A DNA stretch of 64,000 bases, from NCBI RefSeq assembly GCF_000150275.1, contig NW_002060948.1, positions 5,378,336 through 5,442,335 on the forward strand, written 5' to 3'. A program made the position numbers and the translations under genes. Origin of the DNA: Trichoplax adhaerens (lineage: Eukaryota > Animalia > Placozoa). The stretch's first letter is position 1, and the number at the start of each line of letters is the position of its first letter. Below the pieces are notes generated by a model, which worked only from the letters and a program-made list of their open reading frames with translations, did no database searches and was not told the origin of the DNA. Below are positions 1 to 64,000 of this stretch, in pieces.

Positions 1-555
1 GTTATATGGAAATATCCCGATGAAAATCGTGTAAATATGGATAACTCTATCAAGACAGTTCAATGGCTGCCACAAAACGATCTTCTTGGACATCCAAATG
101 TGATAGCTTTCGTTACACATTGTGGATTAAATAGTGTCCTTGAAGCTGCCTATCATGGCGTACCTATGGTAGCTATTCCTGTAGCGGGTGATGGATATGA
201 TCATGCTCAAAAAATTTTAGCTAAAAATATAGGCGTTGTTTTGGACGTTAAGACGATTACTAGTGACGAAGTATTTAATGCCATTATGCAAGTGACAACT
301 GATAAAAGTATTATTGCAAGTGTTAAACGAGTAGCTAAATGCATTAAAAATAGACCTAATAACAGAACACCAGTTGAGGAAGCTGTAGACTGGATAGAAT
401 ATGCACTAGGCAATGAAGGAGGACATTATCTTCGAACTATGGAATATACAATACCATGGTATAAACTATATTTAATAGATATTTTCACTATATTTTTTAT
501 TGCACTTTTTATAATTCTAAAAATCTTTCAATTCATACACAAGAAATTTTTCTAA
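1..555 (+). CDS. UDP-glycosyltransferase (UGT/GT1 family), C-terminal part; 5' end lies outside the window
   Basis: Frame 1 is open from base 1 ([14 protein letters not shown]...). It contains the UGT signature [39 protein letters not shown], a C-terminal TM helix and a KKxx ER-retrieval end (HKKFF*). Confidence 0.95.
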
Positions 556-1941
556 AATTGAAATTACGGTACAATACTATATTTATTTACAGTCAGAAAT
601 TTGTACGCCATAATTTTAAAAAAGAAACCACAGTAGAGTTTAATACATGGCTTTGAACGAATAATGAACGATTGCCAACAATTTACTGTTATTATCGTTT
701 TGAACCTGCAAACTCTGTTGGTATCTTTTCCTTTGCTCATTTAGGTAATCCTAGGCAATGCCGTGAGTTTAGTATTGCTTCTTAATAGGTTATGTACTAA
801 GGTATATAAACTGATGCATCGAGTAGATCGGTAGTTCTTGCCTATGCGTATGTTGTAGATTCTTTAGCGGTTTAAGATTTTACTGTAACAAAAGTTTAAT
901 TCATTACATTAATTAAATCCGATTTGTTTAATGTTATCATTATGTACCCCAACGAATTGACTTTGTTACATCCTACAGCATAATTTTTCGAGTAATAAAA
1001 GACGCCCACATTAGATTGTTTGTCTGTATTTATGGAACTTAATTTTCACATTTTGAGACTTGGAGCTTAAGTAGCTAACATGTAAAATTTTGTGTTAGTT
1101 ACTCATTATATCGTTATTTATTATCTATGTAAAATGGTACACTTCGGAATCTCAAATTAGCGATAAAATTTAACTGATCTGGAATTTCCTAACAAGTTTG
1201 CGATCTATTCTTTGATTGAATTTGCTTTCAAGCCAAACACAACTTGGTATTGTTGCTACAAAATCCTGAATTGGTATTAATATTGTTGTTCTGTTAATTG
1301 CTTCTCTTCATATTCTGTTTCGTAAATCAAATATACCAAAGTATCACAAAGCAATAAACTATAGTAATATATTATAATTATCTATCAACAACCAGATGTA
1401 AGCATCGTAGGACGTAATGTACGATAAATTTATTTCAAACTGTGAATCAGAAAATTTCGAGTAGAGAGTTAAGAAGTTTTTTTTTTGAAGAACTTGTTAC
1501 AATTCAAAGGCCTTCTCTCATTTCATGACACTACAATGCTGTAGTAACTCGCTATTACATAGCGCATTAGTTCGTACATCAGTCCAGTAAGACCGTAGTT
1601 TATCGTAATAATTTACTATAAACCGTTTGTTGTCGAAATGGTGATATTTTTCAGGATTCATCAATACATAATATTAAAATCAACCTTCAATATAATAACT
1701 CATAACTACAGTTTATTATACGCAAGAAAACGCATCATTGCTACCACAACAGAGTCCCTAACAGTACGTATTGTAACTTATACCCATTAGCCTACTAATT
1801 TATTCGTATCAAAATTTGAATAGCTATTGGAATTGTTGGCGACATTCATAATCTAGTAAATTATCTTAATCAAAATTATCAGTAAGTAAAGAAAATAAGG
1901 AATTCCCTTAATTATAACTTATAGTAATAAAGCGATCAAAA

Positions 1942-4900
1942 CTATATATCCCATAATCTTGTACAACAGTCGCTGCCAACAGATACGAATGAAGAATTGT
2001 CCAACCAGACAATACCATTCACAGGGGACATCGGATGGGCTCCTACAGATATATTTAAAGTTAAGTATAATCGATAACTGTTTCCATTAAGGTAATACCT
2101 AATTATTTATAAAATCTCCTTCATTACTACAATATACAGGCCTAAACTTTTAGTGAGTCGGAACTACAGTTATACTGTACCTTTGACGATTGCTTTCTTG
2201 CCAGCATCGGCAACTGACCACAATATAACATTGGAATCAATGCCACCAGATGCAATATATGTAGAATCAGGTGACCAAGCAAGGTACGATACTCGGGCGG
2301 TATGATAACTCCAACTATGTAGTGTCTACAATATATTTCAAATGACATTAATAATCGGAAATACAATAATCGCTAAGTTGTATAATTGAAGATTCATGAT
2401 ATCAAATAATGCTTCTTACTACAGAGTAAGCCTTTGTTGCCATTACGGTGAGACATCTTTGAGAATCTCCAACAGCTAACAATTCGCCATTTGGCGAATA
2501 TGCCAGATGCGACGGAGTACCTCTCACAGATACCTTAGTTATTTCTTCCAAGTTATACCCGCTTACTTTGTAAACATACACGAAATTTTCCTATATTCAA
2601 ATATTAAAACTACTTACAACATATTTCTGTAACAAGTGTTATTTTGCCAATTTAATTTAGCTATCTTGTACCTTGCTACTTCCAACAGCTAGTTCACAAG
2701 TTACAGAGTTGAATGAGATACTGTTTGGCTCATACTTCACAAGTAAACTATTTTCTTTTTGGCCTTCATTAGTGATCGAGATCTGATATCATAACGTAAA
2801 TATAATAGAAACGAAATTACCGTTTGATAAACAAATCTTGAAAGGCCTTGTCTAATTTCATGTATTATGTACCTCGTTCATGCACGCAACAAAAATAATG
2901 TTGCCTCCCCCACTACACAAAGCGCGAGGTTGAGAGTCTAATTTCAGGGAATAAGAACTAAAACAAAGTTATAAAAATCGATTATATTTTCACTAAAAAT
3001 AATTTCTATAGTAATCTACTGCTATAACATACCTGTACTCGTTAGATGCGGTTGAAAACTTTTTCATGCAATCGTCAATTCCTACGGTGTAAACTTCGTC
3101 TCCAACGGTAAGCATAGCGTTAACTTGATTGTTATGACCGACGCCTTTAATTTCATCGTTATCTCCAGTGGTAGTATCCCAAGATAGTGTCATAGGTTAA
3201 AGACATAAAACAATCTAAAAATTCATTTAATTCTGTAATGGTAACGTTATCTATACAGTAAAATACGGGTTACAGTTAGACGATCGAAAAGATATTTGTT
3301 AATCCGGTATAGTCTACAGTGTATATCTTTTTCTTGTCAGCCGATAAGGTTATAGCAGTAATAGCCTTTTGATGTCCCTATATTAACAAATAGATGATTA
3401 ATATGAATAAGTATTGCTTCAAAGAACGTTTAAGTTTAGAGCAATTGAACCTTTATGATTATACCTTAATAACTTTCGTCAAAGCTGAATTACTAAAGTC
3501 TAAATAGTTTATGTAGCCGGAAAGTGATACTGATAGAATATGATCCCCTTGCCACAAGCATCCCAATTGTTGATCGAGTAACTTACTGCCTACGTTAATT
3601 GTACTAAAAAATTTTCATGTCAAAAAGATGTAAATCCAAATTTATGTATAAATTCAATAAGTAGTATAAGCGACTAAATATTTACCCCATCAGCTCAAGC
3701 GTATTAGCATCCCATAATTTGACAGATTTATCCGCGGAACAAGTAATAAGTTGGGCTGAGTCTGCTTTCCAGGCAGACTGTTTTAAAATAAAACGAATTG
3801 ATATAATCAAGTATCTTTCCTAAGCTATCATGATATAGCTATTATTAATACTTTTATAACTACTGTGGAAAAATGGATAATTAATACATTACTCTACCCC
3901 ATAGATTCCACCACTATGAGCGGGATTGCCAAGTTCTCCTTCTTTTTCTGCAGTCTTACCGTTATACAAAAATGCTCTTCCATCTGCTCCACCAGATACG
4001 AATTTTTCTCCATTAGGAGAAAATTTAATGGTATTAATAAACTTAGAATGGCTCTATGAATAGGTAAAATAAGCTTTAATAAAGTATTCCAGTATAACAG
4101 TAAAATTAATCGATCACTAAATAAATGATCATTACATTGATCTTTTGATCGAATTTAAAAGGTGGTCCAGAATGAAACGCGATCTGCATGTCTTCTCCTC
4201 CAGTAGCAACCTTGTATGGTCGTGATGGTTTGAAGTCAACACAAGTTATTGGCTTATGATGACCAGTGATAGTACCGACGCTACTTCCGCTGTCCCATAA
4301 GAAGGCGCTCGCGAACCTTATCAATACAAAATATAAGCAATTAGACTTTTTATCCCTATGAAAGTATTATTGTCTGAATAGAGCCCTACTTCTCTCTACC
4401 ATCACCAGCGGTAATGATCCTCTTACTGTCTGGTGACCAACAAAGATCATAAATCGCTCCGTGGGGTTGATACTCATACTTTAACAAATGTTCACGCTGT
4501 GTAGTGTCCCAAATTCGAATTTTTCCTCCAGTGTCTGAATATAGGTAGCAGTAACAATGAATATAGTCGTAATTTTGATCACATTCATATGAAGAATGGA
4601 GAAATCGTTCTATGGAATTTGCTTACCAGCAGATGCAATATAGAACCCACTCGGAGCATAGCGTGCAACTGTTGTTTGCAGAGCATGTTGAGCATAAACA
4701 TCACTTTCAGCTAAGTTCTGTGGACGTTAATATCATTAGTTAATTTTTGATTTAGTAATTAATGATTTACTGAGTCAATTTGACGATTAATAACACATGA
4801 TGTAGAGCATTCAAATTCTTTATCATTACAGTAGTATTATATATCAAATGTTGTCAGGATTTTGTAGACGCCTTTGCAAGGAATTAAAGTTGTATAGTAC

Positions 4901-7162
4901 TGTATACCGATCTCTAGATGAAAGTAATTCAATATTTGTATCACGGTATCTAAGTGCTCCAAATACCTCGATATTTCTGATTATAACATGGTTTCCAATA
5001 CAATATAAGAAATTTTTGCCCTTAGGATCGCCACCAATCTGAACACTTCGTCCACGTTCTGTTCGAGGCAAAGCTGCAAAGCAGTTCTCTAGAAAAGATT
5101 TAATGTATTAATCATTTTAATATTATTTTTAATTTTATAGCTATAATAACGACTACCGATTAATCCTTAAATTAACGAGAACATCGGCAGATATCACACC
5201 TCTTTACTATGTCTACTGAGTTAAATTTTAATTTCTTATTGCTCAGGAATTTCTTGTACGTCAAATAGCATCCATGAAATGTATTTCTACAAGAATGTTT
5301 ACAACATGAACTATGATCCTTTATTTCTTACAATGGAAAAATACTGTACCAGAAAAGCAATTTAGCTTCTGATTTACAAAAAGTTAAGAATAGTAAAATG
5401 TGTTTTCTGTCAGAGCAAAAATAGTAGCAACTACTCCACTCTACATTTCATTTCTGTAATATAAGGTTTGCATCCAAATTCGTAGTATCTGGTGTTAGTA
5501 TTGGTAGTTAACCTAGCAGAGTTGTAAATCGTCACACCTGATCTGATACTTGATTAGCTTACGACTTTATCATGACCAAATCAAAAGTATAGTAGAGTAC
5601 TTTCCGTAGTACTTGTTATGTACTATCATTATTCTTATTTTCTAGCAACAAGGTTGAAGATAACTTGATCACTCACAATTCAAGAGATTGCATGCTTGCA
5701 GTCTACCGTACCAGTGCTACTGTCGTTAATTTGTTAATTATTTATTTGAACCGTAATCTTGAAGTCTATTCAATTTGCTAACAACAATCAATTTATCAAG
5801 AAGTAAACTTGGTTTAGCTTAAAATTTAATATGATAGACTAGATGATGATTGTCTATTTGCTTGTTTCATTAGCAACATGTTCTAAAAGAGCTTGCTTAC
5901 GAGAGATTACACACCTATAGCCTATCGTAGCAGGACTAAAAAAATTGTAATTATTTGACCCCTAATCTTGAAATCGATTCAATGAAGCTCACAAATCTAT
6001 CTGTCAAGGCAAGTCGATAAAAATTGACGTTGGATCAGCTTTAAACTTAGCACGATAGAGTCGATCGACATTGTCTCCTAGTGTATTTCAATAGCAATAC
6101 ACTTGGAGACAACTAAACTTCCAATTTAAGAGATTAAGCGCCTGCAGCCTAATGTTCAAGGAGCCTAGGACTACTGAATTATTATTATTTGACCCCTAAT
6201 CCTGAGACCAATTCTAAGACGTCAATCCCTCAAGACAAGTCGATAAAACTGGATGTTGGATCAATTTATCAGCCTACCATAGCAGTATTACCGTCATGAA
6301 TTAATGAATTTACATGACCCGTCATGCTGGAAGTCGATTCAATTTGCTAACAAATCTATTCCATCAAGACAAGTCGATAAAAATTAAAGTTGGATCTACT
6401 TCCAATTTCATACGATAGAGTCGATCGATATGGTCTCTATGCGTGTTCCAATAGCAACACGCTTGGAGATAAACTAAAAACTCACAATTCAAGAGATTAC
6501 GTGCCTGCAGCCTAACGTACAAGGACTAATCAATTATTTGACCCCTATTTCATGATGCCAATTCTTCAGGAAAAGTAGATGAAATGTAATGCACGATCAA
6601 TTTATAACTCAACATGATAGAGTAGATCCACATTGTCTCTTTGCTTGTCTAATGAATAACATGCTCACAACTGAAGAGACTATATGCATACAGCCTACCA
6701 TCACAGAATATTACGATGAGGAATATTCATTTATTTGACCCTCAATCATGACATCAATACAATTTATGAAGCAATCTATCGATCAAGATTAGTCGATAAA
6801 AATTGACGTAGGATCCATTTCAAAATTAGCAGGATAGAGTCGATCGGCACTGTCTTCTTGCGTATTCGAATAGCAAGACGCTTAGAGAGACAAATTTAAC
6901 TCCTAATTTAGCAAATTACACGCCTACAGCCTACTGTACCAGGACTAACGAAATCACTTGAATGAATTCGTTAGCCGTTAATCCTAAGGGCGATTAATGT
7001 TTACGCGATCGACAAGTAGATAAAATTAGACGTTGGATCAACTTAGAACTTAATAGGATAGCGTAGATCGACATTATCTCCTTGATTGTTCGTCTAACAA
7101 CATGCTTGAAGACAACTTACTCCCAATTTAAGGCAATATCACTTACTTAAATTACAAGACAT
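1942..7162 (-). CDS. WDR1: WD repeat protein 1 / actin-interacting protein 1, multi-exon
   Basis: Exon 1 is 7147-7162 (GCCATG TCT TGT AAT TTA A|gtaagt). Exon 2 is 4967-5088 ([30 protein letters not shown]). Exon 3 is 4627-4717 ([14 protein letters not shown]). Later exons give [30 protein letters not shown] and [21 protein letters not shown]. The last exon reads [32 protein letters not shown] (TAG at 1942-1944). Confidence 0.95.
3187..3295 (-). other. U12-type (minor spliceosome) AT-AC intron in WDR1
   Basis: On the minus strand the intron starts ATATCTTTT, has TCTTTAAC about 10 nt from the 3' end and ends ...GACAC. Splicing joins YTGLT-I-SWD in frame, aligning with AIP1 DGHINYWD. Confidence 0.9.
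5640..7135. repeat. Degenerate ~220-bp tandem repeat (about 7 copies) filling WDR1 intron 1
   Basis: The core caagtcgataaaaattgacgttggatc...gatagagtcgatc...tagcaacatgctt...ttatttgacccctaatc recurs near 5800, 6011, 6237, 6371, 6572, 6791 and 7013. The frames examined have stops. Confidence 0.85.
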
Positions 7163-9624
7163 GGCGGATTTCTTCTTCAAGACAAGGCGGCGTAGAAAAG
7201 TAGAAGGCTTATTGGAGGTTGTCGTCTACTAGACTATCAAAAGAGAGCCAAATAGAAATGCTGTGCTGATACTAAATACTGATCAGTGATGGCAGTAGTT
7301 TGTATAAAGATTTGGTGGGTGGATTTTAGTAGCCTAACTTCCCATTGGTCCTGCATACTCATAGCCATAAATGGATTGATTCACGCCCTGGTCATATTCC
7401 TATAACGCATCGACGCGCATAATACAGTAGACTATAGCCATAGGATTGCCATTAAAAAAATGGCGTGACATGGTTCGCAATTTTGGCATCTACTCAGATC
7501 GTCTCTACTCCATTATCCCCTAAAATACTCTAATAAGGATGATAGAATACTATTGCAGTGTTCCTATGCCACGTAGATCCGCCATTGCATTGCTATCGAC
7601 TAGGATAGACACTATAAGGTAAAAGATTTTACTAGCGAAATCGGCCAGAAAGTCGAAATGATCAATGGCGTGATTAGTTAGTCATGTTTCAGCCATTAAA
7701 ATGGTCTCTACTCCATGATATCATCCATTTAAATACTAGTCAAAATACGAATAGAAATCCATGATAGGATGGTGGAGAAATAATAACTCATTCTATATTA
7801 AAAACGAAAGTGTTATAAACGCTTCAGAAATGGAAATCTCCCTATTAAAGTTAGATATGCGCGTGCACGATTGTCGAGAATGCATGGTGGCGCAAATGGA
7901 GTTTGATATCCAATATGAGATTAAAAAATACAGATAGATACTGATGTACGATTAATTAGAGGTCCTAGTCTGCCAGCCTTCAGCTACTGGTGTTCAATTT
8001 TTGATTTCGAATTTAGTTATCCTATAAAGCACACAAGTTATCCACCTTTCAATATGGATGGGTTTGGCTTTTCTGTGCACTAAATAAATATTAGTTGTTC
8101 GTCGTCGACACTCTACCCTGGGTACAGTTTGCATCTCTAAATTTACAAATTTTAGCTATATAGAAGCATATATAGCATGACTAGGGTTGATGTATAGTTA
8201 TTTAATATATGGTGTTTGAAAATGGAATAAAGCAGAGCAAGCAATATAGCGTGTACCAAGGACTACTCAAGAACCTATCTTCTTCCTCCTTTCTTATTTC
8301 TACATTCATGGTCATGATGTTAGAAAGAGGGAGAGAAAAGCATATTGTTAAGTAGCTTCGAAGATTAGATTAAGAAGAGCAACATAATATTAACTCGTAT
8401 TGTCCAATAATCTATTCAATTGCAAGCAGAAGGAAGTCAATAAATACATATTGCTGAGTGAGTCTTTTATCGTACATAAGTTCAAGATGAAGTTTTACAG
8501 TAGGCTTACTCAGCTCGAGCTTGTAGTCAATAAATGGAGTGTAACTAATTATAGGCGCAACTTATCACGCAAATGGAAACTAGTAAAGTTCAATAATCAT
8601 TGCCTATACTATTTGAATCCAACTTTCTTTGCTATAGCATAATCACATCCTTCATCATGCTTAATGTGCAATTCTACCGCCTACTCTAAATGCTTCATTA
8701 ATTGAATTTAATCTATTTTACTAATAGTCAACGGTATCCTATACTTTAACTTGGGTATGATAATACTTTCTTTCAATCATGATTTAATGAACTTACAGCT
8801 TACTCATAACATACTATTGAGCAAAACATTGAAATTAAATCAGCAACATGATCTAATTAATAGTATATGCCAACAAGGTCACTGCTAAATCAAACACGAG
8901 TCTCCATTTGCTACTAACAGGTTGTTCTTTCAATGTGACTGTAGTATGATTTCACACAGAACTCGCCATGATAGATAATGCCACTTTCGTGCTTATGTAT
9001 ATACTGGCGATATTAGTTCGTATATCAGTCTAGTAAGACGATAGTTTATCGTAGTCATTTACTATAAGCCGTTTATTATCGCTAATGGTGATATTTTCCA
9101 GGATTCGTTAATACATAATATTAAATTCAACCTTCAATATCATAGCTCATAACTACAGTTTATTATACGCAAGAAAACGCGCTACCACAACAAGATCCCA
9201 AACACTACATATCGTAACTTATAGTTATTAGTCTACCAATTTATTCATATCGAAATGTGGATAGCTATTGCTATAAATACTGACGATTAATGTACTTTAC
9301 GAAATGCGCATCTTAATATTATACCTTAATGTAGGCTAGTACTTGCTATCTATGAATAATTTAATTGCTCGTAAATGATTAAATGCACGTTGCACGGTAT
9401 ATTACTCTTTCAACTGTTGGTAGAATATAATAAAAGGAGCTATACTTATTTGCTCGAGCAGAGTTCAACAATGAGAGATATTTAGATGTAAGACACGACT
9501 CTATTTCATATGATTTAATGTGATTTTAATGTGATTTTCCAAGTTTTTTATTGTGTATACTTCTATCTATCTATCTTGAGATGGAAGTAATTCAATATTT
9601 GTATTACGATATCTAAGTGCTCCA

Positions 9625-9932
9625 TGTGATGGAAATTCGAATAATAGAAATGGCACACAGACTTAAACGGTAAAGCTTATTCTTACTGTTATGGATTTCG
9701 ACGCGACAATTAGTTTTTCCAAAACCTAACATTCTACTTATATGCGAACCTTTTTATATCTACTCTCATCTTTTCTAGCATATTATACTGTACTGTGCAT
9801 GGCGAGCTATTTAAGAATATTTGTCATCATAGCGTTATTAATTGTATTACAATATATATACTTAATACAAGACTATGCTAAGAGCCATATTAGAGCAAAT
9901 GATATTTAGTCTACTTTAACGAATTTACGGCA
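9625..9932. mobile_element. 308-bp insertion with TG...CA ends and 5-bp target-site duplication (solo-LTR-like or MITE)
   Basis: Flanked by CTCCA at 9620-9624 and 9933-9937. The paralogous WDR1 site (about 4957-4961) has a single CTCCA and no insert. Ends are imperfect inverted repeats: TGTGATGGAAATTCG / CGAATTTACGGCA. Confidence 0.75.
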
Positions 9933-10619
9933 CTCCAAATACCTCGCTATATCGGATTATAACATGATTTCCAATACAATATAAGAATCTTTTCCCTTAA
10001 GATCACCACCAATCTGAACACTTCGTCTACGTTCTGTTCGAGGCAAAGCTGCAAAACAGTTCTCTAGGAAAGATTTATTGTATTAATTATTTTAATATTG
10101 TTTCATTTTCAATTTTATCGCGATAATAACGACTATCAATTAATCCATAAATTAACGAGAATAACAGCAGATATCACCCATGTTTACTACGTCTACTGAG
10201 CTAAACTTTAATTTCGAGTTGCCGAGGAATTTATTATACGTCAAATTTCACCCACAAAAGGTATTTCTACACGAATGTTTACAACATGAACTATGATCCT
10301 TGATTTCTTACAATGGAAAAATATTGTACCAGAAAAGCGATTTAGCTTCCAATTTTACAAAAATTTAAGAACAGTAAAATATGTTATCTGTCAGAACAAA
10401 AATAGTAGCAACTGCTGCAGTATGCATTCCATTTCTACAATATAAGGTTTGCATCAAAATTCGTAATATCTGGTGTTAGTATTGGTAGTTAACCTTACCA
10501 AGTTGCCAACAGATCCACCTAATTTGATACTCGATTAGTTTACGAATTCGTCAGGAACTAAAATCAAAACTATAATAGGGTACATTCTGCAGTACTTGTT
10601 ATGTACTATCATTATTATT

Positions 10620-12235
10620 TTCTAGCAACAAGCCTGAAGACAACTTGGTCACAATTCAAGAGATTACATGCTTGCAGTCTACCGTACCAGTGCTACAGTA
10701 GTTAACTTATTATTTGAACCTTAATCCGAAAGTCTGTTCAGTTTGTTAACAACAATCAATTTATCGAGAAGTAAGTAACTATTAGCGTTGGATTAACTTA
10801 AAACTTAATATGATAGAGAAGATCATGGCTACTTCCTGACTCGTTTGAATAGCAACATAGTGTAAAGAACTTGGTCATAAATTCATAATTGAAGAAATTA
10901 CAGACGTGCCGCCAGCTGCACCGATACTACAATAAGTAATCAATCTGTCAAGATAAGTGGATAAAAATCGATGCTGGACTATTTTAAAAAATTATTAATA
11001 TGATAGAATGGATCAACGTTGCCCCTTACTTGTTTGAAATTCAAGACATTTAGAGACAAGTTACTGACAATTTAATCCTAAGGTCAATTTTAAGGAATCA
11101 ATCCGCCAAGGCAAGTCGATGAAATTTGACCTAGGATCTACTTAAAACTTAATATGATAGCGTAGATGATGGTTGTCTTGTTGGTTGTTTGATTAATTAG
11201 CATAATTAGCAACATGCTCTAGAACAGCTTGCTCACAAGAGATTTTATGCCTGTTAGCCTACCTTACTAGGACTAAAGAATGGTAATGAATTGACCCCTA
11301 ATCTTGAAGTTATTTCAATTACCTAACAAATCTATCCGTCAAGGCAAGTCGATAAAAATTGACGTTGGATCAGCTTTAAACTTAATATGATAAAGTAGAT
11401 AGGTGTTTTCTCTTGGCGTGAATTTAAGGGATTATGCGCCTGCATCCTAATGTATAAGGATTGATGAATTATTTAACCTCTAATCCTGAGACTGATTCTG
11501 AGACGTTAATCCCTCAAGACAAGTAGATGAAATTAGATATTGGATCAATTTATAATTCAAGATGACAGAGTAGATCAACGTTGTCTCTTAGCTTGTTTGA
11601 TTAGTGGCATGCTCACAATTGAAGAGACTTCACGCCTTCAGTCTACTTTGCTGAAGCTGCATCATGAAAATTTTCACAGGGGGGGGGGTGATTACCCCAT
11701 ACTTCTAATTTTGGTATATGGTAAGCGCATCCTTCCAATTGCTCTTTTTTCTACTGAAAACTCCCCCACACAATGTAGCACAGATTTAAGAATTACGGTA
11801 ATTAACGACAGGAATATTAATTTAGAACTTTTTTTAGGGGGGGGGGCGCTTACTCAGTACTTTACGGTCATTAATTTATTTGACCAGCAATCTTGAAGTC
11901 GATAAAAATTGACATTAGATCCATTTCAAACTTAACACGATGGAGTCGATCGGTGTTGTCTCCTTGCTTGTTCGAATAGTTAGTAGTACACTTAGAGCTG
12001 AACTAATCTCATGAGATTACACGCCTGTAGTCTACCGGACCAGGGACTGATAAATTAACCTTAATGAATTCTTTAGCCCCAAATCCTGAGGTCGATTAAT
12101 GTTTATCCGACAGACAGGTAGATGAAATTGGACGTTGAATCAACTTATAACTTAACAGGATAGCGTAGATCGACATTATCTCCTTGCTTGTTCAACTAGC
12201 AACATGCTTGGAGACAACTTGCTCACAATTTAAGG
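10620..12235. repeat. Second array of the ~220-bp intronic tandem repeat, inside the WDR1 duplicate
   Basis: Same core motif near 10770, 10955, 11112, 11346, 11521, 11896 and 12116. Confidence 0.85.
11650..11857. mobile_element. ~208-bp MITE-like insertion with two G10 runs
   Basis: Absent from the paralogous array at about 6690-6730. Flanked by TACTTT at 11644-11649 and 11858-11863. Weak inverted ends CTGAAGCTGC / GCGCTTACTCAG. G10 tracts at 11679-11688 and 11837-11846. Confidence 0.55.
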
Positions 12236-12319
12236 TATTAGTACTATCTTAAATAACAAGACGTGGCAAATTTCTTCTTCTAAATGAAGCCGCGTAGAAA
12301 GAAGAAGGCGTATTTGTGG

Positions 12320-12650
12320 AGGAATAGAGGAAAGTTAGTTAGGAGCGGGGAACAATTTTTTGTTTAGTAGTCCCTGCTCTTCTCTTTGGGAAATAGACGA
12401 AAGTTGATTAGGAGTGGGGGCAACTCTTTGTTTAGTAGTCCTTTTCCTTCTCTTTGGGGATTACGGGAAAGTTGATTAGGAGTGGGGAGGGGGAGACAAT
12501 TCTCTGTTTAGTAGTCGTTGTTCTTCTCTTTGGGAATGCGAGAGAGTTGATTAGGAGCATGGGACAATTTTTCGTTTAATAGTTCCCGTTCTCCTCTTTG
12601 AGGAATAGGGGACAGTTGCTTAGGAGCGTGGCGGGATAATTTGGATGTTT
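12320..12650. repeat. ~60-bp minisatellite, about 5 diverged copies
   Basis: Unit approximates gggaatag.gaaagttgattaggagtggggacaatt.tttgtttagtagtcc.tgttcttctcttt. It begins where homology to the WDR1 5' region ends. Confidence 0.9.
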
Positions 12651-12799
12651 GGATCAAGAGCATTGAACAGACCCAGAATTTTTTACACTATATCATATAC
12701 AAATAGGCGAAAACATGAGTCTATCGGCTAAATGAAGAGATAACTTTTAATGTATAAGTACGTACAATAACCACATCAGTAGTCGAATAAAGTATGAAT

Positions 12800-12805
12800 T
12801 TTATT
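12800..12805 (-). promoter_or_regulatory. Candidate polyadenylation signal for SELENOK
   Basis: AATAAA on the minus strand about 710 nt after the stop and downstream of the SECIS. The motif is common in AT-rich DNA. Confidence 0.35.
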
Positions 12806-13262
12806 AGTAGCACGCTCTCCTAGATTTTATCCATAAATAGTAATCAGAATAGCAAGATAAAATGTCATAATCTAGTAGTATGCTACTGTACAATAATGGA
12901 ATGTAAATCTTTACATGTATGTAGTAAAACTGACGGGTAAGTTTCCACCAATCTGAAAACAATCGAGAACTGCCAAATTATTTTTATCGCTGATATACTT
13001 TTCATCTAACAAGTAAATTTTTGATGCTAAGGTCTAGTACTTGTGTAACTTCTTGCTAACTATGACCATGATGCTCTCCTTCAATATTGAATGAGGAGCC
13101 CATCATCACAGTATCAAAATTAACTTTTTGACACATCGACATCACAAGGAATTACAAATGATGTCACCATATCATAAAATTTATAATAATTCTAGCCTGT
13201 TAACAAAATGAAACAGCTACAATTTAGTTGGTATAAGGTGTAGGTTAAACCGTTGAGTTGTC

Positions 13263-13354
13263 TGCAACCTCGTAGTTTCATCAATCATAGTAGCCTCTTG
13301 ACATTGAATGAGTTACCTGCTATGACATCATTACAAGAACAAATAAAGGTTGCA
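13263..13354 (-). promoter_or_regulatory. SECIS element (form 2) in the SELENOK 3'UTR
   Basis: Minus strand: UGCAACCUU..AUGAU GUCAUAGCAGG UAA CUC..GAG GCUACUAUGAU UGAU G..GAGGUUGCA. This gives helix I (UGCAACCUU/GAGGUUGCA), the AUGA/GA quartet, helix II of about 10 bp, unpaired AA and an apical CUC/GAG mini-stem. Confidence 0.88.
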
Positions 13355-13518
13355 TTGAGGTGCTACCAAACTTTTCAGTTTGGTATTTAGCGCTTGCCAA
13401 TAGTTAAATCAGCAAGCGCTTTACCTATAAAAATGGAAAACACACCGTCAATCATGCCCATCCCAGTATCTAATGATTTCATCGATGATCAAGTAATATC
13501 AACTTAGGATTCTCATTT

Positions 13519-16148
13519 TTACCTTCCTCATCCGCCACCGCCACCAGCCATGGGAGGACTAGCTGGACCATCTATTGGTAGGAGTAGAACACATCAATGA
13601 TTCTCACTTCGAAATTAGTTTTATAGGCGTAAAATCACTTGCAAACTAATGTAAAACATACTTTGTCCTCCTGGATTAATTCTGCCAATCTTTTTCCGAG
13701 GCGGTCCCGGCGGTGGTCTATAAATGAACGATTATTTTAACTTTAGTTCTAGAAAATCTTTAACGGTCTAGTAGACAAGCGATTTTACAAGTATTATATA
13801 GAAAAGTACAGTAAGTTTAAGCTCTTGCAAATGGATAGTCGAATGTGAAGATAATTCAGTGATTTTAGTTTACATATTGAAATGGCCAAAGCATAACACG
13901 TAAACGAGTTGTTTTAATTCTTAATATTATTAAATAGTCCATAAGGAATACAGTACAAAGTAAGTGATTCTACATTATGTTCAGTGGAAAAAGTAGAACA
14001 AAATTAAGCTGTAGCAATGGATGATCAAATGCAATGATAATCCAGTGACTTCAATGCACTTATGAATATAGTTAAACATAACATGTCAACAGTTATTTTG
14101 ATATTGTAATACTAAATAGTCTATAAGGAATAACAGTACAGTAGTAAGTCATTCCATAGTGTAGAGCAGAGGAAATTAAATGAATACAAAGTTATCGTCC
14201 AATATGAAGCTAATCCAATAATTAATTCTACTTTTGTGTCATTATCATTATAGAGCACGATGTGTCATGGCAAAGACGGACCTTTTATCTGGTCGGAAAG
14301 TCGGGGTTTCTTTCTTCTTGTCGTTATCAAGCTAATTGGAGAAATTGTAGTAGTATTAGTAAATAATTTTTATATCTATCATTCTTTCAAATAACGAAAA
14401 AGAAAGTACATAGGCTATATCACGATAACAATGAAAGAACTTACCAGAAGCATCGACTTAATGCTGTTGTAAAATAAGATAGAATAAAAAATTTTAGATT
14501 ATTGTAATCAATAAGCCATTTCATGACAATGATGTTGTTATTCGTATTGCTGTAGTACTACAACATTACTAGGGAGAGTCTTTATGGTATGATATTACAA
14601 ACAGTAGTTGATGTTTCTATAAGCATTCAACAATTAAACTAAATAGAGCTTGTATTGCAAGAAATGAGTATATAAGCCAAGTCTATTCTTTCCATATTAT
14701 TTCACTCTTAATACTTACAATAGCACCATGCACGCTACAAATGTTGTGAAGAAATTCTTTATAGAAGACAGCGTCCACGGGCTGTTTCCTTGAACGAGTT
14801 GACCTAAGTATATCAATAGCATCGTTAAGTCCAATGTAAAAACTTATCTAAGTATTTCTAGTTACTAAATTAGATATACACTTATGATGTAAACTCCTAC
14901 GTATGCAATATCCATGTTGTCAATGTATTCTTACGTGCATCTAATCATATGCAATAAGAATTTGCGAATGAATGATGCGAAAGTTTATATTTAAAGACCC
15001 ATCACTCATTCTACTCTACTAGTCAATGCTAAAGGAAGTAGATGAAAAAGTGCTTCTTTTCTATAGCACCGTCCAAATCATATCACCATGATAGCGAATC
15101 GATAGCGAGATGAAACTCAACCTACTCATTTCTAGCTATAATTCTGTTTCTCATGTCTATCAAATATGTTACTCCTGTACAAATGGATTTTATACGATCA
15201 TTATGGTTATCATTATTGCTATCCTTGTCGGGAAGATTTACGCGTATACTGTTTATCCATCCACAGGCCATTTCTGTTATGTGCGACCTGACTAGAGCGC
15301 TGAATTGGTAGTCTAGTATAAGGTTGACTTTGTGCTTATCCTCCTATTAAGTTGAGTTATTATTTCAATGGATGGAAGAAACGGCTATGGTACCCAATTG
15401 AATCAGACTTGGTGTTTTTAATATTGCTAAAGCAAATGGTTTGGTCATTGGATATTACATGATATTTTTTAGCGTTGATTCTACGACAAAAATGTTGGAT
15501 TCTATTCATAAATTATCCTATGTATACATATACATACACACAAGTGGAGAGAATGATCATCTCGTAAAGGAAAAATGTGATGAAAGCCTATACAGATTAC
15601 TAGTAGTGCACTTTACAGTAAGTTGGTGATTATTCTTTTCGCTACGACTATACAGATAGAATCGCAAGTGAGATATTTTCTAATGCATTCAGTGTAGATT
15701 CGCAGCAATATACTCGTCAAAATAATATTGAATTGATGTAGAATTTCAAGTCGATTCTCTGCTCATGATCTCATGATGAAATTTCCATACAACACATACT
15801 GTACAGGAAGAAGAATCCATAGTCCAGTATCAAGCCCATTATCCTACACGTCTACACTAGTGGAGAAAATAATCATCTACTAGATGGAATTGATACCAAT
15901 TTGAAGTCGACATTCTTCTGATGATCAAGTTTCCTTACATCCTTTCCATGTCAACACACAAGATGAAGAGTAACTGTATATTGAGACTACGTGTATTCTT
16001 CTTGATAATAGTCATGACTGTATAACGTCGAACTGGGGAAGAAACGGCTAACAAAAGATTTTACATTTTGTGAAGTTGGATGGGTATTTTTCTTGCTCCA
16101 ATGCATCACACTGACAGCTATCTTACCATTTTTGTCAATGTAAACCAT
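13519..16148 (-). CDS. SELENOK: Selenoprotein K, 94 aa, Sec encoded by in-frame UGA at 13528-13530
   Basis: Six phase-consistent GT-AG exons: 16127-16148, 14719-14803, 14445-14463, 14282-14331, 13662-13717, 13519-13571 (285 nt). Protein: MVYIDKNGQLVQGNSPWTLSSIKNFFTTFVACMVLFIKSMLLLDNDKKKETPTFRPDKRPPPGPPRKKIGRINPGGQNGPASPPMAGGGGGUGR*. It matches the SelK pattern (MVYI..G..SPW, single TM, PP..PPR..GRIN, PPMAGGUGR). Confidence 0.95.
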
Positions 16149-17703
16149 GATGAGCCAAGGCTACGTCCAAGCTCTGTTAAAGTCCTACAACAGAAAACAG
16201 TGATGATTCTATTAATTAACCCAACAAGTGCCTCTTCTCATCTATGCCATCAACACGCCGCCACTACACGATAGTATTCTGCTTAGTCATAACCGATGAT
16301 TGCAATGGATCTTACCCAAAATCTTCAAGGAAAAGGTCAAGATTTCTTAGTTTAATGTCTACTTTTTGGTCTTTCCAACAACCTTTTTTTACCTGGTAGA
16401 GACGATGATGAGTTAATGGAGTTGATTCTAGACTCTCAACGCCTCCATCTTGATGACGATTTCAATGATGAACAGTTGACGTCACTAACCTAGTCCTCGA
16501 GCAGTAGCATGAGTACAGTGTCCAATACATCAGTTCGTGTGTAATATTGTTACTTTAAAAGAGTTGGCGAAATGGATTTCACTAAGGGGAAACCAGCATT
16601 ACTAAGCAAAACAAATGGTTGATGCTATCGTCAGTATCAAAAGATGATCCAGTCTGCTATACTAAAGTGTACAAAGCGCACTACTGTACTGCACCATAGG
16701 CTACGATTGTTCCACTAGTCCACTCTGTCTGGTCGTCTGATACCCGGTCCATCGGGCAATGGACAATTGGACAATTGGACATGCTGAGAATTGCTGATTT
16801 TGGCACAGCCATTCATTAATATGTTCATCAATCATCTGTATTTGTAGTCCAAAGAGTTGGTAAATTGTACAACAGTGTGCCACAGGCTACTCAAGGTTGT
16901 TCCTCTTGTAGTAGGACTTGGTACTATGCTCAAGTAGAGTAGGAAGCATCGCCATTTTGCAATACTATACAGAAGACTACTTTCACCAGTATTGAATCAA
17001 CACAAGCGATTTGTACAGTACTAGACTGGTCGAGAGCTCGTCCCTAATAATCACTATACTAGTAGAAGAAGACTTGGACACCCTCCGACAGACGGACTTC
17101 CCTTGCTTGTCGAAAAATGGCTACTTAGTATGGTTCTTTTGTGTCTGTTTCCTAAATCACTGGTACTAATTTCAAGAACATCGACACATCTTATAGAACT
17201 GCTTCTAAGCGTAGCTTAATAACCGATAATATGATTTAACGTAATATAACTTTATTTAGAATAAATCAGTCCGTTCAAAATCTACCATCTCCATACTTAA
17301 GTACTGCCATCATGATGGGTTTGGCACAATAGTGGAATAAGATGAGATCGATCATGTCTGTCCGTCCAAGCGGGAGTCTATCCTGGACAAGCATATTTGT
17401 AAACAAGTCAGTGAGAGGCTATGCGTTATAGTAGGATGCAATACAGTTCTACAATTCGATACAGAACAGTACTGTTACGAGTATTGAATCGGCACCACAT
17501 TAAGTGGTCAGAAGCTCCACCAGCTTAAAACGAATGCAAGACGGGAAGAAGCTCTTGGAAATGAGGTAAAATTAATATTGGTAAGAGCTACAACATCAAT
17601 TCTTAACCGTGCTAGTCTGCAAATAGTGCAAGAAAATTCATTCCACTTCAATGATAGACAATTGATGTGCAGTATAGGAATTTGAATACTTTGATCGGAT
17701 AGA

Positions 17704-19715
17704 ATGGGTTTGGGCAGAGTTGCTATCGCATCCATTTCCATTGCCATCACTATCTTATTAGCCTTAACCAAGTCGTGCCATTCAGCTAAAATATTATTAG
17801 TCGTCCAACACTATCATAGCCATGCACAGGTAGTTGCAGCAGTTGGAGATGAATTGCATGCCAGAGGTCATGCAGTAACGATGGTTGCAGCTCAAGCTGT
17901 CCAATCCTTGTCCAGCAAAGAATTTAAAGTTCGATATTATCAGACGCCTGTCAGAGATCAAGACCTCGCAGATTGTACCGCGCAATCATTAAAAAATCAA
18001 GATCCTCTACTATCAGCGTGCAATCGGCTTTTTCGAGATGATATTCTTGCTTTTACCAATGGAAAGGAGCTACTGGATGAATTAAAGCGTGAAAATTTCG
18101 GTAAATGATTTTGAGTAACATTACATAAATACCAGACATGCGTCTATTACGCCATCTTAGCTTGCAAAAACCTTCAACGAAACAATAGAGCTAGTTCAGC
18201 CAGGGACTACTCAAGTAAAAATGTTACCCCCTTTCCACCGTCTACTTTCTCTCTCTCTCTCACACTATAATCCCCAGAGATGATATAGTAAGAGAGAGGA
18301 GTGGGAGACGATGGAAGAAGGGTAACACTTTTACTTGGGCAGTCTCTGGTTCAGAAATGTGAAGTGGGAGTTTTGCAAGCTGGAGTGGCAATAGTATGCA
18401 TGCATCGCATTGCATCGAGTAGTGCTAGCAACCGACTCTTTCTAATCCTAGTAGCTTGTATAGTATAGCACTTTACGCTTATAGTACTTCTATTAATGCG
18501 GATTCTAATTTTCAATGACCAAACTCTTTCTCAATTTGTCATCGTCTAGATGGATTAATTTGCGACGTAGCAAGCTATGCATGCTTGATTGTTGCTGAAT
18601 ATATCAACATCAAAGTCCAAGTAGATGTATCACCAATCGGTCTGCTTGATCCATTAACAACTTCGCCATATCATATACCAGGTCCTCCTGCCTACGTCCC
18701 ACAAATGGCAGTCATCGCGACTAACAAAATGAATTTATATCAACGCACACAAAATGTCATCTTTTACGGCATTATGATCACTCTCTTACGAACCTTTATG
18801 TTTAGTAACATGTATCGGTCTGCTAACATAACTAATTTAGGCTTCAACTCACCACCTAGCTTTGAACTCAGAAGATCCACATTTCTGATTGCTAACGGTG
18901 ATTTCGCTGTTGATTACCCTCGACCAATTACACCAGCAACAAAAGTAGTAGGCCCTTTATTACCAAAACCCGCTCAAACTCTTCCTGACGACTTACAACA
19001 GTTTGCCTCTGCTAACAAAAACGGGACTATTGTAGTCTCCTTTGGTTCAGTCATGATTGGTTTAAAATATGTCACTGACCTAGAAATATTTTTCCAAGCT
19101 TTTGGTCAATTACCTTACAATGTCATATGGAAATTTAGTGATAAAATCACCCATCACATTCCCGATAATTTAAAAGTCGTTCAGTGGTTGCCGCAAAATG
19201 ACCTACTTGGCCATCATAATGTCAAAGCTTTGGTAACACATTGTGGCTTAAATAGTGTCCTAGAAGCTGCCTACCATGGTGTACCTATGATTGGTATTCC
19301 TATTGCTGCTGATGGAATGAATCATGCTCAAAAGATTATAGCTAGAAATATCGGTGTGATACTAGATATCAAAACGATGACGAGCAATGATCTATCCAAT
19401 GCAATCATCAATGTCGTAACCGATAAATTTATCGCAGAAAATGCTACAAAGATATCAGCATTTATCAAGAACAGACCTAATGGTAGAACACCAGCACAAG
19501 AAGCCGGAGACTGGGTTGAATTTGCGTTAGGTAGTGAAGGAGGAAATTATTTACGGACTGAAGAATATAATTTAAGATGGTATGAATTGTATTTGATCGA
19601 TGTTTATGCAGTTCTTATAATAATATGTTATTTATTCATTAAACTAATGAAATTAGTGTGGAAAGGAATTGCTAATGTATGTTGTCGTAGAAAAGAAAAG
19701 GTTAAAAAGTCCTAA
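17704..19715 (+). CDS. UDP-glycosyltransferase (UGT/GT1 family), 2 coding exons, 520 aa
   Basis: Exons 17704-18100 and 18550-19715 are joined by a phase-1 GT-AG intron. It has a signal peptide, catalytic-His region HYHSHAQ, the [10 protein letters not shown]...[17 protein letters not shown] signature, a TM helix and a KVKKS dilysine end. Confidence 0.95.
18137..18402. repeat. ~265-bp imperfect palindrome (fold-back/MITE-like) in the UGT intron
   Basis: Outer arms CATGCGTCTATT..GCCATCTTAGCTTGCAAAA / TTTTGCAAGCTGGAGTGGCAATAGTATGCATG. An inner 45-bp arm starting at 18199 matches the reverse complement of about 18306-18350 at 36 of 45 positions and continues through CT/AG tracts to a short loop. 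Confidence 0.9.
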
Positions 19716-20934
19716 TTGAAGCAATTGAATGTGTAACAAACTTTAGCTTACAGCACCTGTTAAGATTCTGTTGAAGTTTATACACTTGTTAATACACTTA
19801 TATAGTTTTACAATATGTGGTGATAACTAGTAATAAGTGCAAGCCATTATTTGCAGTACTAGCATTCGTAGATTAACCTGCCAATATTTTCATGCAATCA
19901 ATACAGAAAAGTTGATTCTATATTAGCAGCGATGATTCTATTATGAATAATATGACACTGGATAATTGCAAAACTCTTGTGACGATTGTAGAGTACATTG
20001 CATATTGCCTTCCAATAAAAATTGTATGCGCTAGAAATCTGGCACCATTATTAGCCTTTCTTTACCGGGTTAATAGCTGAAAGCAAATGCAGAATGGATT
20101 GGATCATATTGTGATCGAAATCTGTAATAAAGACATCTAGAAATTACATCTCATGATTTACTAATGTTACCAGGGGGTTACTAATAATGACACGTTTAGC
20201 CGGTCGTTATCAAAGGCCGCATAGCACTATAGTTATAAAATAAATAAATTTATCTCCAATTTGAAGGGTAGTACTACATGAAACATTTGCTTATTTCTCT
20301 TAGAGCAACGAATATACTATATTATTGATACAAAACATGAGAATGAGCCACCTAATATGAATTATTTTGGTGAATATTGATTAGTCATTCTAGTCTTTGT
20401 CACATCTGTAATTATAGTTGCATCACATTGAATCCATAAGAGCTGACAGATCTTAACTCATTACAATCGAAATGAGCCGCTTCAGACCCCCATCTCTTTC
20501 TCACCTTCCATGTAAAACATTAGTGAATAACAGGATGTGTACGCGTGTAATGAGATAAAGAATTAATTATAGCTAAAAAATATGGATTATACGAATTCTT
20601 AAAATGCTGTGAAGTAAGAAGAATTTGTAGATTCACATTCGGCACATTTTACATGAACTAGATCATCTGGTAGTAGTGGAGTAGTTATTTACAAATCAAG
20701 AAGTTGTATCAGACGATATCCTTTTGCAGACTTGCAGCATCTATAGATTGCTATCTGTCGTAACTGGTATTTAACGATAAAATATTTCATATCTTTATAA
20801 GTTTCCGATTTTCCATAAAGAATGTGCTTGAAAAACGGCATTATGAAATAAAGAATTTTATGCCGATAGAGCAGGTAGGATATAAATTGATTAAGGCTAT
20901 CAATATTGCTGCACGTTGCATAGACACTTTTTGA

Positions 20935-21592
20935 TTAATCCCTAAAGTCTACTGTTATTCATATAAATATTCTAGGCTTGTGAATTTATTACCTTGGTTG
21001 ATATCATCTCATGCATAGAAGGTAAATTAGAGGATGCAAATTTACTTTGTAAAGTAGCTACTCCTAGACTACAACATGGTGAGACAAAGAATTTTTATAC
21101 CGATAGAGTAGTGTAGCCAGCCAGATAGTATATAGGTACATCTACACTGTCTGAGCACAAGCAACGAATCATGTTGCTATGCGAGCATTACATCTTAATG
21201 CGGCACCTATTCGTGATTTCGGTACCGGTTAAGAATTCAACTTTAGTGCTAAATTCACGGCACTACAAGTTGGTGAGTGGAAATTCATGAGAGCCATGAA
21301 TGTTACTGGACGTTAGGCATGTTATAATCAATCCCTAAAGCTTGCTACTATCCGAAAAAAAGTCTTAATCTTACGAATTTTATTACCATTACTTCTATCA
21401 TCTCGGGCAGTAGAAGAAGGTGAATTTAAGGATGCAAGGTTAATTTGAAACGTAGCTACGCCTAGTTTAGCCTTATATTCGTGTTGATATTATCATAATA
21501 AATATTTCAAGCTTACAAATGGATTACCTTTACTTTTACCATCTTATGTAGTAAAAAGATGAATTCAAGGACGTAAATTTAATTTGTAAACT
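20935..21592 (-). repeat. Three diverged ~130-bp direct repeats resembling duplicated exon-plus-intron units
   Basis: Copies at about 20935-21070, 21330-21470 and 21490-21592. On the minus strand 21387-21461 (75 nt) and 20993-21063 (71 nt) are bounded by CTAG| and |GTAAT. Confidence 0.6.
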
Positions 21593-21712
21593 CTTATACT
21601 TTTGTCAATGTATCATTGACTGCCAGAAAGAGTTGTCTATTTTTATAGGGGAGCCGATGTGTCCCGTATACACATTACGGTTATGACTTGTTTACTATCT
21701 GTATCATAAATC

Positions 21713-22270
21713 GATGAACTTTTATATTAGAAGTCAGAGTATACAAAACCATCAATTTCATTCATATCGTTACCATGAAAAATGTCACTTTGAATGCTAA
21801 GTATAATTGATTAAGACGATGAACTTTTGTACTAGAACTCAGAGCATGCAAACCTCTCAATTTCATTCATTTCGTTAGCTATCAATTAGCTAGCTAACTA
21901 ACGAGTTAGCTATTCTTTAGCTATTCGTTAGCAATCCATTCCATTCATTTCGTTACCATGAAAAATGTCACTTTGAATGCTAAATATAATTGATTAAGAC
22001 GATGAACTTTTGTACTAGAACTCAGAGCATGCAAACCTCTCAATTTCATTCATTTCGTTAGCTATCAATTAGCTAGCTAACTAACGAGTTAGCTATTCTT
22101 TAGCTATTCGTTAGCAATCCATTCCATTCATTTCGTTACCATGAAAAATGTCACTTTGAATGCTAAATATAATTGATTAAGACGATGAACTTTTGCACTA
22201 GAACTCAGAGTATGCAGAACCATCAATTTCATGCATATCGTTAGGATGAAAAATGTCAATTTGAATGCTA
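21713..22270. repeat. Tandem repeat of a 105-bp unit; the two middle copies are expanded to 183 bp
   Basis: GATGAACTTTT starts at 21713, 21818, 22001 and 22184 (periods 105, 183, 183). Confidence 0.95.
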
Positions 22271-22631
22271 ACTAAGTTAATTACGACAAACAGAACGCTC
22301 ACGTTGCTAGGTGGCGCAACCAGCTACCTTAGCTTACCTTACTACGGTAGTGTCTGCAGTACCAGTGTGGTTCAACTCCGCCCTATCTCTCGTCTACAGT
22401 ACAGTAGTAGAGTATTACTAGTACAGTATATGCTACCGCATGGTGTGGATGGTAATAGCTTAACACACGGACGATCGCTGTACTGTTAGTATGATCATAA
22501 ACCAACAAAACCATAAACCATCATCAATCGATCATAAGAGGAAGAGGAAAACCCTAACACACTACACATCCATTGACTGATTTAGCTGGCATTTTGCAGA
22601 ATACGTTATATTGCTCTGCCTGTAAAACACC

Positions 22632-23537
22632 ATGAGCATTGTTGAATACAAGGCAATCGTTGAATATGGCGATAGAGCGATCATCTTTGTTGGAATGAAC
22701 CATTTCTATCCTTTGGTCGTGCAACGAGGTCAAGTCATGCACAGCAAATATGGTGCATTTCCTCACGATTGGATGGTCGGGAAAACATTTGGAAGTAAAA
22801 TTTGGGCTAGAAATAATAAAGGTTGGCTGTATATTCTTCATCCTACAGCTGAATTATGGACTTTATCACTACTACATCGAACTCAAGTAATTTATAGTAC
22901 GGATATTAGTATGATTATAAGTGAATTAGAAATTATGCCTGGATGCTTAGTAATTGAATCGGGTACAGGGAGTGGATCATTATCTCATGCGATTATCCGA
23001 GCTGTTTCGCCAAATGGCAAGCTGTTAACGTATGAATTTCATAACGAACGAGCAGATAAAGCTGAAAATGATTTTAAACTTAATGGATTAAATCATCTAG
23101 TTACGGTACACTGTCGCAATGTTTGCCAAGAAGGATTTGATATAACATCGGAAGCAGATGCAGTTATTTTAGATTTACCCATTCCCTGGGAAGCAATTCC
23201 ATATGCAAAACAAGCACTCAAACCGGGTGGTAGAATTTGCTGTTTCTCCCCTTGTATCGAACAAGTGCAAAGAAGTTGTATGTGCTTACGTGATCATGGT
23301 TTTATCGATGTCAAAGTTCTAGAAACGATATTAAGACCGTATCGTGTTAAGAAAATGGAATTGCCTATCGCTAATACTGGTAATTGCGAATCCTTCCAAT
23401 CCAACGAGCGTAGTGATCCATCAACGAGTCATCATGAAAATAAAAGTAAACGAGAATTACTATCAACATTTCCCGTAGCAACCACTCCAGGCCATACTGG
23501 TTATTTAACGTTTGCCACATTCTATCCACAAGAATGA
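22632..23537 (+). CDS. TRMT61A: tRNA (adenine(58)-N1)-methyltransferase catalytic subunit (GCD14 family), intronless
   Basis: 301-aa ORF with LHPTAELWTLSLLHRTQVIY, VIESGTGSGSLSHAI (SAM binding), ADAVILDLPIPW, CFSPCIEQVQR and a terminal GHTGYLTFAT. Confidence 0.96.
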   Translation: MSIVEYKAIVEYGDRAIIFVGMNHFYPLVVQRGQVMHSKYGAFPHDWMVGKTFGSKIWARNNKGWLYILHPTAELWTLSLLHRTQVIYSTDISMIISELEIMPGCLVIESGTGSGSLSHAIIRAVSPNGKLLTYEFHNERADKAENDFKLNGLNHLVTVHCRNVCQEGFDITSEADAVILDLPIPWEAIPYAKQALKPGGRICCFSPCIEQVQRSCMCLRDHGFIDVKVLETILRPYRVKKMELPIANTGNCESFQSNERSDPSTSHHENKSKRELLSTFPVATTPGHTGYLTFATFYPQE

Positions 23538-25679
23538 TTTGACAAATAAGAAAAAGGATATCTATACTCGATCACCATGGACATTCTTGATAAAGTCAAA
23601 TCAAAGTATGCTTGTACTACAGTATACCCGTATGTTACGAGTCATGGACATCATCGATTTCAAAGAATCATCACCAAATTGTATTTTTTTGTATTATAAT
23701 TGTAATCTTGCATAGTAGGCGCCTTAATGTTACAATTATTATTAATAAACTGAATCGTTTTATGTTACATTCAATGATGATTGCAGACTGTCACTCAGAA
23801 GGAAATGATACCTGATTGTATCAATTTACTGCTTGACTATTTATTGTGGTTTCGATCGCTTGCGGCGTCGTAAATTATAGATTATTGAGCATAATACAAG
23901 TCTTATTTCAGTGGTATATCATGAAATTTCGGCAACTCCTGTTCGTGAATGACAGCTTTTAATTCACTACCGAGTATACGTATGTCACGTACGAGTATAT
24001 CATAAATTCTCGATTAACTAAGGTGTTCTGAATTATAGTTTGCTTGGTATGATATTCTGACTACTGTACGTATATGCATGTTTTCCAACTCGACAGTTAT
24101 CTTCAATATTGTAAACAATTATATTCATACATACACGAATGTCAACAAGAGTCAAATAGGCGTTCGCATATTAGTGTAAGTTACGCAAGAATAACTGCTT
24201 CATTGAGCAGCTCCAATTCTGTTAAGAACTTAAGTATGTGCATACGTAAGTGTATATTCAAACCTATCATTAATCCGATATGAAATCACCTATTAATCCG
24301 AAAACCCATTAAACTTATTGCTTACAACACACCAAGACTAAAAGGACTTGCAAAGCAAAAATTCAAAGCATCGATTGATCAATGATTAATATATACTTTT
24401 GTTGAAGTGAAGATTGAGGCAGGTAACTTGATACGGTGAATCACCGATTATCTCGTTCGCACTATTGAGTGCGATCTCACATTTAGTTACTAAAGTAAGA
24501 AATACGCAACAGCTGAGAAATAAAATTACAAACTTAATATCGCTAAAGTCAATATCCATGACTTAATATTTTCTTTACATTTGATCATCAGTTAGTTATT
24601 GTAATAAATACTACGTCAATAATATCATATAAAACATCCGTTTCAAGCCACTAGAATTCAAAATAAAAAATGTGTCAGCTAAGACACGTAAATCAGATAT
24701 CAGCTAATTTCAGACAAAGATCACACAGCAGCAACATTGAAAAAGACAATCAGCATTTATTTGAGTAATTTGTCGATAAGTCAACGAAAACAATTTTCGG
24801 TATCTGTTAAAATAATGTAGAAATTGTGCATCGAACATTCTCTCGAAGTTTCAACTGACGAATCATTAAATCTAGCATTCGTAATAGAACTTAATTATAT
24901 TTACTTAAGTCGTACTGATACAAAGTATAATTAAGTCATAAATATTTATCAAATGTTATTTAAATGGTATCTGTATAGTTTTTGTTATATCCAGAGTGAT
25001 AAAGATTTATGTTCTATAAAACGGTACTTTTATGAGATATACGAATCTATTAATTGCCCAACTAAATGTTAGTGCTATACTGTACTGTACTAGCGAACAA
25101 AATCTCTACCACCTGCATTTGATTAATTCCGACAGCTATAATCAGTATTTCTTCTACAAAGAAATCTGTAAATTACTAATCATTGAATCCATGCTTTTAA
25201 GCCCGAATTTATTCATTTCTACGGTACTGAGCCGGAATAGACATAAACGGCAAGTAAAATACAGTTAGTTAAAAATATCGTAAGCTAAATAGAAATTTTT
25301 AGAAACATTTCTAGTGTATGCCTGTGCTATACTCAGAAGACAACGAACTAAACACAGTTAACATCTTAGGCAACATTATTACTCCACAAATCAGTTACTG
25401 CGGAAAACATGAAAGCTATTTTTTTTTAATTTCCTATAATATAAGATTTCAAAGATTTCATTGCTGTTTATGCTTATGCATTTACTCCCGATCAATGTAT
25501 AATGATCACTGTCAATTTTAATAATTTACAGTACACAATTACTTGTACTATAACATGAATACATTTATGAACGATCCAAAGGAGCAATAACATAGCACAT
25601 ATCTTGGATATATTCTCGATGATTAAAATTTGAGACAAATTAATTATCAAAATTTATTCTGAGTTAATCAATTTATTAC

Positions 25680-28600
25680 TTAGTAGTCTTGAATATTCCT
25701 ACCAGATAGAGCAGTATTTTGACTAGGACCCCAATTGCTATTGGGTCCATTTGAATCTATGGAATCACCAAAAGCTGGAAAAGCTTGAGTGTCAGTAGTA
25801 CTTGGAGGTGATAATCCCTGTGAGTGATCCCAAGGTGCATTTCTAACAACATAGCCTCTACTTTTCGAATTTCTCCCTCGGCTCGACGATTGATGATCCT
25901 GGCGTTCTTCTCGTTTATACATATAATGACTTAAAAGTTCTTTTTCTTCGATCTTTTCCCGCTACATACGCCAAGAAAATATACAATAGCCAGCCATTAA
26001 AGGCAACAATTTCGTGGTATTTACCTATGCACAATAAATTTAATGAATACTTACTTCAGTTTCAATTAGCTTATCAAGGTCTTTCTTAGCACCCTCAATA
26101 TTTTCTGCTAATCCAGTTATTTCAACGTTGTTATTCTCTTGATCTTTGGAAAATTTAATGCTGACTTTGCGATCTTTGGTTATTTCGCGAATATCAGGAA
26201 GACGACTAATATTTCTTTGTATGCGGTATTCCATAGTGTATGATTCAACAATCTGATTTTCCTATATCGGAATAAAAAAGACCGTTAGCATAAGCTATTT
26301 AAAGAATTACTTAAAGAGCTCAAATGTGTTTTCTAACCAAATCTTGAACGATCTTTTCTATTTTAAGCTTGGCAGCATTAGCTTCATTTTCATAACCAGT
26401 AATGACGATTTTACGATCGTTGCTTTCTTTGTCTGAAGGAACTTTCACTTGAACATTATGATCAGCACGAATCTTGCTAATTGTCGAACCTTTCGGGCCA
26501 ATGATTTTGGAATGATGACAAGGATCAACTTCAACAACTATTTGGAAATTTCTCTTTTTCTATTACGATAATGCAACGGTTGTTACAACATTTCCAACTT
26601 ACAAATCATTCCAACAAATTATTACCTTATCCTCTTTTTCCTCTTCTAATTCTTTAATTCTATCCAGTATGGCTGATTTGGCTTTTTCAATTTGACTTGG
26701 GGTTCCAAAAATTTTGATACAATCACTATGTTGATCAGCAGGAGGTACTGAAATGTTAACGCTGTATTTTTCCATCATTGCACGAATATCTCGGCCTTTC
26801 ACTCCAATTAGAGAGCGATGATATTCGATGGAGACATTCATCTCTTCGCTTATAGGCACAAATGACTAATAATCATAAATACAATGAGCATATTAATTGT
26901 AAAGAATGACTACTTTCGACATAAAAAATAAAGTTTACATTAACAATACTGACTGTCACTTACCAAGATAGCTTCTTTAGCGCCTTCAACATTGGCGGGT
27001 AGTCCTGTAATTGTAATGATATCTGTCTTGATTGGATCATTATCATCGACTGCACCTCCATTAGGTAAATTTTTCTGACGATTAGCTGCACCTAATCGAA
27101 AGGTATAAATGCCAATGATTAAAAAATAGTATTCATCTATATGCATATTAGGATTCATGTTAATTACCTGATTTATTAGGAAACTTCACATCAACTTTAA
27201 AATCAGATACAACTTGCTGTATGTTACATCCTTTTACACCTAGTATGTTCTTATGATATTTCTGAGAAACCTGACAATCAATGGTAACCATAGAATCCTA
27301 ATATACAACATTTATGTTATATGAGACTTGATCCAAAAAATGAACAATCCTGATTAAGATCAACACTAACGATTTCATCCACAATTTCTAATAATTTCAC
27401 TTTGGCACTATCAACACAGCTACTTGATCCTTTAATAATGACTTTATCTGAGGCGTTATCTCTTGGTATAGAAATTATTACATTGCCATTTTCTTCCGAG
27501 ATTTCCCTTAAAATCTGATAAGCATAAAATGGAATTTAAATTCTTTCCCTTATATCATTGTTTAATTGTTCACGTACCTGTCTACCATTTGCGAGAAGGC
27601 GTTTATAATATTTTGGAGCAATTGATATTGTCTCTTCTTTAGTGTTTTCCTAAATAAAAATCCGTGAATAGTTCAATATTTACTACAACAGATGCTACAA
27701 TATTAAAAAGAATGTTAAAAACAGAAATTATATAATTGATAAGGTGGTACAGCAAATCATAAATTATACCAGCTCGCGTATCTGATCTTCTAATTCAGCT
27801 TTGGTTTTCTCAATGTTTTCTTTAGTACCTATAATGACGATAAGTTCTTTATCTTCATCCTTTTGCGTTGGAAATATAATTCGAGTAGAAGTATTCTGCT
27901 TTAACTATAAAAGAATTAGATCATTAAAAATTTACAATGAGTAAACTTTAGTAAATTAACATCAATTCATACTAAATTACCTTGTTAATCTTTCGGCCAC
28001 CAGCACCAATTAAAAATCTATGAAATTCTGGCTTGGCGCGAACTTCAGTAGTAAAACTATGCAATTCCTGGCGGGAAGTAAAATTTTACCATTAATGGAA
28101 GCCAATAGCAATATATCTAAGCTGCTATACAAGTATAATGGGATACCTGCTCGTTAGCAATCTCCAATAGCATTGCCTTAGCATTTTTGATATCGTCTTT
28201 GGGTCCTCTAATAACAATTTTATCGCTGGTTGTCTTACCATCAGGTATCTTGATAATAACCCCACCACAGTCATTACTAATAGAGCGAATTAATTTTCCT
28301 TTACTACCAATCAGTCTATTATGATATTTTTGTGGTATAGAGACAGTAATTTCTTCAACATTGGCCTGTAATATAATAAAACCATTCATATAGCAAAGGT
28401 ATATACTATACATATCGTAGCAATACAAGCATTTAAAGCAATTACAATTTTAATAAGTTAAGGTAAGTATAAAACACGTACGAGTTCCTTTTGAATAGCT
28501 AAGATCTTTTCCCTTGCCATTTTCACATCTTTCTGACGACCAGTTACCTTAATAATATCACTACCACTATTTTCATTTGGAATATCTATCCTTGTGTTTG

Positions 28601-31600
28601 TTTCCTCTCGGATCTAATCATCAAGGATTAGAAATCACAACAGCTTATAAATTACGATCAAGGATACAATAATAAGAATATATAACAGTATACCTTTCTA
28701 ATCGTGATTCCACCTTTCCCAATTATATTACGATGAAATTGCTTGAAAACACTGAACTCTTCTACGTGATTGCTTTCTATCAAGTTCGAATAAATTTTCT
28801 TCAATTTACTGCAAACCTTGTCTACATCATCCTTCGGACCACGTACTTGAACAACATCGCTATCGCTTTGTGGATCGGGAAAATTAATGCTAATCTCCGG
28901 ATATGCAGCGCTTATTTCTCGAATATTACTACCCTTTGATCCGATTATCCTTCTATGGAATTTCTGTTCGAAAACCAGGTCTTTAACCCTTTCATTTTCC
29001 TAAAGCATGAACCGTAAAATTTAGTTCAAGCTCAAGTGCAATCTATATCATTATTACTTCGTACCCATTTTTTAACAAGGCTAAGAATTTTTTCTTTAGC
29101 TAATTTAACACCATCAGAATCTCCTTCTATGGAAATAACTTCGCTACTTTCATCAGATGGGAAATAAATCATAGTACCAGTTTGATTTTTAATCGCATTT
29201 ACTACAAAGTAATTTAGAAAAGGAAGCAAAATTATATCAATTTCAATTATACCCATATAAGAATATTTATCAATAACAGTTAATAAAAAAATACATACTG
29301 TTAGCCTTATTTTTGCCGATAAGCTGCTTGTAAAATCGTCGGTTAATTTTGATTTCAATGTGATCCATTTTATCCACCTACAATACATTAATAATACATT
29401 AGATCATAAACAAAACTTATAAAATCTACAGTAACTAAGAAAATAAACTTATTAAGAGTAATGTTAGCGATTAATTGATAAGTCTTACCAAATTTTTCAT
29501 AAATTTTTGCAAGTTTTTCTTTACGACTTGAACTTCCTCTGGTTTACCTTCTAGAATAATTAGATCTCGATCTCTCTCAAATTCGACATGAAGCTATAAA
29601 ACAAGCAATTTTAATCACATTCATATAACGTTCAGATGAACTAATAATAAAGCAATTATCTTGAGCATATCTAATCTATACTTTACTTTGGACATGTCCT
29701 GCAATACTTTCGAGATATTTTCTCCTTTCTTTCCTATTAGATGCCTATGCAGCCAAACAGGAGCATCAACTTTTTCACTGATTGTACTATTTGCCTGAGG
29801 TTACAAAATAAGCGTTAAGTCATTTTTTAGTTTCAGCAATCAAGATTTGAAACAAGATAATATAATCACAGTATGAACTATTATTAAAGACCAGATACCT
29901 TTTCATAAACATGAGTTAAAGCATTGCCCAAGTGCTCTTGTTCACCTCGTAATGTTATTGTTTCCGAATTACTATCACTAGGAGGAACTTCAACTGAGAC
30001 ACCTAGATGTAATTAAAAGGTCCTTTTTTAAAGTAATTTTAGAGCATCTAAAGTCTCATCATCGCAGCAGAGAGCTTAACTAGAGTCGATATGCTTTCTT
30101 TACATATACAAACCATATAAGAGCATAGTAACTAATAAAATGAAATTACCAGTTAATTCTAAAATCTCTTGCAATCCTTGTCCACGGTGTCCGATAACGT
30201 ATTTATGCTGAGATTTCTTTACCTCAACCGATACCGTCTTACATTTTCGCCTCTGCCAATATCAAACAAAAAATTCGGTTAGAAACGCAAATCTACGGTA
30301 TATCTGTTTACCACATAAAACACGAGAACGTTATTAGCAATACCTTTTCGTTATAAATTGCACTTATTTCTTTTACAGCCTTCAATACTCCATCTTTCTC
30401 GCCAGACACGACAATCTCATCCTTTTCTACCGAAATAGGTGGTACATGAATACGAGCTCCAGTTTTTTCAGAGATTGTCTTAATTATAGAACCATTTGGG
30501 CCAGAAATAAATGGATGATAAATTTTCGAAATATTCAATCTTTCATGAGCTAGCTTTTCCTAATTTATATCCCAATGGTTGGCATAAATTTTGTTAAAAA
30601 TTTACTATTAATAGTTAAAAATACAAAAACTAAACAAAACATTAGAGCTATCCAGTTTAAAGTTGAATACAACGATTACTCTTATTTGCCAAAATAAAAT
30701 ATCCGACCTGCTGATCGACTAATACAAGAATTTGATGCCGCGCGTCATCTATCTTATCGCGTGATCCAGTAATACGGATATTGACAATCGGGCCTTCACC
30801 AATGACTTTTATTTTAGTGGAGGTAGTTAATTCTAATTGTTGTAAGGATTTACCACCTCTACCAAGAATAGCACCTAAATATTCCTTCTGTACTGGAAGT
30901 TCAATCGCACTCTATTTCGGAATGAAAGAAACGAAAAAAAATCATTGTAAGCTACCACATATTGCCCAATTTTACAACGATCATTTCCCTCCTATAGTAC
31001 TGTCTATTCCATTAAAATATCTATACCTTCAGGTTAAAATCATCTCATTGAATATATATCACAAATATACATTGTAAATGATGTCGATATGTATTTTTTA
31101 TATCGGTACTTTGCAATAATTTCATATCCATCGTCAATTATTATCATACCTGTTTTTGTAACCCGATCAAGATTAATCTTTTAGCTTTTGCTACGGCATC
31201 CTTTTTACCAGTTACCATTATGGTTAGCGTTTGATCTTTAGTTGAGCTTACTTCTATAGTAGTATTAGTTTTCTGCATAACCTCCTTGCAAACTTGAGCT
31301 TGTTGTTGTTCCGGTCCAAGCACTTGTTCACCATGTCGGCCAAATTTGCGTTCTTCCATTGGAACGTGAAACACCTATCCAACAATTGTCATAGCAAATT
31401 CAATCTCCAATATAGAACATCAAGAAAGTTGTAGTAGTCGATATCATCTATCTCAGTGTATAATACATTCGTATACGATGTATACTTGTGTCGCATACAG
31501 ATGTCATCGTTGTTTTACAGTAGCGTAAATCATAACATAGTTACGTAATTATTAAGTAATGAACAATTATAGCATATAATCTAATCGGCCGTTTAATACA

Positions 31601-32540
31601 AGCTAAAGGGCAATATTACATGAACACGTCATTTTATGTCATTGCTAATTATTTATCTTGCAAAGTAGAAATTTTAAATTCAAATGCCTTTTAAAATTGT
31701 ATATTATTCATTTATGTTTTAAATTAGGATAGATAGAAAATTGATTTCAACACATTCCATGACGTTTTACTAAAAGCATTAATACCATTCATGTCATCAT
31801 TAAATCATTGTTAGTGTTTCATTATTACGAACTATATTTATGGATACCGATGGAGCTTTCTTATTTATTCATTATTATCAATGAGTTATCATTTTAATCA
31901 CTTCCTAGTCAATTTATATGGAATAAGTCGTAGATAGGTATTATAAAGGCGAAATGAATTGTTCAATAACTATTTCCTAAGTATTGGTGGTTTATCGCAC
32001 AGTATGCGTTTTAATTTGTATGATACCGCTAGTTCTTAAACCGCTACATGCATACAGTAATTGTAACGTACATTTACTACGAAAAGCAACAAGACCGCCA
32101 TGTTTTATACAAATAATGTAATAATTTATGACTTGGATATCAGTAGTACCGTACCGTACAAATTCAACATGGATTTATAGAAAATACAGCTACGACATTT
32201 AAATATTGTATCAAACTATTTAATTCTATTTCATTTGAATGTCTGTCTTACATACATACAGAAAAGCATTCAATCACTAAGTAGAATGTAATAGATTCTC
32301 CCTGATTGTTACTGCATAAAAATCAAGCTGGCTAGAGATGAATAACTACGTTAGCCTTGAATCAATATCATTTTCTATTGTTACCTGTGTTATACTAGAT
32401 GAAGGAATGCTTGGCAAAGCTGACGGACCCCATTTCATGTTGGTTGTTGTTTCTTGCGGTCGTGAACTTGTAGGCAAAGGAGGAAAAGCCTGTGGGTAAT
32501 CTGGTTTCTGATCATCCACCACATCAGAAATTGTGTCCAT
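25680..32540 (-). CDS. HDLBP: Vigilin (multi-KH-domain RNA-binding protein), multi-exon
   Basis: N-terminus MDTISDVVDDQKPDYPQAFPPLP...ITQVFHVPMEERK. Many KH GxxG exons (YHPFISGPNG, YHNRLIGSKG, FHRFLIGAGG, YHRSLIGVKG, HHSKIIGPKG). C-terminus GYVVRNAPW...QAFPAFG; TAA at 25680-25682. Confidence 0.95.
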
Positions 32541-33899
32541 ACTTTCTATTTTTTGCCTATTTGTTACTTTCCTCGTTCCCAATGTAGTTACTAACTTGTA
32601 ATTTCTATATTTAAGAAATAGTACTGTCACATCAGTTTCAAGACGGCAGTTCCAATTGTTATATTTGTAATAATAAACAATGATTGAATGATTTAATCAG
32701 AGTGATTGGTACTCTTTGCACAAACTCTTTCAACGACCTCTAAATAAGGTTAGGCAATCGATATGATCCATGATAATATCATCACAATCAGTGGGTACGA
32801 CCAAGAAGCAACACATGCTACAGGCGCACGAAAAAGCATACTGTACAGTGTGATAATTCTAGAGGTAGCATGAATTAGCATAGGATTGTATTCATTTAAA
32901 TCGTACCAATCTGCTCTACTCGATGACTCGAACAGTAGGTTATACTGTACTGTATCTTTGTAAACATTTAAAGTTATCATGGTAATCGTACGTTCAATCA
33001 GCCTGTCGTGATAACTCTAAGGCAGGCTTTCCGCACCAACAATGTCATTGATATTAACATTATTATAAAAGTAATATATTCCATATCTTACTGTAAGTGA
33101 ACTAGCCGGTCATGATTAAATATTAATAGAGAAGATATAGAGATAGGTCCAAATTATAATTATCAAACGTATAGACAAAATAAGATTGTCAAAATTGATG
33201 CTGTCTTTTATTTCTGTCATTGTATGCCCGTATTGACTATCATCCGTGTCTGGAAAATACCTTGGGACATAATACACATCTCTCCATGGCGAGACGTGCC
33301 TCGCATAACAGAAGCCATTGAATGAAGATTAATTATTACGATTATCCACTATTTGTTGCGGCTACGCACGAGTACACTATCGTGATATATAAACAGAGTA
33401 GACAAATATCTCGTCTTTTGTGTACGCACCCATAAGCGTTGGTGAAAGACAACGACTACTGTATTGAAAGGTTGGCTAAAAACACTTGTACATCCGTATC
33501 GTTGTCAGTTCTATCCAAATGTCCATTTTATCATGACTTTCTACCTGTATTATTCAATTCATTGACTCTTGACTGTATCAACTGTAGTAATACTGTATTG
33601 TATACACAGCTTTTTACCGTATGTACATCAGGGAAGAAATGATGTAGGAAGATGATGTTGCAATGGGAAGCTGTGTGCGCCCGACAAATCGACGGGGCAC
33701 GTTGGTATGACTAGATAAAAACCTCTATCGAAAATGTTTTTCATCAATTGAACTACATCAGTACACTGATAGAGGAAACAAGCCACTTTTGATCAACAAC
33801 AGTGCATGTATGGATAAGAAATGAACATCTACCGTTGAATCTGCTATCCAGGATACCAGTTTAGCTGGAGTGGATGGATAATTTTTCTCTAGAAATTCC

Positions 33900-36520
33900 A
33901 ACCTCAACGACAACAGCACGTTGATCTTCAACAGTGAACAACTGTGCAGTCCTGTACTGTACCATGGCTGTACCCTACGCAGTATTTGAGTCCGGTCCTG
34001 GAAGGCTACAGTACATGACAGGACAGTACTGTACGGTGGGAGGTATCCGGTGACTTTTTCTCGCTGGCGTACAGTACACAACAGTGCAGTAGTGTACAGT
34101 ATGTGATGGATTGGATGAACTGTGCACACTGGAGAAATTTGTTCTTGAAAGAGACATTGTACTGTTTATTTACAGTACTGTACACTGTACACTGTACACT
34201 GTGTTGTGACCGTTTTCGGGAGTCTTCCTCAATCGCATGGCTGTAGTTCAAATCAGGTACACGTGTATAGTGTACACTAAGTAACGATAGCATTGATTGA
34301 GTAACTTCAGTCAGGCAGTATTGCACTTGCAAAATAAGTATTTTTCGCCAGCTTCCTCAGCTGCTTTTTTGCTTCCTACCAGACTCCAGCAGTGGATGAC
34401 AATGGATGGCTTGGTGGACCCTCCCTATTTTATGCCCATAAAATGTTCTTTTTTCAACTCAAAAGCAGTATACTGTACTGGACACATTACCTATGAATAC
34501 AGTAAGCTATGATCGCAGTTACTGTACTGAAGGTGAAATACTGTAGCCAGTTAGGACCCCCCAAAAATGATCAATACAACACACTACGGTTACACCTAGA
34601 CAGTGCTACTATACAGTATGTCGTCAGAGAAGACGAAGCTACGGAACTCATCCAGTAGTTAAAAGCTCGCTAGTAGCTACTGAGTCAATCAGTGATTTTC
34701 TGTCTAAAAGTCGACGAGTCACTAACGTCTTACTTTCTACTTTATACGATGTCAATGGACGACATGAATAATAAAATTTGTGAAAACATCAGCGATCATC
34801 TTCAATACTACACCACTGACTTTGTAGTCCAAGAGGTACTGTATGGGGAAGATAGTAAAACCATAGGAGTTGGCTGAAGCATATACTGTACAGTGTACTA
34901 GTGTGTCCATCTGTGCAATGTCAATGGAGATGTAAAATTGAAATATCAAATCAAAGCCTTTCAGCAGTAAACGATTTTCTACAAGTACGATAACTTCAAT
35001 AGTCACGCCCTGACATTATCGCATCAGAGAAAAGATACAGTATCGCAAGATTATTATTTTTATAACTGGACACTCAACCTTGATATACTGTACAGTACTG
35101 TAGTTAGACGATCTCAACCTTTCAACTTTTCCATTTTCAACGTGTATAGTAGAGTATATTGCAATCCATCTTCCCAGTGCAGTATCGTAGTAGGAATCGA
35201 AATTGATGTTCGCAATTTTACCCAATGCATTACTGCATACCCTGAAAATCCTACAACACTATTGCTTGTACGCGTATAGTACTAGTAAGCAGATAATATA
35301 TCCAACGAAATCATGTACAGTAATGGAAAAGGTAATTTTAAAAGGGACAACACTGCTGCAATACGTAATACACAAGGAAAATTATTATTTTAGTCAACCA
35401 GTGAAAATGAGTGGAGAGAAAAATATCCACTTCAATAGTGAACTGGGATCAACTTTTAAGTTGATTCGTCAACTGTATCCACCCCGCAATCTGAAATGTG
35501 GTTATGTTGCATTTGTGGGTGTTTGGCTCATTTCCTAGCCGGATCTAGGTTTGATGACTGCGTTTAAATGACTTCTTAGTCGTTACTACGAGGATGCCTT
35601 GCGTTACTGTACGTGTAAAGAGAAAGAGAGATACAGTATTGCACTGCATGGGCCATTTTTACCAGCATAACCATGATTTCAAGATTAACGATAGGATAGA
35701 TTCAAACTCTATTCAGCATAAATCAAAATTGTCGAATAAAAAGGACAAACACCTACCGATTATTGTAACGAACCGGACAGATTGACGAAAGATGATTTCA
35801 AATCCTGGCGTGGACTTGGAGTTTAGGCAGCTTTAAATCGTCACTCGCCTTGTGCGGTACTGGCAGACTTGGCCTGAGGTTGGGGATAGTTGTGCTGTAC
35901 AAGATCCGTTGAATACTACCAGACCAGGATGAAATCTTTGCCACGGATCTCCCACCTTCAACCCAACTACAGGACAGACAGACTACATGTTACAGTACAG
36001 TACAGTACAGTACCCTACAGTATGTACTGTACCGTACTCAGTGTACTGTACTGTACACTGTACAGTATAATCCAGTACTTTTTACAGTGTTGGACGTGCA
36101 GGATGTACTGTACAGTACAGTACTGTACTGTTCAGTACAGTATAATCCAGTACTTTTTACAGTGTTGGACGTGCAGGATGTACTGTACAGTACAGTACTG
36201 TACTGTACTGTACTGTATAATCCAGTACTTTTTACAGTGTTGGACGTGCAGTATGTACTGTAGTATACAGACACTCAGACAGTACCATGCCGTGCACATT
36301 GCCGCACAATAAAGTACTGTAGAGTGTACACTAGGGTGTCGATGAAAGGTCTTTCCTGTGCCGCTGATTGAAATTTAATTTCGGCTGATTTTAAAATCTT
36401 GTGGTCTCTCTAAAACAACTATAAAATAACAATTGATGCACTATTTTTACCCCAATCACACTGGATTGCAGCATTTTTTACAGTACAGTATTGACTACAG
36501 TACACTCTGTACAGTTTCGA
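33900..36520. repeat. Region strongly enriched in CAGTA/TACTG (TACAGTAC-type) short repeats
   Basis: Dozens of tactgtac/gtacagta words are dispersed through the region, densest at 33950-34210 and 35990-36330. Confidence 0.7.
36040..36265. repeat. 75-bp minisatellite, 3 copies, with palindromic (CAGTA)n(TACTG)n spacers
   Basis: TATAATCCAGTACTTTTTACAGTGTTGGACGTGCAG starts at 36066, 36141 and 36216. Confidence 0.95.
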
Positions 36521-37999
36521 CTAGATACACTTGCATATTCGTATAATATTGTATTGCCATAACTTGCCATGACGATAGGGTAATGGCAAGTTGGGAACTG
36601 CCATGTCATGAGATTGACCCAGACCAGATACCAAAAACCAAAATCTGACTTTTTTACTACTACGGGTGGTCCCTCTCTTCTTCTTTCCTGTACCCCCCTC
36701 ATGATATTACTACAGCCACTACCGTAATTACTTGTCCTACTCTATGGAAAAACGTAACTATCGACGTTATGTGGAAAATTGCAGCCATCCGGCGGCAACT
36801 GTTATGGCAAAATTGTAGCGTTCCCATTCAAATTTAAAGGCTGCTGGAGCTTGATACAATGGGCGTGGTACACAAGTCTCGACCTATCTTCCTACTTGAT
36901 CACAGGGCACGAGAGAGTCAAATCGACCTTCGACTGGACTTGAGTGGTCCGCGTGCATTTTGAGCCCCTCGCGTACTCTGTAGCCTCCGTAGCTAAATGC
37001 CTAATGCACTTTGGCTTAAAGTTCTTGCTTGCAGGAATGAATTAACAAAAATTGGTTGGACGCTATGGCGTATGAGGCAGATGTTGAGGTCGAATAATAA
37101 TAATTATTAGTATTACCCTTTTACAACATCCAACACCAACATTGGGTATCCCTCCCCCTATATAATCTAGCAAAAAACCAGGCGCTCTCGGCAGTTGCAC
37201 AAGGTCAATCAAACTTTATTTATTTTATTATTATCTTAAATAAAATAAAAATAAATAAATAACGGAAAGAGTTCAGATCTGTTTTCCTCAACGATAGTTA
37301 GTAATTTGATACAGTAAAATTGAGAATGGATTACTATTCAATATTTATAACTGTACAGTATATTACACCCCTGTCATGAAAAAAAGTGAATCAGCTAAAC
37401 GGACATCGGATTTCAAAATGTCCAATTTTGCTTTTCACCTATGTTAGTGTAGAAAAACACCTTGATGTCTTCGCAAAATGAAGTTCATCCTAATTCACTT
37501 CCTACTAGCCCGTTGGAAACTGCAGTAAGGCTAATTTTAGCTAAAGTACACGTAGGCTATCAGGTAGAACAGTGATCTTGGTTCGACTGCTTGCTAACGG
37601 GTCGGTGTGTCATATTCATGGGTATCAACCCTATCGGAATAATTCTACACGGTATCGATCTTCCGCTTTCAACTCACTTTTTATTCCTTCAATCAACTTT
37701 TACGCATCTTTTATCCTTTTAGACGCAGCGATATTACCTCCAATACGTACATTGACTGATAGCTTTTCAAATGTTGATCCAGTCCATCCATTGATTCAAA
37801 TTATACATTTGCAATAACAAAATGAGAAGTCATTATACAAGCAATTATAATAAACAAAATGTTCCAACTGGGAGACCGGCTTGACGTAGATGTTGAATAG
37901 GACATAAAATAAAGTGTCCAAACAGTATTACACGATCACACATGACGTGGATGATCCCAGAGAATAGCCATGACAGGTGGTACAGTAATCAAGTTATGC

Positions 38000-38880
38000 A
38001 CCTGCATGCATCCCTCTCTTTTTAGACACATTTGCAAGAAAAATTGTTTGTAGCCTAAAAATCACCTCGAGCACATCCATCAATGTATTGATGGAGTCTA
38101 TTAGCATCCGACTGACTGATTTGAATGAGTAGCACCATTTACTTGATAACCAAGCAATAAGTATATTTGTGTATGCCCATTTCTTTTTACTGAAATGGCA
38201 ACATGACAGTACTTCAATACTGACTAAAAGCCTACATGTATGGCTTGGTTGAAGCAGACTGATCTGTAAGGAAAATTGCTTGTTGCCTAAAATCATCCCA
38301 AGTTGTGCCGACATGTGAATATCATTAGCACAATTGACTTGATAATTTAAATATAATCAATACGCATACTGAAACGTACTTTGCGTTAATCTATTTCTTT
38401 TTTAATGAAATTGCAACAATACTTGAATACTGGCTAAATCTGCATACCTCCCTCTGTTTTACAATCATATAGACCAGCGTTCCACAAATGCGAAAATTTC
38501 GATCCTTGACCCAACCCGAGCCCGACCGTTATAGATTAATTGTCCCCCAAAAAATTGTTGCCTAAATTTAAATCCACTCTATCCAACAATGCATTGATCA
38601 AGTCTTAGCATCTTGTTGGCTAATTAGCAACATCATTTACTGGATAATTATAATTAATGCGCATATGTACTTATACTTAGTATGAACCCCTTTCTTTTCA
38701 ACTGAAACTGTTGCAATACTGTACTTGAATATCGTACTGACTAAATATATAGCCTGCATCTCTCCCTTTTAGACTGATGAGTAAGAAAACTTGCTTGTTG
38801 CCTAAAATTCTCCATTCCTATACTAATATCTAGTTTTTATCTTTCAACTAAAATTACAATCCTACATGAATTCTGACTAA
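38000..38880. repeat. Old degenerate direct repeats, about 3-4 copies of ~250 bp
   Basis: Recurrent ttgttgcctaaa (about 38047, 38280, 38555, 38795), tacttgaatactgactaa (about 38210, 38420, 38722, 38870) and caatgcattgat..agtct..tagcatc (about 38080, 38588). Confidence 0.6.
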
Positions 38881-39699
38881 GAAAGCTTACTACTACAAAA
38901 AGGAAATAAAGGCTTTCTTCGTGAGATTGTCATTAGAATAGTCCTCTTACAATCCAATATTATAAGCATACTCCTTTTTCGTATACAATACGCCTATCAG
39001 CATATGTTGTATAGTACAATACTTTGCCGCATGCAATGTTAATTAGAAAACAAAAAATTAACTATTGAACAAACATGTATTGATGCATGATTAGGATAGC
39101 TAGACTAATAAGCATATCTACAAAAGCCATAGAAGAAGTCGATTGATTCAGTTATTGTTATAGATATGCACATACATTGACGTTAATTGTAATCAGACTG
39201 TTGCTAATAAAGGACTAACGTTAATCCCACAAGCTAGTATTCAATTTTTTTTACTCATAACGCTATCAGACTTGAACTTTCATGACTAACATCATCGTAA
39301 TCAAGTTAAAAGAAGAAAAAGACACGCATAGAATAGACAAATGATGTTGATTCGATATTACTACATTGGTCATAAAATCTCATCTTGATTCTTATAGATT
39401 ATCACTGGCTGTAAGCGAAAGGGAAGATGATCCCATCGTTTGAAACATCTCATAACTGTATTATTTTAAAGTATTTTCACTACAGCTTACTGAGTAGGAA
39501 TACTACACATTAACTCATTAAAAAGCGATTAAATTGCACATTGCCTTACTCTATTATCCAACACAATAGAACTTGGTGGGACTACTTTTATAAAAAATTA
39601 GGGAGAAAGGCATGAAAGTTCATTTTACAGTATGCTGTACGATAATAGTAACTAAAAAAGGAATAATGTAATTATTTCTATCCCATTTGTACTCTATCC

Positions 39700-42600
39700 A
39701 ATCAACACACTCTTAGAATAGGAAAACAACTCGTCTACCAACACCATCCAGTTACGTTGATCATGAATTTTGTATTGATATTGTTGATGGAAATATCGAC
39801 TGATTTGGTAGAATAAATAAGGACCAATAATATTTGATTTAATGGACTAATATTGAAGCCATGGTACATTATGATGATTCAAGTATGAAAATAAGGATAA
39901 CCAACATGATTGTATCGGCTATTTTGTAGAATTAGAACAAAAGCCATGTATACCTAGGCAATAGAAATGTTCAAGTTAATGATCAGTTATTGTATATCTT
40001 GTCAGTGTACATTTGACGACTATTGTTGTGGAGAAAAATAATTGTTGATCACATCCAATAAAGATATGGACGCATAAATGCTATTTAGACAAATAAGAGC
40101 GATCACTAGTTGAAAGATTGTCAATACAAACAAAAGAATAGTAATAATTAATTAGAGTAAAGAAGGAGAATTAGCGTGCTATAGCTTTTCCTATTGGAGT
40201 GGATCCAGATTTAAATTAATTAGACTACAATAACTTGATCGTATTGCTATGTAAAAACTGGAAATAGATTGAACGATAGCGCAACTCTACTGTCTTGATC
40301 ATGCCTGTTAACGATAATTACTACGCCGCGTAGATCTTTCTCCATTCCATTTTAAGCCATCCATTTACATGATAACAAGAGTTGCAGTATCCAATCGTGC
40401 GATTAAGAATACTTATCCAACATCAATTCTATCACTGTGCTAATTTTCAACATTTTCCATGTTGGATCCATTAAATTAGCATCAATAACAACAAGGTTAG
40501 TCAGTAATAATACAATTGTCATTTTAGCTGGCTTTTTAAGACGCAGCATGTTGACGCCATCATGACTCCGATTGCTATATTGTCAGGACAACTATCATTT
40601 TATTCAATCATCAGTTTACTACTTTATCCCAAAGCAATTTTGAAAAATGGGATGGCTTCACGTAATAACTCTAATTATAGTTATAGTGTATAGATAAACC
40701 GTATTTACACTTTATTTCATGCATGGCAATGCTTGAAGGAATGATTGATCTCTTGAGTTCATTTTCTCCTCGCTAACGGAGAATCATTTTTTGTTTTACC
40801 TTGACGTCTGCTGCCGTTGTTTACCTAGTTGACGTGCTAGCTTTGATTATCATCATGGCTGTTACACTACCTTTTGCTTAAATATCAAAAGGATTCATGT
40901 TATAAAACGTTCACGAATCTTTCCTTGATTTTATAATAACGGTAAACAACACAATAAGAAGACAGTGATAAATAGTTTTACCATCTACAGTCAAATGATT
41001 TTTTTCTTTTTGACCTTTACTAGTCAAAGCATTACCTGTACTTTGCTGTAGCAAACAACGTCTCATTTTTTTTATTTTAGTAATCTCTCTTCGATCGAAT
41101 ATATGATCTAAAATTAGTAAAGGTAACAGCTGTTTTTACTCATCGCTCATGATAGTATATTGTTTTTTTTTTTTCTTTTATTGAAAGAGTACAAGTTGAT
41201 GACGACTTTAAATTCTATTTTAATCATCAATTCTTGTGCTACCGCCATAACACGAAACTAAAATGACTCCTTCAATGCCATGATATCTAGCCCTTAACTT
41301 ATCCCTTCAATCCTATATTATTTGATCTCTTTCACGTCTATGTAATGTCAATGATAATGGATAACGCTGACTAAATAATGATATCGTAGCTATGCTATCA
41401 ACTCAATAGAAGACAGACCAATGCTAAAGAGATTATTCAAAGTGTTGAAAACATATCAATACGCCGATGATTATAACTTGAAATGATGCCTTGGTCAAAA
41501 TTCTACAACGACATGAAGTCGATTTTAGCTTTTATTTTCTTAATAACCTTGACCACGACTTCTATTAAGATAACATACTGTAATATAATCATAACTGATG
41601 ATATCCCTTCATTTTTTACTTGATCTTCTATCTTAACCACAGTAAACTCTGGGATAGAAATTATCTTTCATGCCAATTTAAAACTGTAGACAAGAGACGC
41701 TATCCTTTGTCATCACTTCATTAATGCAATCCTGTAGCAAGTTACATGTTTCTTATTGACTGATCATTGTGACTTCCTAATTATTATTGACCCCTTTCTT
41801 CAATTACAAATATACCATCGAGATGAAGATATTTGTAGAATGACTCTTTTTCTATCGCTTCTTTTAGCTTCATCATTGGATAGCTATTCAATCTGTAAAG
41901 GCTTTCGCTGTAGGATTATCGACATTTACGCTCAGATTGAAAGTGATTGTCCTTCTAGATAGGGGATTATTTCAAACTTAGCCTTAATTAGATGATTAGA
42001 CAACACTGTAATTAACAATCACAAAAAAATAGATGGCCTCCATCCATCCTATCAACAAGATGATACTGTATCTATAGAAGCAGATGTTATTGATCTGTGC
42101 TCTATCTACTTTTTAATCATTGTAGTATTTAAAAGAATAAAGCGAACGCCGATCTCGTTGAAAAGAGATTAATCATTCTAATTTTAGTTCCTTGTAGGAG
42201 GTAGCAAATAAATGCCATTCATGACATGATCGATATAGACAAATACATAGACTATCATGCAGGTAGACATTATGTTGGAAATAAAAAATCTATCAAACCT
42301 TTCTTAAACTCAATTTATCAATAATCTCATTCCCTATCAAATGACCCTCTTATAGAAGCCAGTCGGCGATGTAAAACATTGAACAGAAATGCAATATGGA
42401 TCTATTATCAAAAGTCGATTATCCCATTTTACTTTGTCATGAAAATCTGCCATACAACATTAGCACTTTTTTTTTATTCGCCTTATCCTGTTCGATACAT
42501 GAATAGCTACAAATCACAACAAATACGTATTCCTCAGAAAGGAGGTTCAAAATAATTACTGAAGAGAACAAAAGTTGCCATGAACAACAATAACCCCAAG

Positions 42601-44590
42601 TTCTATTCCAGTTTAGTCGTCGATATCAGAACGAAACGGCTTTTTCTACCTTTGATAATGGCACTGACAACTCTGTTAAGAATAATAAGGATAAACTGTG
42701 TCAAGACAAAGCTATAGGGCATAATTTTTATATTGTTCAAATTATAGTCGTGCCCTATGGGAATTTATTGAATGTCCTCTCTAATTGTACCCCTCCGTTG
42801 GAATATTAAGTTATTAAAATGATATTTCTACTTATGCCTATTCGTCAATGATTCGTCTTGACACATGCAATTAGAGGGTTGGGTTAACTAATTCGTTCAA
42901 CAATATAATATCACAGTCAGTGCTTGATCAATGGAAGGAAAAAGTTCCTATACTATTTTACCTATTCAAGTGGAATATTAAAGCTAATAATCAACTAAAA
43001 TTACTATTAAACGACTTGATCATACCGTTGCCCTATCGAGTCGACAGCATCAATACAGTCCAATCGCCATGACCATTTCAATGACAAATACGGAATTGAA
43101 CCTAGAGTAATTTGCGGTTAACTACATATTTAAAGTATCTCATAGCCGATCATGAGATGTTGATTAGCAGGTACTACCATGGCGTTAGTCTAATAAATCA
43201 TCTATAAAATTGATTAAAGCTCAGCCTATTTTGAACTTTCCTACCCGTTTTGACATTCTTCTTCCTAATTTGCTGTCCTCCGCTTTTAATGCTGGCTTTC
43301 CCATTGCCTATCGTATGTTCTTTTCTTTTTTGCTTCCTATTAGCTTTCTTTTCATCTACTAAAACTATCGCTAAGCCGGCTTCAAAGTCAATTAATTATG
43401 ATTTTAGTGGTCCAATTTTTCTTTATTAAATATTACGGCTTCAAAAAATAGAGTAGAATAGGCGGGAATGAACACTCGCTTATGGAATTGTAGCAGTCGC
43501 TAGTTTAGTGCAAAAGAGATCCTCTTTTCCAGTGATTTTTTCTTCAAATAGAGTCTGCTGCTATCAACGTTAGTGCTATCTTACATTCTAAGAAATCTTC
43601 CAATTCATTTATCATCTATCGGTAATTAACTTTGTACTTTATTTACTTTATTACCTTGACTCAATTGAACATGAGATGATTTAAAATTAGAATTGATGAA
43701 CATCTTGTTCAGGTAGCCACATATTATACAATATGTTAATAGCCTTGTTTAAGAATGACTATAATGCGTGTATATTGTTTCAAGAGAACGACGCCATCTT
43801 AACAAAGTCTGTGAACTAATTCTAATCCTCTTTTAAGTTGATATTTTCCATATTAACTTTTATTTCACTTCAACATGACACGTAGAATAAGCTTATAAAA
43901 TAGCCGAGAGTGAAATGGATTTTAAAAAGGACATATTGAAGAAATTAAATACGCTATTTTACAGTAATTAGATTCTATCCCGCCATAAATTCAATTTAGA
44001 TTGTATTGGTGAAGTTAGTTGGAGTATACATGGTTGGACAATGAAATTTTTTTCTCGAATAGATTCGCAAGATGATGATATCTCAATTTCGTTATATTGT
44101 AAACGATTAATTTGTTCGTTATTATCGTAGCAGTTGTACGGTAGATTGAAATAAACAGAAAGGACATGGAAAAAATTACTCATCATGTCACTCATTGATA
44201 GAACAGTTGGAGTCCACGAAAGACCAGCATTCTCACTTAATATATCCCATAGTTACTATTCAATGTAGTTAATGATACCACTTACAAAGCATAGTAAAAT
44301 AGTTTATTTTAAACTTATCGATTCGCTATCTAGTCAATAACCACTTCTTCAAAGAGTTCGATTAACTTCAGACTTTCAATTTGTTGCCCTTTATCGACAG
44401 AAATGGCCTAAATGGCACTGAATTAAGTTATAACATGCATGAAGTGCTATTCGAGTTGCGTATATTATTGCTGTAGTAAGTAAGTAAATAAATTGGCATA
44501 TTAGATACAAGTGAATAGTTTCCGTGATCCATAATAATAAAGTTAACATGGCGAGGAAGTTAATTGTCGAAGGAGTAGCAATGTCCATGA
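39700..44590 (-). pseudogene. Probable decayed multi-exon gene(s) of unknown identity
   Basis: Several protein-like minus-strand stretches are interrupted by stops or frameshifts: about 95 open codons at 43968-44252, SQTLLRWRRSLETIYTHYSHS* near 43800, 60 Lys-rich codons at 43200-43380, MADFHDKVKWDNRLLIIDPYC near 42400, and RLNSYPMMKLKEAIEKESFYKYLHLDGIFVIEE near 41850. No family recognised. Confidence 0.35.
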
Positions 44591-44708
44591 TGAAATTGAC
44601 GTAATTGACTGGTTTTCATTTCCATGTTGTTATTGAATTGCAGACGGTAGGAAGAAATATGGCAAGCAGGACGATAAAATAGCATATTGATATCATTTTA
44701 TCGCCAGG

Positions 44709-47700
44709 ATGGATCCGCCGAAGGTAATTACAGATGTCTGCTTCTTTTTCCTTAATATGCTGCCAACTTCTACTTATTAATTAGGCGATATTAGATAAGC
44801 TAAAGGTATTATCATTGTGGTTTTAGATCACACTCAATACTCGCAATAGACAAAATCGTCAAGATTTAGATTCCTGGCTGAAATCATCTCAAGGCAAGTA
44901 ATTTTTTATTTATCATTAACCAGCACAATTCAAGCACGATACTGTCCACTCTTACTATTGACTATACTATTCTACCTTTTACTATCGGATAGCTTGTGAA
45001 TTTTGTCGTATTTTAGAGGCAAAATACAACAATTTCTATTTCCATATAGCATCATCAAATTAGGTGATAGTTGATGGATCTAGTCACATTTTGGAGACAA
45101 GATACTGTAATGTTACTTTTACTTAATAGTATAAAATTAGCCGATAGTTTGTGAATTGACTCATATTTGGAGGTACGATATTGCAATTCGTAATATAACA
45201 TTGCCCGATAACTGCTGCATCTAGTCACTTTAAAGAAGCAATTCAAAATTGAAAGCGATTGGTAGTACTAAATTTGAAAAATGACCTTGTTGATTTAATT
45301 TAACACTATTGCATATGATATTTTTACCGTCAGATTGATAGTGCTAAATTTGAAATATAACCTTGTTGATTTAATTTAACACTATTGCATATGATATTTT
45401 TACCGTCAGATTGGTAGTGCTAAATTTGAAATATATCCTTGTTGATTTAATTTAACACTATTGCATACGATATTTTTACCGTCAGATCGGTAGAGCTAAA
45501 TTTGAAATATAACCTTCTTGATTTAATTTAACGCTATTGTATATGATATTTTACCGTCAGATTTCAATTATAATCATGGTGGCAGTAAGAGTAATTATGT
45601 TAGCTACACTAAAAGATCGACAAACGCTAGAAGTTCCAATATCGACACCAGAATCTTAGACAGTTCCTTGCAAGCATCGCAAGACCGCCATACTAGCCGA
45701 CATCAAACCCCATCATCATCGATTAACAATGATAAAAAGCGGAAAGAAATGGCACAACTGTCGGATGCTATTACAGACAGCCTCTATTGGAGGGAAAATT
45801 CATCATCGACGACATCATCCACCATTTCCCCTCGACGACCAGTTAAAATACCGGATAAATATCTTTCTTATTTTGTTTCAAAACAACCATCAACAAAACA
45901 CAAGCAAACAAATAGTCCTTTGGCATCATCGTTTTCGTCCAAAGTTAAGCCCGATAGTATAAGTCGTAGTAGTAGCCGTAGTAGCAGAAAATCCGATATT
46001 CATTCTAAACCATCTCAATCACATAGTTTAACATTATACGATCCAAATTCGAATCATCAAGATACCAATAGAAATACTAATCTTTTCTATAGCATGAACG
46101 ATCATGATAGTTTCCATAAATTATTTAATCACACAAGTCAAAATAAAACCACCAATGTACCTTCCGATAGCGATCAAGGATCCAAGCAAAATCGATCGAT
46201 ATTGAAAAGGAAAGTAAAAAAGGTAAGCTTCAATTTTCTATTAAGTGGAAACTTCAATTTCTCCAGTCATATTAATTCATGAAGATGGATTCACAATCTC
46301 GTAGGTTCTAAATAAATACGTTTTGGAATTCAATTGACCATTAAATAGTTAATTTTTCATCATGATACTACAGTAGTATTCCCGATTGTACTTTACTGAT
46401 AATATCAAGTAGAATATACTCTTACCCTGTAAGTGCAGAATAGCTATCATGATTATTCTCGTTCTTGAAGGTTACTAGGTCATGAGTATCGATCCATTTA
46501 GCCCACTCTTTGATCGTAATTTCATAGACTTTTAAACGAAAAGTTCTATTACTCTTGTACCAATTAATCAGAGATTCATCCCCACTCTCTGACAGACTTT
46601 AAGTAGATACATTTTGGATTTCAGTTTTGCCTTCATAGCTAATTTTTTATTATGATTCTTTGATTGTAATTCATGGATAATATCAAGTAGATCAAACTCC
46701 GATCTTAGAACTACAGAATAATATGTCGTTATTATTTTCGTTTTTATTTCAAGTTTATATAAGTATCGATCAATTTTGCCCATTTTTCAAACAGTGATAT
46801 CTCAGTCTTAATGTTTTCAATATCTTAACTTAACTTACCCTGTTTAGACTGGTTATATTATTTACATATCATCCAGTATAGCTAGAAGCAGTTCGTTAAC
46901 ATACCTATCTCTATACTTTTATGCTTTTTCGGCAAGCGAGTAGCTAAGTTAAAGACATTGGAGACTCATTTCAAGCAATTTAATCTTATATACAAGTTCT
47001 CTGAATATCCTGTGAGGATACGCTACGACATACTAATACCTTACCTTTTTAAATTGTCGTGCGCCATAACAGTTACCACGTAGTTAAGCTAAATTACCAT
47101 ACTACTTTAAAAAGAACTGCTGCGATCTGGTATCAGTATACAATTTCCACTTTTAATAAACTTAAAACCTGTTAAAATAGGGCATAAAACACTGTAAAAT
47201 CATTTTTCTACCTGATACTCAACCGTTTTGTGCGTAATAATGTACACATGTAAAATCTCTGTGGCCTTCGATTGTTATACTTGTATATGGCCATTTTATT
47301 TCTCAACTGATGTAACATCAAATAAAGCTTTACCTCTCAACTCTTACTAGTTATACAGTTACTCCCGTCAAAGCAATATCGAAGAATATCCAGTAGGATT
47401 AACATCCTCATCATGGCATTACGATAGAGATCTTCAACAATCTCTGAATAACGATAGCATAAACTCTAATCTGTCTTCCTATCTAATCCAAAACGACAAA
47501 CCAGATAAATTCAACCACTATATCAATCTCAGTAGCCAATATTCTAGCCCTGCAGGATGGGCTCTAACGATTGTTCGACGGATTACTCCTAATATCGTAG
47601 AGCAGCAAAAAAAATTGCCTCTGGTAAGTATCAAGATAGGATAAACAGGGTGCTAACTGTTGTATAGGCATGGCCTATTCTCACCATTTATCGATTGAAT

Positions 47701-50700
47701 AGGAATATTGACTCCTATTGATTTCTTCTTCTACCGTAAAAACTAGGCTCGGTATTTCTGTCTTTGGTATTTAAATGTTCGATTAATAAAGTCGTTAAAG
47801 AAGCATCAATATTCCATTGTAAAGAGGTCAGTCGTGGTGATAATAATAATCTAAGAACCACTGTTATCAATTTTTGGATAATCAGGACGATTCCTCACGA
47901 TCAATAAGATAGTATCATGCTTCTTCATTTCCGATAATTTTTCGATTCACTACTAGCAAGATTCTTTCATAAAGGAACTAAATACAGCAGCATTCAATTA
48001 AGATTGATCTACCAAAGAATAAACTAGGCTTTAAACAGCATACCCCTCATAGTAATACATCTACATGTATTCAACTTAAAGTGATTTAAAATTGAGTTAA
48101 ATCATAATGTCGTCTTGCAGACAATATTCTGTGCTGATTTACCATAGCTGCCCCGTTCTTGAATATTACAAAATAGAGAAACGCTAAATATATTGAAATA
48201 CCCATATTCCATTTATTAGCAACAATAACTATCGAATAAGTGTTTATTACAACTGCTACTTTTAGCTATTCGTTACCTAGTCAAAAGTAAGCTGAGCTTT
48301 CATAGTGCATATGCAAGTATTCAGTATGAATGTCTCATACACGTATTAAAGCTAAAGTTGTTAAAATTACCTTAAATATCTAGACAGCATAAAAGTTATA
48401 AAAGGCAAACGTACTGAAATACCTCATAGTCATTTCTAAATTTCATATCTACACACATCGATATTGATAGAGTTAATCAACACTATCGTCGCAATCTTTT
48501 GTCGAAATGCTTCCGTGCTTGGCGCTTAAGAAGGCCTGTTCAGGAATTATTAGCGGATAAACTAAGGAGAGTTCATCTATTAAACCATGGATTTAATAGT
48601 TGGCATTGGTTAACAATGTGTGATAAAGAAAAACTAGATATTCATCATAGACATGTAAATAAACGAATCCTAGAAAAGTCTTGGCTAACGGTAATTCTTG
48701 AACTATACCCTTTGGATGATCTAATTATCCTTTATTTATCACAACTGTATATTTGCTTTGTAAGAAGGAAAATGCTATATTGAATCATTTTCATCTCTAT
48801 CTTAAACATTCAATAGTGGCAAAAGAGATATGCTGATCGTCGCTATACCATGATTCGGCAAGCATTTTCTTCCTGGCGACAGTTTGTCATTACATCGGCA
48901 AGGTAGCATTTCCATAACCAGCAATAGCTTTTCGTAAAAAAAAGTTGAGCTAATCAACAGATGCTTTAGAAACAGTGATTATTACTTTTATAAGAAAGCT
49001 TTCCACAATTTTCCTGCATCTCATTTTTACAATAAACTTTATTTATTTCGATTGCATTAAATACAGAAGTAAGGTAGTTATTGATCCTATTAAACTGAAA
49101 CAAATTTTCTTGTCTTATTTCCAGGGCAACCATTTTAAAAAATAATTATAAAAGACAGGTACTCATTACGTCCTATAAGATATGGAAAGCAAAGTTTTCC
49201 CAAGGGCAAGCGTTGAAGATCTCTTCTTTACATTACAAGTAAGCTGAATAGACTGCTTGAGAATTGAGTGAAATAATGATTTTGTAGATAGTTAAAAAAT
49301 TGTTTAATGGAATCAAACAATTAGCTGCAATCAAAATTTGTAGGTAGTCAAGTGGATACTCATAATAATACTTTAATATGTAGCTTAAAATTGGGCTCAA
49401 CCGTTGCATAGAGATAGTTAAATAGATATTGTACTAATAGTTAAAAATACAGTTTTAAACTGAGCAATACTCATGATGTTAGAGATAGCTGAGCAAATAC
49501 TTGTACAAATATTTTAAATATAGCCTTAGGTTGGGCAATAACCTTGATGTTAGAGATAGTTAAAAATAAACTTGTATCGGCACTAATAATTTAATATAAT
49601 CCTTTAGATTCTGGTTGTAATATTGATATACTGTATATTTGAGTCGGCACTTATAATTTCAATAAGCTTCTTTAGAATTGACAGTGATTGTGATATTAGA
49701 GACAGCTAAAATAAGATTTTAACCAACTTTTGTTAGAATTTATCTGTAATCATAATATTGGAAATAGCTAGAAGTATATTTGAGTCGCCACTAAACCTAA
49801 TTTTTTGCTGTAATTTGGTTTATGTACGAATATAGTAGAGTATCTTATGACTTTTATCTGAAGCAATCTTTTAATAAAATTACAGCCAGTAATTATTATT
49901 TAAATTCAATTCTTTAAGGATAACCCTCTTATCGAAACATTGGAATGATTGGAGAACATTTATAATTAATGAAAGGATTAAGAAACGCCAAAACGAAGTT
50001 GCTAGGTGAATATAAAATTCAATCTCGAAAGCTTACATCCCTACATGTTCTACAGTCATGGTTTACAGACTGTGTGATTCTATTTCAGTCATTTATTAGT
50101 GCACAAAAATGTACTACATACTTATTGGAAATAGAATATTGTTCAAAGCTTTATATTTTAAAATTATTAGAATATTTCGAGAAGAAAGTACTATAAAGAG
50201 AATATTTCCACTAATTAAGGAATCGTTTCAAAGGCATCAAAAGGCGAAAACTTATTACAAGTAAGATATTCGTTACATTAATTTTACCTTAATAGGGTAA
50301 TTTATTCGTCAACTAAATTTCCGGATTGCTTTCTATAAAAAATTGAATGTAACTGGGATTATAGATAAAATATACCCTCGTTTTTACTAATACCGTAATG
50401 TCAGTAGCATTAAATTGCAAGTGTTTTAATACAGATATAAAATATAGTTTAAAGTCAAATTACAATTAGTTCTAAATCTTGTAGTCTTAGCAATTGGAGT
50501 TAAGAGAGAAAATGTAAATTGCACGCAGCAGTAGTAAACTAAAGTATTCACTTCTACGATCTCATTCAGTTGCTTCTTACTCCTAATAAAATAAATCATA
50601 TTCCAAAAGTAGACTACATAACTTAGTAAAATCTAATTTTTTCCGTTTAAAGATCTCCTTTAGTTACTTCGTACCCATAACAAAAGAAATCATACTCCCA

Positions 50701-53700
50701 TTTCATGTATATCCAATATCTTAATATTGCAGTCGATTCGAATCAATAAACTATCAAATATTAATGATATTTATTTACGCTATATGTATGCTAGCGAAAG
50801 TCGGCAATAGAAAGACAGTCTATAAAACTTAAATTATTCTCTGCAGATACTGTCTATATCTTACAATCTAACCTAAACACTTCCTAATCCCAATATCAAA
50901 ATATTTTTAAATATCACTATGAAAGTTTCGCTAAGTAATCATTAGTATTACAAGTTATTAATTTCTAAGATCTATAACTATCCTCAACAGATGCAAATCA
51001 TTCAGTAAATATTTAAAGCAATGGCATGACTGGGCACAACATTCAAGGTAACCTATATAAACGATAGCATGCAGCTTAATTGATATATTACACTGTTACT
51101 AAATATCCAATTCGCAAATTAGCATAAACCGCAGCAATGTTATAAAATTGAAATATTTTTAAATGATTTACTTCAAATTAGGGCTTACCACCTCCATCAA
51201 AATAGTACCGCTATGGAACACCGTAAAATTATTCTGGTTCAGTCCATGTTAAGCAGGTAATAAAATAGAGACATTGAAATGCATATTTACCTTTACTATC
51301 CAGTATATATGCTGGTCAAAGTAACATAATCCATAAAAATTCTTATCCTTAATAAACGTAGATGGCAAGAGAAATTCAAGGATGCAATGGCTGATAAAAC
51401 TTGCCATACAAAATTAATGAAGTAAGAACTTATTAAAATTCTTAGTTATATTATGTATAAACACTACAAACATAAGGTTATTTTAATCTATACAAGAACA
51501 GAAGAAACGAAATTATCAGCATTATGAATGTACTAAAAATTGGTATCTTATAATCGTTTTACAATAATTTTAGGAAATATATAAATGTATGGATTATTAA
51601 ATACCACAGTAAACTACACCTCCATCAACTAGCAGAAAATAAGGGCAAAAAGGTATTAGCACTATCCTAATACGTAGAATTTATTTCAGCAATATTGCAT
51701 TTGTTATTGGATATTTCGATTGATCATCCAACAAGCAAACTTTCTCATATTTTCTTCTAATAGTGTCTGCAAAGAAGAATACTGCTAAAATGGAGAGAAA
51801 ATGCTATCGAAACATGGACCGTTCGTCAAAAATTCATTCAACGTCTAAAATTAGTTCGCTTAAGAATGTACTTTTTACATTGGAAACAAAATACAAGAGT
51901 CTTGGGCGATCTTAGGTACCCCATCATATTTTAAATTGTTCTAAATCATTTTTTAACTTTTCATCTTGTCAAACTATCCTAATCAACTTGAAATCTACTT
52001 CATGCTCGTTCATTTTAGACAATGTCAGATAGCTGCTGTAACATCGATCGAACGTCTACAAATGATGTCCGTCTTAAGATTATGGAAACAAAAATTAGAA
52101 AATCGTTTCCTACGTCAAGTTGTGAAACAGAAATTACGCCAAAGATTGATCAGGTAGAAAACTAGTGACGATATGATAGAAATATGCTTTTGCATAGAAA
52201 TGTAGCTACGGTAGAGTAAAATGAAGTAAAAGTATAGAATTAATTGATCCTGAACGTTACTGGGCATTCTTTAGGAAAACTGCTAGTAAATGGTTGAAAT
52301 TACTGGAAAGGAGAAAATTAAAGGATGAAGCAGAACACTTTCAATCCCATCGTCGCTATGTCATGCTACAAGGTATGCTGTAATCATCATCATTCCCTTA
52401 TTCAGATGGATATAATTTGATATCGGCAAATTATATATGTCCTATTGTTATTTATTTTTCTTACTTTAATATTTTTAGCTTCCTTTCATCGCTGGTGTGC
52501 AGCTTATGAACAGATTCGAATGCGAGAGCAGAGCATTCAACGAGGTCGCCTTATACTAAATCATCAACTTACTCGTAATATATTTAATAAATGGAGGCTA
52601 CAGCTGTATCGATCAAGACTGATTGCTCCATTATTAGCAAGAGTTCACCGAAAAATAGTCAACAAGTAGGTCTACTATTATGTAACTAATCTATAGTGAA
52701 AGTTAGAAATATTTCATGGAATTGCAAGCTTATTATCCAATGATTATGATTTATTGATAATGAAATTCAGGATACCAAAATTATACTAATTAAAGATTTT
52801 GCTAATTATCACTTATCAATTTATAATATATTTTTTATCCTAACAAATAAGTTGTAAAATCAGATATCATAGCACTTGTTTTTGCCACTGATAACTTGAT
52901 TATGCTTATTAATAATCATTGCTTATTATTCTTACAAAAATCGAAACAGAGCTTTCGATAGATGGTATTTATTTATTAAACAACGTCAACAACATCAAGA
53001 TTTATACGATTTATATCAAAGACAAAAAAAAGAAAATATCTTTCATACATGGAAGTAAGAATGCTCCAGTTATTCATTACATTTAACATTATATCAATGC
53101 ACATTATCTGTTTTACAAAATATGATAACCTGTTATAGCTATTTTAACCTCTTACTTAATCGAACATTAGGGATAAATGCATTACGAAGCAGTTGTCTGA
53201 TCAATTTCTTAATAAAGTACAATCGAAGAAATTACAAAATGTTTTCAATCGTTGGAAAGGTATAATTTACTTACTACTGATTAATCAATAATATGGAGTA
53301 TTAACTAATTAGATTTAACGATTAATTTTGATTCCTATCTAAGGGGGTGAAACTATTCTTATTTATTCTACACTAGAGATGTATTATTCACATCAATATC
53401 CCAGTATTATGGATCGATATGGGCGAAATTTAAGAACGAAACGAATATTCCGACAGTGGAAATCTAAATTTGAAAATATTAATCAAGAACTAGAAGTAAA
53501 AATGGCGACATTGGTAATTGAAATTTAAGAAATTATTAATAGTCGAAAGCATTAATTTTTCCATGAATTGATGTTAGCAATTATTGCAATCTCATTTTTT
53601 ATTAACGATCTCTTTTATTATATATTCTTAGGCTCGGGAAAAAGCATTACTAAGAAGTAGTTTTAAACTTTGGTTACTAAAATTCAATAAGAAATACAAA

Positions 53701-56700
53701 GATTGGGAAACGTTAAGTTCAAAATTTTACGCCTGGATTCGTTATTATAAACTCTATAAAATGGCTAAGTAAGGAGATTTTGACTGCACTACTTATATTC
53801 CGATAGTAATCTAATATTGTATACTGTATATACTAGTATTTTGAGTAAAATTAGACAATCTTACTCAAGCTAGCATAGCCTGCATAAGATTTAAAATATA
53901 TTAACTGTATTGTGCTATGTCTTCCCTCAGAATTCTATTTATTTAGATATCTTTGATGTTTTACTACCTACTATAGTATAGGAGAAAATGATAAATTTCT
54001 TTAATACTAAAGGTAGAAAGTAATTTTACTTAAAATAGACCTATGATATACCTACTGTACAGCAATTATAGGCAACTGACAGTGTTAATCGTAGTACATT
54101 TAAATTACTACTAGATAGTATAATGTAGATCTTGTGATGTCGATTATGTGCAAGCATATACTGTCCACGTACATACATATCCTATAGTCACTATTCTCAT
54201 AGATTAGGCGAATGGTAGTTTATATGAGTGCATTGGATGACGTAGTAGACACATAGGGGAAATAACACTATCTTTCTATTATCTAAGAGTAGAAAAGATT
54301 ATGCGCTTGAAATAAATTATCCAATTTCCAATTGCCATTAATTTCAAATTATTTCTAATTTTTCAGCGGATACAAGGAAAATGCTAATCGTGAACATTTA
54401 AAGCGATATTTTAACCTATGGCACGATATTGCTACCAAAGTATTGGAATATAAAGAATTTCAATTACAAAACAATAATTTAACGAAACATCCAAAGTTAC
54501 ATCCCTTATATTTTACAAGTATTACTGATAGCCTGCAAATCTATCAACAAGTTAAAAAGTCCGCGATTAGGAAAGCTGATATATCTAATTTGTTGGATGA
54601 AAACATGAAACAAAGTTTTAAATCCATAAAAAATACTCCCACAAGATATATATTAAAACGCATGAGCCCCAAAACTGGCGCTATTAAATTCATGCCACCA
54701 CCTTTTCATCGTTGCCAATCGGAAAATGAATTTTGCCTTCGTTCTAATTACGATAAGAAAAAAGAGCAAACACCTGACAGTATTGATAATCCTTTGCTAT
54801 CAGATCAAAATGATATTCCTAAGAGAAAAGCAACACGAGGCATGAGTTTACCAATCATTATTACAACTGAATATGAGGATGTTGCAGAATTATGGACAGA
54901 TCGTGTTGATGATGATTATAGCGAGGTTCAAGCTCGAATGTATTTAAATCAAAGACAAAGTTTAGATATACCAACTTGGACAATTACTCAAAGTTTAATG
55001 AGAACACATAGTATCGACAGTTGGCCATCTCAAAATAGCGATGGATCAGGTCTAAAGCACTCAGAGCATGAAACGAAAGATGGTAGCAGCGTTTGCACAC
55101 ATGCAGATGCTTATTCTGGGGATATTTCTAGCATTAGCTCCTCAAAGCCTGGCGGCCCGATTATTTATAGTGAAGGACTACATGACAACGACTCCGATAT
55201 CTTCATTAACCACCAAGCGAAAAGTAATAAGCAACAAACCCTGATCGATTCTTACCATCACGAAAATGCACAACGTGGTCAGCAAGATGAATCAGAAATT
55301 TCATCACAACAATCCGTTGAAACTGTTACCCCCAATAACAATCCAAATATCGATCAATTTGGATCCTATATTGATTATTTAACAGATCGATCGCAATCCT
55401 TGTTTACTAATACGATGTTATCATCTTATAGTGACGAAAATGCACTTTCTGAAAGTACTTCGGAAATATCGCCAGATATACTTATACGAGCATATCGTAA
55501 TGATACTACTGAGGGTGAGCATTTTAATTATATAGCTCAAATGACTGATCGCTATTATTCAAAGAAGTCTAGCCAACATGATAGCAAAATGGATGAAGAA
55601 ACCGGTAAAGGTTCTAGTATTGAAGGCACTAGTGAGAATAGCCCAATTGAAAGAGACCATGTATATGATATTAATCATTGGCCTGAATATCAAGATTATG
55701 GCAATGGCAGTAATATTCCTTATGCATCTAATCTGCATAATAGTCATCATGATGATAGTAGCCCTGAGTTTAAAAATGATCCTGATATAAATAGCGAATA
55801 TCAACTAGTGGATATGCATCTCAAGCGTGATAGTTTAGGTAGTGAAAGTTCCGGTATCCAGTTGGCTACAGAGGATCTTAATCAAAGATATTATGATCCA
55901 CTTATAGGTTTACGCCATCGTGGGCGATCACTTTTAGAGTTAAAGAGTAATCCATCTTTATCTAGTTTAGTTACACCGACAAAAAAGAGATCATATACTG
56001 ATTCAAAGCCATCGATAGATGATATCAAGAAAAAGATAGTTGCTGAAAGAAACGTTAACGATATTCGTCGATTACAACTAAATGGATTAAATCAACAGTC
56101 TCAACTTAGAAATCGCGGCACCATAAGGAAGCCAAATAAATTTAATTACATTCTCAAAAGGTACTGTAACCATACTATGAATTGCTCATGATATTCTTCT
56201 GCATTTACATCCTCATTGCTGAGAAATTGTACGTTTTCATTTTTATTCTTGTAATGAAGAATGATAACAAACGCCTGCTCTACAAATTTCTTAAAATTTG
56301 TCAACGGAAAGTAGTAAATATGATTACCAGTAATTTTAACATACAAATAATACAAATATATAAATATATATTGCAGTGCTATAAGCACGTAGATCTATCA
56401 TCTTAATATATATTCAATACCGACAATAATTACATAGACATATACTATACATTGCTATGGAATTACCAAGTATTTTACCTTCATTAATTTTGATTTGTAT
56501 CGCATATTAGATCGGATTATTGCAAATAACTGATAATGTAATAACTTATGGATAGAAAAGTCTTGAAATGTAGAGTGGTTTAGTATCACTCCTGCTTTGA
56601 TGCCCTTTCGGCTTAGATATTTAGCTAGTTGTAGTAATAATAATTAGAAGCTTCAACCGAAAGATCTGTGGTTAATATTAGCTTCATATCATGCTCTCCG

Positions 56701-59700
56701 TATCTTCTACTTTAAATTGTGCTTTAAATTTAGGATATTATATTTGATGATCTTAATTCAGATGGCTTTTCTGATAAATTTTCTTCTTCTTTATATTGCT
56801 TTCCGATCCTACAGTCACCCTATCAGCCAAGAAAAGAGAGAAAAAATTATTCAAGATACTTATCTGAAATGGCGCTCATTTATTGATGTACAGAGTAAAC
56901 GTCAAGAGATATTGAAGAAAATTATCGATGGAAACGATAATGATAGATTGGAAGAATTCTTTCTAAGATGGAAGGGAGCTTACAGAAAAAGTGTACAAGC
57001 TAGTAGATTACAAGTTAGTTGGCAAATTCTATTTATTAGCATGCAGCCAATTATTAATTATAGATTCAATATTATCAAAATATAGAAATCTCTGCTGATG
57101 GAAAGTGCATTAATGCAATTATATAAATATAAAGAATATCGAGCACATAAGAAAGACCGACAGGCGTTAGCGATGCAACTCCATCAACGCCTTCTCATAC
57201 AACGATTCTTTATCCATTGGCTTGAAAGGGTATGTAAAATTGGGAAAAGAATTTATATCTCTAGAAGAACGGTAAAAAATGATCTTCGCTATAATCCGAT
57301 TTTTATTATAACAGATACAAATTTTTTATTAAAAAAATCAATTGCTTATACATGTTTTCTTATTTAGACATCTAGCAAGCAAAAATATGAAGATCAATTC
57401 CAGAAATTAGGATTAATAGTAGAAGGTATGTCTTATATGTTTGCTCCTTTAATTGCATAAAATAATTGTAATATGTAGATATGATTTACTTCGTTGTTTC
57501 AATCGATTACGTAACCAATACTTGTTTTATTTGTATGGCGTAATTCTGTAGCTAAAGATAAGCAATTAGAAGATACCAGAAGAAAATTTGTGCAAATCTG
57601 CCATAAAAGGAAATTAAGAATTTCGTTCAATATTTGGCTGAGTGCATCCAAACACCAACAATTTGCTCGTCAATTTTATGAAGAAAACTTATGTAAAAGG
57701 TAATAAGGATCAATATTAATTACGATACTAAAAGTCTTAAAATCTGTTTTAAAGTGTTGACATAAAATGTAGTAAATTTAAACAAAGAATTATGGGCTAT
57801 TCCTGTAAGAAATTATTATCATATAAATCAATAACGGTCACTAGTCTAAATATCATATTCTAGCAACATTTTGTAACATAGACCCTAGTAAATTTAACAA
57901 TTGATTTATGAACGATTTCGAATACTGCCGTATCGATCGGTAATAGTCTTTAATCTTAATACTACATTCTCACCTCGGCCTATAAAGAGAAGGAGAATCT
58001 ACTAATATAACTATTGGCATATAAACTATTTCTAATACTATCATATCGATCAAATATATAATCTAAATACTGCATTCTATCCTTATTTATAATTTGAAAC
58101 TTAGTAAATTCAAGTATTGGTTTACGAGCTTCCAGAAGAGTAAAGACAGAGAGAATTTATGCCATGACTTCATAGTACGAACTTGTCTAAGGAAAATTTT
58201 CAATCATTGGCGATTTAGCGCTAATTCTAAAGTGGATAGTCGCAATATGGAAGAGGTAAGATATGGAAATCTATACGTTAAATTGCAATAATCTTTACAG
58301 AAAGGTAAAATTAATATATAGCAAAATTTGGAATTCACTCTTTGACAACATAGAAATGAATCTTGAAATAAATTTATATCTGATTTAATGATTACGGCAG
58401 TATGATTGACACCGGATGCTTTATCTATTTTTTATTTTATAGGCGATAAATAAAAATAATATGATAAAAATCATGAAAATTTGGAGATGGTGGTCAGCAG
58501 GTACGATCACGCTTAGATATAGATTTTTAGTAACGCGTCATTAAAATTTTGCGGATGGTAGTTACATTGATTATGTTTCTTTTGAAGCCCTTTATAATGT
58601 CTATCAGAATGCAATAATACTTATAACTATATTTTATCTATATATGAAATAAATAGAAAGTAAAAGGCAAAAGCAAATAGCCATGGAGTACTATAGCCAT
58701 ATACAAGGCTTGAAAAGAAAGAGATATTTTCAAAGATGGATTAATCAGTGGAATTACTCTATTCGAGCTAAACAACATTACAATAACAACTTAGCTAAAA
58801 AGTATGTCCAATATATCTACTTTCTTATAATAACATCATCTACAATTAATTAAACGTTTTGTCATTCATTTTTCCAACATTTGAATTAGTAGAGTATTAA
58901 TTAATTGGCATCAAGTTGCTCACAAGCGTGCCTTACTCAGGAAGCAAGAAGATCAATTGCGGAAACAAATTGTAAACCAGCTGGTAAGTGTCCTTTGATA
59001 ATTGTAAGTCATAGCATATAGCTATGACTACTGCCTATATATTTTATCTAATAAGTATTCCTATAGATCGTCGATCCAATACATAATTCTAATACTTGCA
59101 ATTACAATTTCAGTTAAAAAAGGCGCTGACTCTTTGGAAGAATGCTCATGAAACGGAAAAATTAGTCAAAAATAATTGCCATAAGAGAATAATGAAAGTA
59201 GCGCACGATGCTTTTATCGCATTGCGGATGCACGCATTGGAAATAAGAAAAAATCGATATTGTGAAAAAATGGTTATGAAAAAGGTAGAATAAGTTTCAC
59301 AGATTAAAAATTAAATGTATCGGTGGTGTCTAGTTTCTGTAAATATTTTTATAAGGTTATCGGTATTATATATTTGACTGGATTTACGGACTGACCACAT
59401 ATTAACTCGAAAATTCACTTTAGCTATATCTAAATGAGGCTATTAGAACTATGTAGCTTAGTGTTTACTTACGTTATAATGAACTAGTATGTAGCAATAC
59501 AGAACTTTATACTTAATGTCGTGTAACATTACGCGTGAGTGCAATATTAATAAATATAATTTGGCTTCTTGCATCGTCAGTACTACGATATTTGGACACA
59601 AGAATATCAATCATTGAGGAAGGTTTGTACCTAACCCATAAATGATTATTTTTCTTACAAAAATCTATTACTTTACTTATATCTGATAGTATATCTCTGG

Positions 59701-62700
59701 CTAACTTTTAAATTAATATACACAATTTTCTATGAAACCTACAGAGCAAAATTAGTCTACTGAGAGTGTATATACTAAGTTGGTATAAGGCAGGCCGAGG
59801 TAAGGCTGCTTTAGTTCTATTAAACGTATCAAAATAGCATATAGCTGGATTTCAACATAAACGGCTATAATTTTATAAACTGATACTCACTTTATTTATA
59901 ATACAGATGTTAAAGACATGAACGCTGCCGCTAATGCATTTTCCACTTCATTGGATCGAAAATTGATGAAAGGAATATTTTATCGATGGCGAACAATGTG
60001 GTTTAGTAAAAATAGGTGCAAGAAAATGATAACGAAAAGGTACAAGCATTATTTCAGTGTTTACACGTAGTTACCAAATGGAGGATAAATAAAATTCTAC
60101 AAATCTCCTTGATTAAAATAAAGAGACTATTCTACTTGATTATGGGTTTTCTGCTATTAAATTAGCATGTGATATAATTGCAATCTTTAGAATCTTTCAT
60201 GCTTGGAAATTGTACACTTCTGAAATTAAAACCAAGAAAATGAAAATAAATAGTCTTATTTGTAAAAGAAACCAATATCAGGTAACTGTTTATGACTATA
60301 TAACGTCTAATCAAAGCAAAGGTTAATATACTATTCATTCGTCATATAACACTCGTATTCTGGGATATTTATTACGACTTTACAGATACAAGAAGCGTTC
60401 GTTGTGTGGAAAGATGCTCTAAAACAAGTAAATAAATGCAAATTGATTCTGGAAGACTTTTCAAAAAAGAAGGATTCCATAGCATTGCGCAACACTTTGG
60501 TAAATTGGAGATTAGCAGTAATCTATCAGCGACTAGAAGTGGTGCAAATCCGTAGATGTCAAGCCAAAGTATGATATTGTTCTACCTTCTTTTTGATTAT
60601 ATATGAAGTATGCAGTCGTAAAAATTGGTTAATATATTCTTACATAATGATTTTATCTTTCTATCGTAGCATTTTAAGTTATGGATGAAGCGCTTCCGTG
60701 AAGAAAGATTGACAAGAAAGGGCCAAGAGGTACTTTTAACCTATGCAATAAGGCTGGACGAATACAAGTATTGCTTTGGATTTATATAGTAGCAATACTA
60801 AGAAATTCTACAATAAATCTTTATTCTAGGTTGTAAAGTATTCAAAGTTATCAACCATATTTTACAAGTGGCATCAATACGTCATAAGTATGTAATGCTA
60901 ATATGATCGATTGAGGCATCCTATTATCATATCGTTATAAGTAATAAGAATAATTACAGAATTGAATAAATTTAGTTTAGTTTATTATAGCAGTAAAACA
61001 GAATAACGATCATACTGACTATTATATTTTTTAATGATAATGCAGAAGTGAAAACATGTCGAAATATGAGTCAGAAATATAAAATAGAACAAATTTCTCG
61101 CCAAGTTCAATTGACATTTTATTACTGGAATAAAACGACTAAAGCCAGCCAATCTGCAATAAAACATTATCAGCAACACTTGATGATGAAGTAAGGCAAT
61201 ATGTACTATTTCTGGATCTAGCTCATCTATCTTAAAAGAATAGTGCCTTAATTAGAGTGAATCCTTAATAGACATTTTTTTAAGTAAAAGGATGAATTAG
61301 TCCTAACTATGAGGTATTTTTTTAAACATAGAATTTGGACTCCTTGGCTGGAGCATAGCGGCGCAAAGAAAGTAGAAAAGAGCAACATTAAACAAATCCA
61401 GCAACAAATTGCAAATCGTAGGGTGCGTTTAGTTAACATTATATTAGAAATTCTCAAAGTACTACTTTAAATTAACAGATTAAATCCCTCTATTATGTTA
61501 CTATACGAAATTACGACTTTTGAAATTGCATGTCTAAACTACTTAATGAATATATGTCTGACCACGATGCTAGATTGCTAAAATTTTTAGGGTAGATAAT
61601 ACTGCATTAGATATTATTTTGGCCTATTCTAGTAAGTTAATTGTCGTTGCTATTTATCTGAAGTTTTTTAATATATTTGGATATGTTTCAAATTTTGCAC
61701 TTATAGTTGAAGCAGCAATTTATGAAATGGAAAGAGCAATTTAAGATTGCTGTGAAAGCAAAGACTGCTGTAACAATACTTAAACAGAAACGTGAGGATA
61801 AGTTAAAGCAAATGGTAATTCATGAATTTAAAATAAACGCCTTGGAATGTCGAGCAGATCGATTTCATATAAAAAAAAAGTTAATGATGGTAAGAAATAT
61901 AGTATTTATATTTAGTTCTATCTTAGGCATCAGTATAACTTATTTACTCGTCAACTCTGTTATAAACAATACGGACGCTGTGCATTTCTTCCATCTTATA
62001 ATTAATTTTTGCAGGTTTTCAATGTCATGAAAGTCCAAAGTAAGAAGTTACAAGAGAAATCTGCTAAGCTTGAGGTAATAAGCATGTTGAATTAAATATG
62101 CGATCACTTATGCCATATAAGATAAAGATATTATGATAATCATACTAATTTAATTAATTCTACATGATGATCAAAACTTCTAGGCTTTATTAACGACTGC
62201 TTTAATGCAAAGCTATAGCAATTTAAGGTACAAGAATCTATTTAGTTGTTTTAAAATTATCATTTTATACAAGTTTAACTAATTTTTCTTACACATTAAC
62301 TTGTAGTAGAGAATACTTTATTGATTGGAAGCAGTCGTACGTGGAAAGAAATCAACTTAAAATGGAAAAGCGCCAATTATTAATCAAATATTATTTATCT
62401 TGGAAAACAAGGGCAATAAATCAGATAAAAGCGAAAAAAATGGTACGTATTACGATTTCAGGATTAATTAAAATATTAAAATTGGATCATCAAATTGGAT
62501 ACTCTGGAATAGATTTAATGTTGATAGTAAGTTCACTTGTTATCGTTATTTGACAAACTTCCTTTACTAACTATTATAGCGACAACTATGCCTACTGGAT
62601 AATGCTTGGAGCCAGTGGAGGAGATTATTTATTCGAATACGGGTTGTTAATCTCTTCGTCGAGCAGGATAATAAACAGTTGCTAAGCAAGGTAATTTCTT

Positions 62701-62983
62701 CCTCTTTCTTATGATGCTTTTAAAAATTAGTTGTAACATTGTTAGGCGTTTACTTCATATACAGTATATTTATTTCGAACTTGGAGTTAAGAATATTGTA
62801 TAGAATTCCAAAATTTCAAGTTTATTCATACTAATGACTTGGGAAATACAATTACAGGTACTAGGATCATGGCATGCATGGGCTTCTAATCGCTGCCGTT
62901 TACGCCAACTTTTAAATAGGAAGAGAAGAAAATTATTGCAAGAATTTTACTATCGATGGCAGGATCGATATAACTTTAAATAA
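44709..62983 (+). CDS. Large Sfi1-repeat (centrin-binding-like) protein, SFI1/C1orf167-like, about 45 exons
   Basis: Many small exons encode basic helical repeats with the L...F..W(K/R) pattern (LLSKCFRAWR, LLNHGFNSWH, LTRNIFNKWR, CLRKIFNHWR, LKQQFMKWK, LLQEFYYRWQ). The junctions I checked are phase-consistent. Stop TAA is at 62981-62983. The 5' exons (44709-44723, 44827-44893, 45561-46221, 47351-47623) are less certain. Confidence 0.8.
45258..45563 (+). repeat. 76-bp tandem repeat x4, each unit ending in a 3' splice site
   Basis: ...TTTAAC...GATATTTTTACCGTCAG|AT ends at 45333, 45409, 45485 and 45560. Confidence 0.95.
49270..49800. repeat. Degenerate ~60-70-bp tandem repeat in an intron of the Sfi1-repeat gene
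   Basis: Recurrent tgatgttagagatagc/ttaaa and gagtcggcact motifs. Confidence 0.55.
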
Positions 62984-64000
62984 TATAAATTAAAGATAAT
63001 TGATTTCTTACATTGTTATTTCTAATCGTAAATTTCTCTTTAATAATATTATACTGTAAACAATGTTGAGATAGTACAGTTAAGAGTTGAGATGGCAAGC
63101 GATAATGAAGACTTACTACGATTCAATTTGTTAATTGCGCAATGAATAGGTTTAATTTTTTACTTCTAAGATAGAATTCAAAATCGATTGATTTAGATCA
63201 TTTTGAAATGAAAACATATCTACTGAGATGTGTACATGTTTATGCGGCAGTATTAGTGAAGATTGCAATGAAAAATAGTTTGAGCCTATTGTATTTATAA
63301 GCTATAGCAATAACTGCCTACTTACTAACTTTATATTTGTGATTGATAGAATTATAATGTTAATAATCCAATAGCTCTTTGTTTTTTAACTAATTAAATT
63401 AAATTCTATTGCTGACATTTTTAAGATGAGAAAAAATCAGCAATGCTAAAATAATTGTCTCGATCTGTACGTATTAAAGAATTTATGTAAATCCTTACGG
63501 CTAATGGTAATAGAATTTTTAACTTATTCCAATTCTATAGTTCCAGTTTGAATCTAAATTTAAGATTTTCTAATAACAGGAAGAACATTTAGAAAAATTT
63601 TTTACATGCTTTTTACGCAGTTTCAAGCCGTTTTATCAAGCCTATAATTACTTTTGGTATAGCTAATTTTAAAAAATATCAATGTTTTTAAATGCACCTA
63701 CTTCAATTTTACATACATTTATATCGTATTAGTTTGCTATTTGGATGATAGCAAACATATCGACTGATAAACATGAAATATAATAAGGAAGATAAACTTT
63801 AGAGTCAGATTCTCGCGAATCTGCTTCCATGATCGACCTAATAATATTACAATTTTTGCTTCATGTAACAAAACTTTACTTTCTGTATATAACATTATTT
63901 GTTAACTGTTTTTTTTTTTTATTAATTCGACGTTAATAAAACGACATTCACAACAATTTCTACTTGAAGTTATTTGTATATGATTGCAATAATAGAACTT

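Follow-up and report, generated by a model that had tools for sequence, protein, structure and literature searches.

A probable SELENOK gene of Trichoplax adhaerens with an in-frame UGA for selenocysteine and a SECIS-like hairpin in its 3' UTR

Selenoprotein K (SelK) is a well-studied selenoprotein of the ER membrane, and members of its family end in U-G-R. In the survey of Jiang et al. 2012, the one published selenoproteome of Trichoplax comprised 28 genes from 13 families, SelK was shown as absent, and SelM, SelN and SelS were listed as missing (PMC3473315); the absence of SelK has been repeated in PMC3828610. The stretch of DNA analyzed here (64,000 nucleotides at its full length, referred to as the window) raises the question of whether Trichoplax has such a gene after all, hidden on the minus strand. 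Gene anatomy, a family signal, the architecture of a SECIS, the Sec machinery of the genome and the conservation of exons 1 and 2 were all observed directly, and we consider it very probable that the locus is the T. adhaerens SELENOK gene, with a UGA-encoded selenocysteine (Sec) and a SECIS element in the 3' UTR. What is new is the Trichoplax member of a well-known family, the biology of SelK itself being known.

A preliminary description of the locus had proposed six exons that join in phase to encode a protein of 94 residues, at a place without an entry in the track of open reading frames. The exon coordinates, the phases and the intron borders bear this out. The exons are located between 16148 and 13519 on the minus strand, with lengths of 22, 85, 19, 50, 56 and 53 nt (285 nt in total):

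16127..16148, minus strand: exon 1, 22 nt, beginning with ATG; MVYIDKN, then base 1 of a split Gly codon; donor G/gtaaga
14719..14803, minus strand: exon 2, 85 nt; (G)QLVQGNSPWTLSSIKNFFTTFVACMVL; start of the membrane helix
14445..14463, minus strand: exon 3, a micro-exon of 19 nt; (F)IKSMLL; end of the hydrophobic segment; bounded by acag/ and /gtaagt; back to phase 0
14282..14331, minus strand: exon 4, 50 nt; LDNDKKKETPTFRPDK; basic linker; acceptor ttag/, donor AG/gtccgt
13662..13717, minus strand: exon 5, 56 nt; (R)PPPGPPRKKIGRINPGGQ; Pro/Gly-rich tail; acceptor tatag/, donor AA/gtatgt
13519..13571, minus strand: exon 6, 53 nt including the stop; (N)GPASPPMAGGGGG-Sec-GR-TAA

Exon-by-exon translation gave a spliced coding sequence of 94 codons followed by TAA. 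The running phases of the exons are 1, 2, 0, 2, 1 and 0, and therefore the six exons join in frame; all five introns are bounded by GT and AG. The product begins with MVYIDKNG and ends with PPMAGGGGG-UGA-GR-TAA. As read from the translations alone, it is a small protein with an N-proximal hydrophobic segment, in which the run FFTTFVACMVL(F)IKSMLLL spans exons 2 and 3, and with a basic, Pro/Gly-rich tail encoded by exons 4 to 6, where P, G, K and R are frequent. An in-frame TAG (16163-16161) is located immediately 5' of the ATG. The ORF listing contains no ORF of at least 70 aa over the gene, and the sole ORF listed there, of 53 aa, runs from exon 1 on into intron 1. The locus is flanked by UGT and WD-repeat genes.

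The frame of exon 6 passes through a TGA:

13528..13530, minus strand: predicted Sec codon TGA, codon 92, from the translation of exon 6

The C-terminal reading at 13545-13519 is GGGGG-TGA-GGA-AGG-TAA, with the TAA at 13521-13519. Thus, the predicted Sec is near the C-terminus and is followed by Gly, Arg and a stop, which is the ending that had been proposed for this locus.

When exon 2 was analyzed alone, its sole Pfam match was PF10961 (SelK_SelG), with an E-value of 0.012 and a score of 16.6 bits over profile positions 8-33; this score was obtained with a single exon and is below the cut-off of 23.3 bits, which is for the whole protein. The start of the match at profile position 8 leaves space for the eight residues that exon 1 contributes. 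Exons 4 to 6, which are of low complexity and too short, had no Pfam match. The orthologous exon 2 of a diverged placozoan contig (L002) gave the same single Pfam match (15 bits, E-value of 0.039), and exon 2 of the window was the only credible SelK_SelG match genome-wide, in agreement with the earlier assignment to the SelK family. A second genome-wide candidate for PF10961 (C1395) was rejected as an AT-rich, hydrophobic chance match that contains stops. A search of 1.8 billion proteins with a 31-aa piece of exon 2 did not return SelK, because the query was too short; just two unrelated repeat proteins were matched. One of these (P0121) has a repeated GFLGQLVPSGSPW motif. Furthermore, a word search with the 42-aa ORF of exon 2, whose length rule left out proteins of 91-142 aa, gave no candidate, the best score for the exon 2 part in the ESM Atlas was 0.75, which is without meaning, and a degenerate DNA pattern for the exon 2 helix had no match in JGI metagenomes.

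A form-2 SECIS contains a non-Watson-Crick quartet formed by AUGA...GA, a helix II of about 9-12 pairs, an apical mini-stem, an unpaired AA 10-13 nt past the core, and a helix I beneath the internal loop. All of these parts were found in a hairpin at 13341-13265, downstream of the coding exons:

13265..13341, minus strand: SECIS-like element, form 2, from folding and pattern search
13338-13332 with 13274-13268, minus strand: helix I, 7 pairs
13331-13328, minus strand: AUGA
13326-13317 with 13293-13284, minus strand: helix II, 9 pairs
13314-13313, minus strand: AA bulge
13312-13310 with 13297-13295, minus strand: mini-stem
13282-13281, minus strand: 3' GA

The hairpin spans 178-254 nt 3' of the TAA, where the preliminary description had put it at about 165-255 nt downstream, and its AUGA is located 199 nt past the UGA. 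The minimum free energy fold of an 86-nt fragment (13345-13260, minus strand) is the SECIS fold, at -14.9 kcal/mol. A strict SECIS-like pattern was detected once in the window, at this hairpin; in a background of 60 dinucleotide shuffles it occurred 0.117 times per 128 kb, which corresponds to a chance of ~5e-4 for a 500-nt 3' UTR. Loose SECIS-like patterns were found at chance frequency (6 observed, 4.7 expected). The quartet, the helices, the AA, the mini-stem, the fold and the single occurrence of the strict pattern uphold the form-2 architecture that had been claimed.

The covariance-model match that was also sought for this hairpin was not obtained with Rfam. In scans of the window and of the 3' region, SECIS_1 (RF00031) did not report the hairpin at the gathering threshold, which is 35 bits, or, over 381 nt, at E<=10. 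In the control scans, no site in the whole genome of 105.6 Mb had a score of at least 35 bits, and 10 of the 11 deiodinase loci were without a match, so that this test has almost no power in the Trichoplax genome. Since nearly every SECIS element of the genome escapes this model, the miss at the SelK locus weighs little. In the lax mode, three other SECIS elements of the genome scored 20-22.5 bits and the SelK hairpin was unreported; therefore, the hairpin is atypical for SECIS_1. It contains UAA where AAA is expected, and a 1x5 internal loop. Two home-made covariance models (R1 and R2) were built from Trichoplax SECIS elements, with the SelK site left out. The hairpin scored 15.0 bits with R1 (rank 2, window-wide E-value of 1.8) and 16.7 bits with R2 (rank 3, window-wide E-value of 1.0), neither of which is significant; when scaled to a 400-nt 3' UTR, the E-value would be ~0.003-0.006, and in the alignment all nine of the nine pairs are standard. 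For held-out true SECIS elements, the scores were 15.3 bits (GPx_a, R1) and 12.5 bits (DI L011, R2). The top match of R1 (25130-25193, minus strand) and the higher matches of R2 (512-577 and 14315-14392, minus strand) were rejected as noise, with the AUGA not intact and/or helix pairs broken.

The Trichoplax genome contains a tRNA-Sec (78 bits, anticodon TCA) and SepSecS exons, as well as GPx genes and 11 deiodinase genes with a Sec-TGA. Conservation of the locus was observed at two distances. In the comparison with L002, only exons 1 and 2 aligned (E-values of 6.5e-7 and 4e-16), the diverged placozoan contigs ending 45 nt past exon 2, and the introns did not align. In the two exons, 11 codon changes are synonymous and 9 nonsynonymous, indels are absent and the splice positions are identical; the DNA identity of exon 2 is 78%, and exon 1 of L002 reads MVYVDKNG. 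In L002, a TAA is located two codons upstream of the ATG, and there is no AG between them. In Trichoplax sp. H2, the locus is on the same strand with a DNA identity of 98.9%, and all 56 differences over 5.3 kb are outside the coding exons. The single H1/H2 difference in the SECIS, at 13271, converts U.G to U-A in helix I with the pairing kept, in what is a near-identical strain.

Public annotation of Trichoplax sp. H2 includes a gene model at this place (NOWV01000136.1, GCA_003344405.1), which has 142 residues and no Pfam match on record. The model extends 3' exactly as far as the third base of the UGA, and its gene range begins ~630 nt upstream of the SelK ATG (142 = 91 + 51 residues). Compared with SelK, the model is without Sec-Gly-Arg and has ~51 extra N-terminal residues. 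This model, together with the list of Jiang et al. 2012 without SelK, bears out the expectation that annotation would miss the gene or truncate it at the UGA.

Several other explanations of the locus have to be considered. The gene might be a real SelK homolog in which the UGA is a plain stop, resulting in a Sec-less protein of 91 residues that ends in GGGGG, with the hairpin being a chance look-alike. This is how the UGA is taken in the public H2 model, and the missing Rfam match, the window-wide E-values of ~1-2 from the home-made models and the chance frequency of the loose patterns are consistent with it. In contrast, the Gly-Arg-stop right after the UGA is the ending of the family, for which simple arithmetic gives a chance probability of ~3e-4, the strict hairpin is rare in the shuffles to the extent given above, and the genome encodes a large Sec system. 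A plain stop is thus very unlikely. Even less credence can be given to a decaying or unexpressed SelK copy that is intact by chance, since a pseudogene would not be expected to have all six exons in frame with canonical splice sites, to be the sole SelK_SelG locus of the genome, or to keep exons 1 and 2 and their splice sites in a lineage so diverged that the introns cannot be aligned. The zero differences between H1 and H2 in the exons and the presence of a gene model at the same place in the H2 annotation also argue against a pseudogene.

An alternative that concerns only the start of the protein is a longer N-terminus like that of the H2 model with its 142 residues, with exons from ~16782 spliced just before the ATG. 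The H2 gene range and the additional 51 residues point to such an extension, and the AG at 16162-16161 permits an in-frame junction. However, in-frame stops are located directly 5' of the ATG, both here and in L002, and, because L002 is without an AG between its stop and the ATG, the extension cannot be conserved. The match of exon 2 at Pfam profile position 8 fits a protein that begins with MVYIDKNG. A longer N-terminus is therefore unlikely, and we prefer a SELENOK gene that begins at exon 1 and encodes Sec at its UGA.

For such a SELENOK gene, splicing in vivo and actual insertion of Sec are to be expected from the features described. Removal of the five GT-AG introns would result in a message with 94 codons, and the product would have a short N-terminus, one membrane segment encoded by exons 2 and 3, and a basic, Pro/Gly-rich tail that is probably disordered. 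According to the established eukaryotic mechanism, the SECIS hairpin would bring in SBP2 along with eEFSec loaded with Sec-tRNA(Sec), the UGA at codon 92 would be read as selenocysteine, and termination would occur three codons on (Sec-Gly-Arg-stop). By homology with SelK of other animals, the Trichoplax protein may function as an ER-membrane protein with partners in ERAD and palmitoylation.

The value of this finding is corrective: once SelK is added, a loss that had seemed specific to a lineage at the base of the animals no longer needs to be assumed. The locus is also a concrete example, from an AT-rich genome, of a gene that both gene finders and the Rfam model fail to recognize because of its micro-exons and atypical SECIS. 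We tentatively suggest, as a possibility that is still rather doubtful, that SelK was not lost in placozoans but was hidden by its micro-exons and atypical SECIS, and that SelM, SelN and SelS may hide likewise.

When the SelK hairpin is compared with the SECIS elements of Trichoplax GPx and deiodinase genes (PMC3473315), they have in common the AUGA core, N plus a 9-pair helix II, an A-rich bulge, UGAU/GA on the 3' side, AT-rich stems and the apical mini-stems of form 2. In contrast, the five reference SECIS elements of Trichoplax have AUGA-N-11 nt-AAA, whereas the SelK element has UAA at that place and an apical part that is five bases longer; with SECIS_1, it is under ~14 bits compared with 20-22.5 bits for the reference elements. 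The Trichoplax gene differs from animal SelK (SELENOK, PF10961) in a coding sequence that is spread over six very small exons, the smallest of 19 nt, in a SECIS that SECIS_1 does not recognize, and probably also in the run of five Gly residues before the Sec. It resembles animal SelK in its length of ~94 residues, its MVYI... N-terminus, the one hydrophobic segment, located within the first half, the basic, Pro/Gly-rich tail, the predicted Sec as the antepenultimate residue with Gly-Arg-stop after it, and the predicted SECIS in the 3' UTR.

It is very likely that the locus is a real selenoprotein K (SelK) gene with a plausible form-2 SECIS element, and as such it is a new gene of a known family in Trichoplax. 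The preliminary description had proposed six exons that splice in phase to a 94-residue protein with a Sec-UGA-GR-TAA end, and every detail held when the minus strand was read and each exon was translated separately:

16148-16127, minus strand: coding exon 1, 22 nt, reads MVYIDKN(G)
14803-14719, minus strand: coding exon 2, 85 nt, reads QLVQGNSPWTLSSIKNFFTTFVACMVL
14463-14445, minus strand: coding exon 3, 19 nt, reads (F)IKSMLL
14331-14282, minus strand: coding exon 4, 50 nt, reads LDNDKKKETPTFRPDK
13717-13662, minus strand: coding exon 5, 56 nt, reads (R)PPPGPPRKKIGRINPGGQ
13571-13519, minus strand: coding exon 6, 53 nt including TAA, reads (N)GPASPPMAGGGGG-TGA-GR-TAA

The exons sum to 285 nt (94 codons and the stop) with running phases that close, and all five introns (1323, 255, 113, 564, and 90 nt) start with GT and end with AG. 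The gene was also described as absent from the ORF track, and indeed the ORF listing of the window, whose G+C content is 28-40%, contained no ORF of at least 70 aa across it. Intron 4 carries a direct duplication (about 182 nt) that has diverged, a 26-nt core (13925-13950 and 14107-14132) being the only part that still matches, at 88%.

Exon 2 alone (27 residues) had SelK_SelG (PF10961) as its sole Pfam match (E 0.012, 16.6 bits), at profile positions 8-33, which is the expected place given the eight residues that exon 1 contributes before it. This score is below the whole-protein cut-off of 23.3 bits, as expected because the query covers one third of a small protein. Exons 4-6, which are short and of low complexity, gave no Pfam match. 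A six-frame search of the whole genome (105.6 Mb, 1414 contigs) with PF10961 found two places, exon 2 (the window is C1409:5378336-5442335) and one on contig C1395, the latter an AT-rich hydrophobic chance match broken by stops; with this match discounted, the window locus is the only SelK locus in the T. adhaerens genome. A search of a large representative protein set with the exon-2 piece found two unrelated repeat proteins and nothing else, a word search, whose length rule leaves out the full-length protein, yielded no candidates with the exon-2 query, the ESM Atlas gave nothing useful for the exon-2 part, and a metagenome pattern scan for SelK had no match. P0121, a protein of 956 aa in the representative library, matched the exon-2 piece through a short GQLV.G..PW motif alone and is unrelated to SelK; it is a secreted-looking repeat protein with eleven copies of ...GGGFLGQLVPSGSPWPAS....

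Jiang, Ni and Liu (2012) counted 28 selenoproteins from 13 families in T. adhaerens (PMC3473315). Both Table 1 and the supplementary gene table leave the SelK cell empty for this species, whereas each of the five other invertebrates has a SelK. The same T. adhaerens count was given in their 2013 paper (PMC3828610), and a report of the gene was not found in full-text literature on Trichoplax or placozoa together with SelK, SELENOK or selenoprotein K. Truncation of an annotated model at the UGA, also anticipated in the preliminary description, was found in Trichoplax sp. H2 (L001, NOWV01000136.1), whose model stops at the Sec codon because its 3' end, L001 position 838, maps to window position 13528, where the TGA ends. 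The value of Trichoplax SelK is modest: it corrects a published list that lacks the gene and a gene model that was cut short. The H2 model, which has 142 residues, covers a range that begins about 630 nt upstream of the SelK ATG; its approximately 51 extra N-terminal residues probably arise through the AG at 16162-16161, and this extension is unlikely to be real.

Relatives of the gene were reached through the neighbouring TRMT61A-like gene. The window and L001 are 98.9% identical over 5.3 kb, and the 56 differing positions include none of the 285 SelK coding bases and one in the SECIS element (13271), where U.G of helix I becomes U-A. Three ENA metagenome contigs (L002, L003, and L024) represent a diverged placozoan with a TRMT61A 77% identical. 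When L002 was compared with window positions 14000-17800, only two stretches aligned significantly, namely SelK exon 1 (E 6.5e-7, reading MVYVDKNG) and exon 2 (E 4e-16, reading GQLVEGSGQWTMSSIKDFFTAFVACIVL; sole Pfam match SelK_SelG), with splice sites in the same positions and an intron 1 of about half the length. No indel separates the two versions of these exons; 11 of the codon changes are synonymous and 9 nonsynonymous, the latter mostly conservative. The comparison covers exons 1-2, as the contigs stop 45 nt past exon 2, before exons 3-6, the UGA, and the SECIS element. In the window, an in-frame stop (TAG) precedes the ATG by five codons; in L002 the in-frame stop is a TAA two codons before the ATG, and no AG occurs between them. 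These stops indicate that MVY(I/V)DKNG is the conserved SelK start.

The region is flanked by two UDP-glucuronosyltransferase-type genes, 37-555 (plus) and 17704-19715 (plus), the second of which is head-to-head with SelK (start codons about 1.5 kb apart), an arrangement kept in L002. The otherwise gene-poor 8 kb between a WD-repeat gene and SelK contains two plus-strand ORFs, 6589-6738 and 11540-11896, that open with a near-identical peptide (21 residues; MDQFIIQDDRVDQRCLLACL); they had no Pfam match, and the pair resembles a dispersed repeat or the remains of a transposon. A 68-nt minisatellite (12323-12626, 4.3 copies, 72% matches), which also reads as a 144-nt period, lies beyond the SelK SECIS element, about 640 nt downstream.

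In eukaryotes, SBP2 binds the SECIS quartet and recruits eEFSec, carrying Sec-tRNA(Sec), to the ribosome when it reaches the UGA. The Trichoplax genome contains tRNA-Sec (78.1 bits; anticodon TCA by ARAGORN), SepSecS (six collinear exon matches), and both deiodinase and GPx genes that contain an in-frame TGA. By analogy with this pathway, SBP2 on the SelK SECIS quartet would deliver eEFSec with Sec-tRNA(Sec) at UGA-92, and translation would end at the TAA three codons later. Failed recoding would be expected to shorten the product by three residues without triggering decay, because the UGA sits in the last exon. By homology only, SelK may act as a single-pass ER-membrane protein with ERAD and palmitoylation partners.

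The form-2 SECIS hairpin that had been proposed downstream of the gene was recovered with the following parts:

13341-13265, minus strand: SECIS-like hairpin, form 2, by pattern and pairing and by MFE fold
13338-13332 with 13274-13268, minus strand: helix I, seven pairs
13331-13328, minus strand: core AUGA, facing UGAU, with GA at 13282-13281
Minus strand: helix II, nine standard pairs plus a mismatch
13314-13313, minus strand: AA motif, 13 nt after the core
Minus strand: apical mini-stem (form 2), CUC paired with GAG (3 bp) below a 12-nt loop

Because AUGA faces UGAU with GA at 13282-13281, the quartet U.U, G.A, A.G, U.U can form. The unconstrained MFE structure of an 86-nt fragment is the SECIS fold (-14.9 kcal/mol); a 96-nt fragment has a different MFE fold, with stability no better than shuffles. 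A chance hairpin was weighed with a purpose-written pattern-plus-pairing scanner and dinucleotide shuffles as the control. Loose matches are noise, because 6 sites were found in the window versus 4.7 in shuffles. At strict settings (at least 9 of 10 helix-II pairs and at least 7 helix-I pairs, a threshold chosen after the site was known), the SelK hairpin was the sole site in the window versus 0.117 per 128 kb in shuffles, which corresponds to a chance of about 5e-4 in a 500-nt 3' UTR scanned on one strand.

The covariance-model check that the preliminary description had proposed gave a divided outcome, with Rfam SECIS_1 silent and two home-made models, R1 and R2, scoring the hairpin much as they score true elements, though not significantly window-wide. 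SECIS_1 had no match there at gathering, nor at E<=10 in 381-nt and 1.7-kb scans. However, this model has almost no power in the Trichoplax genome, since genome-wide it found no site at the 35-bit cut-off and only two at E<=10, and it matched only one of 11 deiodinase loci with in-frame TGA (22.5 bits), despite 28 published selenoprotein genes. For the two GPx genes, the SECIS scores were 21.9 and 20.3 bits, and that the SelK hairpin falls below both of these and one deiodinase element is a real if weak point against a SECIS element. R1 (three sequences) and R2 (six), built from Trichoplax SECIS elements without the SelK site and run with filters off, scored the hairpin at 15.0 bits (rank 2 in the window, window-wide E 1.8) and 16.7 bits (rank 3, E 1.0), respectively, with 9 of 9 helix pairs standard in both alignments. 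Held-out true elements scored no better, namely GPx_a (15.3 bits, R1) and the deiodinase element of L011 (12.5 bits, R2). In our reading, the SelK hairpin is consistent with what SECIS elements look like in this genome, while each available covariance model falls short of decisive.

In the window sites that outrank the SelK hairpin, the AUGA is not intact, helix pairs are broken, or both. The top R1 site, 25130-25193 (minus; 20.2 bits, E 0.11), about 500 nt downstream of a gene for a 1246-residue KH-domain (vigilin-like) protein, has AAUGAU...UGAU and 4 of 9 helix pairs non-standard, and is probably a chance match. In the deiodinase cluster on contig C1408, a SECIS-like match adjoining one deiodinase gene (L020, 2830-2896, plus) has the core GUGA instead of AUGA. 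The five Trichoplax reference elements share AUGA-N-11 nt-AAA; in the SelK element the A-rich motif is UAA, and the apical part exceeds theirs by five bases.
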